From: Candidatus Melainabacteria bacterium 17Bon1m
Lineage (GTDB): Bacteria > Cyanobacteriota > Vampirovibrionia > Obscuribacterales > Obscuribacteraceae
Reading direction: 5' to 3'
DNA: 64,000 nucleotides
Assembly (NCBI GenBank): GCA_032128875.1
Contig: JAVLKG010000002.1
Location: 704,001 to 768,000 of the forward strand
The notes below the pieces were generated by a model, which saw only the letters and a program-made list of their open reading frames with translations, was not told where the DNA came from and did no database searches. The position numbers and the translations under genes were made by a program. Numbering within the stretch: the stretch's first letter is position 1; each line of letters opens with the position of its first letter. Positions 1 to 64,000 of the stretch are shown piece after piece.

Positions 1-171
1 CGTCTCCGCCACTTTAGCAGACAGTACGTGAACTGAATCTGAATACCATACGAGAGGAATAGGACGATCCTTGGCTCGCTAATCGATACGGTATTGAAAA
101 CCCATTAAATAGATTGAAGTCGCTTCCGGTTGTAGTAAGCTTGGTGCGACGTCAATCTTTTTGTGAGTTTT

Positions 172-1245
172 ATGAAAAACAAAATTCGCTCCATGGCATC
201 CTTAAGCTTCGCGCTAGTTGTTTCAGTACTCGGATCATTTTCCGCCAGTTGCGAACCAGCGCGGGCAGGAGATATTCCCGCTCCGTTCATCGTCGGTGGA
301 CCTTCAAACTCTGATTCTCAGCTGGTTTTGAAAGGCGTAAACGATGCATTTAATTCAAAATCACCAAAGATGGCCGATGCAGGTGAAATAGTTCGTGCAA
401 AGTCCAAAAATCTTGTCCTTTGGCCTGCAAAAGAGTCTGATATCGAATGTGATACCACACTCTTTGATAAGTCCCCGGAAGGGGGCGAGTCTAAATTTTG
501 GGTTCAGAAAAAACCATATGAAGGTAAGAGATTTATCGTTCGTCAAAAGCCCTTCAATTGGCAAGGCGACAATTTCAATGTTGTGCTGACCACTACAAGC
601 GATACACCGGCAGAGATCTACAAGAAGTTCGACTCGGGCGAAATGAATGAACTTCCTAACGGATATTCGAGCGTGACATGTGATACATGGCAGCGTCCAT
701 GGATTTTTAGAAATCCTGCGTCGGGAAAATTGTTGGATGTCGATACGGCGCATCCTGCCGATTGCTTAGCGGACTGGACTGTCTATGAGTCGACGAAAGA
801 CGGCAAAAGAAAAGAGCTTTGCAAAATTAGGTTCAGAAAACAATCGGAGAAGATCGCAGAGCTTTTGCCGAAAGGTCCGTTACGTGAATTCAGCACTTTG
901 CTCGACAATATAATCGGAAAGGCAAAGGAAAATGAAGGGACCATGCAGCAGACCTCTCGCTTGCGTAATGAAGTTGCGAGAATGTGGGGTAATTTGCTTT
1001 TTCGCCCTTGGGCTATGAATCAGCCACAAAATTCCAAGGCTCAAGTTGAAGGACATTTGAAACGTTGGCAAAGAGGTGCGCGTGCCTACAAAACTCAATA
1101 TATTCGTCTGCAAGCGCTATATCCTCAAGCACAAGCTGCTTTGACTCGCTACTACGAGCAAGTATTTAGAATGCCGAATGCGGGTGCTTCGAAGCTGGCG
1201 GCTAAAAATCTGGATATTGCATATCGTAGTCATTTCAGTCTCTAG
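172..1245 (+). CDS. secreted hypothetical protein
   Basis: Long ORF with hydrophobic signal-like N-terminus (MKNKIRSMASLSFALVVSVLG...); ATG at 172 preferred over GTG 163; no family recognised. Confidence 0.75.
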   Translation: MKNKIRSMASLSFALVVSVLGSFSASCEPARAGDIPAPFIVGGPSNSDSQLVLKGVNDAFNSKSPKMADAGEIVRAKSKNLVLWPAKESDIECDTTLFDKSPEGGESKFWVQKKPYEGKRFIVRQKPFNWQGDNFNVVLTTTSDTPAEIYKKFDSGEMNELPNGYSSVTCDTWQRPWIFRNPASGKLLDVDTAHPADCLADWTVYESTKDGKRKELCKIRFRKQSEKIAELLPKGPLREFSTLLDNIIGKAKENEGTMQQTSRLRNEVARMWGNLLFRPWAMNQPQNSKAQVEGHLKRWQRGARAYKTQYIRLQALYPQAQAALTRYYEQVFRMPNAGASKLAAKNLDIAYRSHFSL

Positions 1246-1355
1246 AAGACTTCTATGATGCTTTCGAATATTGCCATTGGAAAATTCCAGCGGCAAGTGT
1301 ATGCTAGCGCCAAGCCGATTTAACATGCGTCCCCTCATCGGATTAAAGAGTAACT

Positions 1356-1685
1356 ATGAAATTTGCTTTTCTAACAATAATTGCGCTTCTGATTTCCCTT
1401 GTTTCGATTCCTGCCGATGCGAAGGGCAAAGTCTGGACCATCGAGGACAGACAAGCGCAGCTGATGAAAGACATTAATGAAGGACAGAAGGGTCAGCAAC
1501 TGACTAAGAAAGAAGCAGATCGCCTGCGCAGTGATCTTGCCGACGTTGCACGCAAGAAAAAGAAAATGAAGGGCAAATCTGACAACGGCAAGCTCACCGA
1601 TGACAACAAGAAAGTCTTGGAAGGCGATTTGAATAGCATCAGCGATGCGATTCACAAGTACAAACTTGAAAAGCGTGCTAAGTAA
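1356..1685 (+). CDS. small secreted helical hypothetical protein
   Basis: 109 aa; Sec signal MKFAFLTIIALLISLVSIPADA; Lys-rich helical body. Confidence 0.8.
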   Translation: MKFAFLTIIALLISLVSIPADAKGKVWTIEDRQAQLMKDINEGQKGQQLTKKEADRLRSDLADVARKKKKMKGKSDNGKLTDDNKKVLEGDLNSISDAIHKYKLEKRAK

Positions 1686-1720
1686 GCGCTTTTTCTAGTT
1701 CCACCTTTTCTCAACAAGAA

Positions 1721-1766
1721 AACAAAAGAAATGGCGCACCGCAAGGCACGCCATTTTTGTTTGTTT
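1721..1766. terminator. probable bidirectional intrinsic terminator
   Basis: AAATGGCG-cacc-GCAA-ggca-CGCCATTT hairpin flanked by A-rich and T-rich tracts, between convergent genes. Confidence 0.7.
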
Positions 1767-1792
1767 CGTTACCTGATCTCAGCTTGCCGCGT

Positions 1793-2773
1793 TTATTCGT
1801 GAGCTGTCACACCAGGGCTTTTCGAGCGTGATTCATTCTTCAGCCAGACGAGCAGCATCTGGGAAAGTTGATCCGTAAGTTGATTTTCCTCGAGAAGCAA
1901 GTGCTCTCCATCACCAATCACCATCAGCAACTTATCCTGCGTTGTCAAAGCATTGAAAAGCTCAATAGTGCCTTCTGGCTTCACCAGCTTATCTTTGAAA
2001 CCGGCAATCAGAAGAACTGGCATCTTCTCTATGAGAGCAGCGGCGTCGAAATTGCCTTTCATGAATTCGTCGAATTGCTTGAGTTCTTTCGGGGTCAACT
2101 CCATGCGGTTGCCCCTATCGGCAAGCATTCTCTTTTGCAAATTGCGGTTGGCGGTTGCGCGCTCGACGACGGTTGTGCCTACGTCCATAGGTTTGTTCTT
2201 GTCTTCAATGTAGCGCAGGCCTACATGCATCTTGGTTGTCAGGCTGCCATAACGCTCGCTGGAGGGGACTGAGGAAATCAGACCATTAACCAGATCGGGA
2301 TAGCGAGAGGCGGCGCGCATCGCTATGGCGCCTCCCATTGATTCTCCGACCAGGAAGATCGGTACGCCGGGATAGGCTTTGCGGACGTTCTTTAGAGCGG
2401 CTTCGATGTCATTGAGGCAGGCGTCGAAGTCGACTTTGTTGCCTTCGCGCTTATTAAGCCAGGCGCCAAAACCTCTTACGTCCACGGCATAAACTGCAAA
2501 ACCATGTGAAGCCATTACCCTGCCGAATTCGTCAAACGATTGGCTGTTGAAGCCCAGTCCGTGAACGCAGAGAAGCACTTCTCGTGGTCTATCAATAGGA
2601 ATCCATGAGCGATGCGGAACTTTGATTTTCGCGCTCCACGCCGGTACAACCGTTTTGCGCGCGGGAGGCGCTGCCTCCGCGAAAGTACTGCTTGTAGCCA
2701 ACAAGCTCGGGGCAAGTGTAGCGGCTTGCACAAGAATGGTAAGGGCAATGCCTTTGGTAAAACGTCCCAGCAT
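1793..2773 (-). CDS. alpha/beta hydrolase, lysophospholipase (Hydrolase_4)-like, secreted
   Basis: HGLG oxyanion motif, DVRGFG, GESMGG nucleophile elbow, DKLV and GEH catalytic Asp/His; N-terminal signal. Confidence 0.85.
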   Translation of the reverse strand: MLGRFTKGIALTILVQAATLAPSLLATSSTFAEAAPPARKTVVPAWSAKIKVPHRSWIPIDRPREVLLCVHGLGFNSQSFDEFGRVMASHGFAVYAVDVRGFGAWLNKREGNKVDFDACLNDIEAALKNVRKAYPGVPIFLVGESMGGAIAMRAASRYPDLVNGLISSVPSSERYGSLTTKMHVGLRYIEDKNKPMDVGTTVVERATANRNLQKRMLADRGNRMELTPKELKQFDEFMKGNFDAAALIEKMPVLLIAGFKDKLVKPEGTIELFNALTTQDKLLMVIGDGEHLLLEENQLTDQLSQMLLVWLKNESRSKSPGVTAHE

Positions 2774-2952
2774 GATTCGTTTCCTTAAAACAGTCATCGA
2801 AATGAGCCCACATTATGTCAGGCGCCCGGCTGTAATTGCATCCCCCGAAGTCGATTCGGCTCTGGAGAAAGTGGGATTTTTGTGTCGCCAAATGACATCA
2901 TCTGTCAGTAGATTGTCCAGGCGGTAGCCGTCCATGCGAGAATAAGCGAATA

Positions 2953-3330
2953 ATGCAGTCCATCAACTGGCAGTTATTCGTTGCAGGTCAGCCCGTGCAG
3001 CCGGGCGTAAATTTGCGCGTCAACGAAAAGTGGCAAAACAACCACGGCGCGTACTTGGTTCTACAGCCTTTTGAAAGTGAAAAGACATCGATATTCTGCG
3101 TTCGGTACAACGTAAATATCGGCGGCAAAGATTATCTACTTTTGGAAAACGCAAATTCACCAGAAGGTGATCTGACCGTCGTGAGATGTTTTGGACCAGA
3201 TAGATTTGGTGCGATGGACCCTGACCGATTTTCGAGCTTGCGAAACGCACTCATTGATTTCCTGAATAGCGAAAGGCCAACTGAGCTGGAAGTGCTGGAC
3301 AAACTGTTGGGCGGTTTAGAGGTGCGCTGA
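2953..3330 (+). CDS. hypothetical protein (weak DUF1292-like pattern)
   Basis: 125-aa ORF whose stop overlaps the next start (TGATG); 'NIGGKDYLLLE' resembles DUF1292 by eye only. Confidence 0.6.
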   Translation: MQSINWQLFVAGQPVQPGVNLRVNEKWQNNHGAYLVLQPFESEKTSIFCVRYNVNIGGKDYLLLENANSPEGDLTVVRCFGPDRFGAMDPDRFSSLRNALIDFLNSERPTELEVLDKLLGGLEVR

Positions 3331-4184
3331 TGGTGCAGGGTCGCGTGGCACAAAGTGTTTTAAATTGCGCGTTGCTGTTTGCATTTTGCGCGGCCGTTTT
3401 ATCCGTGCAAAACATTTCGGCATTGGCAGAATGCAGCTCGGGTATAGCACCAAAAGTTTCAACTTCTGTGCAAACGGTTTCGCCCGCTGAACAAATGTTC
3501 GAACGGGCAGACTGGGTGTTCAACAATGCTGAGCAAGTTCACTACGGACATCGTAAAGTCAGCGCAACCAATCAGGTTAAGCGTTTTAGCAATGGTCGAT
3601 GCGAAGCTGACACAGATTGTTCTGGTTTTGTCAGTTATCTGCTCTCCGATTTTCCAAAACATTATGACTCGATCCGCAAATTGCAACCGGACAGATCCTA
3701 TCCTCAAGCAAAGACCTATGTTCAGTTTTTTACTGATTTGAAAACAGATGCAGCGACGGACGGTTGGGTGAAAGTCGCCAGCACAGATGATTTGCGTCGT
3801 GGTGATTTAATCGCATGGAAGAAACCTCAACCAGCGGACGGCGTTAAGAGGAAAACAAATACAGGACACATCGCGATTGTGATTGATAGACCAGGTGCGG
3901 TTGAAGAGACGCAAATCAACGGACAAACGTATCGCTATCAAAGCATAAATGTAATTGATAGCTCTTCTGTAAAACATTTTCAACCCGAAATACTGCCACC
4001 ACTTTCTTCAATGCCTCATCGCGACGGCATCGGGAAAGGTGTGGTTCGCATTCTTTTGGATGATACCAATCGACCGATTGGATGCTGGGAAGGAACCTAT
4101 TGGTACGAAGGCAATAAAGATATAAGGAAACCGACTCTCACGAATTCAATTGCGTTTGCGCGCATGGTGGCAGATAGTAACTGA
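3330..4184 (+). CDS. secreted NlpC/P60-like (papain-fold) peptidase/amidase
   Basis: DCSGFVSY catalytic Cys motif, RRGDLIAW, GHIAIV catalytic His; signal-like N-terminus. Confidence 0.75.
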   Translation: MVQGRVAQSVLNCALLFAFCAAVLSVQNISALAECSSGIAPKVSTSVQTVSPAEQMFERADWVFNNAEQVHYGHRKVSATNQVKRFSNGRCEADTDCSGFVSYLLSDFPKHYDSIRKLQPDRSYPQAKTYVQFFTDLKTDAATDGWVKVASTDDLRRGDLIAWKKPQPADGVKRKTNTGHIAIVIDRPGAVEETQINGQTYRYQSINVIDSSSVKHFQPEILPPLSSMPHRDGIGKGVVRILLDDTNRPIGCWEGTYWYEGNKDIRKPTLTNSIAFARMVADSN

Positions 4185-4203
4185 GCAGGGAAGGATAGAG
4201 GTT

Positions 4204-5613
4204 ATGTTCAAAGACATCGTTTCGCAAGCAACGCCATTCATCGATCGCTGGCTGCAGTTTCGTTATGACCGTTTGGAATTGCCTGGGTTTGTTGTCGCGA
4301 TACAGATCGACGGCAAGATTGAATTCCAGAGAGCTTACGGTTTTGCAGATTTGGAAAAGCGCGAACCGATGACGACCGAGCATGTTTTTCGAATTGCATC
4401 GCATAGCAAGACCTTTGCTGCTACTGCAATCATGCAGCTTGCCGAAGAAAAGCTTTTGCATATCGATGAACCAGTTGCGAAGTATGTCCCCTGGATTCGT
4501 GATCATAAAGATCACCGTATGGAGAAGGTGACGATTCGCCAACTGATGTCCCACAGCGCCGGTATGATCAGAGATGGACGGGATGCGAATTTCTGGCAAC
4601 TGACAAATAGTTTTCACGATCTGGCTGCTTTCAAAAAAGCTCTTATGAGCTGCGACCTTGTTTTTGATACCAACAAGCAAATGAAGTATTCAAACTTCGG
4701 GTATGCACTGCTCGGATGTGTCATTGAGGAAGTATATGGCATGCCCTTCGGAAGCTATGTTCAAGCAAAAATCTTGCATCCGCTGGGTTTGTCTAACACT
4801 ACTCCTGAAGTGACTGCAGAAATGCTTTCCAGGCTTGTAGTCGGTTATTCGCGGCGCGGCAGAGAGAAGCAACGCCAACCGCTGGAGAAAAACATCGACA
4901 CAAAGCAAATGGCTGCAGCCACTGGATTTTGTTCTACAGCCGCGGACTTGTGCAAATATTTCGATGCACATTTTGTTGACTCGAAAAAACTCTTGAATGA
5001 CGAATCGAAGAAAGAAATGCAACGCACGCAGTGGCGTCTCAAAAACTCTCACATTGGTGAAGAGTATGGATTAGGCTTTCAAATCGAATCGATCCTAGAT
5101 AGAAAAGTATACGGTCATGGTGGTGCATTTCCTGGGCAGCGTACAAAGACCATCTGCGATCCTAACGAGCGATTGGTCATTACAGTATTGACCAATTGCA
5201 TTGATGGTGAGGCTTCCTTCATCGCTCGCGGGCTTTACACAGTGCTCGATCACTTTTACGGCAGTGCATTACGTGCTGATAGTGACACGATTGAGAAATT
5301 GCGCAAGTTCGAAGGAATTTATACAAGTCTCTGGGGCGATTTGGCCATCGTCGAATCCGGTAGAAACCTCATCGGAGTCGATCCCAATACATGGTTTCCA
5401 TTCGGGCGTGACCAGGATATTCAAGTGCTGGAATTGGCGGGCGACAACAAGCTCAGAATTGCGAACGCGAATGGCTATTACAGCGAAGGCGAACATGCAG
5501 AATTCGACTTCGACTTCAACGGAAACGTTATTTCTATAGACTATGCCGGCTACAACATGCTGCCGGAAGCCGAATATACCAACGAGCTTGTGAAGCCTAA
5601 GGTCGCTACCTGA
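4204..5613 (+). CDS. serine hydrolase, beta-lactamase class C/AmpC-like family
   Basis: ASHSKTF (SxxK), YSN, GHGG motifs; ATG 4204 follows a purine-rich RBS. Confidence 0.88.
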   Translation: MFKDIVSQATPFIDRWLQFRYDRLELPGFVVAIQIDGKIEFQRAYGFADLEKREPMTTEHVFRIASHSKTFAATAIMQLAEEKLLHIDEPVAKYVPWIRDHKDHRMEKVTIRQLMSHSAGMIRDGRDANFWQLTNSFHDLAAFKKALMSCDLVFDTNKQMKYSNFGYALLGCVIEEVYGMPFGSYVQAKILHPLGLSNTTPEVTAEMLSRLVVGYSRRGREKQRQPLEKNIDTKQMAAATGFCSTAADLCKYFDAHFVDSKKLLNDESKKEMQRTQWRLKNSHIGEEYGLGFQIESILDRKVYGHGGAFPGQRTKTICDPNERLVITVLTNCIDGEASFIARGLYTVLDHFYGSALRADSDTIEKLRKFEGIYTSLWGDLAIVESGRNLIGVDPNTWFPFGRDQDIQVLELAGDNKLRIANANGYYSEGEHAEFDFDFNGNVISIDYAGYNMLPEAEYTNELVKPKVAT

Positions 5614-5722
5614 TGCCAGACTTAATTGAAAACATGGAAAGTGCCAGCTAAAGACAATTACCTGGAGAAGAGACTGATAAGGAGTTATACTTCAGTCTTC
5701 GAAATATATACAGGTTGACATT

Positions 5723-7324
5723 ATGTTGAGAAAAATACTCTCGTTAGCTCTGGTAGCTGCACTTGGATTTTCCGCTGCAGCAAGTCCGGTTTTCGCCGGT
5801 GTCAGCGCGGTTGGTGAGTTGAAGAACACCCCACAGAATCATCCTGGACTCATATTGGACCAGTTTTACCTGGGGTGCCTTTCCCACGCCTCCTATTTGA
5901 TCGGTGATCCGGTCAGCAAGACTGCTGTCGTTGTGGACCCTCAGCGTGACATCAGCCAATATGTCGAAGAGGCAAGCAAGCAAGGCTTGAAAATCACGCA
6001 TGTTTTCCTGACCCATGTGCATGCCGATTTTGTTGCTGGGCATTTGGAGCTGCAACGAAAAGTCGGTGCCAAGATTTGCCTAGGCTCGAAAACGAAGGCT
6101 AGCTTTCCATTCACGAAATTGAAAGATGGCGATGTTGTTGATCTCGGCAGCATTCAGTTGAAGGTTTTAGATACACCGGGTCACACTCCTGAAGCGATTT
6201 CATTGCTCGTTTTCAATTCCAAAGTCGATAAGGTCAAACCGTACGCCGTGTTGACTGGAGATTGTCTCTTCATCGGCGATGTTGGTCGACCGGACTTGCT
6301 AGCTTCGCAGGGTGTCAGCGCTCAAGAACTCGCAGGCTTGCTCTACGATTCGACTCGCGAAAAACTCATGAAATTGCCGGATGAAACTCTCGTATACCCT
6401 GCTCATGGTGCAGGCTCTCTTTGTGGCAAAAACTTGAGCAAAGAAACCGTCTCTTCAATCGGAGAAGAGAAGAAAACCAACTACGCGTTGCAACCGATGA
6501 CGAAGGAAAAGTTCATTTCGCTCATTACTGAGGACCAACCGAAGACACCTCAATATTTTGGTTATGACGCGACGTACAACCTGACCAAGCACAAAACTCT
6601 CGATGAGGTTTTGGAAAAGTCACTAAAACCTTTGACTGTTGATGAAGCGATTCAGCAGCGCAATGGTGGTGCTCATTTGTTGGATGGCCGTGAATCAGAT
6701 GAATTTGCCAAACGGCATGTCGTCGATGCAATCAGCATTCCAATGAAAGGGCATTATGCAACTTGGGCCGGGACATTCCTCGACCACAATAAGCCGGTGG
6801 TTATCATTTCCGACCCAGGTAAAGAGCGTGAGGCTGCTATGCGCTTGGGACGAATTGGTTTTGACAATGTTGTCGGTTATGTGAAGGGCGGAATCGGCGC
6901 ATTCGAAAAACGCGACGATTTGGTGGCATCGAATGTTCGTGTGACACCCGATGCGCTCGCAATGCAAATGAAGTCTGATAAACCACCAATGGTTGTTGAT
7001 GTGCGCAACGATGCCGAATGGAACTCAGCCAGAATTGAAGGCTCTGTGCACATGCCATTGATCGGTTTGCTGGACAAAGTTGACAGCTTGCCTCGCGATC
7101 GCGAACTCATCATTTTGTGCGCGACTGGAAACCGTTCGTCAACGGCAGCGAGTTTATTGAGTCAGAAAGGAGTTACGCACGTAACTGATCTTGCAGGTGG
7201 AATAGAGGCCTGGCAGAAGCAGCAACTGCCGGTTAAACAAGCGGTAAGCTGCACAAAAGCTCCGGAAGCAATTGCCCCAACAGATGAGAACACCTCAAAA
7301 CGAGACGCAAAAACAAGCAACTGA
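5723..7324 (+). CDS. MBL-fold persulfide dioxygenase fused to two rhodanese domains (CstB-like), with N-terminal signal peptide
   Basis: THVHADF, TPGHTPE, GDVGRPDL, PAHGAGSLCGK motifs; pseudo-rhodanese followed by active rhodanese CATGNRS; Sec-type leader. Confidence 0.88.
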   Translation: MLRKILSLALVAALGFSAAASPVFAGVSAVGELKNTPQNHPGLILDQFYLGCLSHASYLIGDPVSKTAVVVDPQRDISQYVEEASKQGLKITHVFLTHVHADFVAGHLELQRKVGAKICLGSKTKASFPFTKLKDGDVVDLGSIQLKVLDTPGHTPEAISLLVFNSKVDKVKPYAVLTGDCLFIGDVGRPDLLASQGVSAQELAGLLYDSTREKLMKLPDETLVYPAHGAGSLCGKNLSKETVSSIGEEKKTNYALQPMTKEKFISLITEDQPKTPQYFGYDATYNLTKHKTLDEVLEKSLKPLTVDEAIQQRNGGAHLLDGRESDEFAKRHVVDAISIPMKGHYATWAGTFLDHNKPVVIISDPGKEREAAMRLGRIGFDNVVGYVKGGIGAFEKRDDLVASNVRVTPDALAMQMKSDKPPMVVDVRNDAEWNSARIEGSVHMPLIGLLDKVDSLPRDRELIILCATGNRSSTAASLLSQKGVTHVTDLAGGIEAWQKQQLPVKQAVSCTKAPEAIAPTDENTSKRDAKTSN

Positions 7325-8555
7325 TCTGCAAGAGGGCAATCACGTAAGCAGGAGAAAATTCTTGCTTCTGGCGGCAACTGTGGCGGCTGGCGGTTTGACG
7401 TCCGCATGTTCTAATCTTGCCGACGAAGATGCTCACAAGGGCGCAATCATCAAAGTGCGAGATGGTTTATCCGTAGCGCGCTTTCCTGAGAAAGAAGAGC
7501 TGATTTTGTTGACGGACCGCCCTCCTCAGCTCGAGACACCGCTTTTCTATTTTCGACAGGACCTCACTCCTAATGAAGCGTTTTTTGTGCGCTGGCACTT
7601 CTCTGGAATACCAACTTCGGTCGATTTGAGAACCTTCAAATTGACTGTTGGTGGCCATGTGCAAAAAACATTGTCATTGTCAGTCGATGACCTGAGAAAG
7701 CAATTCGAGCCTGTCTCTCTAGTAGCTGTAAATCAGTGTTCTGGAAACTCGCGCAGCTTCTTTTCGCCGCAGGTACCAGGTGGACAATGGGGACATGGTG
7801 CCGTTGGTAATGCCAGATGGACTGGTGTTCGCCTCAAAGACCTATTAAATAGGGCTGGCGTAAAACCTCAGGCAATGCAAGTGACATTCGCAGGTTTGGA
7901 TGAACCACCGCTCTATAGTATGCACAAGTTCGTCAAAGCTCTCGAGATTGATCATGCCATTGGTGATGAGGTTTTAGTCGCGTATGAGATGAACGGCGAA
8001 CCATTGCCTATGCTAAATGGTTTTCCCCTGCGCCTGGTGGTGCCAGGTTGGTATGCCACTTATTGGGTTAAGTCATTGGCGAAGATCGAGGTGTTACCGA
8101 GTAAGTTTGACGGCTTTTGGATGGAGAAGGCCTATCGAATTCCAAAGAACGAGAATGCTAACGAAACACCCGAAAATCTCGCGAAGGACACTATTCCTAT
8201 CAATCGCATGAATGTTCGATCTATTCTCGTACGTCCTGATTTCACGGATGTGGTTCGTGTCGGCAAGCAGTTTGAAATTGAAGGAATAGCATTCGATGGT
8301 GGAAGCGGAATTTCGAAAGTCGAAGTTTCGGTCGATGGTGGTGCATCCTGGTCTGTCGCACAACTAGACAATTCCGACAATGGTAAGTTTTCATTCAAAC
8401 GCTGGAGAATGTCATGGACGCCCACTTCTACCGGCAGCTATAAAGTTTTGACACGTGCTACTTCGGGCGATGGAAAAGTTCAGGGCCCGCAATTCTGGAA
8501 TAAGAGCGGCTACATGCGCAACGGCATTGAGCAAAATGAGGTCGCGGTTGTATAG
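7284..8555 (+). CDS. sorA: sulfite oxidase-family molybdoenzyme, SorA-type sulfite dehydrogenase; Tat lipoprotein
   Basis: SRRKFL Tat motif and LTSAC lipobox; FFVRWH, NQCSGNSR (Mo-binding Cys), GNARWTGV, GFPLRLVVPGWY; C-terminal dimerisation domain; start codon uncertain. Confidence 0.85.
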   Translation: MRTPQNETQKQATDLQEGNHVSRRKFLLLAATVAAGGLTSACSNLADEDAHKGAIIKVRDGLSVARFPEKEELILLTDRPPQLETPLFYFRQDLTPNEAFFVRWHFSGIPTSVDLRTFKLTVGGHVQKTLSLSVDDLRKQFEPVSLVAVNQCSGNSRSFFSPQVPGGQWGHGAVGNARWTGVRLKDLLNRAGVKPQAMQVTFAGLDEPPLYSMHKFVKALEIDHAIGDEVLVAYEMNGEPLPMLNGFPLRLVVPGWYATYWVKSLAKIEVLPSKFDGFWMEKAYRIPKNENANETPENLAKDTIPINRMNVRSILVRPDFTDVVRVGKQFEIEGIAFDGGSGISKVEVSVDGGASWSVAQLDNSDNGKFSFKRWRMSWTPTSTGSYKVLTRATSGDGKVQGPQFWNKSGYMRNGIEQNEVAVV

Positions 8556-8559
8556 CCTG

Positions 8560-8961
8560 ATGAAAATTATAAGAATGCCTGTTTTCGTGATCTTGATACT
8601 GTCCGCAGTACTTTATATGGTGTCATCTTTTTTTGCGACGCCATCAGTTAAGGCTGATAATGCTGATTCGCAAAGTAAGCCTTCGGCAATCAAAGTCACT
8701 GGCAAAACTATAGAGCTTCCTCACCTGCCGCCAGATTTCCCTCCGGGCAACGGACGCGAACTGTTCATTTCGCGTTGTGGAGTTTGTCATTCACTGCGAT
8801 ACATAACCATGCAGCCTAACTTTCCTGAGAAAACTTGGGCGAAAGAAGTGGACAAAATGATCAAAACCTACGGCGCCCATATCGATAAAAAGGAAGCCAA
8901 GGAAATTATCGAATACCTAAATTCAATCAAAGGAAAGGCGCCTAGCGCAGAAAAGCATTAA
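8560..8961 (+). CDS. sorB: SorB-like monoheme cytochrome c
   Basis: N-terminal TM/signal; CGVCHSLRYITMQP...W..EVDKM..YGA pattern typical of SorB; directly follows sorA. Confidence 0.8.
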   Translation: MKIIRMPVFVILILSAVLYMVSSFFATPSVKADNADSQSKPSAIKVTGKTIELPHLPPDFPPGNGRELFISRCGVCHSLRYITMQPNFPEKTWAKEVDKMIKTYGAHIDKKEAKEIIEYLNSIKGKAPSAEKH

Positions 8962-9503
8962 TGGCAGAAACTCCGGCAGACATCAAATATTCGGACAAGG
9001 GCAGTGGCAATAAAACGCCCGTTGTGCTTGCTGTCATCGTTGCAATTGTCGCTGCTGGTGTTTCTATATGGGGAGTCTCCAGCACTGGACTAATGGCAGG
9101 AGTACCTGAAAGCGCGAATACTCTGCCGGCACCGCCTACGGTTGCGCTGCCATCAGATAAAGGCGAGAAAGAGCGCCTGCTAAGGCTTGGTGCCCAAGTC
9201 CATCAGGAAAGTTGCGCCGGCTGCCACGCTGTGGATACCAAACTTATCGGTCCATCTTATCTGGATGTCTGCAAGTTGTATGGTGAATCCATGGACGTCA
9301 AAGGAACTCCATCTCCTGGCGTTACCGATCAGATTGATGTAGTTGCAATAAGTGGCATAAGCTTTGCTACCTCGCATCCAAAGAATAATTTATGGGATGG
9401 GTATCAAAGCGGGCCGGATATAACTTTGACTGCTGATCAGCGCCGTGCTGTCGCTGTTTGGATTTTCAATCTCTCCAATGAAAAGGAGGGCCGCGATGAC
9501 TGA
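8961..9503 (+). CDS. membrane-anchored monoheme cytochrome c (c-551/552-like)
   Basis: TM helix, CAGCH, KLIGPSY; TAATG overlap with upstream gene. Confidence 0.8.
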   Translation: MAETPADIKYSDKGSGNKTPVVLAVIVAIVAAGVSIWGVSSTGLMAGVPESANTLPAPPTVALPSDKGEKERLLRLGAQVHQESCAGCHAVDTKLIGPSYLDVCKLYGESMDVKGTPSPGVTDQIDVVAISGISFATSHPKNNLWDGYQSGPDITLTADQRRAVAVWIFNLSNEKEGRDD

Positions 9504-12183
9504 GTCTTCAGAAAATTCGAAGTCATCGATTGCAGTTGCTGTGCCGAGAATCGAATTCGGACTGGTCAAAGCACACGCGATCGCCGCTATGGTCACTGTT
9601 TTGATCTCTGTTACCTTTGGCGTAATTGTTTCTCTGAAATTGCATACGCCTGATTTTGCCAGCGCCAGCCCTTTTTTGACTTGGGGGCGATTGCGCTATA
9701 ACCACACACAGGGCATCTTCTTTGGATGGCTAGGCAACGCTTTTTTAATGTTCCTCTATTATGCGGTTCCGATGCTATCGATGCGTCCGGTTTTGAGTCG
9801 AAAGCTCGGCTGGATGTTGTTTGCTCTCTGGAATTTCGCAGTTGTCCTACCCGGCTGGCTGCTGGTCATGGCCGGGGTCAGTCAACCGTTGGAATGGGGC
9901 GAATTTCCGCTAATTGTCGACGTCTTCGTCGTGCTTGCATTCATCGCATCTGTCGTGCAATTTGCAATACCACTTTTGAAAACGAAGCTTTCTTCACTAT
10001 ATGTCAGCGGCTGGTACATTCTGGGCGGTCTGATATTTACACTCTTCGCTTATCCGATTGGTAATGTCATTCCTCAGATTGCTCCTGGTGCGCAAGGCGC
10101 TGCTTTTAGCGGGCTCTGGATTCACGATGCGATCGGTTTGTATGTGACTCCTCTAGCTCTAGCAATGGCATTTTTCGTTGTGCCCCTTGTGACGAAAAAG
10201 CCGCTATACAGCCACTTCCTTTCTATGCTCGGCTTCTGGCTGCTTTTCTTTGTTTATCCACTTAACGGAACCCACCATTACGTTTTCTCCGCCATTCCAA
10301 TGGATGCCCAGAAGGGAGCAATTGTCGCTTCGGTTTACTTGGGAATGGATGTGATTCTGGTTGTGACCAACCTTCTTCTTTCGATGCGAGGTTGTTCCAA
10401 ACTTCTGAAAGAAGACCTTTCCTTACGGTTTGTTTGGATGGGCACGATTCTCTATTTGATTGTCAGTCTGCAAGGCTCCATGCAGGCATTGATGCCCTTT
10501 AATCGTTTGATTCACTTCAGCGACTGGGTTATTGGACATTCACATTTGGCTATGCTCGGTTTTGCAACCTTCACCGCTATCGGTGGCATGACGTATGTTT
10601 GGCAGCGGGTTCCGAATGCACGGTTTAACCGTCGTGCGCTCAATCACGCTTATTGGCTATTGCTGATAGGCATGATAATGATGGTGTCGCTTTTGACGAT
10701 CGCCGGTCTGGCCGAAGCAAAGGTCTGGCAGACATCACTTCCTTGGATGGAATCGATTCGAGCGGCAAAACCGCATTGGCTTCATCGCACATTCTCAGCC
10801 ATTTTGGTGATTGGCGGTTTCATTTCCCTTTTCACTTCTTTCTTCACAGGTGCGAGAAACGAAATAACCTCAGCATCTGCATCCGCGAGTTCGCAAGAAA
10901 AGGCGGAAATTGATAGCGCTCCCACTCGCGGCCCGAAACGTTTGGGAATGGCATATGCTGCCGCCGGAATTGGTGGCATAGGATTTTTTCTCCTGTCGTT
11001 TACTGCCCTTGCTGTGATCCCTGGCATGGCTTTACAGAATGAAATTGCGCGAACCAAGCCTTCGACAATGTTGAAGCCCACTGAGCAAGAACAGCGCGGC
11101 CGTATAGTTTATGCACGAGAAGGATGCGCTTACTGTCATACACAGCAGATTCGCACTGTTCCACAAGATGTAGATCGCTTTGGTGCTCCCACTCGCGCCT
11201 GGGAAAATCGGTACGACTACCCGCAATTGTGGGGAACTCGAAGAATTGGCCCCGATTTGTCGCGCGAGACAAATATTCGCTCTGATGACTGGCAATTGAC
11301 TCATTTATACAATCCGCGCTCGATTGTTCCTGATTCGGTAATGCCATCTTTTCCATGGTTATTTGACGGCTCGCCTGCAAAGCCGAAAGCCGAAGCTGAT
11401 GATCTGCTTGCATACATAAAGTCACTAGGCAAAGCTCGCCAGCTGTCGGGAAATGATCCAAAGCAATTCACTCTTGCTCCTAATTGCGAATGTCCTGATG
11501 ACGTCAAAAAAATTGAAACTACTCCTGTGCCACTGAATGCAAGCGGATCTGTACGCACCGTTGGAGTACTACCGTTTGAAGTGACACTGCCCAGCGATGC
11601 TGCAAAACGTGCTGATCTACAGCGGAAGGGTGCAGTTTTGTTTGCTAAGAATTGCCAGGGGTGTCACGGTGAAATGGGTGATGGACAGGGACCGGCTGCT
11701 GAAGGGTTGTTTCCCAAACCCGCTGGTCTAATTGAGGCGAACTACACTACAAAGCACCTGGTTTCTGTGTTGATGAATGGTATTCCTGGAACTTCAATGC
11801 CTGCATGGAGAGATTTGCCTCGCGCTGATATAGAGGCGCTGGTTGCGCATCTTAAGACTTTGCCCGAGCGACCTGTTTATGTGACCTCTGCTGAAGAGAT
11901 GGCGAGCAAGGAAGTTCAGGCAGGCAAGAAGATTTACGAGCAAAAGTGCGTTTCTTGCCATGGTATTGAAGGTGATGGCAAAGGTCCAGCCTCTGCGACA
12001 CTAGATCGACCACCGGCAAACTTCAAAGAAGTACAACCGGAGCCTGATGATTTGCTCAACGTGCTCGAGGTAGGTGTTCCTGGCACCAGTATGCCACCAT
12101 GGAAGGACCAGCTGACCGAGCAGGAAAGGGACTACCTTTCGCGTTATGTTCAAGCCTTTTATGTAGAGGAGACCAAGAAATGA
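9496..12183 (+). CDS. ccoNO: fused cbb3-type (C-family) heme-copper oxidase: CcoN-like + CcoO-like + two C-terminal cytochrome c domains
   Basis: RBS AAGGAGG; RLRYNHT, IHDAIG, VYPLNGTHH, GHSH His ligands; EGCAYCHTQQIR and GTRRIGPDL (CcoO); CQGCH and CVSCH each followed by GTSMP. Confidence 0.88.
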   Translation: MTESSENSKSSIAVAVPRIEFGLVKAHAIAAMVTVLISVTFGVIVSLKLHTPDFASASPFLTWGRLRYNHTQGIFFGWLGNAFLMFLYYAVPMLSMRPVLSRKLGWMLFALWNFAVVLPGWLLVMAGVSQPLEWGEFPLIVDVFVVLAFIASVVQFAIPLLKTKLSSLYVSGWYILGGLIFTLFAYPIGNVIPQIAPGAQGAAFSGLWIHDAIGLYVTPLALAMAFFVVPLVTKKPLYSHFLSMLGFWLLFFVYPLNGTHHYVFSAIPMDAQKGAIVASVYLGMDVILVVTNLLLSMRGCSKLLKEDLSLRFVWMGTILYLIVSLQGSMQALMPFNRLIHFSDWVIGHSHLAMLGFATFTAIGGMTYVWQRVPNARFNRRALNHAYWLLLIGMIMMVSLLTIAGLAEAKVWQTSLPWMESIRAAKPHWLHRTFSAILVIGGFISLFTSFFTGARNEITSASASASSQEKAEIDSAPTRGPKRLGMAYAAAGIGGIGFFLLSFTALAVIPGMALQNEIARTKPSTMLKPTEQEQRGRIVYAREGCAYCHTQQIRTVPQDVDRFGAPTRAWENRYDYPQLWGTRRIGPDLSRETNIRSDDWQLTHLYNPRSIVPDSVMPSFPWLFDGSPAKPKAEADDLLAYIKSLGKARQLSGNDPKQFTLAPNCECPDDVKKIETTPVPLNASGSVRTVGVLPFEVTLPSDAAKRADLQRKGAVLFAKNCQGCHGEMGDGQGPAAEGLFPKPAGLIEANYTTKHLVSVLMNGIPGTSMPAWRDLPRADIEALVAHLKTLPERPVYVTSAEEMASKEVQAGKKIYEQKCVSCHGIEGDGKGPASATLDRPPANFKEVQPEPDDLLNVLEVGVPGTSMPPWKDQLTEQERDYLSRYVQAFYVEETKK

Positions 12184-12347
12184 TTTACGCTCTTCTGATA
12201 CTGATGACGGTGCTAGTTGGCATTTATGTTGTTGCCTGGTTTGTCAGTCCCTCTCTGCGTGATCTTTTGGAGAAACCAAATCAAGGTTTGCTGAACAATA
12301 GTGAAAAGTTTGAACAGAACAAAAATTGCAAAGGCGCGTTGAAATGA
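12180..12347 (+). CDS. 55-aa single-TM membrane protein (possible small oxidase subunit)
   Basis: MIYALLILMTVLVGIYVVAWFVSPSLRDLLEKP...; ATGA overlaps at both ends. Confidence 0.7.
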   Translation: MIYALLILMTVLVGIYVVAWFVSPSLRDLLEKPNQGLLNNSEKFEQNKNCKGALK

Positions 12348-12736
12348 AATTTGAAGATAAGCTCGAAATTCAAGAACTAACTTCTCGTTATGCCAACGCG
12401 ATGGATGATGCCGATTTGGATTCCTGGATAGCTACCTGGGACGCCAACGGATTGTGGAAAGGCGGACTTGGGGATTTCCAGGGGACAGATAAACTAAAAG
12501 AGCTCTTTGCGGCTCTTGGCGAGCGGATTAAAAACCGTAGGCATGTAATGACGAATTTCGTAATTGTAGGCGACGATGCACAGGCAGAGCAGCGTTGTTA
12601 TATGCTCGTTTTTGATCGCGTTAATGAAGCGCGCTTGATCGCGTCCGGCGTTTACAATGACCGCCTAATTAAGTCAGGTGGTGCGTGGAAGTTTTTAGAG
12701 CGCCGAGTCGCTCTTGACCCAAGTTTTCGTCCGTAA
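12344..12736 (+). CDS. SnoaL-like/NTF2-fold protein
   Basis: EDKLEIQELTSRYANAMD...RRHVMTN...GVYNDRL..GAWKF pattern of the SnoaL_4 family. Confidence 0.85.
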   Translation: MKFEDKLEIQELTSRYANAMDDADLDSWIATWDANGLWKGGLGDFQGTDKLKELFAALGERIKNRRHVMTNFVIVGDDAQAEQRCYMLVFDRVNEARLIASGVYNDRLIKSGGAWKFLERRVALDPSFRP

Positions 12737-12768
12737 TGCCAAAGGTTCGAGCCCCAAAGGAATTCATC

Positions 12769-14013
12769 ATGCTGAAACAGATTTTTATTGCCCTTAGCTC
12801 TGTTGTCATGCTGGCTGGACCCAGCTTTGCTAACGACATCGAAGTTCAGGAAAAAATTCGCATGAAGAGTGGCGAATGGATGGCTGAGATGCGGCAAGTC
12901 GACAAACTTAAGGCTCAGAAGAAGTGGGATGAAGCTGAAGCTGTGATTCGCAACATCATGGCTGAAAGGCAAGAGTTAAAACTCAATCTCAGCGGTGAGA
13001 AAAGATCGCTCGCTGAGTTGTACACCGCCGCAGGCAAACTTTCTGAAGCCGAGAAGATGTACAAGGAGCAAATCTCCGATCGTGAAACACACGATGGCAT
13101 TGATGATTTCATTCTTGTCCCAGTTTTGAATCAGTATGCTGAGTTCTTGCGTGCTCATGGTCGAGCGAAGGAAGCTGTTCCATTAGAGCAACGTGCCAAA
13201 GGCATTGAAGCTGACATTAACAAACCACCTAAAAAGCAAATTGCCGCCATCATGGGTGATACCAAATTGAGCAGCAACGACAAGTACAGCAAACTGTGCG
13301 ATTTGGGCAAAAGATTTCTCGACAGCGATAATGCCACCAAAGCTTCTTTTGCATTCACAGAAGCAATCAAGGTAAATCCGTATAAGCCAAGAGCTTACAA
13401 AATGCGTGCTCAAACTTATTACCAAACAGAAAAGTTGCAGGCAGCTCTCGAGGACTTGAATAACGCGCTAAAAGCTGACGCAAAAGATGCCGAAGCTTTG
13501 TTCGACCGCGGTCGCTTGTACCAGAGTTTGAACAAGCCGTTGAAAGCACTGAAAGACTTTGATGCGTCTATTGCTCTGCGACCCGGCGATGTAGATACAC
13601 TGGGTTATCGTGCGAAACAATTCGCAGCACTCGGACGTATCGACAATGCAATTGCCGACTACTCCTCTGCGATTAAGGCACAACCCCGGACACACTGGGC
13701 TTTTATCCAACGTTCTTTGCTTTACCGCGATTATAAGAAGGACACCGCTCAAGCTCTCAAGGATATCGACAATGCCATTGCCCTTGCGCCGAAGAACATA
13801 GATGACTGGGAATTGAGAGCTGAAACTCTCATGAAAGCCAAGCGCGTGAAAGAAGCAATCGCCGACGCGACCAAAATGATTGAAATCGAGCCAGATAGCA
13901 CTCAGGGCTACTCAATGAGGTCTCGAATCTACAAGGCAATAGAAGGACCGAAGTCCAAGAATGCTGCGGCAGACCTGGCTACCATCGAGAAGATGAGAAA
14001 AACGGCGCCATAG
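12769..14013 (+). CDS. secreted TPR-repeat protein
   Basis: Signal peptide MLKQIFIALSSVVMLAGPSFA; multiple TPR units (ALFDRGRLY...ALKDFDASIALRP). Confidence 0.85.
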   Translation: MLKQIFIALSSVVMLAGPSFANDIEVQEKIRMKSGEWMAEMRQVDKLKAQKKWDEAEAVIRNIMAERQELKLNLSGEKRSLAELYTAAGKLSEAEKMYKEQISDRETHDGIDDFILVPVLNQYAEFLRAHGRAKEAVPLEQRAKGIEADINKPPKKQIAAIMGDTKLSSNDKYSKLCDLGKRFLDSDNATKASFAFTEAIKVNPYKPRAYKMRAQTYYQTEKLQAALEDLNNALKADAKDAEALFDRGRLYQSLNKPLKALKDFDASIALRPGDVDTLGYRAKQFAALGRIDNAIADYSSAIKAQPRTHWAFIQRSLLYRDYKKDTAQALKDIDNAIALAPKNIDDWELRAETLMKAKRVKEAIADATKMIEIEPDSTQGYSMRSRIYKAIEGPKSKNAAADLATIEKMRKTAP

Positions 14014-14114
14014 TCCAGGGGAACAGACCCTGTATATATCCGTCTAGATCCCCATTGGTTTGTTCTCCTGTTTTATGAGAAGATGACCTGGGTCTCCTAA
14101 CAGGAAAGGACGAG

Positions 14115-14390
14115 ATGATGAACAGGTTTGCGATTGCTTCGTTGGTGATTTTGATTGCTGCTTTGAGTAACATCCCGGCTGCGGAAGCTGGTGCTGTCAC
14201 TAAAGGCATCAAGAAAGGCTATAACGCCACAGCCAACGGCGTAAAGAAGAGTGTTCGAGTCACGGAAGGTGGTGTTAAGAAGGGCGTTAAGGTGACGGTC
14301 GGCGGCACGAAGAAAGGGCTAAAGACGACCGATCAAGCACTTAAGAAATCTTGGCGCAGCACCACAAAGTTCGTAAAGAAGGTATTTTGA
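14115..14390 (+). CDS. small secreted cationic protein with 11-residue repeats
   Basis: RBS AGGA; signal peptide; GxKK motif every 11 aa. Confidence 0.75.
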   Translation: MMNRFAIASLVILIAALSNIPAAEAGAVTKGIKKGYNATANGVKKSVRVTEGGVKKGVKVTVGGTKKGLKTTDQALKKSWRSTTKFVKKVF

Positions 14391-15487
14391 TCGGAACAAC
14401 TGCTGTTAGTGCTCCAATCTCAAGGACCCAGGCTACCTGGGAACGCCGGCGTCTAGCCGGCTTTTTCTTTGGATGCACTTTAGCAATATTCTGTGCTTTG
14501 TCACTTTCCGGCACATCAGCCTTGGCAAAAGCGAAACAGAGCGCTAAAGCGCCAGATGCAGAATCCATGCCAATGGCTGCGCCACCAATTCAGCGTGGAG
14601 AGGTTTCTACAAGTTCGACCGCGCCTTTTTCTCTAAATGCATCGAAAACGCAAGAGAACACGACTATCCCACGTCCGGCGTTCAATCTCAACGCTACGAA
14701 GTTTACCCAGGGCGCAGAGCAAACAGATACCCAATTAATGCCAGGTGCGCCAAAGTTTGATGTTTCCGCCTTTCAGCAAGCCCCGCTTGCAGGCAATGCA
14801 CAGAAGCAGGCACCGCTTACCGGTGGAGTTCAGGCACTTAAGCTGCTAGCTAATTACGACATCGAGTTGATTGTCGATGAGTCGCTTTCGATGAGGAGGA
14901 TGGATTGCCCCGGTGGCTTGTCGCGATGGAATTGGTGTGGCATGCAAGCTGGCCAATTGGCGAAACAGCTTGCACCTTATGTCCGCAATGGTTTTACTCT
15001 GACTACCTTCGCTGGTGGTTACGAAGTCTATGATCATTCAACACCTGAAAATGTGATGCACCTCTTTCAGAATCCAATGTTCAGCCTTGGCACGAGAATG
15101 TCGCAACCTCTGGCAGACAGGCTCAACAATTTTTTCAGTAAGCGACAGAGCATAGGAAGACCGCTTCTGCTTGCAGTAATTACAGATGGTGTGCCTGCGC
15201 CTAAGCGTGAGCCATTTCTGGTGGCAGATGTTTTGATCAATGCCACTAAAAAGATGCGCGATGCAAAAGATGTGACGGTTGTGTTCTTCCAAATTGGCGG
15301 GGCAGATTTTAAAGGGCAGCGGTTTCTCAATTATTTAGACAATGGTCTGGTGGCAGATGGTGCACGTTTTGATATCGTAAAAAATGTTCCGATGGAGCGT
15401 TTGGCTCAAATCGGTTTGGCACAATCTCTGGTAAATTCGATTCAAGAGTTCGCTGCGCAAAATAAACAAGCTCCGAACCTTCGTTAA
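14387..15487 (+). CDS. exported vWA-domain protein
   Basis: MIDAS elements DESLS, T in LGTRMS, VITDG; N-terminal TM/signal; start uncertain (TTG 14387 overlaps upstream stop). Confidence 0.75.
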   Translation: MIGTTAVSAPISRTQATWERRRLAGFFFGCTLAIFCALSLSGTSALAKAKQSAKAPDAESMPMAAPPIQRGEVSTSSTAPFSLNASKTQENTTIPRPAFNLNATKFTQGAEQTDTQLMPGAPKFDVSAFQQAPLAGNAQKQAPLTGGVQALKLLANYDIELIVDESLSMRRMDCPGGLSRWNWCGMQAGQLAKQLAPYVRNGFTLTTFAGGYEVYDHSTPENVMHLFQNPMFSLGTRMSQPLADRLNNFFSKRQSIGRPLLLAVITDGVPAPKREPFLVADVLINATKKMRDAKDVTVVFFQIGGADFKGQRFLNYLDNGLVADGARFDIVKNVPMERLAQIGLAQSLVNSIQEFAAQNKQAPNLR

Positions 15488-15521
15488 CTGACAGCAAGTT
15501 TAATAGTCAATTGGATGAGAA

Positions 15522-15977
15522 ATGAAGATTTGGGTGGATGCTGATGCTTGTCCGGGTGCGGTGCGGGACATAGTTATTGCTGCATCACACAAGCGGAAGA
15601 TTCCAGCTTCATTCGTCGCTAACAAGCAGCTTTCCTTGCCGATTTCGGATTTGATTGCGTTTGTTCTTGTCGGAAACGCTCCTGACGCGGCGGATGCTTA
15701 CATTGTGGAGCAAGCCCAGAAAGGGGATCTTGTTATTACGCAGGACATCCCGCTTGCGCATCCGCTTGTACATAAGCAAATCGTAGTGATTAGCCCGCGT
15801 GGTTTGGTTTTTGACGAAGACAACATTGGTGAAAGGCTGTCTGTTAGAGACATGCTGCAGGATATGCGCGATGTTGGAATAGTGACGGGCGGACCTAAAC
15901 AATTTGGTGATAAGGAAAAACGGGAATTCGCGTCCAGCTTTGATAGAGAACTAACGAAACTTCTTAAAAAAGTGTAG
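15522..15977 (+). CDS. yaiI: YaiI/YqxD family (UPF0178/DUF188) protein
   Basis: MKIWVDADACP, DAADAYI, GDLVITQDIPLA, TGGP motifs. Confidence 0.92.
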   Translation: MKIWVDADACPGAVRDIVIAASHKRKIPASFVANKQLSLPISDLIAFVLVGNAPDAADAYIVEQAQKGDLVITQDIPLAHPLVHKQIVVISPRGLVFDEDNIGERLSVRDMLQDMRDVGIVTGGPKQFGDKEKREFASSFDRELTKLLKKV

Positions 15978-15989
15978 ATTAGTATTCTC

Positions 15990-17144
15990 ATGAATATTCA
16001 AGAAATTGAGATTTCCGGCTACCGATCTGTTGACGACCTGAAATTAGAGCTGAGCAACGTGACAGTTCTTGTGGGTCCGAACGGTTGTGGAAAGAGCAAT
16101 ATCTATCAGTCTATAAACCTCATCGCGGCAGCTGCGACCGGTCAGTTTGCGCGTCGGATTGCAGAGGAAGGCGGCATGCAGTCCATCCTCTGGGCGGGTG
16201 GCAGAAGCAAGAACGAGAAGCCGAGAACCAGATTGAGCGTGAATTTTGATCAACTGTCATATTCAATTGAGTTCGGCGTAATTCCCGTTAGCGATAGGAT
16301 ATCAGTACCGTTTTTCAAATTAGATCCGGATATCAAGGAAGAATCTGTAGAGATAAAATCTGGTTCTCGTAAGGTAAATCTGCTGAAGCGAAAGCGATTA
16401 ATTATTACGGCGAAGGATATTGATGGCGAAGAACTGGCGTTCTCCGACACTGTGACAGAGAGTGAATCTGTTCTATCAGAACTCAGAGAGCCACAAAGAT
16501 TTCCAGAGTTAGTAAATCTGAGATCTCAATTTCTTCGTTGGCGTTTCTATCACGACTTCAGGACAGATCTGCAGTCTCCAATACGTGATCCTCAAGTCGC
16601 CACACTAACGCCAATTCTTAGCCACGATGGTCGAGATTTGGCTGCTACCCTTGCAACAATTCGGTCAATCGGCAATGTGGAAAAGCTTCGTTATTCCGTA
16701 CAGAAGGCTTTTCCGGGTAGCTCTATTGTCATTGAAGAAGAAGAGGGTGCTCTCCACCTAAGCATGAGCTTTCCAGGTATATCGAGAAATCTTGAGGCGC
16801 GTGAGCTGTCAGATGGAATACTCCAATACCTTTGTTTGCTTGCTGCCCTTTTGACTCCGCGTCCAGCACCATTTATGGTGCTCAATGAACCGGAAACGAG
16901 TATCCATTATGACTTGCTGAAACCGATGGCAGATCTAATTGTCGCGGCATCGGAGAACTCACAAATATTGCTAACAACACATTCTAAAGAACTCGCACGA
17001 TCGCTTCGACTGAAGGGCGCTACCGTTTATGAGCTGGAAAAGATTGACGGTGCGACAACTCTTAAAGGCACGCGAAAAATAAAAACGCATGAGCAAAAAA
17101 TGCGTGGATGGCTTGGAGCAGAAACCGAAATGGAAGATCCTTGA
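15990..17144 (+). CDS. ABC/SMC-type ATPase (AAA_21, COG4637-like)
   Basis: GYRS, Walker A GPNGCGKS, signature LSDG, Walker B VLNEPE, TTHS. Confidence 0.88.
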   Translation: MNIQEIEISGYRSVDDLKLELSNVTVLVGPNGCGKSNIYQSINLIAAAATGQFARRIAEEGGMQSILWAGGRSKNEKPRTRLSVNFDQLSYSIEFGVIPVSDRISVPFFKLDPDIKEESVEIKSGSRKVNLLKRKRLIITAKDIDGEELAFSDTVTESESVLSELREPQRFPELVNLRSQFLRWRFYHDFRTDLQSPIRDPQVATLTPILSHDGRDLAATLATIRSIGNVEKLRYSVQKAFPGSSIVIEEEEGALHLSMSFPGISRNLEARELSDGILQYLCLLAALLTPRPAPFMVLNEPETSIHYDLLKPMADLIVAASENSQILLTTHSKELARSLRLKGATVYELEKIDGATTLKGTRKIKTHEQKMRGWLGAETEMEDP

Positions 17145-17151
17145 GGTAAAA

Positions 17152-18288
17152 GTGAGTCTCGCAGAATTTTCTATTCAGAACTATCGTTCCATTAAGCATG
17201 CATGGCTCAAGCTTGATCGAATGAACGTTATTGTTGGCCCGAACGGTTCTGGGAAGAGCAATCTTTACCGCGCTATATATTTGCTCGCTTCAACAGCCTC
17301 TGGAAGGTTGGCTCGCAACGTTGCAGAAGAAGGCGGAATGTCTTCTGTCCTTTGGTCAGGAGAACGTAGTAGCGATTCGAAAAAGGTGGAGTTGTCTGTC
17401 AAGTTAGACAACCTTCAATACGATCTGACCTTCGCTGCATTATCTGCTGCGCTTGGTGGTGGCAAGGACTCAGTATTCAAGAACGATGTTGAAATTCTAA
17501 AAGAGGAAATCAACATTAGAAGCGGACAAAAGCGAACTTGTATTTTAAAACGCAATAAAGCTGCTATCTATCTTATCGATGCAAAGGGTGTGAAAGTTGA
17601 TTACACCATGCGCGTACCAGCGAACGAATCGATTCTGTTCGGAATAAGAGAACCGCACCGGTTTCCACAGCTATCCGCACTGCGGCAAGAGTTTTTGAGC
17701 TGGCGGTTCTATCACCATTTTCGCACTGATAAAGAATCTCCACTTCGAAGACCTCAACTCGCTGTGATGACTCCCCGAATGGCTCACGATGGCAGCGATT
17801 TCGTTTCAGCAATTGCCACAATTCTTCAGTGGGGTGATAAGAATGGATTGTTGAATAGTTTGGACGATGCCTTCCCTGGTTCTGATCTGGCAATATCCGA
17901 ATCAGCTTCGGGCTTGCGAGTTCTCTTCAAATCAGCCGATTTGCGAAGGGCCTTTCAGACTCACGAACTGTCAGATGGAACATTGCAATACTTGTGTTTG
18001 CTCGCTGCTTTGTATAGCTTAGATCCACCATCTGTGTTGGTGCTCAACGAACCAGAAACGAGTCTTCATCCAGATCTCAGCGAGCCGCTGGCACGACTTT
18101 TAGTAGCTGCTTCTCACCGCTCGCAAGTTTGGATAACGACACATTCTCGTGATCTTGCTGATGCAATTGTTGAACTCAGTGGCTATTCTCCGATTGAGTT
18201 GGAGAAAGTTGAAGGTGAAACTAAGCTGATGGGTGTCAGCATGGGACGTTTTAGAGAATCGTTTCAGCTGTCGGAAGACGATGACTGA
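17152..18288 (+). CDS. ABC/SMC-type ATPase (AAA_21, COG4637-like), paralog of the upstream gene
   Basis: GAGG RBS with GTG start; NYRS, GPNGSGKS, LSDGT, VLNEPETSLHP, TTHS. Confidence 0.88.
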   Translation: MSLAEFSIQNYRSIKHAWLKLDRMNVIVGPNGSGKSNLYRAIYLLASTASGRLARNVAEEGGMSSVLWSGERSSDSKKVELSVKLDNLQYDLTFAALSAALGGGKDSVFKNDVEILKEEINIRSGQKRTCILKRNKAAIYLIDAKGVKVDYTMRVPANESILFGIREPHRFPQLSALRQEFLSWRFYHHFRTDKESPLRRPQLAVMTPRMAHDGSDFVSAIATILQWGDKNGLLNSLDDAFPGSDLAISESASGLRVLFKSADLRRAFQTHELSDGTLQYLCLLAALYSLDPPSVLVLNEPETSLHPDLSEPLARLLVAASHRSQVWITTHSRDLADAIVELSGYSPIELEKVEGETKLMGVSMGRFRESFQLSEDDD

Positions 18289-18326
18289 TTCCAGGTAAGA
18301 AATTAAGAAGCGATTGAAAAAAATTA

Positions 18327-18349
18327 GGGCGCGTGCAACGCGCCCCCAC
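18327..18349 (-). repeat. REP-like palindrome
   Basis: Reverse strand reads GTGGGGGCGCG-TTGCA-CGCGCCC; lies between convergent genes and may also act as a terminator. Confidence 0.55.
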
Positions 18350-18370
18350 GATTATTGCCTGCACAATTTA

Positions 18371-18408
18371 TTGCAACACGTTGCTAGTTATTTGCAACAC
18401 GTTGCTAG
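18371..18408. repeat. 17-bp direct repeat, 2 copies
   Basis: TTGCAACACGTTGCTAG at 18371 and 18392. Confidence 0.85.
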
Positions 18409-18926
18409 GCCGATTTCGACAAATCGATCTTCTCGTGCTCTGTGCCTTCTTCTTTGTATTCTTCGCCGGTTACCGCGGCTTTGATGAATCCAAACAATTG
18501 CACGATTGAATACGATGGTGCATCCCAGTATTCTGCATATTCAGGAGTGACACGCATCACTGCGATCATTGGATCATCAGGACCTTTTGGAAACCAGGCT
18601 TTCATCAATGGATTCCAGAGTTCATGTACTTTTTTCGTGTCGCGATATGTTTGACCGTATCCGGAAATAGATACATACCGCTGAGATCCAACATCCATGT
18701 AGGCTAGGTTGACTTGCTCTTGTTGACTAACCTCAGCGACTTTTGCGGTGTTTGTATATGTCAAAAACCACAGCGCGTCATCAACATTCACTTCATGCGT
18801 CGCCATCGGACGGCTGCGCAATTGACCATCCGCACTAATGGTTGTGAGCATCGCTACTTTGATGTCTTTGATGAGTTCCTGCAATTTCTTTTTGGAATCT
18901 TCATCATAGTAATTCTGACCTTTCAT
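18405..18926 (-). CDS. pyridoxamine 5'-phosphate oxidase-like general stress protein
   Basis: IKVAMLTT...LRSRPM, LWFLT, WNPLMKAWFPKGPDDP, AEYWD. Confidence 0.9.
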   Translation of the reverse strand: MKGQNYYDEDSKKKLQELIKDIKVAMLTTISADGQLRSRPMATHEVNVDDALWFLTYTNTAKVAEVSQQEQVNLAYMDVGSQRYVSISGYGQTYRDTKKVHELWNPLMKAWFPKGPDDPMIAVMRVTPEYAEYWDAPSYSIVQLFGFIKAAVTGEEYKEEGTEHEKIDLSKSA

Positions 18927-19009
18927 TCTGTTACTCCTTTGCTCGCATCGTTGCGCGTTGCTCTGGTTTCAACAGAATGACTGGTGAATTTGATGAGGGT
19001 TCCTGATGA

Positions 19010-20020
19010 TTAAGGTTGAACTACGCTTGGCTCTGTTGGAGGTGGCGGAGTGTATCCGCCCACAGGCTGGCTGATCACAGGCTGTTGTGGCGTGAACGGC
19101 TGCGGCTGTGGTTGTGGTTGAGTTACTGGAGTGCCAGGAAGTGATGAACTGGGAGAGCCGGTTGTCGTTGAGGTTGAATTACCAATGTTGTTGAAATCTG
19201 GAGGCGCAGTCTTGCTCATCATTTGGAAACCAAAGAATGCAAGCGCGATCACAACAACCAGAGCTGCAATCATCATATATCCGGTATTGTTGTTCGCTGG
19301 CAAATCACGATTTTGGAATTGATAATTCGCATTAGGGTCTTGCACAGGCAGACCGGATGCAGACGATGATGTCATTGCCGATTGATAGGTGTTGTAATTC
19401 TTCATCCACTGCGGCTGTTCCCCTGGTGGCTTTGCAGGTGCCGAAGGTGGGCGAGATCCCGGGGTTGGAATAGCGTTGAGGTCGGTCGCGCTGACGCTCG
19501 CGGAATTACCCATTCCTGGTGTAGGAATCGCATTCAACTGATCAGCAAAACTCAAGGAGCCACCGGCCGCGGCCGCTGCAGCCGCTGGAGCAGCGGGAGC
19601 CTCAGGTGCTTTGGCCGCTGCGCCCGGAGTTGGGATTGCATCTAGCTGACTCTTTGTAATTGAGGCCGCGGACTTTTGTCCGGGGGTTGGAATAGCATTT
19701 AGTTGATCAGCAATACTTGATTCTGGTTTCGCCGCTGACGGAGCCGGAACTGGAGCTGGCGCTGCTTTTGCGCCCGGCGTCGGAATAGCGTCCAGCGCGG
19801 ATTTCATATTTTGCTGGCTGCTGGCGGGTTTGGGCGCCGGAACGGAAGGTGGGGCAGGCTTTGCTGCCGCGGCGGCGGGGGAGCCCGGCGCCTTAATGGC
19901 ATCAAGCTGTGCTTTCATACTTGCGCCTGTGTCCGCGTGACCCTTGCAATGTGCTTCTGGGGATGCCGGATCGGCGACTTTGGATTTCCCACAAATGGAA
20001 CAGAGATTTGCGTCAGTCAT
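19010..20020 (-). CDS. Pro/Ala-rich single-pass membrane protein with repeated L(D/N)AIPTPG motifs
   Basis: N-terminal CSIC...HCKGH; six motif copies; TM helix near C-terminus. Confidence 0.75.
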   Translation of the reverse strand: MTDANLCSICGKSKVADPASPEAHCKGHADTGASMKAQLDAIKAPGSPAAAAAKPAPPSVPAPKPASSQQNMKSALDAIPTPGAKAAPAPVPAPSAAKPESSIADQLNAIPTPGQKSAASITKSQLDAIPTPGAAAKAPEAPAAPAAAAAAAGGSLSFADQLNAIPTPGMGNSASVSATDLNAIPTPGSRPPSAPAKPPGEQPQWMKNYNTYQSAMTSSSASGLPVQDPNANYQFQNRDLPANNNTGYMMIAALVVVIALAFFGFQMMSKTAPPDFNNIGNSTSTTTGSPSSSLPGTPVTQPQPQPQPFTPQQPVISQPVGGYTPPPPTEPSVVQP

Positions 20021-20279
20021 AGGTTGAACTCAAAATCGGGGCGATTATTAACTATGTCAAAACATTATATACGGTAGGTTGTACCCGATTTTTTAGCCCA
20101 TTCATCATGCCCAAGATGCTTACAGGCTGAGACTTTCAGGTTTTGTCACGAGGGATACGGATTGCCATATGTGCACTTTTGCCAATTGCACGCGTTTTTC
20201 CAGGCGGAAAACCATCTAAGGCCGATAAAATCGTTGCTTGCAGAATTTTGCAATTCAGGAAAAAAACAAGGACAAGTTC

Positions 20280-21314
20280 ATGACAAGTACGATGCAAACT
20301 AAGAACCGACAGTTTCGCCTTAAATCAAGACCAAGCGGTCGGGTGACAAACGACAATTTTGATTTTGTCGAAGAAACAATTCCTGAATTGGCTAAAGACC
20401 AGATTTTGGTGCGCACCATTTATCTTTCACTCGATCCTACAAATAGAATCTGGATGAGTGACATGGAGCAGTATTTGCCGCCGGTACAGATTGGCGATGT
20501 TATGCGCGGACTTGGGATTGGCAAAGTTGTTCAATCGAAGAATCCTAAATTCAAAGAAGGGTCGTATGTAAGTGGCGTGCTAGGGTGGCAGGAATATGTC
20601 GTGTCAGATGGCAGAGGCGCTTGGCCGCTGACGGTTTTGCCAAAGTTGCCTGGTTTATCTTTGGAAATTATGGCTGGCGCTGCTGGTATGACCGGACTCA
20701 CTGCTTTTTTCGGATTGTTTGAAATCGGCAAGCCTAAAGAAGGGGAGACGCTGGTTGTCTCCGCCGCAGCCGGTGCCGTCGGTAGCATTGTCGGACAGCT
20801 CGGTAAAATTAGCGGACTGAGAGTTGTTGGTATTGCCGGTGGTGAGGAGAAGTGCAGATGGCTCAAGGATGAACTGAAGTTTGATGCCGCTATCGACTAC
20901 AAAAATCCTAATTGGAAGCAACATCTTGAGGAAGCGACTCCTAATGGAGTCGACATCAACTTTGAAAACGTCGGTGGCGAAATAATGGAAGCCGTCTATA
21001 AGCGGATGAACTTGCATAGCCGTTTTGTGTTGTGTGGGCTGATTTCCGGATATAACGATACCGATGACAGTAAGTCTCGACTCAGCATTGCACGCGCGCT
21101 CATGCAACGTATCAAGATCGAAGGATTCATAATTACTGACTATGTCCAACGCTTTCAGGAAGCTGCGACCAAGTTGGTTATGTGGATGGCCGCAGGGAAA
21201 ATCAAGCACAAAGAAACAATTATCGACGGACTAGATAAAGCTCCTGAATCGTTGAATCTCTTGTTTGACGGCGGCAATGTCGGAAAGCTCTTGATCAAAG
21301 TATCGGAGCCTTAA
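20280..21314 (+). CDS. NADP-dependent oxidoreductase (CurA/YncB, prostaglandin reductase-like MDR)
   Basis: YLSLDP, GMTGLTAFFGL, VSAAAGAVGS, FENVGG, CGLISGYN, GNVGKL. Confidence 0.92.
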   Translation: MTSTMQTKNRQFRLKSRPSGRVTNDNFDFVEETIPELAKDQILVRTIYLSLDPTNRIWMSDMEQYLPPVQIGDVMRGLGIGKVVQSKNPKFKEGSYVSGVLGWQEYVVSDGRGAWPLTVLPKLPGLSLEIMAGAAGMTGLTAFFGLFEIGKPKEGETLVVSAAAGAVGSIVGQLGKISGLRVVGIAGGEEKCRWLKDELKFDAAIDYKNPNWKQHLEEATPNGVDINFENVGGEIMEAVYKRMNLHSRFVLCGLISGYNDTDDSKSRLSIARALMQRIKIEGFIITDYVQRFQEAATKLVMWMAAGKIKHKETIIDGLDKAPESLNLLFDGGNVGKLLIKVSEP

Positions 21315-21426
21315 GTAATGACTGTGAAACGTGGAGCGCAAATCCCTTGAAAGGGGGTGCGCACTTTCGCGGAAAGCATTAATATAGTCACAGTTGTCGT
21401 TGAAGTCGCCTTCTCGGAGAAGCACC

Positions 21427-21531
21427 ATGGGAAAAGAGCAAAAGCAGAAGAAAGAAGTGAAAAAGAAGCCGGCTAAGACTCAGAAAGAGAAAAAGGCCGC
21501 AAAACAAGAGAAGAAGCGGTCCGGCTCGTAG
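21427..21531 (+). CDS. 34-aa Lys-rich small protein (not in ORF track)
   Basis: GGAGA RBS; MGKEQKQKKEVKKKPAKTQKEKKAAKQEKKRSGS*; followed by a strong terminator. Confidence 0.75.
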   Translation: MGKEQKQKKEVKKKPAKTQKEKKAAKQEKKRSGS

Positions 21532-21551
21532 TTCAACCGCATTCAGGTTTC

Positions 21552-21593
21552 AAAGCCATAAGCTAGCGCCAGGGTGCGGCTTATGGCTTTTTA
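21552..21593 (+). terminator. intrinsic terminator
   Basis: AAAGCCATAAGC...GCTTATGGCTTT stem followed by T tract. Confidence 0.8.
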
Positions 21594-21698
21594 GTCGACA
21601 AGAGGAACGCGAAGCTGTTAGACCGTGTTCTCAAAGATCAAATTGCATTAGAATAGCCTGCTGAATCGTTTGGTTACCTTTGGTTTCCTGTATCTCAA

Positions 21699-22547
21699 AT
21701 GCCTGGCGCAGCAATAATGTGGATTCGAGATGGCGTTCTGGTCAACAGAATGCACCTAAATCCCGTCGCGTTTGCCTTTGCTTATTGGTTTTTCACTCCT
21801 CCTGAAAAGCGTTCGCGACTGACGATTGAGCGCTTGATCAATTTCGGTTTTACCAAATCGGGCTTTTCTTGCGCCGATAAAATGTTTCTTTTCAATCAAG
21901 AGAACGATGACGCATTGACCGATGTTGACGCTGCTGCCAGCTTCTACAACGAGCTTGCGACGGTAGCTGCCGAGTCGTGCTCCTATTTCGATGGCGCTAT
22001 TGAATTGCTTGGAGATTTGCAGAAGGCGGGTGTTTACAGCTACATCACATCGGCAGTTGAGCAGGAAGTTCTCGACAAATGGGCCCAAAGTCCCCAAGGT
22101 AAATTGATTAGTCCGAAGTTGATGGAAATCTTGGGAAGACGCCCGAATTTTTTTAAAGGGACCGATCACTTCGAATACGTCAGTGACACGGTAAAACCTG
22201 ATTGTATTTACTACGTGGCGGATGCTGTTTCGGAATTGCTAACGGTGCTTGCTAACAAGGAACGATTCAAGATTGTTTCGATCGGTTTTTCTTATTGCAT
22301 AGATAAACCGCAAGTGATGGAAGCCGTTAGATTGGTGAAGCAGACCTTGAGCAGTTTTTCTCCTGGTGCTATTCCATATCCTGAAGATTTAGAAGTGGAC
22401 GAGACTAAACTGCAAGTTCCGGAAGAATACCAACTTGCGGATTCGCTTAGAGGTGCGGGTGCCGATCACGTTGCGGGGGGCGATGCGAACGAGATCTTTG
22501 CCAACCTCAGGCAGTATTTCGTGGACAGCGGTTTGCTAAAGCAATAA
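21699..22547 (+). CDS. HAD-like fold hypothetical protein (degenerate motif I)
   Basis: WIRDGVLV, FDGAIELL..L, YITS, YVADA resemble HAD motifs. Confidence 0.6.
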   Translation: MPGAAIMWIRDGVLVNRMHLNPVAFAFAYWFFTPPEKRSRLTIERLINFGFTKSGFSCADKMFLFNQENDDALTDVDAAASFYNELATVAAESCSYFDGAIELLGDLQKAGVYSYITSAVEQEVLDKWAQSPQGKLISPKLMEILGRRPNFFKGTDHFEYVSDTVKPDCIYYVADAVSELLTVLANKERFKIVSIGFSYCIDKPQVMEAVRLVKQTLSSFSPGAIPYPEDLEVDETKLQVPEEYQLADSLRGAGADHVAGGDANEIFANLRQYFVDSGLLKQ

Positions 22548-22812
22548 GCACTGCGACAAAGCATTTTGTGCGTCTTTCTGTCTAGGACAGGCTTTTGCGA
22601 TGTTTTACTAGCGCTCCGGTAGGTGCCGAGGAGCGTTTAATCTTCGTGACCAACTTCTGACCGCAGATTTCCATAGAGTGCAAGCACCCCTCAACTAGCT
22701 GCCGCAGACATCACTCACTGTGATTTCCAGCACATGGCGTTGAGATTCGACTGTCCGGATACGCCTTCCGAAGCGCAGTCTTCAATAAATAATTTACGGA
22801 GAGGAAACCTTA

Positions 22813-23796
22813 ATGACATACGAAAGCCAAGGCCATCGCGGTGGAGAAGTCCCAACACAGCCAGCGCCGCAATTGAATTTGCTCGATCTGAACAGTAATC
22901 GTAATCTCAATCGTAACGACAACGCCAACAGCAATCGTAACGACAACGTCAACAGCAATCGCAACGATAACATCAACAGTAATCGCAATGACAATACGTT
23001 GATAAATGCGCCGCGCCAGGATGTTCGAGTCAACACCGGTCCAAATACATCAGATTCGCGCTCCAATGCCGTATCTGGCTCCAACTCCAGTGCCGATGCT
23101 CGTGGAGGCAATGCTCAAATCAACGACAACCGTTCTGAAAATGTCAAATATTATGGTGGCAGCGCTACCGCGCCGAATGTGTACGCAAGCGGATTTTGCA
23201 GTGAAGGTGGAAGCACCGGTGTATATGTTCTTGGATTTGGAGTAAGTGGTGGCAAAACCACTCTCAACCAAGAGTGCCTGAAGAAAGAGGATTTCCAGCG
23301 CACCATGCAGCAGGTTTGCAAAGCCAGCGACGAACACGCGATGGTTGCCCTTCAAAGTTTTCAATTAGAATTGCAAGCCGGTAATCAACTCGGCACCAAC
23401 CCATACGCACCGGGTGTTGGCGCGGGTGCACGTAGAATTGCCAACGCAAAAGCAGAAGTGTCACTGCAGTTGGATAGCGTATGTTCCACTCTGGCTAACA
23501 GCGCCGATGCCACCATGGACTCGATGAAGAAGCTTGGTCTGGACAAGCCGATTATCATTCCAGGTCAAGCCAGCAACGCTGCTGAACAGCGAATGCTTGA
23601 CGAAGCTGTAGCTCAAAAGCTCGAAGAGTTCAATAACCGAGTCACAAAGGTAGAACAGAGATCCACCGAGGTCAATGTCACTACAATCAATGTGTTGCCT
23701 GAGCCACCAAAACCGGTGCATCGTCCTCAACCAGCCAAGCCAAAACCCGTAGCACCAGCCGCGGAAGATTGCCCTCCTGGTGCAAAAAAGAAGTAA
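22813..23796 (+). CDS. hypothetical protein with Asn-rich repeats
   Basis: RBS GGAGAGG; 327 aa; NSNRNDNx repeats; Pro-rich tail; no signal peptide. Confidence 0.75.
   Translation: MTYESQGHRGGEVPTQPAPQLNLLDLNSNRNLNRNDNANSNRNDNVNSNRNDNINSNRNDNTLINAPRQDVRVNTGPNTSDSRSNAVSGSNSSADARGGNAQINDNRSENVKYYGGSATAPNVYASGFCSEGGSTGVYVLGFGVSGGKTTLNQECLKKEDFQRTMQQVCKASDEHAMVALQSFQLELQAGNQLGTNPYAPGVGAGARRIANAKAEVSLQLDSVCSTLANSADATMDSMKKLGLDKPIIIPGQASNAAEQRMLDEAVAQKLEEFNNRVTKVEQRSTEVNVTTINVLPEPPKPVHRPQPAKPKPVAPAAEDCPPGAKKK
22891..22995 (+). repeat. 24-bp intragenic tandem repeat (NSNRNDN[A/V/I])
   Basis: About four degenerate copies of AACAGCAATCGTAACGACAACGTC. Confidence 0.8.
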
Positions 23797-23829
23797 CTGG
23801 CGAAACTTGAGGAATTCCCGATGAGAGCT

Positions 23830-24585
23830 ATGGAGTATTCTGGTGCCGATTTTGATCGGCATCAGTTGGATGAAAGAAACAGCGAACCAAACGGTCTTGG
23901 TATCGAAGCACTTCGCCTGTTGGATCAAAAAGCGGCGCGTAATATAAACACGTCAGATGGTTGGGCGCCGGCATCTGTTCTTGATTCTTCTGGAAAGAAA
24001 GTGTATGCGAGCTGGGCTGCTGAAATTCTCGATGCAAAACAGTACACGGTCAGAGCAGGGGACAGTCTCTATCAGATTGCCAGGCGCTCTCTAGGTGTAA
24101 CTGGAAATCCCGATGCGACCCAATCTGAAATCAAACGCGAGATGCATCGCATCACCGAATTGAATAAGAAAGAGTTTCCGGAACTGCGAAAAGGTCGGGT
24201 TGCCGAAGGGGCTACGCTAGTTTTAGAAGCACCAAAAGTATTGCCTGCGGCGCAAGCAGACACATCTGCAACCCGCACCGATCTACCGTCCGATTCGTTG
24301 CCTCAGGCTCGTAATGGAGATTGCGCTCCGCGAGCCAGAGTCGAGGTGAAAAATGCTGTGGTTCATGCAGAGAAATGCGACAACTTTGAACTCTTCGAAA
24401 ATGGAATTGCAGTCGTAAGACCGGGTGCTGATGTTATAGTCAATTCTGGTGGACGAGCTTTCGTATTCGGCGGCAGAGTATCGGCTCGTGTCGGCTCGAG
24501 TGTCATTGCTGTCGGCGGAGATGTCGATGCACAGCCGGGTTCCAGAGTTAGATATGTGACCGATACGCGAGCGACATTCAGGTAA
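23830..24585 (+). CDS. LysM-domain protein
   Basis: YTVRAGDSLYQIARR...ITELN LysM pattern; C-terminal Gly/Val-rich beta repeats; start 23821 or 23830. Confidence 0.7.
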   Translation: MEYSGADFDRHQLDERNSEPNGLGIEALRLLDQKAARNINTSDGWAPASVLDSSGKKVYASWAAEILDAKQYTVRAGDSLYQIARRSLGVTGNPDATQSEIKREMHRITELNKKEFPELRKGRVAEGATLVLEAPKVLPAAQADTSATRTDLPSDSLPQARNGDCAPRARVEVKNAVVHAEKCDNFELFENGIAVVRPGADVIVNSGGRAFVFGGRVSARVGSSVIAVGGDVDAQPGSRVRYVTDTRATFR

Positions 24586-24648
24586 GAGGCTCGCAAATTC
24601 CTGAGTTTTTCTCTTTGCATACTAGCGATCTCCTGATACGCTTTTGCC

Positions 24649-26745
24649 ATGCAAGAAACTATTCATGAATTCAAGCCATATATTGCGTCGGAAGAAAACG
24701 TCAAAGAGCTAACACCAAGAGCAATCATTCTTGGATGTATGTTCGGAGTTTTGTTCGGAGCTGCATCTGTTTATCTCGCATTAAAAGCGGGTCTCACTGT
24801 ATCTGCATCGATTCCCGTCGCGGTCCTTGCAATATCGCTTGGGCGCAAGTTGCTCAAGACGACAATTCTTGAAAACAACATCATTCAAACTACCGCTTCT
24901 GCCGGCGAGTCGATAGCATCGGGCGTCGTTTTTACCTTGACTGGGTTTCTCTTCCTGAGTGTTACCGACAAAGGCGAAAGTGTCGGCGCACCATTTTTCG
25001 ATTACTGGACCATCTTCATTCTTGCCGCGCTTGGTGGCATTCTCGGAACGTTGATGATGATTCCTCTCAGGCGGTCTTTGATCGTCAAAGAGCACGGCAA
25101 TCTCCCATATCCCGAAGGCACCGCTTGCGGCTCTGTATTGATAGCGGGCGAAAAGGGTGGCAGCTCTGCTAAGACTGCATATTTGGGACTCGGATTCGCA
25201 ATGTTGTACGCATTCTTTCAACACGTGCTTCACGTAATTGCCGAAACCCCGACTTACGTTACTAAACAAACCAACAAGTTTTTCCCCTCCGCCACCGTCA
25301 ACGGCGAAATCACACCCGAATATATGGGAGTGGGATATATCGTCGGATTTAGAATTGCCGGATGTTTAGTGGCTGGTGGCGTGCTCGCATGGCTTGGTTT
25401 GATACCGCTTCTGGCGAGCATTGTGCCAATGGACACGATTGCGCAGCAGTTGGTAAAGCTCGGCAACTTGCAGAGTCTGTCTGCAGTAGGTGGTCCAGGA
25501 AATTGGGACCCCAACACGCATACGTTTGCAAACACTGCGGAGGCGGTTTATCGCGCATATGTTCGTCAGATTGGTGCTGGTGCGGTTGCTGCCGGTGGTT
25601 TCTTCACTCTTTTGAAAACAATTCCTACCATCATCTCTTCTTTCCGAGACAGTTTGGGCTCCTTCAAATCTGATGGCAGCGCAGGAGCTGTTTCACGTGT
25701 GGACAATGATTTGTCCATCAAAACAGTACTCATCGGCTCGGTGGTTCTTGTTGCTTTGATGGTGGCACTACCTCAAATACCAGGCGATTCAATTGTGCAA
25801 AAACTGCTCATTGGCGTGCTGGTAATTATCTTTGGATTCTTCTTTGTCACGGTATCAAGCAGAATCGTCGGCTTAATCGGATCAAGCTCTAACCCGATTT
25901 CCGGTATGACAATTGCCACACTCATGGCGACTTCGCTTGTCTTCATCGGATTTGGATTGACCGGTCATTTGTATGAACCGATGGTCCTTGTCGTTGGAGG
26001 TATCGTGTGTATTGCAGCAGCCAATGGTGGCGCTACGTCACAGGATTTGAAGACAGGTTACATCGTTGGTGCCACTCCGAGAAATCAGCAGATCTGTTTA
26101 TTTATCGGTGCTGTTGTTGCATCTATTGTGATTGGTTTAACTGTCAAAATGCTCGATCACCCTTCGCCCGATATGGTGGCAAAAGGTATTGTTCACGCAA
26201 TCGGCAGCGACAAGTTTCCCGCACCTCAAGGCACTTTGATGGCGACACTCATCAAAGGAATGTTGTCGTTCAATCTTGATTGGAACTTTGTTTTAGTCGG
26301 TGTGTTTCTTGCCACCACAATGGAGCTTTGTGGTGTCAATGCGTTGAACTTTGCAGTTGGTGCATACCTGCCCTTATCTACAACGCTTCCCATTTTCGTT
26401 GGTGGTGTGATAAAGAAATTTGTTGAGATTTCGGCGAAACGAAAAGGCGTGGAATCTGCTGATGATGAGTTAGGGAGCGGAAGCTTATTCGCGACGGGGC
26501 TGGTCGCCGGTGGTGCACTTGCAGGCGTAATCGTTGCACTACTGTCGATACCAGAGCCAATCTACAAGTTTTTGCAGTCTGTAAGTTGTGAGCACACGCT
26601 GACCAGCATGCTTGGAGATCAAGGCTACCAGCTTGCAGGTGTGATCTTCTTTACGCTTATGGGGCTGACTTTGTATCGCGTAGCGACCAAGGGTGAAGAG
26701 CCGCCCGCAGAGAACAAAACGGACGAAGCTCTAGCTACCAGATGA
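24649..26745 (+). CDS. OPT-family oligopeptide/metal-chelate transporter
   Basis: ELTPRAIILG, LKAGLTVSASIP, ILENNIIQT, LPYPEGTAC, SSNPISGMTI, SQDLKTG, PAPQG; many TM helices. Confidence 0.93.
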   Translation: MQETIHEFKPYIASEENVKELTPRAIILGCMFGVLFGAASVYLALKAGLTVSASIPVAVLAISLGRKLLKTTILENNIIQTTASAGESIASGVVFTLTGFLFLSVTDKGESVGAPFFDYWTIFILAALGGILGTLMMIPLRRSLIVKEHGNLPYPEGTACGSVLIAGEKGGSSAKTAYLGLGFAMLYAFFQHVLHVIAETPTYVTKQTNKFFPSATVNGEITPEYMGVGYIVGFRIAGCLVAGGVLAWLGLIPLLASIVPMDTIAQQLVKLGNLQSLSAVGGPGNWDPNTHTFANTAEAVYRAYVRQIGAGAVAAGGFFTLLKTIPTIISSFRDSLGSFKSDGSAGAVSRVDNDLSIKTVLIGSVVLVALMVALPQIPGDSIVQKLLIGVLVIIFGFFFVTVSSRIVGLIGSSSNPISGMTIATLMATSLVFIGFGLTGHLYEPMVLVVGGIVCIAAANGGATSQDLKTGYIVGATPRNQQICLFIGAVVASIVIGLTVKMLDHPSPDMVAKGIVHAIGSDKFPAPQGTLMATLIKGMLSFNLDWNFVLVGVFLATTMELCGVNALNFAVGAYLPLSTTLPIFVGGVIKKFVEISAKRKGVESADDELGSGSLFATGLVAGGALAGVIVALLSIPEPIYKFLQSVSCEHTLTSMLGDQGYQLAGVIFFTLMGLTLYRVATKGEEPPAENKTDEALATR

Positions 26746-27019
26746 ACTGAGCTTTTTGGTCGCCGCTTACGTATTGAAAGCCGAATTGCTCGACTTCGCT
26801 AGGATCGCAGTTGAAGAATTCAACTACATGCACATCCTTTTTCGATACCGGGAGTGGCGCTCCGACTGCACGGAAGAGTTCGATTGTTCTCTTTGTGTCG
26901 AGAACTACCTGGGTCGAGCGGCGTGAGTCGCCGTAAAAGGTAACGGAAGCCAGCCAGCCTTCGGCTTGGCGCTTGATTTGGACGATTCCACGAGTGCCTA
27001 CTTTGGTTGCCGTGATCAT
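26735..27019 (-). CDS. hypothetical protein (94 aa)
   Basis: GGAG RBS before ATG (MITATKVGTRG...); convergent overlap with OPT stop. Confidence 0.6.
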   Translation of the reverse strand: MITATKVGTRGIVQIKRQAEGWLASVTFYGDSRRSTQVVLDTKRTIELFRAVGAPLPVSKKDVHVVEFFNCDPSEVEQFGFQYVSGDQKAQFIW

Positions 27020-27341
27020 GATTGACTCCAGTCTCAGGATACAGAAGAGATTCCAGAAAAAATTGCCCGCCACGAGCAAAGGCTGGTCCTCTACTACCTG
27101 GCAAAGAGGGGCAATCATAAGCTACAAACCACTGCCCGTATACATTTATGCGCTGTAGGTGCTTGACAAACTTAATATTCTTGCGCCTGACGGGCGCCTA
27201 AGTTTGTGGGACGCGAATGCTTGTAAAGAGCTTGAAAGGCTTTTAGCTCAAACGTTTTGCGGGACCGCGTCCAGTAGCCCGATTGAGACTGACAAGCAGT
27301 ATCTCTTTGCAACCGGGGCGAGGTCTGGTTCTCTCCGGATG

Positions 27342-28394
27342 TTACCTATCTGTCTTGGGAAGCACTTCACTCTTCACGGCTTCGACAAAGGTTGCAATGT
27401 CTTTTTCGTCCCAAGATTCGTAGAACTTCCCGTTTGTCGTTTCCGCAAGACGAGTTAACTGTTCTCTTGCTTGGATACCGTCGGCACTTTTCTTAAGTCC
27501 TATACCGATGCAGAAGAATCTTAGATCTTGGAGGTTCTTCGACACTTGCCTCACGTACGCTACAGGATTTCCGCCGCACGTATCAGCCGAATCAGCAACA
27601 ATCAGAATGTTTTTTCTTCCAGTAAAACGACTTGTATCCAGCTCTACGGCGCGCCGAATTGCATATTCTAGTGGTGAGAGTCCGCCGACACTGAGGCTCC
27701 GCGTAAATATGGCAACGTCTCTTCGATTTTCTTTTGCGGGTGGAATGACCAGTTTTGATTGTTTGCAGTCTGAAAAGGGGTCGGCTAAATATTCGTTTCC
27801 ATAGACCCTCAGACCCAAGTAAGTCGACTTTGGAAACTTAACCGCGAGTTGAAAAAGCACATTCTTGGCTAAATCCATCTTGGAGATTTTTCTTGATGCT
27901 GCCACTTCCACTGCGGTTAGTCCTGGCGGATTGAGTTTTGTCGCCATGCTGGAAGAACAATCAACCATCACAAGCAGGACGTCCGCGTCTATTGGTTGTT
28001 TACTTGCCTCCTGGTACATTACTTCCAGGTCTGAAAGATTCATCTCAGAATTTTTTGCTGACTCTTTAGTGCCGACTTGTAGCATTCTTGAATTGAATTT
28101 CCCGTCGTTCTTCGTCCTTCTCTCTTCGGTTTTTACACTTAAATATTGGACGATGTTCAGCCTGTCGAGCAGTGACATCGAAGAGTCTCTTTTGACTCCG
28201 GGCAAAAATAGAAGCTCAAGTCTCTTCACTCTGGTTTCGGCAGTATCAGCTGCGAAATCTCTTCGAAACACCTTTGTTTCAAGATTCGATAGCTGACTTT
28301 CTAGCTCATCCGCAAATACGCTGGTGAATGAAGTTAGCAAAAACGCTACTAGTACGAAGAGCCACGTGCGTCGGATCTTCGATATGTTCTTCAT
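27342..28394 (-). CDS. secreted vWA-domain protein
   Basis: Signal peptide; DCSSSM MIDAS, GLRVYG, GGLSPL, IVADSADTCGGNP, LAETTNGKFY. Confidence 0.85.
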   Translation of the reverse strand: MKNISKIRRTWLFVLVAFLLTSFTSVFADELESQLSNLETKVFRRDFAADTAETRVKRLELLFLPGVKRDSSMSLLDRLNIVQYLSVKTEERRTKNDGKFNSRMLQVGTKESAKNSEMNLSDLEVMYQEASKQPIDADVLLVMVDCSSSMATKLNPPGLTAVEVAASRKISKMDLAKNVLFQLAVKFPKSTYLGLRVYGNEYLADPFSDCKQSKLVIPPAKENRRDVAIFTRSLSVGGLSPLEYAIRRAVELDTSRFTGRKNILIVADSADTCGGNPVAYVRQVSKNLQDLRFFCIGIGLKKSADGIQAREQLTRLAETTNGKFYESWDEKDIATFVEAVKSEVLPKTDR

Positions 28395-28395
28395 C

Positions 28396-30030
28396 TTATG
28401 CGTCTGGCATAACTGAGTGGACGCACGTTACGGCGAGCGAGCCGTCACCAACTGCAAAGCCAACTCGTTTTGTAGATCCGGAGCGAATATCTCCAGCTGC
28501 AAGCAAGCGAGGTACTGATGTTTCTAAAGCGCATGGCATACGATCTTTCAGAGGCCACTTGCCTGATTGTCCAGCATCTGAGCCAGTCAGGATAAATCCG
28601 TTTTCGTCACGCGCAACATCGTCCGGCAGCCATGTAGCTCCTGGCTCTGCGCCGATGAAGACGAAGACCGCTTTCACATCGAGCTTGCTTTCCTTGCCGT
28701 CTTTGTCGACTAAATCGACGTTATCGATTAAGTATTCGCCACCATTGACTCTCGAGATTCTGGCGTTCTCGTGGACTTTTATATTTTTTGTTGCGTGAAT
28801 TCGTTGGCAAAGATACTCGGACATGCTCGGTCCGAACTTTCCACGGCAAAGCACATGCACAGTCCTGGAAGGACAGCATTCCGCGAGATACATAGCTGCT
28901 TGTCCTGCTGAGTTGCCAGCGCCGACAACTGCGACATCCTGTGTATCGTGAAGCATCACCTCTACGTTCGTACACGCGTAATAGACGCCCGCACGCTCAT
29001 AATTTGCTGCATTGATTGCGTCAAGTTTTCTCCACGTCACGCCAGTTGCGATGAGCACTGTCTTTGCAGCGATTACTGCGCCGCAATCTAGAATGAGCTC
29101 GTGAGGATCTCTTGCTGTCTTACCTGCTCTGAATTGTTCTACACGGGTTGGCGCGATTAATTGCGCACCAAATTTGACCATTTGCAAAACACCGCGCATA
29201 GCCAATTCTGTTCCCGACAATCCGGACGGGAAGCCGATGAAGTTTTCAATTTTGGAAGAGCCACCGGCTTGCCCGCCTGGTCCGAGCTTATCCAAGACGA
29301 GGGTGTTCAAGCCTTCAGAAGCGGCATAAACAGCTGCTGCAAGACCCGCAGGACCGGCGCCGACAATAGCCAAATCAACACTCTGGCTTGGGCATTCATG
29401 CCAAAGACCGCACTCGTGTGCCATTTCTTGAATGTCGGGGCGAACCAAAATACTGCCGTCTGGCTTTTGAACAATTGGGAATTCACCAAATCGCTGGATG
29501 GCGGCCTTGCCGATATCGGAGTCTTTGTCGTACCAGGTGAAGGGCACAAAATTTTTGTGCATGAATTCCCGCAAGAGCGTGGTATCACTGCAAAGTCCAC
29601 AGCCAATAACCTTAAAGCCGATCTTGCCGGTTTGATTCAACAGCTCTCTGCGCATCTGAAACGCGACTAACAGTTTTTCCGAGAGATGCGGAATTTTGAT
29701 CATCACTTCTTTAAGACGATCACGGTGCACGCGCAACAAGTGAGTTTTTCCGCGGGCAATGCCTGTGACTATAGGGGGACGGCGGATGATCATGTCGATA
29801 TCGCCAGAAAATCCACCAACTTCATGAACCGCGACGACTTTGTGGTCATCGCTGGGATTTTGAATTTCGAGGGCGCCCGACTTAACGACGAAAAGATCAG
29901 CATCGGCTTGTCCAGCTCGGAAAGCTTGTTCGCCATCTTCCAGGTAAGTGCAAACTGCCATTGGTTCTAGCAGGCGCAGTTCTTCTTCGGTTAATTTGGG
30001 AAATGCATGTTCTAGAGTCGCGGTAACCAT
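28396..30030 (-). CDS. cNMP-binding domain + thioredoxin reductase-like flavoprotein
   Basis: N-terminal CAP/cNMP domain; GAGPAG, GGQAGGSSKIENFIGFPSG, GAGNSAGQAA, AAGDIRSGSTKRVGFAVGDG. Confidence 0.9.
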   Translation of the reverse strand: MVTATLEHAFPKLTEEELRLLEPMAVCTYLEDGEQAFRAGQADADLFVVKSGALEIQNPSDDHKVVAVHEVGGFSGDIDMIIRRPPIVTGIARGKTHLLRVHRDRLKEVMIKIPHLSEKLLVAFQMRRELLNQTGKIGFKVIGCGLCSDTTLLREFMHKNFVPFTWYDKDSDIGKAAIQRFGEFPIVQKPDGSILVRPDIQEMAHECGLWHECPSQSVDLAIVGAGPAGLAAAVYAASEGLNTLVLDKLGPGGQAGGSSKIENFIGFPSGLSGTELAMRGVLQMVKFGAQLIAPTRVEQFRAGKTARDPHELILDCGAVIAAKTVLIATGVTWRKLDAINAANYERAGVYYACTNVEVMLHDTQDVAVVGAGNSAGQAAMYLAECCPSRTVHVLCRGKFGPSMSEYLCQRIHATKNIKVHENARISRVNGGEYLIDNVDLVDKDGKESKLDVKAVFVFIGAEPGATWLPDDVARDENGFILTGSDAGQSGKWPLKDRMPCALETSVPRLLAAGDIRSGSTKRVGFAVGDGSLAVTCVHSVMPDA

Positions 30031-30341
30031 GGTTTCACCCCAAAGGCAGTGGACGCGGCGTGTACATTTGCCGTCAGGAGGCTTTCTAGCCGCGCATCAT
30101 TCAGCATTATGACAGACCTGGCGCCGCACCGTACGGACCTTTAAGTATCCTATTGGTTACTTGAATGCTGCCGCTCACCTGTGCGTTTGCCGAACGTACG
30201 TTGATTATGTGGCTGTTATTGGAATTTCTGGTGCTTTTGTTGCTCAAAAGCTTCTCTTGATAAGTAGATGTCTCACGCATCTCTAGTTATGATATGGAGC
30301 TGTCTTTGTGTATTTTTGAACGTCATATCAGGAGATATCGC

Positions 30342-31994
30342 ATGCTCAGTCCGTTAGCAGGCAAGCCCGCCCCTCGCGAATTGCTCGTCAATGTGCCCCG
30401 CCTCATTACCACTTATTACAGTGAAAAGCCGGATGTTAACGTCGCGAGCGAGAAGGTGGCGTTTGGAACCTCCGGACACCGCGGATCAGCATTCAAACGC
30501 GCATTTAATGAGGAGCATATTTTGGCGATTACGCAGGCTATCTGCGTTTATCGCAAAGAGCAGGGCATTACCGGGCCGCTTTATTTGGGCATCGATACGC
30601 ACGCTTTGTCAGAACCTGCTTTCGCCAGCGCGTTGGAAGTGCTTGCTGCCAACGAAGTCAACGTCATGATCGACAAAGATCTCGGCTATACTCCAACGCC
30701 CGCAATCTCGTTGGCGATTTTAGCCTACAACAAAGGGCGTACAAGCGGTTTGGCTGACGGCATTGTGGTGACTCCTTCACACAATCCTCCGCAAGATGGC
30801 GGATTTAAGTACAATCCGCCCAACGGTGGCCCCGCTGACACGAACATTACCGGCTGGATTGAGAAGAAGGCTAACGAGTATCTTTCAAAAGATCTGGCTG
30901 GTGTAAAACGGGTTGGCTTCCGCCAAGCAATGGCTGCCGCCACGACACACAAGTTTGACTACACAGACCTGTACGTGCGCGAACTTGCTTCTGTTGTCGA
31001 CCTCCAGGCGATTCAAAAGTCTGGTATCAAAGCCGGTGTTGACCCGCTCGGCGGCGCAGGCGTGCACTACTGGGAAAAGCTGATCGAAGTGCATAAACTT
31101 CCGATCGAGGTCGTCAACCATGTTGTTGACCCCACATTCTCATTCATGACTGTCGATTGGGACGGTAAGATTCGCATGGATTGTTCATCACCATATGCGA
31201 TGGCAGGATTGATCCAGCACAGCAAGCGCTTTGACATTGCTTTTGCAAATGATACCGATCACGATCGTCATGGTATCGTCACGCCCAATGGTTTGATGAA
31301 CCCCAACCATTTTCTCTCTGTGGCAATCGATTATCTCTTCCAAAACAGAAAAGAGTGGAGCAAAGACGCTGCCATCGGAAAGACGGTCGTAAGCACAAGC
31401 CTTATCGATCGTATTGCGCAGCGATTGGGAAGAAAACTTGTTGAAGTGCCGGTTGGATTCAAGTGGTTTGTCGATGGCTTAATTGACGGATCGTTCGGGT
31501 TTGGCGGTGAGGAAAGTGCAGGAGCGTGCTTCCTTCGCATGGATGGAAGCGTCTGGACTACGGATAAGGACGGCATCATTCTCGCGCTGCTGGCTGCAGA
31601 GATCACTGCAGTTACGGGCAAAGATCCGGGCAAGCACTACGAAGCTCTGACAAAGGAATTCGGCAATCCTTATTACGCGAGAATCGACGCCCCTGCAACT
31701 CCGGATCAAAAGGCGAAATTGAAAAAGCTTTCACCAGATGATGTTAAAGCCAAAGAGTTCGCAGGAGAGCCTATTGTCGGCAAGTTTACCGCTGCGCCAG
31801 GCAACAATGAAGACATTGGCGGTCTGAAAGTGACTACGGAAAACGGCTGGTTTGCAGCTCGTCCTTCCGGAACTGAAGATGTGTATAAGATTTACGCAGA
31901 GAGCTTTAAGAGTGAAGAACATTTGAAGCAAATTCAGTCTGAAGCTCAAGAACTTGTGACGCAGGTCTTGTCCCCCACAGCACAAAAAGCCTGA
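30342..31994 (+). CDS. pgm: phosphoglucomutase (alpha-D-glucose-1,6-bisphosphate-dependent)
   Basis: [44 protein letters not shown]. Confidence 0.96.
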
Positions 31995-32009
31995 GCGCTT
32001 CATCTAAAT

Positions 32010-32040
32010 CCGAGTGTTCTTCTATATAGAAGTACCTCGG
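32010..32040 (+). terminator. hairpin downstream of pgm (possible terminator)
   Basis: CCGAG...CTTCTATATAGAAG...CTCGG inverted repeat; weak U tract. Confidence 0.4.
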
Positions 32041-32160
32041 TATGAATATTAAATCTCTAAGCTCCGAGATTCCTAAACCTGGAACCCTCGGGGCTTTTTG
32101 TAGTCTACTTCGCAGAAGCCAGCACAGGGGGTAATCCCCAGGGTTAAGGGGTTGATGACC

Positions 32161-33861
32161 ATGGGAATTAAGCTCGATCCGCAATACCTCAAGAGGTATA
32201 AGGAAATCGCGGGATTGTTGATGAAGTACGGCAATTCCGACCTGGTGAAAAATGCCGGCTTAGAAGAAGCATTAAAGGACGATGAAAACCTTTCAAAGCA
32301 AGTGAAGGGTACTGCTGAAGAGTTGGCTGCCGATCTGGAGAGACTGGGTCCTGCTTATGTAAAACTCGGTCAGATCCTCTCGACTCGTGGCGATCTTTTG
32401 CCGCCACCGTATTTGCTCGCGTTATCCAGACTGCAGGATAATTGCGAGCCCTTTAGCTTTGCCGAAGTAGAGAAAATCATTGTAAGCGAACTCGGAGTCA
32501 AAATCTCGAAGGCGTTTTCTGAGTTCAATTCCGAACCTCTGGCTGCCGCTTCTCTTGGGCAAATTCACAAAGCAAAAATGCGCGATGGCCGCGAAGTGGC
32601 AGTGAAGGTCCAGAGACCCTGCATTCGCGAACAAATACTGCAAGATCTTGAAATATTCGCTGACGTCGCCGAATTCTACGTTCTCCATACGGAGTTAGGA
32701 AAGAAGTACGAATTCGATGTGATGGTTGATGAGTTTCGCAAGTCGCTTTTGGGCGAACTCGACTATCGACAAGAAGCGCAGAATCTGGAAACTCTAAGAC
32801 GCATCGTTGAAGAGTTCGAAATGATTAAGGTGCCTTTTGCGATTGACGCTTTCACCACGACGAAAGTGTTGACGATGGAATTTATCAAAGGGAAGAAAGT
32901 TACAGACATAACTAACCTTGAACGGACCGAATTGAATGGAACTCCGCTTGCCGAGCAAATCTTCGCAGCGTATTTGAAGCAGATTCTCGTTGCAGGCTTT
33001 TTTCATGCGGATCCCCATCCGGGCAACGTTCTTCTAACTGAGGATGAAAAGCAAATTGCCCTAATCGATCTGGGTATGGTCGCACGTCTTACTCCAAGAA
33101 TTCAAAAGCAATTGCTGCAGCTCGTTATCGCGATTAGTGAAGGCCGCGCGGATTCAGTCGCCAATATTGCAGTCGAAATTGGAGAGCCCAAACCTAAATT
33201 TGACGAGATTCAATTCCGTCACAAAGTTTCTGAACTGGTTCAAACCGACCTTGATGCAAACATCGCCCGGATGAAGGTTGGACACGTTATCGTGGGTATT
33301 ACGAAAGCGGCTGGTGAAACAGGTATCCGAGTACCAGCTGAATTGACAATGCTTGGCAAAGCGATGCTTCACCTTGATGAAGTTGGCCGTTCGTTGGATC
33401 CTAACTTTGATCCAAACGCTTCAGTGCGGAGAAACGCAGGGCACATTCTCGAGCAGCGTTTGGTCAACGAAATCTCTCCCGGAAACTTGCTTAACACCTT
33501 AATCGAAGCAAAAGATGGGTTTGAAAAATTCCCTCGGAATATTAATAAGATCATGGATCTGGTCGCACAGAATCAATTGTCAGTGAAAGTTATCGACGAG
33601 CCGCTTCTGGTTGACTCGTTTCAAAAGGTCGCCAACAGAATCACCCTCGGTCTGGTTCTCGCTGCTTTGATTATCGGAGCTTCTAATTTGATGAAAGTTC
33701 CTAGTGGCTTTACTCTGTTTGGTTATCCTGGATTGGCAATTCTTCTCTTTCTGATGGCTGCTGGTGGCGGTTTTGCCCTGGCAATTCAGATTGCCTTCTA
33801 CGACCAAAAACCGCAAAAACTCGGTGATCCTGACGTGGTTAGCCCGCTGGTCCGGCGCTAG
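32161..33861 (+). CDS. ABC1/UbiB (AarF) family atypical kinase
   Basis: VKLGQILSTR, AAASLGQIH, VAVKVQRP, ELDYRQEA, FHADPHPGN, IDLGM; C-terminal TMs. Confidence 0.92.
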   Translation: MGIKLDPQYLKRYKEIAGLLMKYGNSDLVKNAGLEEALKDDENLSKQVKGTAEELAADLERLGPAYVKLGQILSTRGDLLPPPYLLALSRLQDNCEPFSFAEVEKIIVSELGVKISKAFSEFNSEPLAAASLGQIHKAKMRDGREVAVKVQRPCIREQILQDLEIFADVAEFYVLHTELGKKYEFDVMVDEFRKSLLGELDYRQEAQNLETLRRIVEEFEMIKVPFAIDAFTTTKVLTMEFIKGKKVTDITNLERTELNGTPLAEQIFAAYLKQILVAGFFHADPHPGNVLLTEDEKQIALIDLGMVARLTPRIQKQLLQLVIAISEGRADSVANIAVEIGEPKPKFDEIQFRHKVSELVQTDLDANIARMKVGHVIVGITKAAGETGIRVPAELTMLGKAMLHLDEVGRSLDPNFDPNASVRRNAGHILEQRLVNEISPGNLLNTLIEAKDGFEKFPRNINKIMDLVAQNQLSVKVIDEPLLVDSFQKVANRITLGLVLAALIIGASNLMKVPSGFTLFGYPGLAILLFLMAAGGGFALAIQIAFYDQKPQKLGDPDVVSPLVRR

Positions 33862-33980
33862 AATAGTTTGGTTTAGTCGTCGCAAGAACGCTTAATTAAT
33901 GGAATGAAACTTCAAGCAATGCTCTATCCTTGTTTGCACGAATGCACCTATAGAAAACGAAGTGTGTGTAAGGAGGAGTG

Positions 33981-34469
33981 ATGACAGCAGATGTTTACGA
34001 ATTCACTGCGAAATCCTTGGACGGCAAGGATATTGATCTGGCGCAGTACAAGGGCGATGTACTCCTGATTGTCAACACTGCAAGTCAGTGCGGCTTTACC
34101 GGACAATATGCAGGTTTGGAAGAACTGCATAAAACGTATGCCGGAAAAGGACTCAAGGTTCTTGGCTTTCCTTGCAATCAGTTCGGTGCTCAAGAGCCTG
34201 GCGGTTCTTCTGAAATTGGCGCTTTCTGCCAGAAGAATTATGGCGTCGAGTTTCAGATGTTTGAGAAAATTGATGTTAATGGCAATGATGCGCACCCTTT
34301 GTACAAATATTTGACCTCATCCGCGCCGGGTGTTCTTGGTACGGAAAACATCAAATGGAATTTCACGAAGTTTTTGGTTGGGCGAGATGGCAAAGTGTTT
34401 AAGCGCTACGCTCCGCAAGTCGAACCCAAGGATATGGGCAAAGATATTGAGCAACTGCTGGCGAAGTAG
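33981..34469 (+). CDS. btuE: glutathione peroxidase (Cys-type)
   Basis: AAGGAGG RBS; VNTASQCGFT, LGFPCNQFGAQEPG, IKWNFTKFLV. Confidence 0.93.
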   Translation: MTADVYEFTAKSLDGKDIDLAQYKGDVLLIVNTASQCGFTGQYAGLEELHKTYAGKGLKVLGFPCNQFGAQEPGGSSEIGAFCQKNYGVEFQMFEKIDVNGNDAHPLYKYLTSSAPGVLGTENIKWNFTKFLVGRDGKVFKRYAPQVEPKDMGKDIEQLLAK

Positions 34470-34533
34470 TTGCTAACGGTCTGCCTGTAGATTTAGCTGT
34501 TGTCAGAATCAAGAGCAAAGCGTTTTGTCACTG

Positions 34534-35712
34534 CTATTTGTGCAGTTTGTCCACAAACTTGCGCATTCTTGCAAGTGCCAGTTCTATTTTATCTACACTG
34601 GTGGCATAAGAGCAACGAATGTGTCCATCTCCTCCGGCACCAAAAGCGGTGCCGGGAACAACCGCGACGCGTTCTTCCAGCAGCAGTCTTTCTGCGAATT
34701 GCTCTGCCGTGAGTCCGGTGGATTCGATCGACGGGAATGCGTAGAAGGCTCCGAGCGGCATATGGCACGTCAAGCCAAGTTTATTCAAGCCGTCCACAAT
34801 CAATCGACGCCTTTGTCTGTAGTGAGCGACCATGTCTTCGACTTCTCTTTCTGCATGCTTGAGCGCTTCCACCGCAGCAATCTGTCCAGTTATTGGCGCG
34901 CACAACATTGTGTAGGAGTGAATCTTCATCATCATTTTAAGAATGTGCTCTGGTGCACAGGCGTATGCAATTCTCCACCCGGTCATTGCATGTGCTTTAG
35001 AAAAACCATTTAGAAGAATGGTGATTTCTCTTGCCCCCGGCACAGATGCGACGCAAGTGTGAATCCCTTCGTAAGTCAAGCGGTCGTAGATTTCGTCGGA
35101 TATGACATACAATCCACGTTCTCGTGCGAAATTGATAATCTCGACGATTTGCTCTTTGCTGAGAACTGCTCCCGTGGGATTTGACGGATAACCTAAAAGA
35201 ATGGCTTTGGTGCGCTCTGTACATGCGGCTTTCAATTGTTCGGCCGTAACTGCGAATTTTGCGTCAGAACGTGTCTCGACTCCAACAGGAATACCACCAG
35301 CAAGAGAAACACATGGACGATAAGACACATAGCATGGCTCAGGAATCAGGACTTCGTCGCCAGGATTCAGCAAGACACGCATCGCTAAATCGAGTCCTTC
35401 CGACACGCCTACTGTGACGAGAATTTCCCCTTCAGGGTTGTATTCGATTTTATAGCGCTTACTGAGATAGCGTGAAATTTCCCTGCGCAACTCCAGCAGA
35501 CCATAGTTGGACGTGTACGTTGTTTGTCCTCGCTCTAATGAGTAAATAGCAGCTTCGCGGACTGACCAAGGCGTTACAAAATCCGGTTCACCGACGCCGA
35601 GCGATACTACATCCTGCATCGATGCAGCTATATCGAAAAATCTTCTGATTCCTGAAAAAGGAACCTCGAGTGCTTTCTTAGAAAGAGGTTTGAGCGAAAG
35701 ACTCTGGCTCAT
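34534..35712 (-). CDS. PLP-dependent aminotransferase class I/II (YugH/AlaT-like)
   Basis: SGIRRFFD, LGVGEPDF, PSNPTG, SDEIY, NGFSKAHAMTGWRI. Confidence 0.93.
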   Translation of the reverse strand: MSQSLSLKPLSKKALEVPFSGIRRFFDIAASMQDVVSLGVGEPDFVTPWSVREAAIYSLERGQTTYTSNYGLLELRREISRYLSKRYKIEYNPEGEILVTVGVSEGLDLAMRVLLNPGDEVLIPEPCYVSYRPCVSLAGGIPVGVETRSDAKFAVTAEQLKAACTERTKAILLGYPSNPTGAVLSKEQIVEIINFARERGLYVISDEIYDRLTYEGIHTCVASVPGAREITILLNGFSKAHAMTGWRIAYACAPEHILKMMMKIHSYTMLCAPITGQIAAVEALKHAEREVEDMVAHYRQRRRLIVDGLNKLGLTCHMPLGAFYAFPSIESTGLTAEQFAERLLLEERVAVVPGTAFGAGGDGHIRCSYATSVDKIELALARMRKFVDKLHK

Positions 35713-35719
35713 GTATCAC

Positions 35720-36214
35720 CTAAGGCGAAACTACAAGTCTTTGATCTTGTTCTGAATCAAAAAACAACGCACCATCTTCTTTGTATCGTTTCAAGAGAAA
35801 GTGAGATGTGGTACCGGTAACACCGTCAATGGTGGCAAGCTTCTCGGCAACGAAGGTGGCCAGTTCGCGAAGGTTTGGTGCTTCGACAACAACGCGCAAA
35901 TCGCTGCCGCCAGAAACCAACCAGACACTTTGCACTTGTGCGAAGCGTGCAATTCGGCAAGCTATAGCATCAAATCCTACATCGCGAGCAGGGGTGACTT
36001 TCACATCGATGAATGCGACTACCTTTTCACAACCGGTTTTTTCCCAGTCGATGACGGTGTAATAAGTTTTGATGACACCGCTCTGTTCGTATTCGCGAAC
36101 CGTTTTTTCGACATCTTGCACTGACTTTCCGGTCATCTTCGCGATTGTGTCGAAAGACGTGCGCGCATCTCTTGCGAGGATAGTTAGAATTTCGTCTGGA
36201 ACTTCGTTTGGCAT
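35720..36214 (-). CDS. Lrp/AsnC family transcriptional regulator (YugG/AlaR-like)
   Basis: N-terminal HTH, IDWEK, GFDAIA.RIA, FVAEKLATIDGV..T.SHFLLKRYK; paired with the aminotransferase. Confidence 0.9.
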   Translation of the reverse strand: MPNEVPDEILTILARDARTSFDTIAKMTGKSVQDVEKTVREYEQSGVIKTYYTVIDWEKTGCEKVVAFIDVKVTPARDVGFDAIACRIARFAQVQSVWLVSGGSDLRVVVEAPNLRELATFVAEKLATIDGVTGTTSHFLLKRYKEDGALFFDSEQDQRLVVSP

Positions 36215-36340
36215 GCGGGAAGTCTACCATAAGGTATTGCGCTGCAGGGTTGTGAAGAGACTGCTAAAATCATTAGTGCGTTCATCTGAAAAGTGCCAAA
36301 TTTGGACTGTTCCTCCAGTCTTGGTTTCTGGTGAGGTTTT

Positions 36341-36964
36341 GTGGAAAACGAGCAAGAGCAAATAAGCAGTGCTGCTTCCCGGGGGCAGGTCTATACCATA
36401 GGACATTCCAATCACTCAATTGAAACCTTTCTTGAGCTTCTTGAAAGATATGAGATTGAAGTGTTGGTAGATGTTCGAACCAATCCGTTTTCGCGTTTTT
36501 CTCGCCAATTTAGTCATGATCCGCTTAAGTCTGCCATTCAAGATGCTGGTCTGAAGTATCTGCATTTGGGTAAAGAATTGGGCGGCAAGCCAAAAGAACC
36601 GGAGTTTTATGATGCCGAGGGGCACATTGATTATGCTCGCATTGCACAATCTCAGAGGTTTTCCGAAGGCATTGAGCGGCTTACGGCAGGGTGCGCAAAG
36701 TACCGCGTCGTGATTATGTGCGCCGAGGAGAACCCCTCTGAGTGTCATAGAAGACGCTTGATTGGACCAGTTCTTGCGCAGCATGGCATTGAAGAAATGC
36801 ACATTAGGGGCAATGGAGAGCTGATTTTGGAAAGCGAGCTAAAGCAAGATGAGGACGACCTTTCCAAGGACTCCGAGCAGCTTACATTGTTCGCCCAGCC
36901 AGCTCCTCAAAGGCCGTGGCGCTCATTGCGCCCAGTGAAAGGCAAGCGTATGACCGAGGATTGA
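36341..36964 (+). CDS. DUF488 family protein
   Basis: YTIGHSNH, LVDVRTNPFSR, ELGG, MCAEENPSECHRR. Confidence 0.9.
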   Translation: MENEQEQISSAASRGQVYTIGHSNHSIETFLELLERYEIEVLVDVRTNPFSRFSRQFSHDPLKSAIQDAGLKYLHLGKELGGKPKEPEFYDAEGHIDYARIAQSQRFSEGIERLTAGCAKYRVVIMCAEENPSECHRRRLIGPVLAQHGIEEMHIRGNGELILESELKQDEDDLSKDSEQLTLFAQPAPQRPWRSLRPVKGKRMTED

Positions 36965-36970
36965 GGCGGC

Positions 36971-37687
36971 ATGTCTGTTACATCTGAAATTGAATGGACC
37001 GATGCGACCTGGAATCCGGTGACCGGTTGCACAAAAATCAGCCCCGGCTGCGCGAATTGCTATGCCGAGACATTTGCCGAGCGTTTTCGCGGTGTTCCAG
37101 GACATCCATATGAGCAGGGGTTCGACTTACGTATGTGGCCTGACCGGCTTGTTTTGCCACTTTCCTGGAAAAGGCCGAAGCGTATTTTTGTGAACTCCAT
37201 GAGCGATTTGTTTCACAAAGACGTCCCGGTCGAGTACGTGAAGCAGGTGTTTGAGGTGATGAAAAAGGCTGATTGGCATCAGTTTCAGATCCTGACTAAG
37301 CGCCACGAGCGACTTTTAGAATTGAGCCCGCAATTGGAATGGGCGCCGAACATTTGGATGGGGGTGAGTGTCGAGAGCAAGGACTATGTTCACCGCATCG
37401 ACTATCTGCGGCAAACTGGTGCTCATATCAAGTTTTTGTCGGTTGAACCGCTGCTCGGCCCCATTGACGATATGAATCTCGAAGGCATCGATTGGGTGAT
37501 TGTGGGCGGTGAATCCGGGCGCCGCGTAAGACCGTTACAGCCTGAGTGGGTTGGGCTTATTCGCGATCAGTGTCAATCAGCCGGTGTTGCTTTCTTCTTC
37601 AAACAATGGGGTGGTCATAATAAGAAGAAGGCGGGGCGAATTTTTGAAGGGCGCACTTGGGATGATATGCCGAGCAGGACTCGATGA
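36971..37687 (+). CDS. DUF5131 (phage Gp37/Gp68-like) three-Cys radical-SAM-like protein
   Basis: IEWTDATWNPVTGCTKISPGCANCYA, FVNSMSDLFH, LTKR, SVEPLL, WVIVGGESG, FFFKQWGG. Confidence 0.93.
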   Translation: MSVTSEIEWTDATWNPVTGCTKISPGCANCYAETFAERFRGVPGHPYEQGFDLRMWPDRLVLPLSWKRPKRIFVNSMSDLFHKDVPVEYVKQVFEVMKKADWHQFQILTKRHERLLELSPQLEWAPNIWMGVSVESKDYVHRIDYLRQTGAHIKFLSVEPLLGPIDDMNLEGIDWVIVGGESGRRVRPLQPEWVGLIRDQCQSAGVAFFFKQWGGHNKKKAGRIFEGRTWDDMPSRTR

Positions 37688-37735
37688 TATGCTTTACGGT
37701 CGGCGCCTCGTTGTAAAACTTTGCGGAGAGACTAT

Positions 37736-38275
37736 ATGCATAAGCGACACGCTCCAGCCCGATTTGCGATACTGGCGGGTGCTTTGATTTTGGGAATTTT
37801 TCAGGCTTCGCCTGCCGTCTGTGCGAAGGATAAGGAAAATCCCGGTGCTTCACTGCCGATGCCATCAACCGTTAAACCGACTACTGAGTATCCGAAACCG
37901 AATCTGAGCTCTGAGGAACTTGAACGGCGAGGGCAAGAAATTGATGAGAAACGTCGTGAGTTGGATCGCGAACGTCGCGCTCTCGAAGAAAAGCGGCTAA
38001 ATCTGCAAGAGCCGCAACAAAAGATTGATGAGATCAGGTACAAACTTCAAGAAGAAAGATTGAATTTAGACAAGCAAAGGTCGGAATTAGATCGCTTGCG
38101 TGCGGAGCTTGATGAAAGGTGGAGACAGACGGACTTTCAACGTTTGCCGCTGGATAAGCAGCGATTGGAGATCGATGTTGCAGGTCGTAAGCTCGAATTG
38201 CAGAGGCTAGAACTTGATCGTCAACGCATTGCTGTTGAAGAACAGAAAAGAGCTTTGAGAGAAAAGCAGCAATAG
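37736..38275 (+). CDS. secreted coiled-coil protein
   Basis: GGAGAG RBS; signal peptide; long E/R/Q/L heptad repeats. Confidence 0.75.
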   Translation: MHKRHAPARFAILAGALILGIFQASPAVCAKDKENPGASLPMPSTVKPTTEYPKPNLSSEELERRGQEIDEKRRELDRERRALEEKRLNLQEPQQKIDEIRYKLQEERLNLDKQRSELDRLRAELDERWRQTDFQRLPLDKQRLEIDVAGRKLELQRLELDRQRIAVEEQKRALREKQQ

Positions 38276-38335
38276 TTTAGCGGTATAAATCCGGGCGATG
38301 CATGGCATCCATCCTCTTCCGCTCTGCAATTTGCA

Positions 38336-38935
38336 TTACACCATAGTCAACAAATCTGTTGGGCAGTTCCAGATTTTGATGGCTCTGGTTTCTCTTTCAT
38401 GCGTTAAAACTGAGATCGTGCTTGTGTCAAGCATGAAATGCTTGCCCTCTTGCGGAAGAAGCTTGAGCCAGGTTGCAGTGAGAATTCGCAAGATGTGTCC
38501 GTGAGCAAAAAGCGCGACTTTTCCGCCGATACCATCAGCGGTATCTATAACATTCTTGCAGCGCTTAGCAGCCTCATCTAAAGTTTCTCCAGCCGGGCAT
38601 GGATGTGTCCAGACAGTCCAGCCAGGAACTTCTTTGCGAATCTGATCGCTGGTGAGCCCTTCATAACTTCCGTAGTGAAACTCTTGAAGATCGTCACAGA
38701 TCTTGGTTTCTTTCATGCCCGCAAGCTCAGCCGTTTCACGTGCTCGTGAAAGAGGGCTAACCAAAACACCCGAGAAGTCAATGTGACTGATAGCGCTTTT
38801 GAGCGCTCTGGCCTGGTCTCTTCCCACATCCGTGAGGGGAATATCGGTGCGGCCGGTATGTTGTCCCAGTCGTGCCCATTCGGTTTGCCCATGCCGAAAG
38901 ATGTAGAGTGTTACAGGCTTTTTCTCGTTGTTCAT
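38336..38935 (-). CDS. histidine phosphatase family protein
   Basis: RHGQTEW, HTGRTDIPLT, SPLSRARET, FAHGH. Confidence 0.92.
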   Translation of the reverse strand: MNNEKKPVTLYIFRHGQTEWARLGQHTGRTDIPLTDVGRDQARALKSAISHIDFSGVLVSPLSRARETAELAGMKETKICDDLQEFHYGSYEGLTSDQIRKEVPGWTVWTHPCPAGETLDEAAKRCKNVIDTADGIGGKVALFAHGHILRILTATWLKLLPQEGKHFMLDTSTISVLTHERETRAIKIWNCPTDLLTMV

Positions 38936-39027
38936 TGGGCTCCTGAGGGCAAAAGGTGCTCCCTATAGCTATCTATGAGATGGCAGCGCTAGTTTACTAT
39001 GCACTATGGGTTGTAAAATAGGAGGCT

Positions 39028-39822
39028 ATGCAAATAGTCAATATCGCAGCTTACAAGTTCGTCGGCATCCCCGACCCTGCTGCCTGGCAACCAGTACTCA
39101 AAGAACGATGCGATGCTCTCCACTTGAAGGGCACAGTTTTGCTCGCGACCGAAGGAATCAATCTTTTCCTTGCGGGTAGCCGTGATGCAATAGACGAGTT
39201 TTTGAAATTTCTGCAAACCGACGAGTTTTTTGGCGGACGCTTCACCGAACTCGAGGTAAAGGAAAGCTTTTCCACAAATCAGCCTTTCCGCAAAATGGTG
39301 GTGCGCATTGCAGCGGAGATCATCACAATGCGCCATCCAATGATTCAGCCAGAATCGCGACGCGCACCACACGTAGATGCTCATACGCTTAAGAAGTGGC
39401 TTGATCAGGGGCGTGACGACGAAGGACGCGAACTCATTCTCTTAGATACTCGCAATGACTTTGAAGTCGAAATGGGCACTTTTGAAAATGCGCTTGACCT
39501 TCATATCGAAAAGTTTAGCGATTTCCCCGAAGCAATTTCGTCCACAATGGATAAAGCTGTCAATGGACTCAACGATAAAACGATCGTGTCTTTCTGCACT
39601 GGTGGTATTCGCTGCGAAAAGGCTGCCTTGTATCTAGAGGAAAAAGGACATCCAAAAGTGTTGCAGCTTGACGGTGGCATCCTGCGCTATTTCGAAGAAG
39701 TTGGTGGCGCACACTGGCAAGGCGAGTGTTTTGTGTTTGATGAGAGAGTTTCGCTCGATCCTGGCCTTAAGGCGAGTGGAAAAACTCTCGCAGATCGCCG
39801 TGAGAAGAAAGCAAAAAATTAG
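39028..39822 (+). CDS. trhO: tRNA U34 hydroxylase TrhO (UPF0176/YceA) rhodanese-domain protein
   Basis: LKGTVLLATEGIN, LDTRNDFEVEMGTF, FCTGGIRCEKA, QLDGGILRY, CFVFDERV. Confidence 0.88.
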   Translation: MQIVNIAAYKFVGIPDPAAWQPVLKERCDALHLKGTVLLATEGINLFLAGSRDAIDEFLKFLQTDEFFGGRFTELEVKESFSTNQPFRKMVVRIAAEIITMRHPMIQPESRRAPHVDAHTLKKWLDQGRDDEGRELILLDTRNDFEVEMGTFENALDLHIEKFSDFPEAISSTMDKAVNGLNDKTIVSFCTGGIRCEKAALYLEEKGHPKVLQLDGGILRYFEEVGGAHWQGECFVFDERVSLDPGLKASGKTLADRREKKAKN

Positions 39823-39833
39823 GAGTTGAATCA

Positions 39834-40334
39834 ATGGTGCATCGCGTGAATAGCATGCTGTTATCTTTGGCTTTGCTCGTGTTTTCGGCGTGGTCGATAC
39901 CTTCAGTGTCTGCGAAGGAACCCAGCGCACCTGCCCTCACCGTCGGCTATCGAAGCACTTCCAAGTCCGCTAAAGAAATTGCCGCTCTGGTGGCGCGTCA
40001 AGAAAAAGCATGGAACAAAGGAGATTTGGACGCGTTTCTCAATGACTATTTGAGATCATCTCAAGTGACCTATGTCTCCAATGGAAATGTAAAACGTGGA
40101 TACGACGCCATTCGTGAGCACTATTTGAAACGCTATGGTAACAGCAAGGCTTCAATGGGACAGTTGCGACTTTCTGATCTCGAAGTCACTGATATCGGCG
40201 ACAAACATGTTTTGTGTATAGGAAAATTCACTGTTTTCCATCATGCGCATGTTCCAATCTACGGCAGATTTAGCTTGATCTTCGTTAAGAGCAAAGGCGA
40301 ATGGAAGATTATGTATGACCACAGCTCTCAATAA
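39834..40334 (+). CDS. secreted NTF2/SnoaL-like protein (DUF4440/YybH-like)
   Basis: QEKAWNKGDLDAF...MGQL...GRFSLIF..WKIMYDHSS. Confidence 0.85.
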   Translation: MVHRVNSMLLSLALLVFSAWSIPSVSAKEPSAPALTVGYRSTSKSAKEIAALVARQEKAWNKGDLDAFLNDYLRSSQVTYVSNGNVKRGYDAIREHYLKRYGNSKASMGQLRLSDLEVTDIGDKHVLCIGKFTVFHHAHVPIYGRFSLIFVKSKGEWKIMYDHSSQ

Positions 40335-40337
40335 GAA

Positions 40338-41633
40338 CTAGCGCTTTTCCTGCGTAACTACTTCCTTTTTGCTCTCAGGATTCTTCTTAGACAGTGCCGA
40401 GCGGAATAGTTCAATCGTCGAGCGCTTAATGTGATTGATCGTCTGTGCCAGCGGGTTTAGACCAAGTACGCGATAAACGTCATAAAGCCTGATAAGGAAA
40501 AAGCGCGTCTTCATTGCGCAATATACTTTGTCTTCTCTGGCGCCTTCCAGCTCTGGTCTGTACTTGAGTTTGTGTCTGGCTAGATTTTTGAAGTTGTATA
40601 AGAAGTTGGCACGCTCGAACGCATATTTAAAGTGCGCTTTCAATAACTTGCTGTGCTTAAACTCTTGCGAATCGTCGACTTTGGCTAGAGGCGAGAGACC
40701 AAGCGATAGGTCGCGTTTGCCCTCTTGCTTGAATTTATCGATTGCTTCCAAAATGATGAAGTCGACAATCGAGTATGTTCTTTCCAGATTTGTCCGTAAG
40801 TGGTTGGCGATGTATCCGACTACTTTTCCATCTTCATACATGGGATCGAAGATGACAAATCCCACTACTTCATTATCTTTGATGGCAACGAATTTTCTCA
40901 CATCAATTTCGTCCACGAAAACAACAGGACGAACAATGAATTGCATTTCGTTGTCGCTGATGACTTTCTCTTTCATCCAGCCATCGCTGATTTTCTTGAA
41001 CGATTTCAGCATGGCATCATCAACGGTGTCAATCTCAACTACAGTAAGATTGTCTTTCTTTGCGCCGTTCCGTGCGTTTCTCAATTGCTGTTTTTTGTTT
41101 CCAACTGTATTGAACTTTTGAATTTCAATGACTGTTTCAACGCCTAATTCGTTAACGGAAAATCCCATTTCGTTGAGAATTTTGCCTGTGTCATGCGAGA
41201 TATGAAGGAAAACAGGATCACTCTTCTCTTTCAAGAACTCTTCGATAAGTGCTTTCATGTTTTCCTTGCTGCAAATTGGATCAGCAAGAACGCAAACGGA
41301 ATTCGGACCATCACGCAAAGGGGTGTAAGCGACATAACCTAGCTCCGGATGCATGAAATACTGCAATCCCTTTTGCAGTGACGAATACGCGAGCGATCCG
41401 TATCCATGCCGTTGCAGCTTTTCAATGCGGAATTTCGCAGTCTCAGTGCTGTGTTTTAGCGCACTCATTGCGGTTTGGAGCTTTTCCTGATTCGCTTTCA
41501 TAGCTTTCAAGGTCATGCCCAGCTGACCTCTAGTGAATTTCAAGGTCGGCGGTGACGCTACTGCTGCTTTCTTCTTCTCGTCCACTTGGTGAAACTCCCT
41601 CTTCGGTTGTCGCTTGAACTGTTGCAGTGTCAT
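40338..41633 (-). CDS. stand-alone DUF2156 (aminoacyl-phosphatidylglycerol synthase C-terminal, GNAT-like) protein
   Basis: VLADPIC, LGVETVI, GNKKQQLRNARN, LSLGLSPLA, YNFKNLARHKLKY; no TM domain. Confidence 0.75.
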   Translation of the reverse strand: MTLQQFKRQPKREFHQVDEKKKAAVASPPTLKFTRGQLGMTLKAMKANQEKLQTAMSALKHSTETAKFRIEKLQRHGYGSLAYSSLQKGLQYFMHPELGYVAYTPLRDGPNSVCVLADPICSKENMKALIEEFLKEKSDPVFLHISHDTGKILNEMGFSVNELGVETVIEIQKFNTVGNKKQQLRNARNGAKKDNLTVVEIDTVDDAMLKSFKKISDGWMKEKVISDNEMQFIVRPVVFVDEIDVRKFVAIKDNEVVGFVIFDPMYEDGKVVGYIANHLRTNLERTYSIVDFIILEAIDKFKQEGKRDLSLGLSPLAKVDDSQEFKHSKLLKAHFKYAFERANFLYNFKNLARHKLKYRPELEGAREDKVYCAMKTRFFLIRLYDVYRVLGLNPLAQTINHIKRSTIELFRSALSKKNPESKKEVVTQEKR

Positions 41634-41945
41634 CCCGCCGATTACACGGACAAACCAACCGGCGCCCTGAATGCTCGACGTTTATTACTGTAAGCCCCTT
41701 CACTACTATACAACAGGTGAATGTTCGGATTGCCCAGCGGTTGGCGACCCTGCTGGTTGTTAAGAGGCGGCACGCGCCGCTTCATTTATACTGTGTGCGA
41801 CCCGATTGAAAGATTCTTTGCATCCCGGAAAGCTTGATTAGACGAGGCTTGAGGATTTTTCACTGTTTCGGAATACAATTAATGGATTCCGGCAGCGTTT
41901 TTCTGGAATGGTTTCCGAACTCCCTAACCTTTGCGTTGAATACCC

Positions 41946-43652
41946 ATGTCTCGCTTTACTGCCAGAATCAAGTTTTTGATAGTGTCCGCAGCCGTCGCAG
42001 CCAGCGCGACTTGTTCCCTATGTTACAGTCCGGGAGCTTTCGCTCAGGATGCCGTCTGGTCATCTATGTACGACGTGGCTGCTAAAGCTTTCGAAGATGA
42101 TGATTTGGCGCGAGCCGAAAAGTTGACGCTTGAAACAGTCGAAGAAGCTGAGTCACTTCCTAAAGATGGAAATCAGCTCGTCAAAACACTTGCACTTCTC
42201 CAGAAGATTTACGCGGCTGAAAAGAAGCAAGTCGAAGCAGATAAGATTGCCGCGCGCATAGAATCGCTTGGCGGATGCAAAGAACCTCCCAAACGCGCTG
42301 TTCGCAGAGCGACTCCTAAGATTGAAGAAAAGCCTAGGGATGAGGAGCAAACGTCAGAGGGCTCTGATGAAAAAGTGAGCGCAAAAGCGGAAGAAAAAGC
42401 AACCTTGAAGGCGGAAGACAAAACGTCCGCGAAAGCTGAAGAGAAAACTTTGGCAAAGTCCGATGAGAAAGCATCATCAAAAGCTGACGAAGAGACGGAA
42501 GCTCCTAAGAAGAGTGAGACTTCGAAAAAATTAGCCGAGAGCAAAACAGATAAAGGCAACGAAAGCAAAGGACTCAAACGAGGGACACAAGCTGACCCTC
42601 TGCAGTTTGAAGTTTCCACAAAGCCTGATGGAAAGAAAGAAGAAGCACCTGCAAAAACGTCCACGAAGGGTGATGAGCCGGAGCTAAACATCGAGCGAGA
42701 ATTGAGAGATTCGCAAGTTGCGTCTTCTGCTACCAGTCAAGTAAAGACTGAGGGCAACGCGCAGATCTATAAATTGAAAGAAGTGATGAAGCTTGAAGGG
42801 CACATGGGATGGAGCAAATGTGTCGATATTTCACCTGACGCAACTCAAGCCCTTTCCGGAAGCGCCGACAATACGATGAGACTTTGGGATCTCACTACAG
42901 GAAAAGAGATTCAGAAGTTCGAAGGGCATGATGAACCCGTCAATAGCGTCGCGTTTTCTCCATCCGCTGACCGAGCTTTATCGGGTAGCAGTGACAAGAC
43001 AGTTCGTCTCTGGGATCTCGAGGCCGGAACTGTAATCAGAAAATTTCTCGGTCACGAAAACATCGTCACTTGTGTGGCATTTGCACCAACCGGAACTTTG
43101 ATTGCATCAGGTAGTTATGACGGTACTGTGCGTATATGGGATACGCAAACAGGCAAAGAAGTGAGCAGAATGGAAGGCAGTCTTGGAACAGTTAAGTGCC
43201 TTGCGTTTGCTCCTGACGCTGACGAAATCATATCTGGTGGCACAGACAAATTGCTGACGTTGTGGAATGTGAAAAGCGGTAAGAAGATCAGAACCTTTTC
43301 TGGACACTCTGCCGAAGTTGCAACTTGTGCAATCTCAGATGACGGCAGCCGAGTAGTTTCGGCGGGGCGCGATACGACAGTTAGAGTTTGGGATACGGAC
43401 TCTGGCGAAGAGCTGAAGTCTATGACCGGTCATACGAATTGGGTCGTCAAAACTCGATTCATTGCAGTCGATAAGGCGATTTCGGGTGGTCTCGACAAGA
43501 CTTTTAGAATTTGGGATATCGACGAAGGACGGGAGGAAAGAATCTTCAACCTCCAGCACTTCGGTATGTGGAGTCTGGGATTCTCAGAACTTGGTGACAA
43601 AGCAATCACGGGAAGCGATGACTTCACCTTGCGCGTCTGGCAGATGAAGTAA
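41946..43652 (+). CDS. secreted WD40-repeat protein with acidic/Lys-rich linker
   Basis: Signal peptide; about seven GH...SGS.D.T.R.WD repeats. Confidence 0.9.
   Translation: MSRFTARIKFLIVSAAVAASATCSLCYSPGAFAQDAVWSSMYDVAAKAFEDDDLARAEKLTLETVEEAESLPKDGNQLVKTLALLQKIYAAEKKQVEADKIAARIESLGGCKEPPKRAVRRATPKIEEKPRDEEQTSEGSDEKVSAKAEEKATLKAEDKTSAKAEEKTLAKSDEKASSKADEETEAPKKSETSKKLAESKTDKGNESKGLKRGTQADPLQFEVSTKPDGKKEEAPAKTSTKGDEPELNIERELRDSQVASSATSQVKTEGNAQIYKLKEVMKLEGHMGWSKCVDISPDATQALSGSADNTMRLWDLTTGKEIQKFEGHDEPVNSVAFSPSADRALSGSSDKTVRLWDLEAGTVIRKFLGHENIVTCVAFAPTGTLIASGSYDGTVRIWDTQTGKEVSRMEGSLGTVKCLAFAPDADEIISGGTDKLLTLWNVKSGKKIRTFSGHSAEVATCAISDDGSRVVSAGRDTTVRVWDTDSGEELKSMTGHTNWVVKTRFIAVDKAISGGLDKTFRIWDIDEGREERIFNLQHFGMWSLGFSELGDKAITGSDDFTLRVWQMK
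42366..42494 (+). repeat. degenerate 24-bp intragenic repeat (EKxxAKAE)
   Basis: EKVSAKAE/EKATLKAE/DKTSAKAE/EKTLAKSD/EKASSKAD. Confidence 0.7.
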
Positions 43653-43672
43653 GCGACCTAAATGCTAGCGGG

Positions 43673-46363
43673 CTAGCGACCTCGTTTTCCCTTTCTTGGT
43701 GGCGCCGGCTTGGCAGATTTTCCTTGTTCGCCAACTGAAGCAGTGGCGCTTTGTTTTGGATCGTCTGGAAGATCGATGCTGCCAATTCCTTTGCTAGGAT
43801 GCGCTGGCGGAACGCCGATGATCAACTCATCACCTTCCCATTTGCTCTTCATGACGGGATTTTGCAACACTCCGCGATCTCGCATAACTTCTCGTTGAAC
43901 TTCTTCATTCAAGTAGGTAAATGCGTCGCCAAGTCTGGTCATTTTGCCGTTTTTTCTCAAACCTTCGATCAAGTGCTTTGTAAACACACTTCCTTGATAT
44001 CGCTTCGACTCCCATGACCGTTGTTCTGGGCTGCTGGACGAAAGTACTAATTGACCTGTGCCTTGTACGATGGATTCAACGTTGACGTTTGCAGCACGGC
44101 CCAAACCTTTGGCGCTGGGTGCTGCGTTGCCGCTGTGGCATGCATCAAGAAGAACCATAACGCGGTCGCAATGCACACGCTCTTTGATGATGCGTGATAG
44201 ATCTTGCATTGCGATGCCGGTTACATACAAATCGTTGACGTCGGTATCGTGTGCCACCAAGTAGTTGACACCACCAACGTCGAGACTCGACGGACTGCCG
44301 TGGCTCGAAAAGTAGATAACGACAAGATCGTCAGGCTCAGCTACACGAGGCAACCATTTGTTGCCGAGCAGGGAGAGAATATTTGCACGAGTCGCAGTAC
44401 TGTCTGTGAGCAACTGCACATGGTCCGGTGCGAAGTTTTTCTCCGTAACCAGAAAGTCGTAAAAGTCTTTCGCATCTTTTGCGCAATAGTGCAAGTTGAT
44501 GCTGGAGTCTTTGAAATTGCTTATTCCGACGATGAGAGCCCATTTGTCACGAATAGGCTTGTTGTTGGAATTCTTTTGCGACGATCCGATTGCCGCGGAA
44601 GCCGCTTCTTCCACATTGCGGGTGACAACAACCGGCTCTTGTGATGCACCTTGCTGCTGTTGCTGTGCAAGTTCTTCTGCTTGTTGCGCCGCACGTTTTC
44701 TCTTCTTGAATGATTCGATAGCTCGTTCGGCTTTGCGTGAAAGATCGCCGGTAAACGCACGTTCGTTCATGCCAGTCACGGCTCTAGCCATGCGAGTATC
44801 GACAAGTATGGCGCCGGCTTCTTCTTGATTGGAAGAGTTGATCAGTACCTTCGCACAGTCTTCGAGATTGAAGATGGCGAACTTTCCTGTACCGTCCGCG
44901 CTGTTTTTGAGTTTGCCTAAGGCAGTTCGGAATAACGCTTCAGCTTTTGTTGCCTGTCGTTTTTTCAAGTAAACGCGACCCAGCATCATGTAGCTGTAGT
45001 ACAGCTTCGGATCGTTCTTGCTCATTTGCTTTTCTTTGATCGCTAGTGCGCGTTTTTCCATTGCTTCAGCTGTATCGCTGTTGTTATCGCCAAGTTCGAT
45101 CAACGCTGACTGTTCTAGGAGATCTGCCAGTGCAATATCTTTTTCGCCTTTCGCTTCTTTGGCACTAATTGCCTCTTGAAGCTGCTGTTTTTTGTTCGCC
45201 ACATATTGAGCGCCAAAATTCTTCGCCTCGCCTATGTCCGAAACTGCACCACTGCTGTCGCCGATTGCCATTCGGGCCATTGCCCGAGTGTAAAAACCTT
45301 CGGCAGTTTTCTCGCCGTTTAGCGCAGCATCGAGATCTTTCTGTGCGCTGATGTATTCGCCCTGCGCAACGTATGCCGCCGCGCGATCCATGAGCGCCGG
45401 ACTGTATTTCGGATTTTGGCGAATCGCTTCACTGAGGTCTACGATTGCACCCTTCGCATCGCCCTTGCTGAGCTTCAAATGTCCCAGATGATAACGGGTA
45501 GTTGCTTCATCAGCTTTCCATGCCGATGCTTCTTGTAAGTCAGCGATAGCTTTGTCGGTTTCGCCCAACTGTGCATAAGCGAGTCCGCGTTGTAGGAAGT
45601 ATTCTCCGTTTTTGCGGCTACCTTTCAAATTTTTACTGTAATAGGCAATCACCTGCTTGAAGTTTTCCTCGGCAGAGCCTTTGCTGCCCTTTTTCATTTG
45701 CACTTCCGCAAGCTGGAATCGCAATGCAGTGGCGCCGGACTTGTTCTTTTTGAGGAGGTACTCATAATCTTCGATAGCGCCATCCAGATCATTGGACAGC
45801 GCTCGGCAATCTGCACGTTCCTTAATTGCATCGAACGAACCTGGATCGAGCTTCAATGCTGTCGAGTAATCGTTAATAGCCTTTTGGTAATCGCCGATCT
45901 TCTTGTACGCGGCGGCTCGGTTCATAAGTGCAGAAGAGTTCTTCGGGCTCAATCGCAAAGCTTGCGAATAGTCTTCGACCGCCGGCGCATAATCATTTTG
46001 CTTGGCGTGGAGTTCGCCGCGCTTGATGAAAGATTCAACCACGTTGGGGTTAATCTTGATTGCCTGGTCATAATCAGCCAGGGCTCCCTCATAGTCTTTC
46101 AGCTCAGACCGCGCGGCTGCCCTGTTTAGGTAGGCTTCATAGACATTCGGATTGTCCCGAAGTACCAGTGTAAATGACGCGACGGCGCTCTCATAGTCTT
46201 TTTTGACCATCTGGTACAGCCCGCGGGTCAAATCCTTCTGATAAGTCTTTGAGTCCGAGAATGCCGGCTGTGTCGTAGCGGTAAATCCGGTTACGATAAA
46301 AACGCTCAAAGCCAAAGCTGTTGCGCCTATTCGGTAGAAGTCCTTCACTTTATTGCCCCACAC
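43673..46363 (-). CDS. secreted TPR-repeat protein with C-terminal caspase-like (peptidase C14) domain
   Basis: Signal peptide; many TPRs; KWALIVGI, YFSSHG (His), LDACHSG (Cys), SVFTKHL. Confidence 0.9.
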   Translation of the reverse strand: MWGNKVKDFYRIGATALALSVFIVTGFTATTQPAFSDSKTYQKDLTRGLYQMVKKDYESAVASFTLVLRDNPNVYEAYLNRAAARSELKDYEGALADYDQAIKINPNVVESFIKRGELHAKQNDYAPAVEDYSQALRLSPKNSSALMNRAAAYKKIGDYQKAINDYSTALKLDPGSFDAIKERADCRALSNDLDGAIEDYEYLLKKNKSGATALRFQLAEVQMKKGSKGSAEENFKQVIAYYSKNLKGSRKNGEYFLQRGLAYAQLGETDKAIADLQEASAWKADEATTRYHLGHLKLSKGDAKGAIVDLSEAIRQNPKYSPALMDRAAAYVAQGEYISAQKDLDAALNGEKTAEGFYTRAMARMAIGDSSGAVSDIGEAKNFGAQYVANKKQQLQEAISAKEAKGEKDIALADLLEQSALIELGDNNSDTAEAMEKRALAIKEKQMSKNDPKLYYSYMMLGRVYLKKRQATKAEALFRTALGKLKNSADGTGKFAIFNLEDCAKVLINSSNQEEAGAILVDTRMARAVTGMNERAFTGDLSRKAERAIESFKKRKRAAQQAEELAQQQQQGASQEPVVVTRNVEEAASAAIGSSQKNSNNKPIRDKWALIVGISNFKDSSINLHYCAKDAKDFYDFLVTEKNFAPDHVQLLTDSTATRANILSLLGNKWLPRVAEPDDLVVIYFSSHGSPSSLDVGGVNYLVAHDTDVNDLYVTGIAMQDLSRIIKERVHCDRVMVLLDACHSGNAAPSAKGLGRAANVNVESIVQGTGQLVLSSSSPEQRSWESKRYQGSVFTKHLIEGLRKNGKMTRLGDAFTYLNEEVQREVMRDRGVLQNPVMKSKWEGDELIIGVPPAHPSKGIGSIDLPDDPKQSATASVGEQGKSAKPAPPRKGKRGR

Positions 46364-46459
46364 TGAAGGTATCGAATGAATTGCTTTGCGTACGCTGGTA
46401 CGCGAGACTCCAGCTTTTTATTCCCTAAAAAGCACTCCTGGCAAACAGAATACTTAGGC

Positions 46460-48127
46460 CTACGGGCTTTCTGCTCTTTTTAGGGAGGGGAAGAGGCAGG
46501 CGCAGCCGAAAGTCGTGAGCGCGCCGACGAAAATTCGGAAGGGGAAGGCGATTTGGGGAATCTGAAAACTAGCTTTAATCGACAAGCAATGACAGATCAG
46601 GTCGGGCAACCCTGAAAGAACCGCGACGGCTGCAAATCCGACCCCCATGGCAATGAGATTCCCGACATCATTGCCCCTGCTCTTGGTCAATAAGCCTACT
46701 AGAAAAATTCCCAGCAATGAGCCATAGGTATAACCAAATATGCCGAGGACGATTGGAATTATCCGCGACTCTGGATGTTCGATGACAAAGTAAGCAGTTG
46801 CACTGGCGACGACGATCATTAGGGCAGCAAAAACATAGGTAAATCGACGAACAACTTGCACAGCCTCGCTTTCTTCTTCCTCTTCTTCTGTTTTTTTGCC
46901 TGCTGAAACTCCTTCAGAAGCTGGATCTTTGGTCCCATTAGCTGCGCCTGAATTCGAACTCGATGATTTGTGCCAGTCGCGTGTGTAGCTGGTGGCGAGT
47001 GCGTTCAATGCCGCGCTCAGGGAGCCCATAGAAGTGGCAAAAATTCCTGCAATAAGCAGACCGCGAAGTCCGACGGGAAGGTCTTGCAAAATAAAGTATG
47101 CGAAAACCTCGTTTGTCTTTGCCGGTAAGTTTGGATCGTGGTGAGCTTGAAAAAACAGGCTCATTAGAATGCCAATTGTCAGGAATATGAAACCAATCGG
47201 CAAATCTGCGATGCCGGAAAGCACAAGGGACAATCGACTTTTCTTATAGTCCGGTGCAGTAAGCATACGCTGAACCATATCTTGATCAGTTCCGTGCGTA
47301 GCAAGAGTGGTAAATGTCATGCCGACGAGCGCGGCCCAAATGGTGTACTCAGACGTAAGAATGTCGAGCAAATTGTTCGAAAACGATTCACCACTAGTAG
47401 TGCCACTGGTAATCAGCGCTAATTTGCCACTATTAATCAGGGCATTAAGGGTATCTAGTTTTCCGAGATTTTTAAGCTCGCTAAGCAGCACTAAGATTGC
47501 ACCAATGGCGCCAGAAAACATGACTGTTGACTGAATGCAATCCGTCCAGATAACTGCTTTGATACCACCCATAGAGGTGTAGATAGCTGTAAGGACCGTA
47601 ATTAGGATTATCGAACCCATGTATATTGCGAGCTGCTCGCCGTGGGTGGGTTGAGCACCGCGCACAATAGTAAATCCGACTGCAAGGACGATTGCAGCAA
47701 CATAGAGTCTCGCTCCCGATGCGAGAGTTCTTGTGATAAGGAAGATCGCTGAGGCTGCCTTGCGGGTTTTTTCTCCAAAACGCCATTGAAGAAATTCGTA
47801 AATTGAAAACACCTTCAATTCATAGAAAGGTTTGATGAAAAGAAACGCCACGACTATGCGGCCGATAATGGTGCCAAATACTAGTTGCAAAAACGTGTAA
47901 TTGAGAAGCTTGTATCCTTCACCTGGCGTACCAAGAAAAGTGGCAGCACTTGTCTCAGCTGCAATGATTGAAGCTAGTACGGCCCACCACGGAATCGATC
48001 TGCCGCCAAGCGCGAAAGACTCTAAGCTCTTTTCTTTCTCTGCAAATCTCAAGCCGACAAACATGACCGCGGCAAAGTACGCCAGGATTACTGCGATGTC
48101 GATTGCAATTTGAAATCCTGAATTCAT
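46460..48127 (-). CDS. sodium:solute symporter family protein
   Basis: GGRSIPWWA, AETSAATFLGTPG, GGIKAVIWTD, HGTDQDMVQRML. Confidence 0.92.
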   Translation of the reverse strand: MNSGFQIAIDIAVILAYFAAVMFVGLRFAEKEKSLESFALGGRSIPWWAVLASIIAAETSAATFLGTPGEGYKLLNYTFLQLVFGTIIGRIVVAFLFIKPFYELKVFSIYEFLQWRFGEKTRKAASAIFLITRTLASGARLYVAAIVLAVGFTIVRGAQPTHGEQLAIYMGSIILITVLTAIYTSMGGIKAVIWTDCIQSTVMFSGAIGAILVLLSELKNLGKLDTLNALINSGKLALITSGTTSGESFSNNLLDILTSEYTIWAALVGMTFTTLATHGTDQDMVQRMLTAPDYKKSRLSLVLSGIADLPIGFIFLTIGILMSLFFQAHHDPNLPAKTNEVFAYFILQDLPVGLRGLLIAGIFATSMGSLSAALNALATSYTRDWHKSSSSNSGAANGTKDPASEGVSAGKKTEEEEEESEAVQVVRRFTYVFAALMIVVASATAYFVIEHPESRIIPIVLGIFGYTYGSLLGIFLVGLLTKSRGNDVGNLIAMGVGFAAVAVLSGLPDLICHCLSIKASFQIPQIAFPFRIFVGALTTFGCACLFPSLKRAESP

Positions 48128-48268
48128 CGTTCCGGATAGATCTATACGCCCACGTGTACAATCATTTTACCGAGTGTGAGCACGAGAACAGCGCTTTTCT
48201 TTTCCAGATGAACGTTCTAATTAGTAAGATGCATGAGATGCCGTCGCATGATTGCTTATGTTGTCGGA

Positions 48269-50281
48269 TTATCTGGGCAATTTCAGGAGATGGTCGGATA
48301 CCTGCCATTCTTCGACGTAAATCTTCTCGAATGCGTTCGAAAAAGCGTTTACGGATAGGGTGGTCGAACCATCAGAATTGCGATGTGTTGGGTCGGAGAA
48401 ATTATCTGCGCTATTGTCCCTCAGCGGATCGCTGACCGTCACGCGACCATTCTTATGGTCGAAATTGACGATTCCGCAAACTGCGCTTTTTGAGATAAAC
48501 CGATTTCCGATCATTCTTGGGCTGTTTCGTTCGCCCACAGCAATCATGGTGCGACGTTGTTTGAACGCGTCGCGCATGACTATGTTCAATTCTGTGAGCT
48601 GCATATCTGTGGTGCTGATCCACCGACCGCCTTGTCCACTCAACAGCCTGCAAATACGTTCAACCGCTTCTAAATGGTCGACATCTGATGCATTTCTCTT
48701 TTGGGATTCGTATTGTTTAAAAGCGTTTTCGATCACAGCCATCCAGAAGCCATATTTACTTCCGTGCACGTACTCGGCAAGACATTTGCTGGTTGGAGCG
48801 CTGACGATAATCGCGGCTTGTTCGCCGGGAAAAGCGACTTTGAATTTGCCGTCTACCGTTTGGCTAATCATACGAAGAATTATATGTGGACATTGAACGA
48901 TCATTGATTCAAAGACTGAGTAGAAGACATTTAGCAGCGGGTCGCTTACGCTACGCTGTATAGCTTGCGGCAAAATACTGTCTATCGGATTGGAAGGATC
49001 AACGAAAAGTGTGCGCGTTGTAGTCTCTCCCTCGTGCCAACATTCGTCCGAGCCCCACCCTGCGATCTTGATCTGACCCTGGATTTGTTTTTTATATCCA
49101 GCTTTGAAGTGTTGAACGAAATCAGTGCGGTTAAGGTAACTTGCTTTAGAGATGAGCAATGAGTTTTTACTTTCGAACTGATTACGCATTTCCTCATACA
49201 TGGTTTGCAAGACTACTTTGGAAACACCATCGCGTTGGTGGCGCTTGTCATATGCCAATCGAACTTGATCTAGCGTAACAGTGCCTGTTTCTGATGTGCT
49301 CAATTCGTCGAAAAGAGTCTGCACCAATTTCACTGCATGTGGTGGCGCTTCGCATCTAGACTCTTGCTCTTTTTTCGTTGTTTCATCAAATGCCAAAATG
49401 TCGTCAATTGTTATGCCTGTTCCTTGACGGCAAAGAGCATGGCGCCTGCTTGCGCAAATGGCATCAAAGTGAGATTGCATCATTGATATCAATTGGATTG
49501 CATCGGGCTCATTCCAAATTTGGCGTGCTGCTAGTTCGAGTTCTTCCTTGCTCAAACTAGAGTCTTGGTTTTTGTCGATACTTCTGAAGATCGCGAAAAG
49601 CGTGCGCTTTAAATCAAAGCCATGAGTAAACGGCGTCAACACAACAATGCGCCCACTGAGCGTACATGTTTGAATTACGCCTGCTGCACTGATGACTTGG
49701 TATGTTCCATCTGGAATCACAACCATCGACATCTCGCAAGTTTGTCCTTCTGCGGATTTCCATGTAGAGATATTTTGATGATCCGGGTGCGAAATGCGAA
49801 CCCATTCCACTCCATCCCTATCGAGCACGCGAACCAGTCTTTCTGATTCGTCGTATTCGAATTCAGCAACACTTCTGTCAGGGTACTGTATGCGGTGCGG
49901 TTTGATATTCCAGCGTCCAAATGAAATCACAGCACCACTTTCGTCTATGGCAGTCCGTGAAATTGTTTGTGGAGCAGCTTGAGAAACTGTCGTCGGAGTA
50001 TTTATCGTGGATGTTGGCTGCGAACTAGCTTCGATTGCAGGTGGAAAACTCATTTCGATTGCAGGTGGAAAACTCATTTCGATTGCAGGTGGCAAACTGA
50101 TTTCGCTTGTCGGTGGCAAACTAGTTTCGATTGCCGGTGACGTACTTGTCGTGCTCGCCGAAAAATCGAAATTAAAAGTCGACTCGAAAACAGGCTGGAA
50201 AAATTCGTAGACAAATTCGCCTGGTGCCAATTCTTTTTTGTCTTGGTTGTCTTGCGATGACACTTGTGCTGGTTGATTCAT
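48269..50281 (-). CDS. multidomain hypothetical: YD-like segment, EF-hands, degenerate calpain-like (C2) domain
   Basis: FEYDESERLVRVLD; DKNQDSSLSKEEL EF-hand; FKVAFPG, WMAVIENAF, VTVSDPL; ATG 50281 chosen over 50368. Confidence 0.7.
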   Translation of the reverse strand: MNQPAQVSSQDNQDKKELAPGEFVYEFFQPVFESTFNFDFSASTTSTSPAIETSLPPTSEISLPPAIEMSFPPAIEMSFPPAIEASSQPTSTINTPTTVSQAAPQTISRTAIDESGAVISFGRWNIKPHRIQYPDRSVAEFEYDESERLVRVLDRDGVEWVRISHPDHQNISTWKSAEGQTCEMSMVVIPDGTYQVISAAGVIQTCTLSGRIVVLTPFTHGFDLKRTLFAIFRSIDKNQDSSLSKEELELAARQIWNEPDAIQLISMMQSHFDAICASRRHALCRQGTGITIDDILAFDETTKKEQESRCEAPPHAVKLVQTLFDELSTSETGTVTLDQVRLAYDKRHQRDGVSKVVLQTMYEEMRNQFESKNSLLISKASYLNRTDFVQHFKAGYKKQIQGQIKIAGWGSDECWHEGETTTRTLFVDPSNPIDSILPQAIQRSVSDPLLNVFYSVFESMIVQCPHIILRMISQTVDGKFKVAFPGEQAAIIVSAPTSKCLAEYVHGSKYGFWMAVIENAFKQYESQKRNASDVDHLEAVERICRLLSGQGGRWISTTDMQLTELNIVMRDAFKQRRTMIAVGERNSPRMIGNRFISKSAVCGIVNFDHKNGRVTVSDPLRDNSADNFSDPTHRNSDGSTTLSVNAFSNAFEKIYVEEWQVSDHLLKLPR
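50023..50138 (-). repeat. 24-bp intragenic tandem repeat (PPAIEMSF)
   Basis: TTTCGATTGCAGGTGGAAAACTCA, about 4.5 copies, two near-identical. Confidence 0.88.
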
Positions 50282-50502
50282 TGTGTAATATCCACCGCCG
50301 TTGGCTGGTGAGCCACCGCGGTAAGAGGTGTTTGCAGAGAGGGAGAGATTGTTTTTACAACGTATCACGACAAGTAAGTGAATTAGCAGTTCTTAACAAC
50401 GTGCTAATTATCACTAAAGTTGCTGCGCGAAAGTTTTTCGCTATTGTTGTTCAACGACGAATCATGCTGATTGATCTATATAAGTAGGTTCAATAGAAAG
50501 AA

Positions 50503-51789
50503 CTACGCGACGGCTGTTCCGCCATTTTGCTTCTTGAAGTTTTCTACAACGCCTTTTACGGTTGCGACATACTGGCGCTCGTTGTTACCGTCGCTCGACG
50601 GTGCGTATACGCTGATTACCTGGGACATCGTTTCCAGTCCCCGTTTTTGTACATAGCTTTCGTCGATCAGGCGCGCCCAGTCGCGAGCACCCTCTGCCCA
50701 TGTTTCGTACTTGCGGAAAGTTCCGTCCGACTGGTGGGATTCAGGGGATGTACCTTTGATGTTTCCTAAGCTGTGATTGCCGTTTGCGCGACCATATTTA
50801 CCGCAAGTCGATTCTTGCAAGAAGAAACCGACCGCAACTGCCGGGTCAATGCCACGATTGGTGCAAGCATCATAGAGTGCTTGTGAAAAACCCTCTTCCT
50901 TCGCAGCCGGCGAACCCATCTTTGTAAGAAATTCTTGAATTTGATCAACCGTGCATGAGGGCGGCCCTTTGATAGCTAAGTCGCCTGCGACCGGCGCTGG
51001 AATTGCAGAACGGTCGATCGGTCCGCCTGTATTATCCAGGCTGCCGTCTCTGTAGCCACCTTGAGGTGCAGAGCCGATATTGCTGTTGCCGACGCGCTCT
51101 CCACCGCCTGGGCTACCGCCTCCCGGTCCACCACCACCAGGGCTGGCGATTGGTTGCGGCATTTCGCGTGGTGCTGCAGCTTGTTGAACTGGGGCTTCTT
51201 GTTGAATTTGCGGCATTTCTACTTTGGGTTGAGCCTGCTGCTGGGGCGCCGGCACATCCACATCCGCCGTCTGAGCCGTGTGCAGCATGCCTTTCAGGAA
51301 TTCAGGTATGCCGGTGGCGCCAGGATTGGCCTTTTGCCAGTAGAAGATCTTTTCTTGAACTGCGGCCACTTGCAATTGTTGCGCAACCTTCTTAGCCGCT
51401 TCCAAACCTTGTTTACTGTCGACCTGTACGGTTATTGATCCATCGGGGTTCGGCGTCGTTTTGGCGGGGTTTTTGACCATTTTGCCGTCATCGCCCAAGA
51501 TGTAATCCGGGACTTGTCCGCTGGCTGCGGTGACGAATTTGACGTTCTTGTCGCCTGCTGTCCACTCGCTGATTTGCGACCACGCAGAGGCGTCGATGCC
51601 GGCTGGTGGCGGCGGAGCGTCTATTGGACGAATGAATAAAGAGCTCGGGAAAGACTCCGAAACGCTTGGTTTTGCAAATGAGGTACTTTGCAAATCGCCC
51701 TGAAATGCAGCAGTAGCAGTATTTGCAGCCAAAGAGTCGGTTGCAGTTACAGAACTGATTGATGCGTCAAAATTGGAATTAGCGACCAC
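50503..51789 (-). CDS. protein with C-terminal glucosaminidase/lysozyme-like peptidoglycan hydrolase domain
   Basis: GIDPAVAVGFFLQESTCG, LGNIKG, FRKYETWAEG, YAPSSDGNN; GTG start after GAGG; no signal peptide. Confidence 0.78.
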   Translation of the reverse strand: MVANSNFDASISSVTATDSLAANTATAAFQGDLQSTSFAKPSVSESFPSSLFIRPIDAPPPPAGIDASAWSQISEWTAGDKNVKFVTAASGQVPDYILGDDGKMVKNPAKTTPNPDGSITVQVDSKQGLEAAKKVAQQLQVAAVQEKIFYWQKANPGATGIPEFLKGMLHTAQTADVDVPAPQQQAQPKVEMPQIQQEAPVQQAAAPREMPQPIASPGGGGPGGGSPGGGERVGNSNIGSAPQGGYRDGSLDNTGGPIDRSAIPAPVAGDLAIKGPPSCTVDQIQEFLTKMGSPAAKEEGFSQALYDACTNRGIDPAVAVGFFLQESTCGKYGRANGNHSLGNIKGTSPESHQSDGTFRKYETWAEGARDWARLIDESYVQKRGLETMSQVISVYAPSSDGNNERQYVATVKGVVENFKKQNGGTAVA

Positions 51790-51946
51790 TACACGTGCCT
51801 CGTAGGACTGGCCTGCGTCGAATCTGTATAGGAAGCTTAAGGGGCTATTTTGAGGGAGTATAGATCTGGCCTATTGCCATGTCTATCGTAGAAATCCCAT
51901 GGGCTGATGCTTCCGGGTGTCCGTCGCCAGTTACCGTCGGCCGGTT

Positions 51947-52528
51947 CTAGAGTAGGCTCCAAATATCACTTTTGTGTGATCTTCTGAGGTGCATGAACTG
52001 GCAGTTGTTGATTTCGCCGTAAGGCAGCTCGAGATGACGGGCGACTCTGTGCCAAACTCCCCCGTGGGCAACGATAAGGACTGGTCCCGGGTGAGAAAGT
52101 GAGATGTCTAAACCCTTTTTGACGCGGGAGGCGAATTCGTCATTACTCTCGCCGCCGGGCGGATTTCCGACTCTAAAGTCCAGTTCGTGCCAGGAGCGGC
52201 GCTCCCATTCTCCTAAGAACCACTCTTTCAACTCTTCGACTACGACAACGGGCGCTTTGATCACTTCGTTGATGATTTCGGCTGTTTGACGGGCTCTGAT
52301 CATTGGGCTTACGCAAATCGTCTTTACTGCGCGCAGATGCTCAACGGCTTCGCTTTCAGCTAGAGCGCGAGCTTGAGACATGCCGGTCGCGTTTAGTTCA
52401 ATGTCCCAACCTGCTCCCGCCGCAAGTTCAGCTAGATTGGCGTCGGTTTGTCCATGCCTGACGAAGAAGAATTTCTCCTCCAAAATCTCACGGATTATGG
52501 GTTCATCTTGTTCGATTTGCTGTGACAT
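51947..52528 (-). CDS. histidine phosphatase family protein
   Basis: RHGQTD, SPMIRARQTA, PPGGES, IVAHGG. Confidence 0.9.
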   Translation of the reverse strand: MSQQIEQDEPIIREILEEKFFFVRHGQTDANLAELAAGAGWDIELNATGMSQARALAESEAVEHLRAVKTICVSPMIRARQTAEIINEVIKAPVVVVEELKEWFLGEWERRSWHELDFRVGNPPGGESNDEFASRVKKGLDISLSHPGPVLIVAHGGVWHRVARHLELPYGEINNCQFMHLRRSHKSDIWSLL

Positions 52529-52762
52529 GGAACGTCTCCGCTGTTGGACCGTACAAGACTACCAGAAAAGCCGAAAAACGCCCGCCCGCCGCCTGCTTAA
52601 CTTTGCTTTCAGAAAACTTTCAAGAAGCGTAGTTTTCCCAATGACATTTGCTTTCGCCGGCCTTATGCTGCCAATGTCCAACTTCGGATGCCCCCTTCTC
52701 ACAGAACCCCGTCGCAAGCGAGGGGTTGACTTGTGGCACTAATTTTTTGCGAGGCAAAAATC

Positions 52763-55333
52763 ATGGGCGGACAAGACTCAGTAGTCGGTCGTAACCAGCC
52801 AACATTGGTGGATGCCGCTAACAATGCCCAAGATGCGCAAGCTGAAGATGCAAGCCTGGCGCTGGCACAAGCAGCAGGCCTCGGCGGTGGTCAACTTGCT
52901 GCCGACACAACTGCTGCACCCGAGTCGAAAATTTCCCGATATGCGCAAGTCACTGCTGAGGGCGTAAAAAATTTACCTGCTGGTATTGGTCATTCACTTT
53001 GGCACAACGTCACTCATCCGGTCGACACACTGGAGATGGTGGCAAGTTCGGCGGCACTAGGGGCGGTGCTAAAAACAGGACTGCCGGAGAAGGGACCGGC
53101 AGGATTGATCGCCGGAACATTGATCGGCGGTTATTTCTTATACACTGCAGCAGAGCCGATTACCAATGCTTATAAGAAAGCAGGCGAAGCAAAAACGATG
53201 GGCGACTTGCATGCAGCCGGTCGTCAACTTGGCGATGCTGGCGGTGAGTTCATCGTCAATACCGGTATTTCCATCGGAGGTTATCGTCTCGGAGCAGGTG
53301 CAACAAATCGCGTCTTGATGGGCGAGCGCTTCGACGGATTTATGGAATCGAAGCATAATTTTTGGACTGGTGTGGATTCAAAACTCAGCACTAAATGGAA
53401 TGCATGGAAAGGGAATGTTCCGGTTGTCGGTGACAGTTTGCCGACGGCCAACACCGTAAGTTTACAACCGAAGATAAACATCGTTGGCGATCGCTCGCAG
53501 TTGCTTTTCACCGAACGTACTCCTGCAAAAGGAAGTGTTTTAGGTGAAGTGGATCCCGCTCAAAAAATAGATGTGTCTGTTTCTGCAATGACAAAAGGTT
53601 CATCGTTTTTGATGGACAGGCATATAAACAGAATCTCTCGCGGCTCGACTCCTTTGACTGATGCTCAGATTGAGGCGAAGTTTGGTGCAAAACCGGAGTC
53701 GGTTGAAGCCATTAAGAAAATGGCCGCCGAGCATAATTTGGAAGTGAAGGACATCAACACAGTTACCGGTCGAATGGTGCTCAGTGGTGACGTCGCTTCA
53801 ATGGAGCAGGCTTTCGGCACTAAACTACAAATGATGGAGCACGAAAGCGGAGTTCTATTTAGAGGACGAACAGGTTCTCTTTCGGTCCCGAATGAGTACG
53901 CTCCACATATTCGCAGCGTACTTGGGCTAGACAATAGACCGCAATTTCACACCAATTATGTTCGTTTGAATCCAATCAACGAAAATGGACATGGCATTAT
54001 CTCATCCGGAACTGCTGCTGAAGCTGGTGGCGAGGTAGTTTCCAAACCAGGTACAGCGACGAAGCCCGGACAACCTAGCGGTTTTATTCCCCACGAAGTT
54101 ATAGAGATGGGTAAGGATGCTGCTAAAGCGCCTGAGTCACGACCGGTAACGCCCCAAGAAATAATGCAAGCCTACAATGCACCAGAAGGTTTTACCGGAG
54201 AAGGTATGACCACTGGTTTTCTTTCTCTTGGTGGAACTTTGCCTAAGGGCTGGGAGACTTATCTCAAGTCAAAAGGTATAGATCCCAACACCGTAAAAAT
54301 CAGGACTACGAGCGATGTTCCTTTGGAGTCAGATCCTAAGGGAGCAAACGGCGAAAATGCGCTTGATCTTTTCATTCACAAAGAACCTCTGCCTAAAGCC
54401 GAAACCGTTATGATTACTGCAGAGAACAATGATGCAGGCATGCCCATTGGCATCTTGCGCGCAGCTTTTCCAAACCCTGGCGAAAAACAAGTCTCGCACT
54501 TCAGTATTAGTTGGGGAATGTCGGAAGATGCTTGGACACGCCAAGCTTTGAAATCTACTGAAGATGCTGCCAGACGAGCTGCTTTGAAGGGCACCACTGT
54601 AACAGTCGCTGCTGGCGACGACGGTGCCGGCGATAGATCACCAACTAGAAAGCAGCAGGTGGATGTACCTGCCGGACTTGCTAATGTCACCGCAGCCGGT
54701 GGCACGCGACTGTGGCTGAATGCAGATGGGTCGTGGGCTAAGGAAGAAGTTTGGCGTGGTAGCGGTGCCACAGGTGGCGGACGCTCAATGAAGACTCCCA
54801 GACCGGAGTATCAAAATGGCTTGAACATGCCTTCCAATTTAAATGGCTCAAAATTCGACGGTAGAGGTGTGCCTGACGCTTCCGCCGTTGCGGATCCGCG
54901 ATCTGGCATTTTGACCTACACAGATTTCGGTGTTGATGCTATTGGTGGAACAAGCGCTTCTGCACCAGAACTCGCTGTAGTTGCAGCGATGATCTCTAAG
55001 CTGACAGGCAGACCGACAGGTTTTTGGAATCCGGAGTTATATAGACTAGGAAAGGAAAAGCCTGGTGTGTTTCGAGATGTGACTGTTGGAGATAATACCG
55101 ATGGTGGTATCAAAGGTTACCCGGCTACTAAAGGCTGGGATGCGTCCACCGGATGGGGAACACCTCATATTCAAAATTATATCGATACACGAAACAGTTT
55201 GTTCAACCAAACGCTGCGTGCTAGATCTTTTAGCGCAATGAGACAAGACTTGGTGAACAATAACACCGGATTGCCATTCTGGGTTGTGCCTTATCAATCG
55301 GGTCCGGTGACTACGTCTGATTCCAACAGATAA
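52763..55333 (+). CDS. S53 (sedolisin/kumamolisin) serine protease with prodomain and long N-terminal extension
   Basis: Kumamolisin-like prodomain (VLGLDNRP); GENALD (Glu/Asp), AAGDDG, RGVPD, GGTSASAP (Ser), GWDASTGWG. Confidence 0.9.
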   Translation: MGGQDSVVGRNQPTLVDAANNAQDAQAEDASLALAQAAGLGGGQLAADTTAAPESKISRYAQVTAEGVKNLPAGIGHSLWHNVTHPVDTLEMVASSAALGAVLKTGLPEKGPAGLIAGTLIGGYFLYTAAEPITNAYKKAGEAKTMGDLHAAGRQLGDAGGEFIVNTGISIGGYRLGAGATNRVLMGERFDGFMESKHNFWTGVDSKLSTKWNAWKGNVPVVGDSLPTANTVSLQPKINIVGDRSQLLFTERTPAKGSVLGEVDPAQKIDVSVSAMTKGSSFLMDRHINRISRGSTPLTDAQIEAKFGAKPESVEAIKKMAAEHNLEVKDINTVTGRMVLSGDVASMEQAFGTKLQMMEHESGVLFRGRTGSLSVPNEYAPHIRSVLGLDNRPQFHTNYVRLNPINENGHGIISSGTAAEAGGEVVSKPGTATKPGQPSGFIPHEVIEMGKDAAKAPESRPVTPQEIMQAYNAPEGFTGEGMTTGFLSLGGTLPKGWETYLKSKGIDPNTVKIRTTSDVPLESDPKGANGENALDLFIHKEPLPKAETVMITAENNDAGMPIGILRAAFPNPGEKQVSHFSISWGMSEDAWTRQALKSTEDAARRAALKGTTVTVAAGDDGAGDRSPTRKQQVDVPAGLANVTAAGGTRLWLNADGSWAKEEVWRGSGATGGGRSMKTPRPEYQNGLNMPSNLNGSKFDGRGVPDASAVADPRSGILTYTDFGVDAIGGTSASAPELAVVAAMISKLTGRPTGFWNPELYRLGKEKPGVFRDVTVGDNTDGGIKGYPATKGWDASTGWGTPHIQNYIDTRNSLFNQTLRARSFSAMRQDLVNNNTGLPFWVVPYQSGPVTTSDSNR

Positions 55334-55541
55334 ACAACCTTTGCATTGCCGCCAAGTATCCTTTTGGCGAGTTAGTGCAGTTTTGCACGCGGTTTTTGTG
55401 CGCGCTTGTATATCTCGATGTTATATAAGGCTTGGACTTTAGCTAGCTTTTCATTAGCCGGCCGCTATATGCTGTTTTTACACAAAAATATTGGCGTATA
55501 TTTCACGGAATGCGCACGGTCTCTGGGTTACAATCTCCGGC

Positions 55542-56126
55542 ATGAACACTGAAAAACCGCCTAAACGTTTGGATGAAAGGGAAGAGTACACTCGAAGCGA
55601 TGCACTGAAATCACTTCGGTTACCACCTTCCGAACCATTTCGCACATATGCTTCTCGTTTGAAGGACGCATTGGCGCGTGACGATAAGAAGGAAGTCCAA
55701 AACGTTTGCAAATTGTTGATTGACGAGCTTAGCGTCGCGTATGGCGTTGAGAAGCCTACCGTGAAAATTCTCAGCGTACGACCCAGGGAAGAGGGGAAAG
55801 ATTGGGTTTTTGAAACGTTTGGAGATTACGATCCTGAAACACTACGGATCAGGTTGTGGATGCGAACGGCAGTACAGAAGAAACCAACTTCGTATGGCGT
55901 TTTGCTAAGCACTTTGTGTCACGAGTTTTGTCATCATCTGGACATGGTGCAGCTCGATTTCCCAAATACTTTTCACACGCGCGGCTTCTATGATCGAGTA
56001 GGACTTTTGTACCATCACATACAAAACACACCGGTCCGGCAAATCGTTTGGCAGGAGCATAAAGATGGCTCGCACAGTATTGATTGGGGCCGTACAATGA
56101 AGGGTGCACCAAAAGCACTGGTGTAG
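55542..56126 (+). CDS. zincin-like metallopeptidase domain protein (SprT/WLM-like)
   Basis: TLCHEFCHH (HExxH) plus downstream FHTRGFY. Confidence 0.7.
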   Translation: MNTEKPPKRLDEREEYTRSDALKSLRLPPSEPFRTYASRLKDALARDDKKEVQNVCKLLIDELSVAYGVEKPTVKILSVRPREEGKDWVFETFGDYDPETLRIRLWMRTAVQKKPTSYGVLLSTLCHEFCHHLDMVQLDFPNTFHTRGFYDRVGLLYHHIQNTPVRQIVWQEHKDGSHSIDWGRTMKGAPKALV

Positions 56127-56132
56127 GAAAGT

Positions 56133-56171
56133 GTGGGGTCGCAAAGCCTGTGGGATCGCATTGCATGCGAC
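56133..56171 (+). repeat. REP-like palindrome with partial upstream copy
   Basis: GTGGGGTCGCA (56133), then GTGGGATCGCA-TTGCA-TGCGAC (56150). Confidence 0.5.
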
Positions 56172-56354
56172 TAGATTTCGAGTGTCCGTCCGTTTGTGAA
56201 TTTGCATGTCGAAAGACGATGATTGTGACGTGGGTTGCAATCATCGCCTTTCATTGACCGATATTGCGCACGCGGCCGAAGCCGCTTGTGCTTTATCGCA
56301 TCGCTTTTTATTTATCCTTTGGGAAGCGCACGCGCTTTCCTGTCAGGGTTGAGT

Positions 56355-56657
56355 TTACTCAGCAGTCGAAGGTGCTGGAGCTTCAGGAGCCGGTGCTGGT
56401 GCAGGTGCCGGTGCTGGAGCAGGAGTCGGGACTAATACTGGCTTCTCTACCGGTACTGTATTTGTAGTAGCGGTGTCAGTCGTCGTATTACGTTCAATTA
56501 CTGTTGAAGTTCCGCCGTTACTGAAGGCGTAAATACCATAACCGATGGCTGCAACAAGAGCGATACCGAGTATTGTTCCGACGATTGCGCTGCCGGAGTT
56601 GTCTGTCTCAACGGTAGTGGTAGTGGGTGGCGACGGAGGTGTAATAATCGTTGTCAT
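56355..56657 (-). CDS. small single-pass membrane protein with (PA)n tail
   Basis: AGGAG RBS; TM GSAIVGTILGIALVAAIGYGIYAF; PAPAPA repeat. Confidence 0.8.
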   Translation of the reverse strand: MTTIITPPSPPTTTTVETDNSGSAIVGTILGIALVAAIGYGIYAFSNGGTSTVIERNTTTDTATTNTVPVEKPVLVPTPAPAPAPAPAPAPEAPAPSTAE

Positions 56658-56895
56658 AAAAATTCTCCTAGTCCCGCGGGGGGGTTGTGTCCTCAATCTA
56701 GTAACCGTTCACGGGCTTAGCCCCTTCGGCGATCGGTCTGAAAGTGAAGACTGTGGACCCCCTGAAGAGTTCCTACCTGTTTCATTCCTTAAAAATTCCG
56801 CAAGACGGGAACCCTGAAAACGCTCTTCACGAGAGCATCTATGCAGAATGGAAATCCTTATTATGGTGAAGCTGTAAACGCCGTTGTTTACTTGC

Positions 56896-57771
56896 TTATC
56901 CTCGGCGTGGAACTGCGACCGTTTTCTTGAAAAGGTTGGGTGCTTTTAGACGAGAGCACATTGCCTCGAAAGAAGGTGTTTGACCTCTCCATTCAAGTTC
57001 TTCGATATTATGGAAAACCGGTGCATCAGTTCTTAATGTCGCCAGTTTCCTAAATAGCAGTGCTTCCTCCCATGAACTGAAAAGCGTGTTGGCGAGTTTC
57101 GCACTGCCTCGAATAGAAGAATTCCAATCTTTTGGATCTTTCGGGATATCCTCTAAATGCGGGTACACCGACAAAACTGATGCCGCACCTTTGGCTCCCC
57201 AACCCGGCAGTCCTGGATAACCGTCAGATGTGTCTCCAACCAACGCGAGATAATCAGGAATCGATTCTGCTCTGACACCAAATTTAGTGACAACGCCTTG
57301 TGCGTTTCTTATCTCATTTTTTCTGCGGTCGAGCTGTACGATCTTATCTCCGACTACACATTGACTAAGATCCTTATCAGGTGTGCAGATTATTACTGTG
57401 TCAACGCTTTTCTCTTTTGCTGCTTTTACCGCAGCCGCAGCGAGAGCATCATCTGCTTCAAATTCAACCATTGCCCACACTAAAACCCCCATCGCTCCAA
57501 GTGCTTCTTCGAGCAGATTGAATTGAGACCAGAGATCTTCTGGTATCCCTTCTCCGGTTTTATAGTGCGGATATAGGTCGTTTCTAAAAGATTCAATCAC
57601 ATGGTCCGTCGCAACTCCAATGTGAGTCACACCTTTTTCTAAGAGAGACAGAATCGAGTTGAGCACGCCTCTGACTGCGCCGATTTCGTTGCCGTCTGCA
57701 TCCGTGGCGCCGGGCACAGCAAAATAGTGCCTGAATAATTCGTATGTGCCGTCGACAAGATAGACGTCCAT
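56896..57771 (-). CDS. stand-alone 5'-3' exonuclease / flap endonuclease (Xni-like)
   Basis: LVDGTYELFR, FRNDLYPHYK, FEADDAL, TPDKDL, DYLALVGDTSDGYPGLPGWGAK (H3TH). Confidence 0.92.
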   Translation of the reverse strand: MDVYLVDGTYELFRHYFAVPGATDADGNEIGAVRGVLNSILSLLEKGVTHIGVATDHVIESFRNDLYPHYKTGEGIPEDLWSQFNLLEEALGAMGVLVWAMVEFEADDALAAAAVKAAKEKSVDTVIICTPDKDLSQCVVGDKIVQLDRRKNEIRNAQGVVTKFGVRAESIPDYLALVGDTSDGYPGLPGWGAKGAASVLSVYPHLEDIPKDPKDWNSSIRGSAKLANTLFSSWEEALLFRKLATLRTDAPVFHNIEELEWRGQTPSFEAMCSRLKAPNLFKKTVAVPRRG

Positions 57772-57821
57772 CGAGAATTCCTTTTATCTAAACCGAATGC
57801 ATTTATATAACGTCCGAGCCT

Positions 57822-57877
57822 GGCGAAAGCGCCGAAGCGAGCTAGCGCCAAAGCGCCCATTCGCCCAAGCGCCAAAG
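57822..57877. repeat. degenerate 8-bp tandem repeat, 7 copies (consensus CGCCAAAG)
   Basis: ggcgaaag cgccgaag cgagctag cgccaaag cgcccatt cgcccaag cgccaaag. Confidence 0.7.
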
Positions 57878-58035
57878 ATACCACAGGGTCGTTTCCGCGT
57901 TTGCTTTTCAAGTGTACGGCTTTGTTGACATCTGGAAAGCGTTGCCAGCGTTGAAATTTCTTGGCTTTAGCCTGTAGTATTGCGATCCACTCGCCACCGT
58001 ACGTTGGACCGGACCGTAGAGGCAGGCTTCAAACC

Positions 58036-58881
58036 ATGAGCTCAATCACTGATTGTTTATTGATTGTTGGACTGACAACGGTGCTTTCAGTCGCCGGACT
58101 CTTACTTGTGCGCAAGAAATTTTCCCGCGAGCAGTTCGAGTCTTGCCACGAAGTCGGCGGCTTTTTGCTCTCGGTGGTCGGCACTTTGTATGCGATTTTA
58201 GTGGGATTGATTGTCGTCAACTCACAAGGCAAAGTTGATGCTGCCAGTCAAATGGCCGTCGCTGAAGCGAACATGCTCTCGAATATGTATCACCTGTCGA
58301 ACACCTTCAAGGAGCCGACAAGAAGCAAGATTCATCAGCATATCTATGATTATGCGGTGGCAGCCGTCAGTCAGGACTGGTCGCTTGTAGAAGAAGGTTT
58401 GGAGAAGGAAGCGACTATACCTCCGTATCAGGCACTCTGGAAGGAAGTGACACATTACGTTCCACATGAGGACAATGAGTCTCAATGCTACGCAACCATG
58501 TTGGGAAACATGCAAGAGCTTTCCGAAGCACGCAAGTACAGAATGGTTGCTGCTAGAGGTGGACTTTCTCCTGTGCTTTGGTCGGTACTGATCGCTGGTG
58601 GGGCGATGATTGTTTTATTCACTTATTTTTTCTACGTTCAGAGTTTGCTTGCTCAAACAATCATGACTATTTTCGTAGCAGTCTTTCTTTCGCTGAATGT
58701 CTATCTGATCTACATTTGCCAAAATCCATATCGCCCTGAGCTTGGTGCGAAAGAAGCAGGATTTGGATTTAGTTTTACACCTAATTGGTTTAAAGACCGA
58801 CCGAGTGTTCCACATATAGAATCAAACATTCCAGAGAAGATCGAGCAGAAAGCAACCGAGACCACGGAAGTGAAACAGTGA
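58036..58881 (+). CDS. DUF4239 (bestrophin-like) membrane protein
   Basis: VVGTLYAILVGLIVV, AVAEAN, ELSEARKYR, LWSVLIAG pattern; multiple TMs. Confidence 0.8.
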   Translation: MSSITDCLLIVGLTTVLSVAGLLLVRKKFSREQFESCHEVGGFLLSVVGTLYAILVGLIVVNSQGKVDAASQMAVAEANMLSNMYHLSNTFKEPTRSKIHQHIYDYAVAAVSQDWSLVEEGLEKEATIPPYQALWKEVTHYVPHEDNESQCYATMLGNMQELSEARKYRMVAARGGLSPVLWSVLIAGGAMIVLFTYFFYVQSLLAQTIMTIFVAVFLSLNVYLIYICQNPYRPELGAKEAGFGFSFTPNWFKDRPSVPHIESNIPEKIEQKATETTEVKQ

Positions 58882-60089
58882 AATTAAAATTCCACGCAGC
58901 ATCGTTGGTAGTGTCCCTGTCCATGGGGTTGGCTCCGGTCTATGCTCAGCCAATGAGCCCACCTGGCGGAGGCAACCCGTTTCCTCCAGGGCAGCCAGAC
59001 GGCGTAGCCACTCCCCAGTACTCCGCGCCAGTTGATCCCGATTTGCAAGACCGATTGCAGAAAGTCGATGCAATGGTGGTCGATCGTATGCAAGCGTTAA
59101 ACATGCCTGCTTACTGTCTGACGATAATAAAAAACGGCAGAGTGGTTTTTCAAAAACCCTATGGCTATTCGAATATAGAGACAAAAGAGCCGACTACCAA
59201 TGACACCATATTTGGTCTCGCCTCGCTCACAAAAACATTCACATCTCTCACTCTTCTCTCACTTGTAGACAAAGGACTCGTGGGATTGGACGATCCACTC
59301 TCGAAATACATCGATGGGTTGACTAATGATTACAAACCGCTGACTATCAGGCAGCTAGCATCGATGACTGCTGGCGTTCCATCTAAAGTATCACAGGAAG
59401 TGGATTGGCGAAATCAGCTGGATATTTTGGATCACACACCACTGGTTTCTGCGCCGGGTTCTGCATACCTCTATTCTAATTTCAGTTATCGATTGCTTGG
59501 TTCTGTGATTGAAAAAGTCACTGGGCAACCCTATCTGCAAGTTGTTGAGTCAACTATTTGTGCGCCTTTGAACATGAAGAGCACAGGCACCGTCATGCTT
59601 TTGCGTCCGACAGGAAGAGTCGCTCAGGCCTATGGCGACAATATGGGTCAGGGGCCGCTCCGACCCATTGAGTACAAAAGTCCTGCGATTGCATTTTCGG
59701 CTGGTATGCTAGCCACCACATCAAACGACTTGATCAAATATGTGACCGCGTTGATGTCGCATCAAATCATCTCGCCGGCGGGCTATAAGACAATGTGGGA
59801 TTACCGCCCACCGTTGACTACCGGGCAACCCTCAAAATGGGCATTTGGTTGGGCGAAAGCCTACAACAAAAACATGAATGCGATGACACTTTCTATGAAT
59901 GGTGGCACACCAGGAATTGCATCGACAATTATCATTTTGCCAGAGTCCAATTCAGCCGTGATTGCGCTGTGCAATCTTCGCAAACCGCCGGTTTATCAAG
60001 TCGCACGAACAGCTGCTGCAATAGCCTTTGGAAGTGGCGCACAGCCGGCCGGAGAGGAAGAGGAGCATCCTGGACAGGGCGCTGACTAA
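58878..60089 (+). CDS. secreted serine hydrolase, beta-lactamase family
   Basis: Signal peptide; ASLTKTF, YSN, NGGTPG; GTGA overlap with upstream gene. Confidence 0.88.
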   Translation: MKLKFHAASLVVSLSMGLAPVYAQPMSPPGGGNPFPPGQPDGVATPQYSAPVDPDLQDRLQKVDAMVVDRMQALNMPAYCLTIIKNGRVVFQKPYGYSNIETKEPTTNDTIFGLASLTKTFTSLTLLSLVDKGLVGLDDPLSKYIDGLTNDYKPLTIRQLASMTAGVPSKVSQEVDWRNQLDILDHTPLVSAPGSAYLYSNFSYRLLGSVIEKVTGQPYLQVVESTICAPLNMKSTGTVMLLRPTGRVAQAYGDNMGQGPLRPIEYKSPAIAFSAGMLATTSNDLIKYVTALMSHQIISPAGYKTMWDYRPPLTTGQPSKWAFGWAKAYNKNMNAMTLSMNGGTPGIASTIIILPESNSAVIALCNLRKPPVYQVARTAAAIAFGSGAQPAGEEEEHPGQGAD

Positions 60090-60140
60090 ATTTGAGCCAG
60101 GCGGTTGGTCCAAGTCCGGCGAAGACTACGACTATAGGCT

Positions 60141-60229
60141 GACCCAGCTAACGCTATGGTAAGACCACGGCTCCCGCTATCGTCAGACCCCGGCTCCCGC
60201 TATCGTCAGACCCAGCTCACGCTATGGTC
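60141..60229. repeat. 22-23-bp tandem repeat, 4 copies
   Basis: gacccagctaacgctatggtaa / gaccacggctcccgctatcgtca / gaccccggctcccgctatcgtca / gacccagctcacgctatggtc. Confidence 0.85.
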
Positions 60230-60683
60230 TTTTATGCTCGCGGCAAATGTGGAAGTAACCACGTGTGAATGGCTCGAACTGCAGACTTTCATCTAGTGAG
60301 ACATCAAGGTATGCGACCAGCTTTTTCAACGCGTCTTCTCCTGCATGATTGCAGAGTGATAGTCCGTTGCTTACAGCAGAACCTTCATAGCTGCGAAGAT
60401 CACCGATTCGGTTCGCTTCGATGTAGACAAAAACTGTGTTCGGAAATTTCTCACTGAAAGAGAGCAGCTCTGCCTTCATCGAATTTGCTATGCGTTGGTG
60501 CTCTTCTTCCTGCGCAGCGTTGAATACAAGCGGATAGCAACGATCTGCACCGGGGTCGGCTATACCGACACCTTGGAATGGCTTGTCAATGGTGCGGGTC
60601 AGGCAACCCCGCCACTTGCGGCGCGCAGAGTCGAGGATTGCGGGATCACCCTTTGCAAAGATGGCTGTGCAATGGTAGGTCAT
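60222..60683 (-). CDS. hypothetical protein
   Basis: Globular-looking ORF starting MTYHCTAIFAKG; fills the gap between neighbours. Confidence 0.65.
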   Translation of the reverse strand: MTYHCTAIFAKGDPAILDSARRKWRGCLTRTIDKPFQGVGIADPGADRCYPLVFNAAQEEEHQRIANSMKAELLSFSEKFPNTVFVYIEANRIGDLRSYEGSAVSNGLSLCNHAGEDALKKLVAYLDVSLDESLQFEPFTRGYFHICREHKRP

Positions 60684-60779
60684 TGGGCAATTATGCCAGA
60701 GATGACAACTTTGACTACGTCCGGGAGTACTTGAGAAGCGCAAGGAAAAATGGCGAAAACTCTGATATCATGCGCGCCT

Positions 60780-61619
60780 ATGAGCAATTCAGCTAAAACA
60801 GTAACAATTGAAGAATGTAAGACTGACAACGGCATTTTTTGTCGCCAGACGTATACCTCAACGTCGCAAGAATATTTGGTTCTTGTAATGGGTTATGGTG
60901 GCAGTTTGCGAATTTGGCCCGCTAGTTTTGTCAACAGATTGGCGGAGCGATTCAAGGTCGTTAGTTATGACAATCGGGGCACCGGACTCAGTGTCGTGCC
61001 GCAAATTCCCGAAGAGTACACCGTTAAGGTGATGTCTGATGATTTGTTTGACGTAACTACCACTTTGGGTATCAAGTCACACCACTTACTTGGATATAGC
61101 ATGGGCGGCTGCATGGCATTGCAATATGCTCATGACCATCAGGATTTTGTGAAATCTCTTTTCTTGATGTCCAGTACTGCTGGTGGTGCACTTTTTGCAA
61201 AGCCTGATAAAGCTGTTTCAACAGCACTCGCCAATCCTGAGGGTAAAACGCTCTGGGACATTTATATGTCCACTTTTAGCTTGATGTACGCTCCTGAAGT
61301 TTTAGAACGTTGCATGCCAACTATAAAGGCTATCTATGATGTTTCCAAAGATTGCCCTACCCGACCGATTGCTCTCGCCGGTCACTCTAACGCCTTCAAG
61401 GGTTTTGACGGATCAAGTTATTTGGAAAAATTGAGAATTCCCACTACCATTCTTAGCGGAAAGAATGATCGTTTGATGCCGCTGCAAAACTCACAAAATC
61501 TTGCGGACAAACTGCCGAATGCAAAGTTGGTTTTGCTCGATGATTGCGAACACGGACCACACATTCAAAACGAAGATGAAGTCGTTGAACTGATCCTGAA
61601 CTCGGCAGGAAAATCTTAG
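60780..61619 (+). CDS. alpha/beta hydrolase
   Basis: MGYGG, YDNRGTG, GYSMGG, GKNDRL, CEHG; start 60750 or 60780. Confidence 0.88.
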   Translation: MSNSAKTVTIEECKTDNGIFCRQTYTSTSQEYLVLVMGYGGSLRIWPASFVNRLAERFKVVSYDNRGTGLSVVPQIPEEYTVKVMSDDLFDVTTTLGIKSHHLLGYSMGGCMALQYAHDHQDFVKSLFLMSSTAGGALFAKPDKAVSTALANPEGKTLWDIYMSTFSLMYAPEVLERCMPTIKAIYDVSKDCPTRPIALAGHSNAFKGFDGSSYLEKLRIPTTILSGKNDRLMPLQNSQNLADKLPNAKLVLLDDCEHGPHIQNEDEVVELILNSAGKS

Positions 61620-61629
61620 CGCTTTCTAC

Positions 61630-63321
61630 TTAGAGTTTTAAACCTTCGGTAAGGCTGGCAACAGAAACTGCACCGATGTCTCTAAGCAGTTGTGCTTGAG
61701 CCACATTGAAGTCTACAACGGCGCGAGCCTTGTTGACGCTTGCTTGCGTTAAATCTCGCTGCGCGTTCAATACGTCAATATTTAGACCGATGCCGGCGGA
61801 CATTCTCTTCTTGGCTATTCGCAATTCTTCTTCGGCAGCGAGAACTTGGACAGTTGCGCGATCGATTTTCTTATCTGATGCAGCGCTGTTGTTGTAGGAA
61901 GTCCTGACTTCATCGAATACATTCAAGAACGTTTTCTTAGCTTGTACTGCGGCTTGTCGAGCTTCCCAGCGAGCACGTTGCATGTTTGCTAAATCTTTGG
62001 TGCCTAAGCCACCAAGCTGCCATTTGATGCCCAGATTGATGTTGTAAATCGGGTCGAGATTTCCACCGGTGCCAACACCTACGATTGAACCACCCATTGA
62101 AACGTTGGGCTGCATTGGAGCTGCCGCGACGACAATCGCGCGTTTTGCGGCGAGGCGAAGTTCTTCGTATTGTTTTAATTCTGGACGTGCGTCTATTGCT
62201 CTCAACAACAGTTTTTCAACTGGTATCGATTTTGGTATCAGTCTTCTTTTCTTGAGGTGTTTTTCGCACGATTCCAGATCTTGAGAAAAACTCGTATTGA
62301 GAACGTGCGCAAGTTGAATTGCCGATTGGCGCCTTTGGTTTTGTTGCTCTACCAAATTTTGTTCGTCACTGGCAAGTTGTGCTTGCGACTGCAATACATC
62401 GAGCCCAGTCGCGGTGCCTGCCCTTTCTTGAGCTTGATTTAGTCGAACCTGCTCGATCGAAATTGCCACTGCCCGTGTGCGAATAGCGAGCAATGCTTCT
62501 TGCAGCAGCAAATCATAGTGTCTTTTGGTGGCACTCAGTAAAGTGTCGTTGACGTTTGCCGACAAACCGGCTCTTGAAGCGAACCAACGGTGACGCTGTT
62601 GCAAGGTGCTGAAAACAACGCTGCCGCCTCTGTAGAGGTTGTATGAAAAGCCTGCTTGCAATAATTGAATGTTTGTAGGTAGTTTTGCCTTACCACCATC
62701 AACTCTGTTGCCTGCGGTCGTAGCAGGCGTTGAACCGAATAACGAGGATGGAATACTGCCGTTGATCCCAAACAGGTTATATCCGCCGTTCAGATTGGGA
62801 AGAAAACCGGTGGCAGCCGATAGATATGAATAGCGATCAACTTTCGAGCGAACGAAACCTTCTTCAATGTCCAGGTTATGTTGGAGCGCAGCTTCAAGCG
62901 TGTCTTTCAAGCTAACCTTTTCAATGTAGCGAGCATCCAGGGAAAATGGATTGAGGTTTTCCTCCAGAGGAATCAACGCATCGAGCGAAGGACGCTCAAT
63001 CAAAACGCCAGTTTCATCACTTTCTTGTGCTGCACCCGGTTCTTTGATGCGCTCAAGTGGTGTTTCGACTTTATCGACAGTCCCTTGTCCTATTGGTCTT
63101 ACAGTCTGAGTTGCCCTAAGTTCGATCACATATTTTGGCGGCTTTTTCTGCTCTGCATTTGGTACGACTGTCTTTAGCGGCTTTTTGAGATCTTTCAAAG
63201 CATCTTTGTTGTCTTTGCCAGCATCAATTGTGGCTGCTACCGAGGGATGTCCAATGACAATACACGCGATGATAGGAACCGCTGCTATAGCGGAGTTCGC
63301 TAATTTCGACTTACCTGACAT
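61630..63321 (-). CDS. TolC family outer-membrane efflux protein
   Basis: Signal peptide; two OEP repeats (AGTATGLDVLQSQAQL; AGIGLNIDVLNAQRDL). Confidence 0.9.
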   Translation of the reverse strand: MSGKSKLANSAIAAVPIIACIVIGHPSVAATIDAGKDNKDALKDLKKPLKTVVPNAEQKKPPKYVIELRATQTVRPIGQGTVDKVETPLERIKEPGAAQESDETGVLIERPSLDALIPLEENLNPFSLDARYIEKVSLKDTLEAALQHNLDIEEGFVRSKVDRYSYLSAATGFLPNLNGGYNLFGINGSIPSSLFGSTPATTAGNRVDGGKAKLPTNIQLLQAGFSYNLYRGGSVVFSTLQQRHRWFASRAGLSANVNDTLLSATKRHYDLLLQEALLAIRTRAVAISIEQVRLNQAQERAGTATGLDVLQSQAQLASDEQNLVEQQNQRRQSAIQLAHVLNTSFSQDLESCEKHLKKRRLIPKSIPVEKLLLRAIDARPELKQYEELRLAAKRAIVVAAAPMQPNVSMGGSIVGVGTGGNLDPIYNINLGIKWQLGGLGTKDLANMQRARWEARQAAVQAKKTFLNVFDEVRTSYNNSAASDKKIDRATVQVLAAEEELRIAKKRMSAGIGLNIDVLNAQRDLTQASVNKARAVVDFNVAQAQLLRDIGAVSVASLTEGLKL

Positions 63322-63399
63322 ATCTACCTTCTAACCAGCTCAACCTAGTTTATCAGCGCTGCAATACGAAGCGCGATGTGCGTAACCAAAAAACGGTAC

Positions 63400-64000
63400 T
63401 CAGTTTGCAATTTTCACGGAGGGAACTACCGACATTCCCGGCGCCAGAAGGTCGTCGTAACCTTTAAGCGATTCCTTATCAAAGACAATCTTGACCTGTA
63501 CTCGCTGGACCACTTTCGTGAAGTTGCCGGTAGCATTGTCCGGAGGGAGCAAAGCGAATTGTGCTCCTGATGCCGGGGAGATTGACTCAACTTTGCCGGT
63601 TAAATGTGCGTTGGGATAAGCGTCAATTTTGATCTCGACTTTTTGCCCTGGACGCATTTTTTCAAGTTGCGTTTCTTTGAAGTTTGCCACCACCCATTTT
63701 TCATCGGAAACAATGCTCATGAGCGCTTGACCGCGTTCAATCTGTTGTCCGACTTCTACCGTTCGGTGTCCGACATGACCTGTTATTGGCGCCAAAACAC
63801 TTGTGTAAGAGAGCTGTGTTACCGCATGATTCACTTCGCTTTTAGCCTTGTCAGCAGCGGCCTCCTGGACATTCAAGTTGCGCTTGGTCATCTCCATTTG
63901 GGCTGCTGCAGCTGCGGCATTTTGTGAGGCGCCTTTGGCTCGAATCACATCAGCTTGGGCGTCGGCGACTGCTTGAGTTGCAGCTTGGACACGTGCCTTT
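63400..64000 (-). CDS. emrA: HlyD/EmrA family membrane-fusion protein (5' end beyond window)
   Basis: VLAPITGHVG, WVVANFKETQL, FALLPPDNATGNFTKVVQRV. Confidence 0.9.
   Translation of the reverse strand, partial: KARVQAATQAVADAQADVIRAKGASQNAAAAAAQMEMTKRNLNVQEAAADKAKSEVNHAVTQLSYTSVLAPITGHVGHRTVEVGQQIERGQALMSIVSDEKWVVANFKETQLEKMRPGQKVEIKIDAYPNAHLTGKVESISPASGAQFALLPPDNATGNFTKVVQRVQVKIVFDKESLKGYDDLLAPGMSVVPSVKIAN

Follow-up and report, generated by a model that had tools for sequence, protein, structure and literature searches.

In Starkeya novella, the acceptors of electrons from the sulfite dehydrogenase SorAB are cytochrome c550, which is soluble, and an aa3 oxidase, and in Campylobacter jejuni the electrons from sulfite end at the general cbb3 oxidase, to which the SorAB genes are unlinked. 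C. jejuni is a chemoheterotroph, and its periplasmic SorAB (SorA Cj0005c, SorB Cj0004c) feeds sulfite electrons to cytochrome c, as stated in PMC4178425, which cites Myers and Kelly 2005. An oxidase of the cbb3 type fused into one chain was reported earlier from Nitrospina gracilis by Luecker et al. 2013 (PMC3578206). Both parts, a cbb3 oxidase in fused form and heterotrophs respiring with SorAB, are already known. An earlier sequence-only reading of the locus described here had called the combination unexpected in a heterotrophic Vampirovibrionia-like host; the C. jejuni precedent (PMC4178425) speaks against that. With respect to sulfane sulfur, PMC12934615 describes CstB of S. aureus as making thiosulfate and releasing no free sulfite, and bacterial persulfide dioxygenases (PDOs) are called cytoplasmic in a passage of PMC11507549.

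We analyzed a window (the whole stretch of DNA under study) of 64,000 nt from Candidatus Melainabacteria bacterium 17Bon1m (GCA_032128875.1, contig JAVLKG010000002.1, 704,001-768,000, forward strand), which holds the following genes:

5723..7324, + strand: g1, putatively exported CstB-like persulfide dioxygenase with pseudo-rhodanese and rhodanese domains, 533 aa (Pfam, PDB)
7284..8555, + strand: g2, molybdenum-containing sulfite dehydrogenase of the SorA type, twin-arginine motif, 423 aa from ATG 7284 (NCBIfam, PDB, Pfam)
8560..8961, + strand: g3, cytochrome c subunit SorB with a single haem (CGVCH, residue 73), 133 aa, N-terminus signal-like (NCBIfam, PDB)
8961..9503, + strand: g4, class I cytochrome c with a membrane anchor (TM-like 21-39), 180 aa, haem motif CAGCH at residue 85 (Pfam)
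9496..12183, + strand: g5, single-chain C-family haem-copper oxidase, 895 aa (Pfam, PDB)
12180..12347, + strand: g6, 55-aa protein with one TM helix, TM-like 4-22 (hydropathy)
12344..12736, + strand: g7, SnoaL/NTF2-like protein without export signal, 130 aa (Pfam SnoaL_4, 3.9e-19)
12736..14013, + strand: TPR protein, 425 aa, N-terminus TM-like, translational coupling through TAATG (TPR families, Pfam)

The seven co-oriented ORFs g1 to g7 of the sequence-only reading are all present on the + strand at these positions, and their junctions are as it had described them: g1 and g2 overlap at 7284-7324 and g4 and g5 at 9496-9503, four bases separate the g2 stop (8555) from the g3 ATG (8560), a TAATG lies at 8957-8961, and an ATGA at both 12180 and 12344. 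It had overlooked the TPR gene, which starts inside another TAATG at the g7 stop, and there are therefore eight tightly coupled genes. Direct reading and a crude hydropathy scan agree with its claim that six of the seven products are exported or membrane-bound, as far as predicted signals go: g1 and g3 carry a signal-like segment, g2 the twin-arginine sequence SRRKFL, g4 and g6 one TM-like helix each, and g5 is polytopic; g7 is devoid of export signal and TM helix. Its family assignments stand in Pfam, NCBIfam and PDB comparisons. The GC content of the region (0.47-0.49) is the same as that of the remainder of the window. Four 'RNA' runs containing the stretch hold 26-kb contigs and are uninformative on transcription.

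We consider it fairly probable that the core of this operon is a self-contained sulfite:oxygen respiratory module, joined by an exported CstB-like enzyme in an Obscuribacteraceae-like family. Gene content, residues, synteny, phylogeny and co-occurrence form the basis of this reading, and from them we infer the electron path, the substrates, the conservation of energy and the direction in which the CstB-like enzyme works. SorA, exported via the Tat route, would oxidize sulfite to sulfate in the periplasm and pass two electrons to the SorB haem; from SorB they would reach the dihaem and CcoO domains of the single-chain oxidase, with or without the help of membrane-anchored g4, and then the haem b3-CuB site, where O2 would be reduced. 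Energy would be conserved by charge separation at the oxidase, so that the quinone pool and the bc complex would be bypassed. The substrate of exported g1 would be thiosulfate or sulfane sulfur in the periplasm: the rhodanese domain of g1 may take sulfane sulfur off thiosulfate, freeing sulfite for SorAB, and its Fe/O2 site may oxidize the sulfane sulfur.

SorA is by far the best-scoring NCBIfam family for g2, even though the score of 505.5 bits lies below the cut-off of 600 (SorT 184.1, SoxC 169.1, MsrP 51.9 bits), and Pfam finds both domains of the two-domain enzyme above cut-off (Oxidored_molyb 187.7 bits, Mo-co_dimer 47.7 bits). In the PDB, g2 matches S. novella SorA (2blf_A, 4.1e-110), and its NQCSGNSR and VRWH stretches both have their counterparts in chain A of 2BLF; we take these to hold the Mo-ligand cysteine and the Arg/His substrate pocket. 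The Mo enzyme thus groups with SorA and not with MsrP/YedY (505.5 versus 51.9 bits; PDB 2BLF, 4e-110), as had been proposed. By family and active-site motifs g2 is a SorA-type sulfite dehydrogenase, its sulfite activity being predicted; it is the sole Oxidored_molyb gene found in the genome, and its frame is also open from an alternative start, TTG 7272. The SorB cytochrome c is encoded beside it by g3 (NCBIfam SorB 74.6 bits, under the cut-off of 93; single PDB match 2blf_B, 8.4e-10). The order of a Mo subunit gene followed by a monohaem cytochrome c gene is that of the S. novella heterodimer (PDB 2BLF), but g2 and g3, unlike their S. novella counterparts, share an operon with a terminal oxidase and score below the NCBIfam equivalog cut-offs.

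Instead of separate ccoNOQP genes, g5 encodes one polypeptide, in which CcoN (approximately residues 1-470) is followed by a TM anchor with the CcoO haem c (CAYCH 544) and a dihaem CcoP-like part (CQGCH 720, CVSCH 818). The CcoN part and the monohaem and dihaem modules with their three CxxCH motifs are recognized by Pfam (COX1 8e-54; FixO 1.5e-37, 129.7 bits; Cytochrome_CBB3 in two stretches), and the chain matches PDB 3mk7_A (3.2e-39) and 3mk7_B (6e-30); the scores lie under every equivalog cut-off (ccoN 172.2/583, ccoO 119.8/200.65, ccoP 52.8/179.95 bits). H70, H210, Y254, H260, H261, H348 and H350 align with the P. stutzeri ligands and are invariant in 14 sequences; among these seven residues are all CuB histidines (three), the ligands of haem b (two) and of haem b3, and the tyrosine of helix VII that forms the cross-link. 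Two cbb3 residues are changed, with G206 in place of P. stutzeri Trp203 and Q326 in place of Glu323, and with these departures the oxidase activity and proton pumping of g5 stand as predictions. The Trp203 and Glu323 changes, like the sub-cut-off scores of SorA and SorB, were counted against the main reading.

N. gracilis ccoNOP resembles g5 in joining subunits I, II and III in one chain (954 versus 895 aa) and in having Gly for Trp203 near CuB, and differs in that its His202 and Tyr208 correspond to Ser205 and Asp211 in g5 (PMC3578206). Its sorBA (NITGRv1_140025/26) and ccoNOP (NITGRv1_270015) genes, unlike those here, carry unrelated locus numbers in supplement file 1 of that paper.

The small components vary in their distribution. 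For g4 (Pfam Cytochrom_C 22.1 bits, cut-off 21.3; weak PDB matches to c551/c552/c555), a candidate shuttle or extra subunit, homologues (24-36% identity) are found at the corresponding position in most Acidobacteriota-named loci and in Agrobacterium, and the gene is absent from one Obscuribacterales group (L017-L021, L038, L039, L041, L042). No family in Pfam or NCBIfam matches g6. Used as a tblastn query, it detects a small ORF directly behind the oxidase in 13 SorAB-group loci, and the 61-aa ORF of L043 detects one in 32 of 36 non-SorAB loci (counting L043) and in 5 of the SorAB group; g6, encoded where CcoQ would be expected, is probably a small subunit of the oxidase. A g7 homologue lies directly downstream only in L006 and L008-L013, the other match being weak (L023, 27% identity, opposite strand, ~8 kb off), and g7 is, on this distribution, outside the conserved core. 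Similarly, the TPR gene is directly downstream (71-96% identity) only in the near relatives L006-L013; L015 and L016 have weak matches (25-26% identity), both on the opposite strand. What these comparisons leave as the conserved core is SorA-SorB-(cytochrome c)-oxidase-small protein. Of the claim that the whole operon forms one unit, the SorAB-oxidase core stands, while the CstB-like gene belongs to one lineage as an addition and SnoaL is confined to the nearest relatives.

Of the related oxidase loci with at least 2.5 kb upstream (n=69), 37 have the SorA and SorB genes immediately upstream. In the CcoN tree, all 43 SorAB entries group with two short-flank entries, for which the evidence is partial, in a single clade of 45 (SH-aLRT 100, branch 0.54), whose records are named Melainabacteria/Obscuribacterales, Acidobacteriota, Planctomycetota and Agrobacterium burrii, that is, four phyla; the SorA tree gives the same subclades. 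The oxidase is present in 23 genomes of a class sample of 301, and a SorA orthologue lies beside it in 23/23, on the same contig at 0.4-1.1 kb; two further genomes hold SorA near a contig start or in partial form only. Adjacency, the single clade over four phyla and the 23/23 co-occurrence all argue for the earlier proposal that SorAB and the fused C-family oxidase act as one functional unit. A literature search returned no description of a SorAB-oxidase cluster and none of an exported CstB, and the pairing has the look of a shortcut between sulfur compounds and oxygen that is as yet undescribed.

The remaining 36 oxidase entries have a different neighbor: a TsdA-like thiosulfate dehydrogenase (1.2e-36 to PDB 4wq7) is encoded directly downstream in all 31 loci with enough flank. 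Carriers are Acidobacteriota and plasmids of Paraburkholderia fungorum, Acetobacter ascendens and Komagataeibacter xylinus. These modules share with the SorAB modules the oxidase family, the small ORF and an adjoining periplasmic sulfur-oxyanion dehydrogenase; they differ in their donor, a dihaem cytochrome of TsdA type that is encoded downstream and frequently accompanied by rhodanese or DsrE genes, and in that the oxidase, unlike g5, is split into CcoN and CcoO-P (gene maps L043, L047, L057, L073; annotated plasmid records). With SorAB beside one clade and TsdA beside the others, the whole oxidase family is therefore tied to sulfur oxyanion donors.

The role of g1 is less clear-cut. It aligns end to end with the three-domain chains (MBL-fold PDO, pseudo-rhodanese, catalytic rhodanese) of the Alicyclobacillus CstB homologue (3TP9, 2.2e-88) and S. 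aureus CstB (3R2U, 1.7e-62), both alignments beginning only at query residue 42-44, and Pfam finds Lactamase_B (2.1e-12) and Rhodanese in two stretches (4.6e-31). It carries the motifs THVHADF at 97 and GHTPE at 153, and shares with them the metal motif, the Cys-Gly loop and the C-terminal rhodanese Cys: Cys234-Gly235 and Cys466 match C201-G202 and C408 of S. aureus CstB, whose roles we take from PMC12934615. The difference lies in a predicted signal peptide of g1 and its clade, a signal-like N-terminus of ~26 residues within an extension of ~40, which would place g1 outside the cytoplasm. A hydrophobic N-terminal segment is present in 40 of 44 inspected relatives of at least 495 aa, and three short forms of 464-471 aa begin directly at the MBL domain without it. 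The genetic setting differs too, being a respiratory operon in place of a stress operon of the cst type. The exported type occurs in 22 of the 25 genomes with a SorA orthologue, adjoining SorA in 19, and in 1 of the remaining 276, that one being 64% complete; it is absent from the core module in Acidobacteriota-, Planctomycetota- and Agrobacterium-named loci and in L015, L016 and L042. By this distribution, it is an add-on of the Obscuribacteraceae-like family that co-occurs with the SorAB-oxidase module.

The proposal that CstB supplies sulfite to SorAB conflicts with the thiosulfate-forming chemistry set out in PMC12934615. g1 retains the Cys-Gly loop and rhodanese Cys of that mechanism; as the product reported there is thiosulfate and not sulfite, the chemistry of g1 is unsettled. 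A thiosulfate-only product (PMC12934615) opposes a simple feeding of SorAB and was counted against the main reading. It is possible, if somewhat unlikely, that g1 does not feed SorAB at all, and forms thiosulfate from periplasmic persulfides or polysulfides, protecting the oxidase and periplasmic thiols against sulfide-derived species, with the shared operon reflecting merely life at sulfidic-oxic interfaces. Retention of C234-G235 and Cys466 (PMC12934615) and the occurrence of the core without g1 fit this, but the rarity of exported CstB without SorAB (1/276 genomes) and the usual overlap of g1 with the SorA start indicate a shared pathway over parallel stress functions. No periplasmic thiol or persulfide source was identified, which was likewise counted against the main reading, as was the lack of an SQR among the Pyr_redox_2 matches examined.

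The module may instead serve detoxification, removing cell-made sulfite exported by TauE, with the oxidase as a private electron sink and any energy yield incidental; the sulfite would be a product of the cytoplasmic CstB or of the degradation of organosulfonates or cysteine. Indeed, the same genome (93% complete) holds a cytoplasmic operon for a rhodanese, a TauE/SafE sulfite exporter, a CstB paralogue and a CoA-disulfide reductase-rhodanese, which could be a further sulfite source. Sox or SQR genes for lithotrophy were not found: the claim of no Sox and no SQR holds genome-wide to the extent that no SoxB exceeds the cut-off (best match 140.4 bits versus 550) and no SQR occurs among the 11 examined of 25 Pyr_redox_2 matches. 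L103 is an NDH-2. We nevertheless find this purpose doubtful: a dedicated oxidase clade kept with SorAB over four phyla would be superfluous for a mere sink, because other oxidases, a canonical cbb3 and one of bd type, are encoded in the genome. The electron path would in any case be identical to that of the respiratory reading, the difference being physiological purpose alone. The canonical cbb3 lies beside Rieske and cytochrome b genes elsewhere on the contig, and the absence of a bc1 step claimed earlier does not extend to the genome. That this oxidase and the bd oxidase could take the electrons was counted against the main reading. A check for Moco and cytochrome c maturation genes found MoaA and ResB; their presence, like that of the cytoplasmic CstB-TauE operon, was counted for the main reading. 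In C. jejuni a general oxidase is used, whereas the oxidase here belongs to a separate dedicated clade and is encoded beside SorAB.

That g5 is not an O2 reductase but, for example, a C-family-derived nitric oxide reductase, with SorAB serving another acceptor, is very improbable: the low ccoN score (172.2 versus 583 bits) and altered Trp203 and Glu323 would suit it, but the CuB histidines, haem b and b3 ligands and helix-VII tyrosine are all invariant, while C-family-derived NO reductases, to our knowledge, lack them, and the genome already holds a separate qNOR. Equally little credence can be given to SorAB and the oxidase being mere co-regulated neighbors, such as low-oxygen genes; electron transfer between them is indeed a prediction from sequence, but the donor-clade tie is one-to-one (SorAB beside 43/43 testable entries of one clade, TsdA beside 31/31 testable loci among the others) and the SorA and CcoN subclades are congruent.

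A bolder extension of the respiratory reading, which we regard as speculative and unlikely in full, is that the single-chain oxidase is physically assembled with SorAB and the anchored cytochrome c into a supercomplex, that the exported CstB-like enzyme completes a Sox-independent periplasmic route, and that the Gly-203 cbb3 family consists of private oxidases for SorAB or TsdA. Such a route would start at thiosulfate or sulfane sulfur, end at sulfate and conserve energy, in non-photosynthetic relatives of cyanobacteria.

The usual picture of a respiratory chain is a shared pool, with many dehydrogenases supplying the same cytochromes and oxidases. Here, an oxidase lineage is genetically bound to one donor enzyme across phyla and the rest of its family to a second sulfur enzyme, which suggests private electron lines for sulfite and thiosulfate. 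Cultured carriers are available, namely Agrobacterium burrii Rnr (SorAB type) and Paraburkholderia fungorum and Acetobacter ascendens (TsdA type), and the private-line idea is therefore directly testable. The locus also offers a predicted exported form of persulfide dioxygenase, a class described as cytoplasmic in bacteria in the cited passage of PMC11507549. If the respiratory reading is true, these genes would provide markers for such sulfur oxidation in metagenomes, and the role in sulfur oxidation of abundant soil and freshwater heterotrophs, in records named Obscuribacterales, Acidobacteriota and Planctomycetota, would need re-evaluation.

The seven plus-strand genes at 5723-12736, designated g1 to g7 (CstB-like, SorA, SorB, cytochrome c, fused oxidase, small transmembrane protein and SnoaL), had been proposed from sequence alone to form one sulfur-oxidation operon, and the ORF listing agrees with the coordinates on which this proposal was based. 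The junctions are also as described, with overlaps at 7284-7324 and 9496-9503, four bases between 8555 and 8560, TAATG at 8961, and ATGA at 12180 and 12344. The array is continued by an eighth gene:

12736-14013, plus strand: TPR protein, whose start overlaps the g7 stop in a further TAATG

On the other side, g1 lies 109 bases from an upstream serine-hydrolase gene, and the GC content of the operon resembles that of the remainder of the window. One weak promoter-like site was found ahead of g1 (5663-5691), in a scan of positions 3000-16000 whose total of 11 sites was below the 14.1 expected by shuffling; the promoter/terminator scan was dropped as evidence. In four public libraries labelled RNA-Seq, the same region was recovered each time as one near-identical contig of approximately 26 kb at even depth. 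These libraries look like DNA libraries or the source assembly, and were rejected as evidence for transcription, since such contigs say nothing on transcripts. The genome of the window comprises 7.55 Mb in 35 contigs, with a completeness of 93%, and the named records closest to it bear the labels Candidatus Melainabacteria, Obscuribacterales or Obscuribacteraceae.

The predicted product of g2 is SorA-like. It scored 505.5 bits against the NCBIfam SorA model, below the cut-off of 600, versus 184.1 for SorT, 169.1 for SoxC and 51.9 for MsrP, so that the assignment of the Mo enzyme to the SorA rather than the MsrP type is upheld; it aligned to PDB 2BLF chain A (4.1e-110) over the active-site stretches and carries a twin-arginine motif, SRRKFL. 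No second Oxidored_molyb gene was found in the genome. The only PDB match of g3 was chain B of the same structure (8.4e-10), and its SorB score of 74.6 bits was under the NCBIfam cut-off of 93. Of the smaller genes, g4 encodes a class I cytochrome c with one transmembrane-like helix, g6 a protein of 55 residues with one transmembrane helix and no family match, and g7 a SnoaL-like protein (Pfam).

The oxidase g5 is a single chain of 895 residues that combines CcoN and CcoO with a dihaem CcoP-like domain, and its CuB ligands, haem ligands and helix-VII tyrosine are all invariant across 14 relatives. Trp203 and Glu323 of Pseudomonas stutzeri correspond to Gly206 and Gln326 in g5. Among 8000 candidates, 1194 proteins were related to g5 at E <= 1e-20, and the best 120 all measure 876-931 residues and share the same four Pfam families. 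A fused ccoNOP in which position 203 is Gly is also known from Nitrospina gracilis; there, however, the sorBA locus numbers are unrelated to those of ccoNOP (PMC3578206), whereas here SorAB adjoins the oxidase.

We scanned one genome per species, which yielded 401 g5 relatives, of which the best 80 loci were kept. Upstream sequence of at least 2.5 kb is available for 69 loci, and in 37 of them tblastn placed SorA and SorB immediately 5' of the oxidase. In a quick maximum-likelihood tree of the CcoN part (82 rows), all 43 SorAB rows fall in one clade of 45 (SH-aLRT 100, branch length 0.54), the remaining two having short flanks and partial evidence (SorB and g4 in L028, g4 in L035); the SorA tree gives the same subclades. 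By record names, the clade holds 20 Melainabacteria/Obscuribacterales loci and the window, together with Acidobacteriota, Planctomycetota (L070, L071, L085) and the isolate Agrobacterium burrii Rnr (L072), as well as a few rows whose names resemble binning errors (e.g. Saccharimonadales, Myxococcales, Drouetiella). In the Agrobacterium locus, where the genes run LysR, SorA, SorB, cytochrome c, CcoN, CcoOP and a small ORF, the SorAB-oxidase module is flanked by an ORF at 1769-2344, whose start we take to resemble an IS110-type transposase, and by a divergent LysR regulator, flanks that would fit horizontal acquisition of the module.

Within the class, we sampled 301 genomes: that of the window, 96 others of its family and 204 from the other ten families. 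The oxidase is present in 23, namely the genome of the window and 22 of the 96, and in none of the 204. SorA orthologues (at least 59% identity) occur in 25 genomes, comprising the 23 with the oxidase, where SorA is invariably 0.4-1.1 kb from it on the same contig, and two more in which SorA is near a contig start or only partial; nine further genomes have SorA matches of just 36-45%. The proposed co-conservation of SorAB and oxidase is thus borne out by adjacency, by a single clade and by all 23 oxidase-bearing genomes of the class sample.

The 36 loci without SorAB all lie outside the 45-row clade, and they have a different neighbour:

L043-L047, L050-L069, L073-L078, L080-L084: TsdA-type loci, oxidase followed by a TsdA-like dihaem cytochrome

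Gene maps of L043, L047, L057 and L073 showed an oxidase split into CcoN and CcoO-P, followed 3' by a 61-residue ORF and then by a protein of about 330 residues with a SoxA/TsdA cytochrome domain. This last protein matched 4WQ7, the TsdA thiosulfate dehydrogenase from Allochromatium vinosum (1.2e-36), and the alignment covers the cysteine stretch. The TsdA-like protein is directly downstream of the oxidase in 31/31 loci with at least 1.2 kb of downstream sequence, and was found in 0/44 loci of the SorAB group. A two-domain rhodanese is found in 12 of the 31 TsdA-type loci. A distant gene of the sulfite-oxidase family, 29-39% identical to SorA, lies 1-11 kb away in L047, L050, L052, L055, L056 and L064. 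TPR proteins adjoin the oxidase in both types; the matches of the window protein (12736-14013) and of L043:8863-9483 to the CcmH/CycH TPR domain of cytochrome c biogenesis are weak (E about 5e-4, below cut-off), and such neighbours may be a coincidence or may point to an assembly factor.

Cultured Paraburkholderia fungorum, Acetobacter ascendens and Komagataeibacter xylinus have plasmid-encoded oxidases that share 54-57% identity with g5, among them:

L130, Paraburkholderia fungorum plasmid NZ_CP099644.1: plasmid-borne copy of the oxidase family
L131, Acetobacter ascendens plasmid NZ_CP015167.1 (mobilizable, only 43 kb): plasmid-borne copy of the oxidase family

Annotated neighbours on these two plasmids include a DsrE family protein, substrate-binding proteins and two c-type cytochromes upstream, with YeeE/YedE genes also near the P. 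fungorum oxidase; none of the oxidase neighbours is annotated as SorA.

Linkage of g1 to the module is more restricted. Where the upstream flank reaches 4.5 kb or more (63 loci), it adjoins the module in 13, and it does so too in L008 and L020, whose flanks are shorter; all of these belong to the Melainabacteria group, of which L015, L016 and L042 lack it upstream of SorA. Thus, of the operon proposed as a single unit, the SorAB and oxidase part stands, and the inclusion of g1 does not hold beyond this group.

The g1 protein has an MBL domain and two rhodanese stretches. Two CstB-type structures, 3TP9 (2.2e-88) and 3R2U (1.7e-62), match it end to end, though their alignments start only at its residue 42-44, and the metal motif, the Cys234-Gly235 pair and Cys466 of the rhodanese are all retained. 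In the closest relatives of g1, of 501-546 residues, the N-terminus is first charged and then hydrophobic and leads into a conserved mature start, and a hydrophobic window (12 residues, mean hydropathy at least 1.8) precedes the MBL domain in 40 of the 44 listed relatives of at least 495 residues; the three forms of 464-471 residues that were compared (one named Terriglobia, one named Nitrospira and one without a name) begin directly at the MBL domain. Bacterial PDOs are treated as cytoplasmic in the available part of PMC11507549, in contrast to the signal-like N-terminus of g1 and its close relatives. Of the 301 genomes sampled in the class, 23 encode the exported type, defined by a match that begins no later than residue 19 and has at least 53% identity; they comprise 22 of the 25 with a SorA orthologue, 19 of which have it adjoining SorA, and one of the other 276, a genome 64% complete. 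The cytoplasmic type, at about 43% identity, has a wide distribution, with some match in 71 of the 96 genomes of the family. Two related loci lie elsewhere in the genome of the window:

Contig C1, 594346-598976 (L097:5346-9976): cytoplasmic cst-like operon with a rhodanese, TauE/SafE, a CstB paralogue and a CoA-disulfide reductase-rhodanese
Contig C3, 148482-149618 (L098:2482-3618): third MBL-rhodanese, 379 residues, single rhodanese domain, next to a bacteriophytochrome-like gene

The CstB paralogue of the former is 44% identical to g1 and has no signal segment, and the separate rhodanese of that operon has a YgaP-like transmembrane domain; TauE/SafE is a sulfite exporter, and the operon is likely an internal source of periplasmic sulfite. 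The build of the third protein recalls the PRF and Blh fusion type.

Regarding how the parts work together, established knowledge of SorAB and of cbb3 oxidases leads from sulfite to O2, and we infer from the comparative data that this path here runs through a private oxidase: electrons would pass from sulfite to the Mo centre, the SorB haem, cytochrome c, the CcoP and CcoO haems, haem b, haem b3-CuB and O2, with energy conserved at the oxidase alone. The role of g1 is less direct. The sequence-only reading had CstB feed sulfite to SorAB; the CstB family was correctly recognized, but CstB converts two persulfides to thiosulfate and releases no sulfite, using a Cys-Gly loop and a rhodanese Cys, according to the available part of PMC12934615. 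Since g1 retains both, a simple route from persulfide through sulfite to SorAB is doubtful. A rival reading takes g1 as a periplasmic persulfide scavenger. We propose a thiosulfate-driven role beside SorAB, in which SorAB would drain sulfite, so that the rhodanese half-reaction of g1 would run from thiosulfate to enzyme persulfide and sulfite, the Fe/O2 site would recycle the sulfane sulfur, and the net outcome would be conversion of thiosulfate to sulfate.

The genome holds three haem-copper enzymes, g5, a canonical CcoN with CcoO-P, and a qNOR, in addition to cytochrome bd:

Contig C2, 895965-904701 (L004), minus strand: main respiratory operon with CcoN, CcoO-P fusion, dihaem cytochrome c and Rieske
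Contig C1, 412299-416583 (L005): qNOR, 756 residues, NorB cytochrome c-like domain

Further products of the main operon are an FlpD-like protein and a pair of cytochrome b-like proteins, one of which carries a fused ferredoxin domain; the whole is a complex III-IV cluster of the kind reported for Obscuribacter. Next to the qNOR are genes for a dihaem cytochrome c and for a rubredoxin-ScdA-hemerythrin fusion. The absence of a bc step therefore fails at genome level, as Rieske and cytochrome b genes adjoin the canonical oxidase. That of Sox and SQR persists within what was covered: no SoxB scored above cut-off in the genome, and no SQR was found among the 11 of 25 Pyr_redox_2 matches that were inspected, which were NDH-2, lipoamide dehydrogenase, thioredoxin reductases, CoA-disulfide reductase and others. 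Moco and cytochrome c maturation genes, also sought, are represented by MoaA, above its cut-off in the profile search, and ResB.

Campylobacter jejuni is a known case of a heterotroph that respires with SorAB (PMC4178425), and peatland Acidobacteria are reported to have genes with low homology to soxCD/sorAB whose function is unclear (PMC6018796). Neither the SorAB-oxidase cluster nor an exported CstB is described in the literature searched, which excludes most subscription journals, nor in the accessible portions of PMC6018796, PMC9371685, PMC10839748, PMC12342949, PMC13047784, PMC11507549, PMC6527743, PMC6064768 and PMC6349859. Overall, the original observation stands and its interpretation survives in part. 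What is new is how known parts are combined, into a dedicated sulfite-to-oxygen module that in one lineage includes an exported CstB. Judged by sequence, the SorAB-linked oxidase belongs to a wider family with a TsdA branch, marked throughout by the stretch AFSGLWIH, and, because its loci have SorAB or TsdA-like neighbours, the entire family adjoins periplasmic sulfur-oxyanion dehydrogenases.
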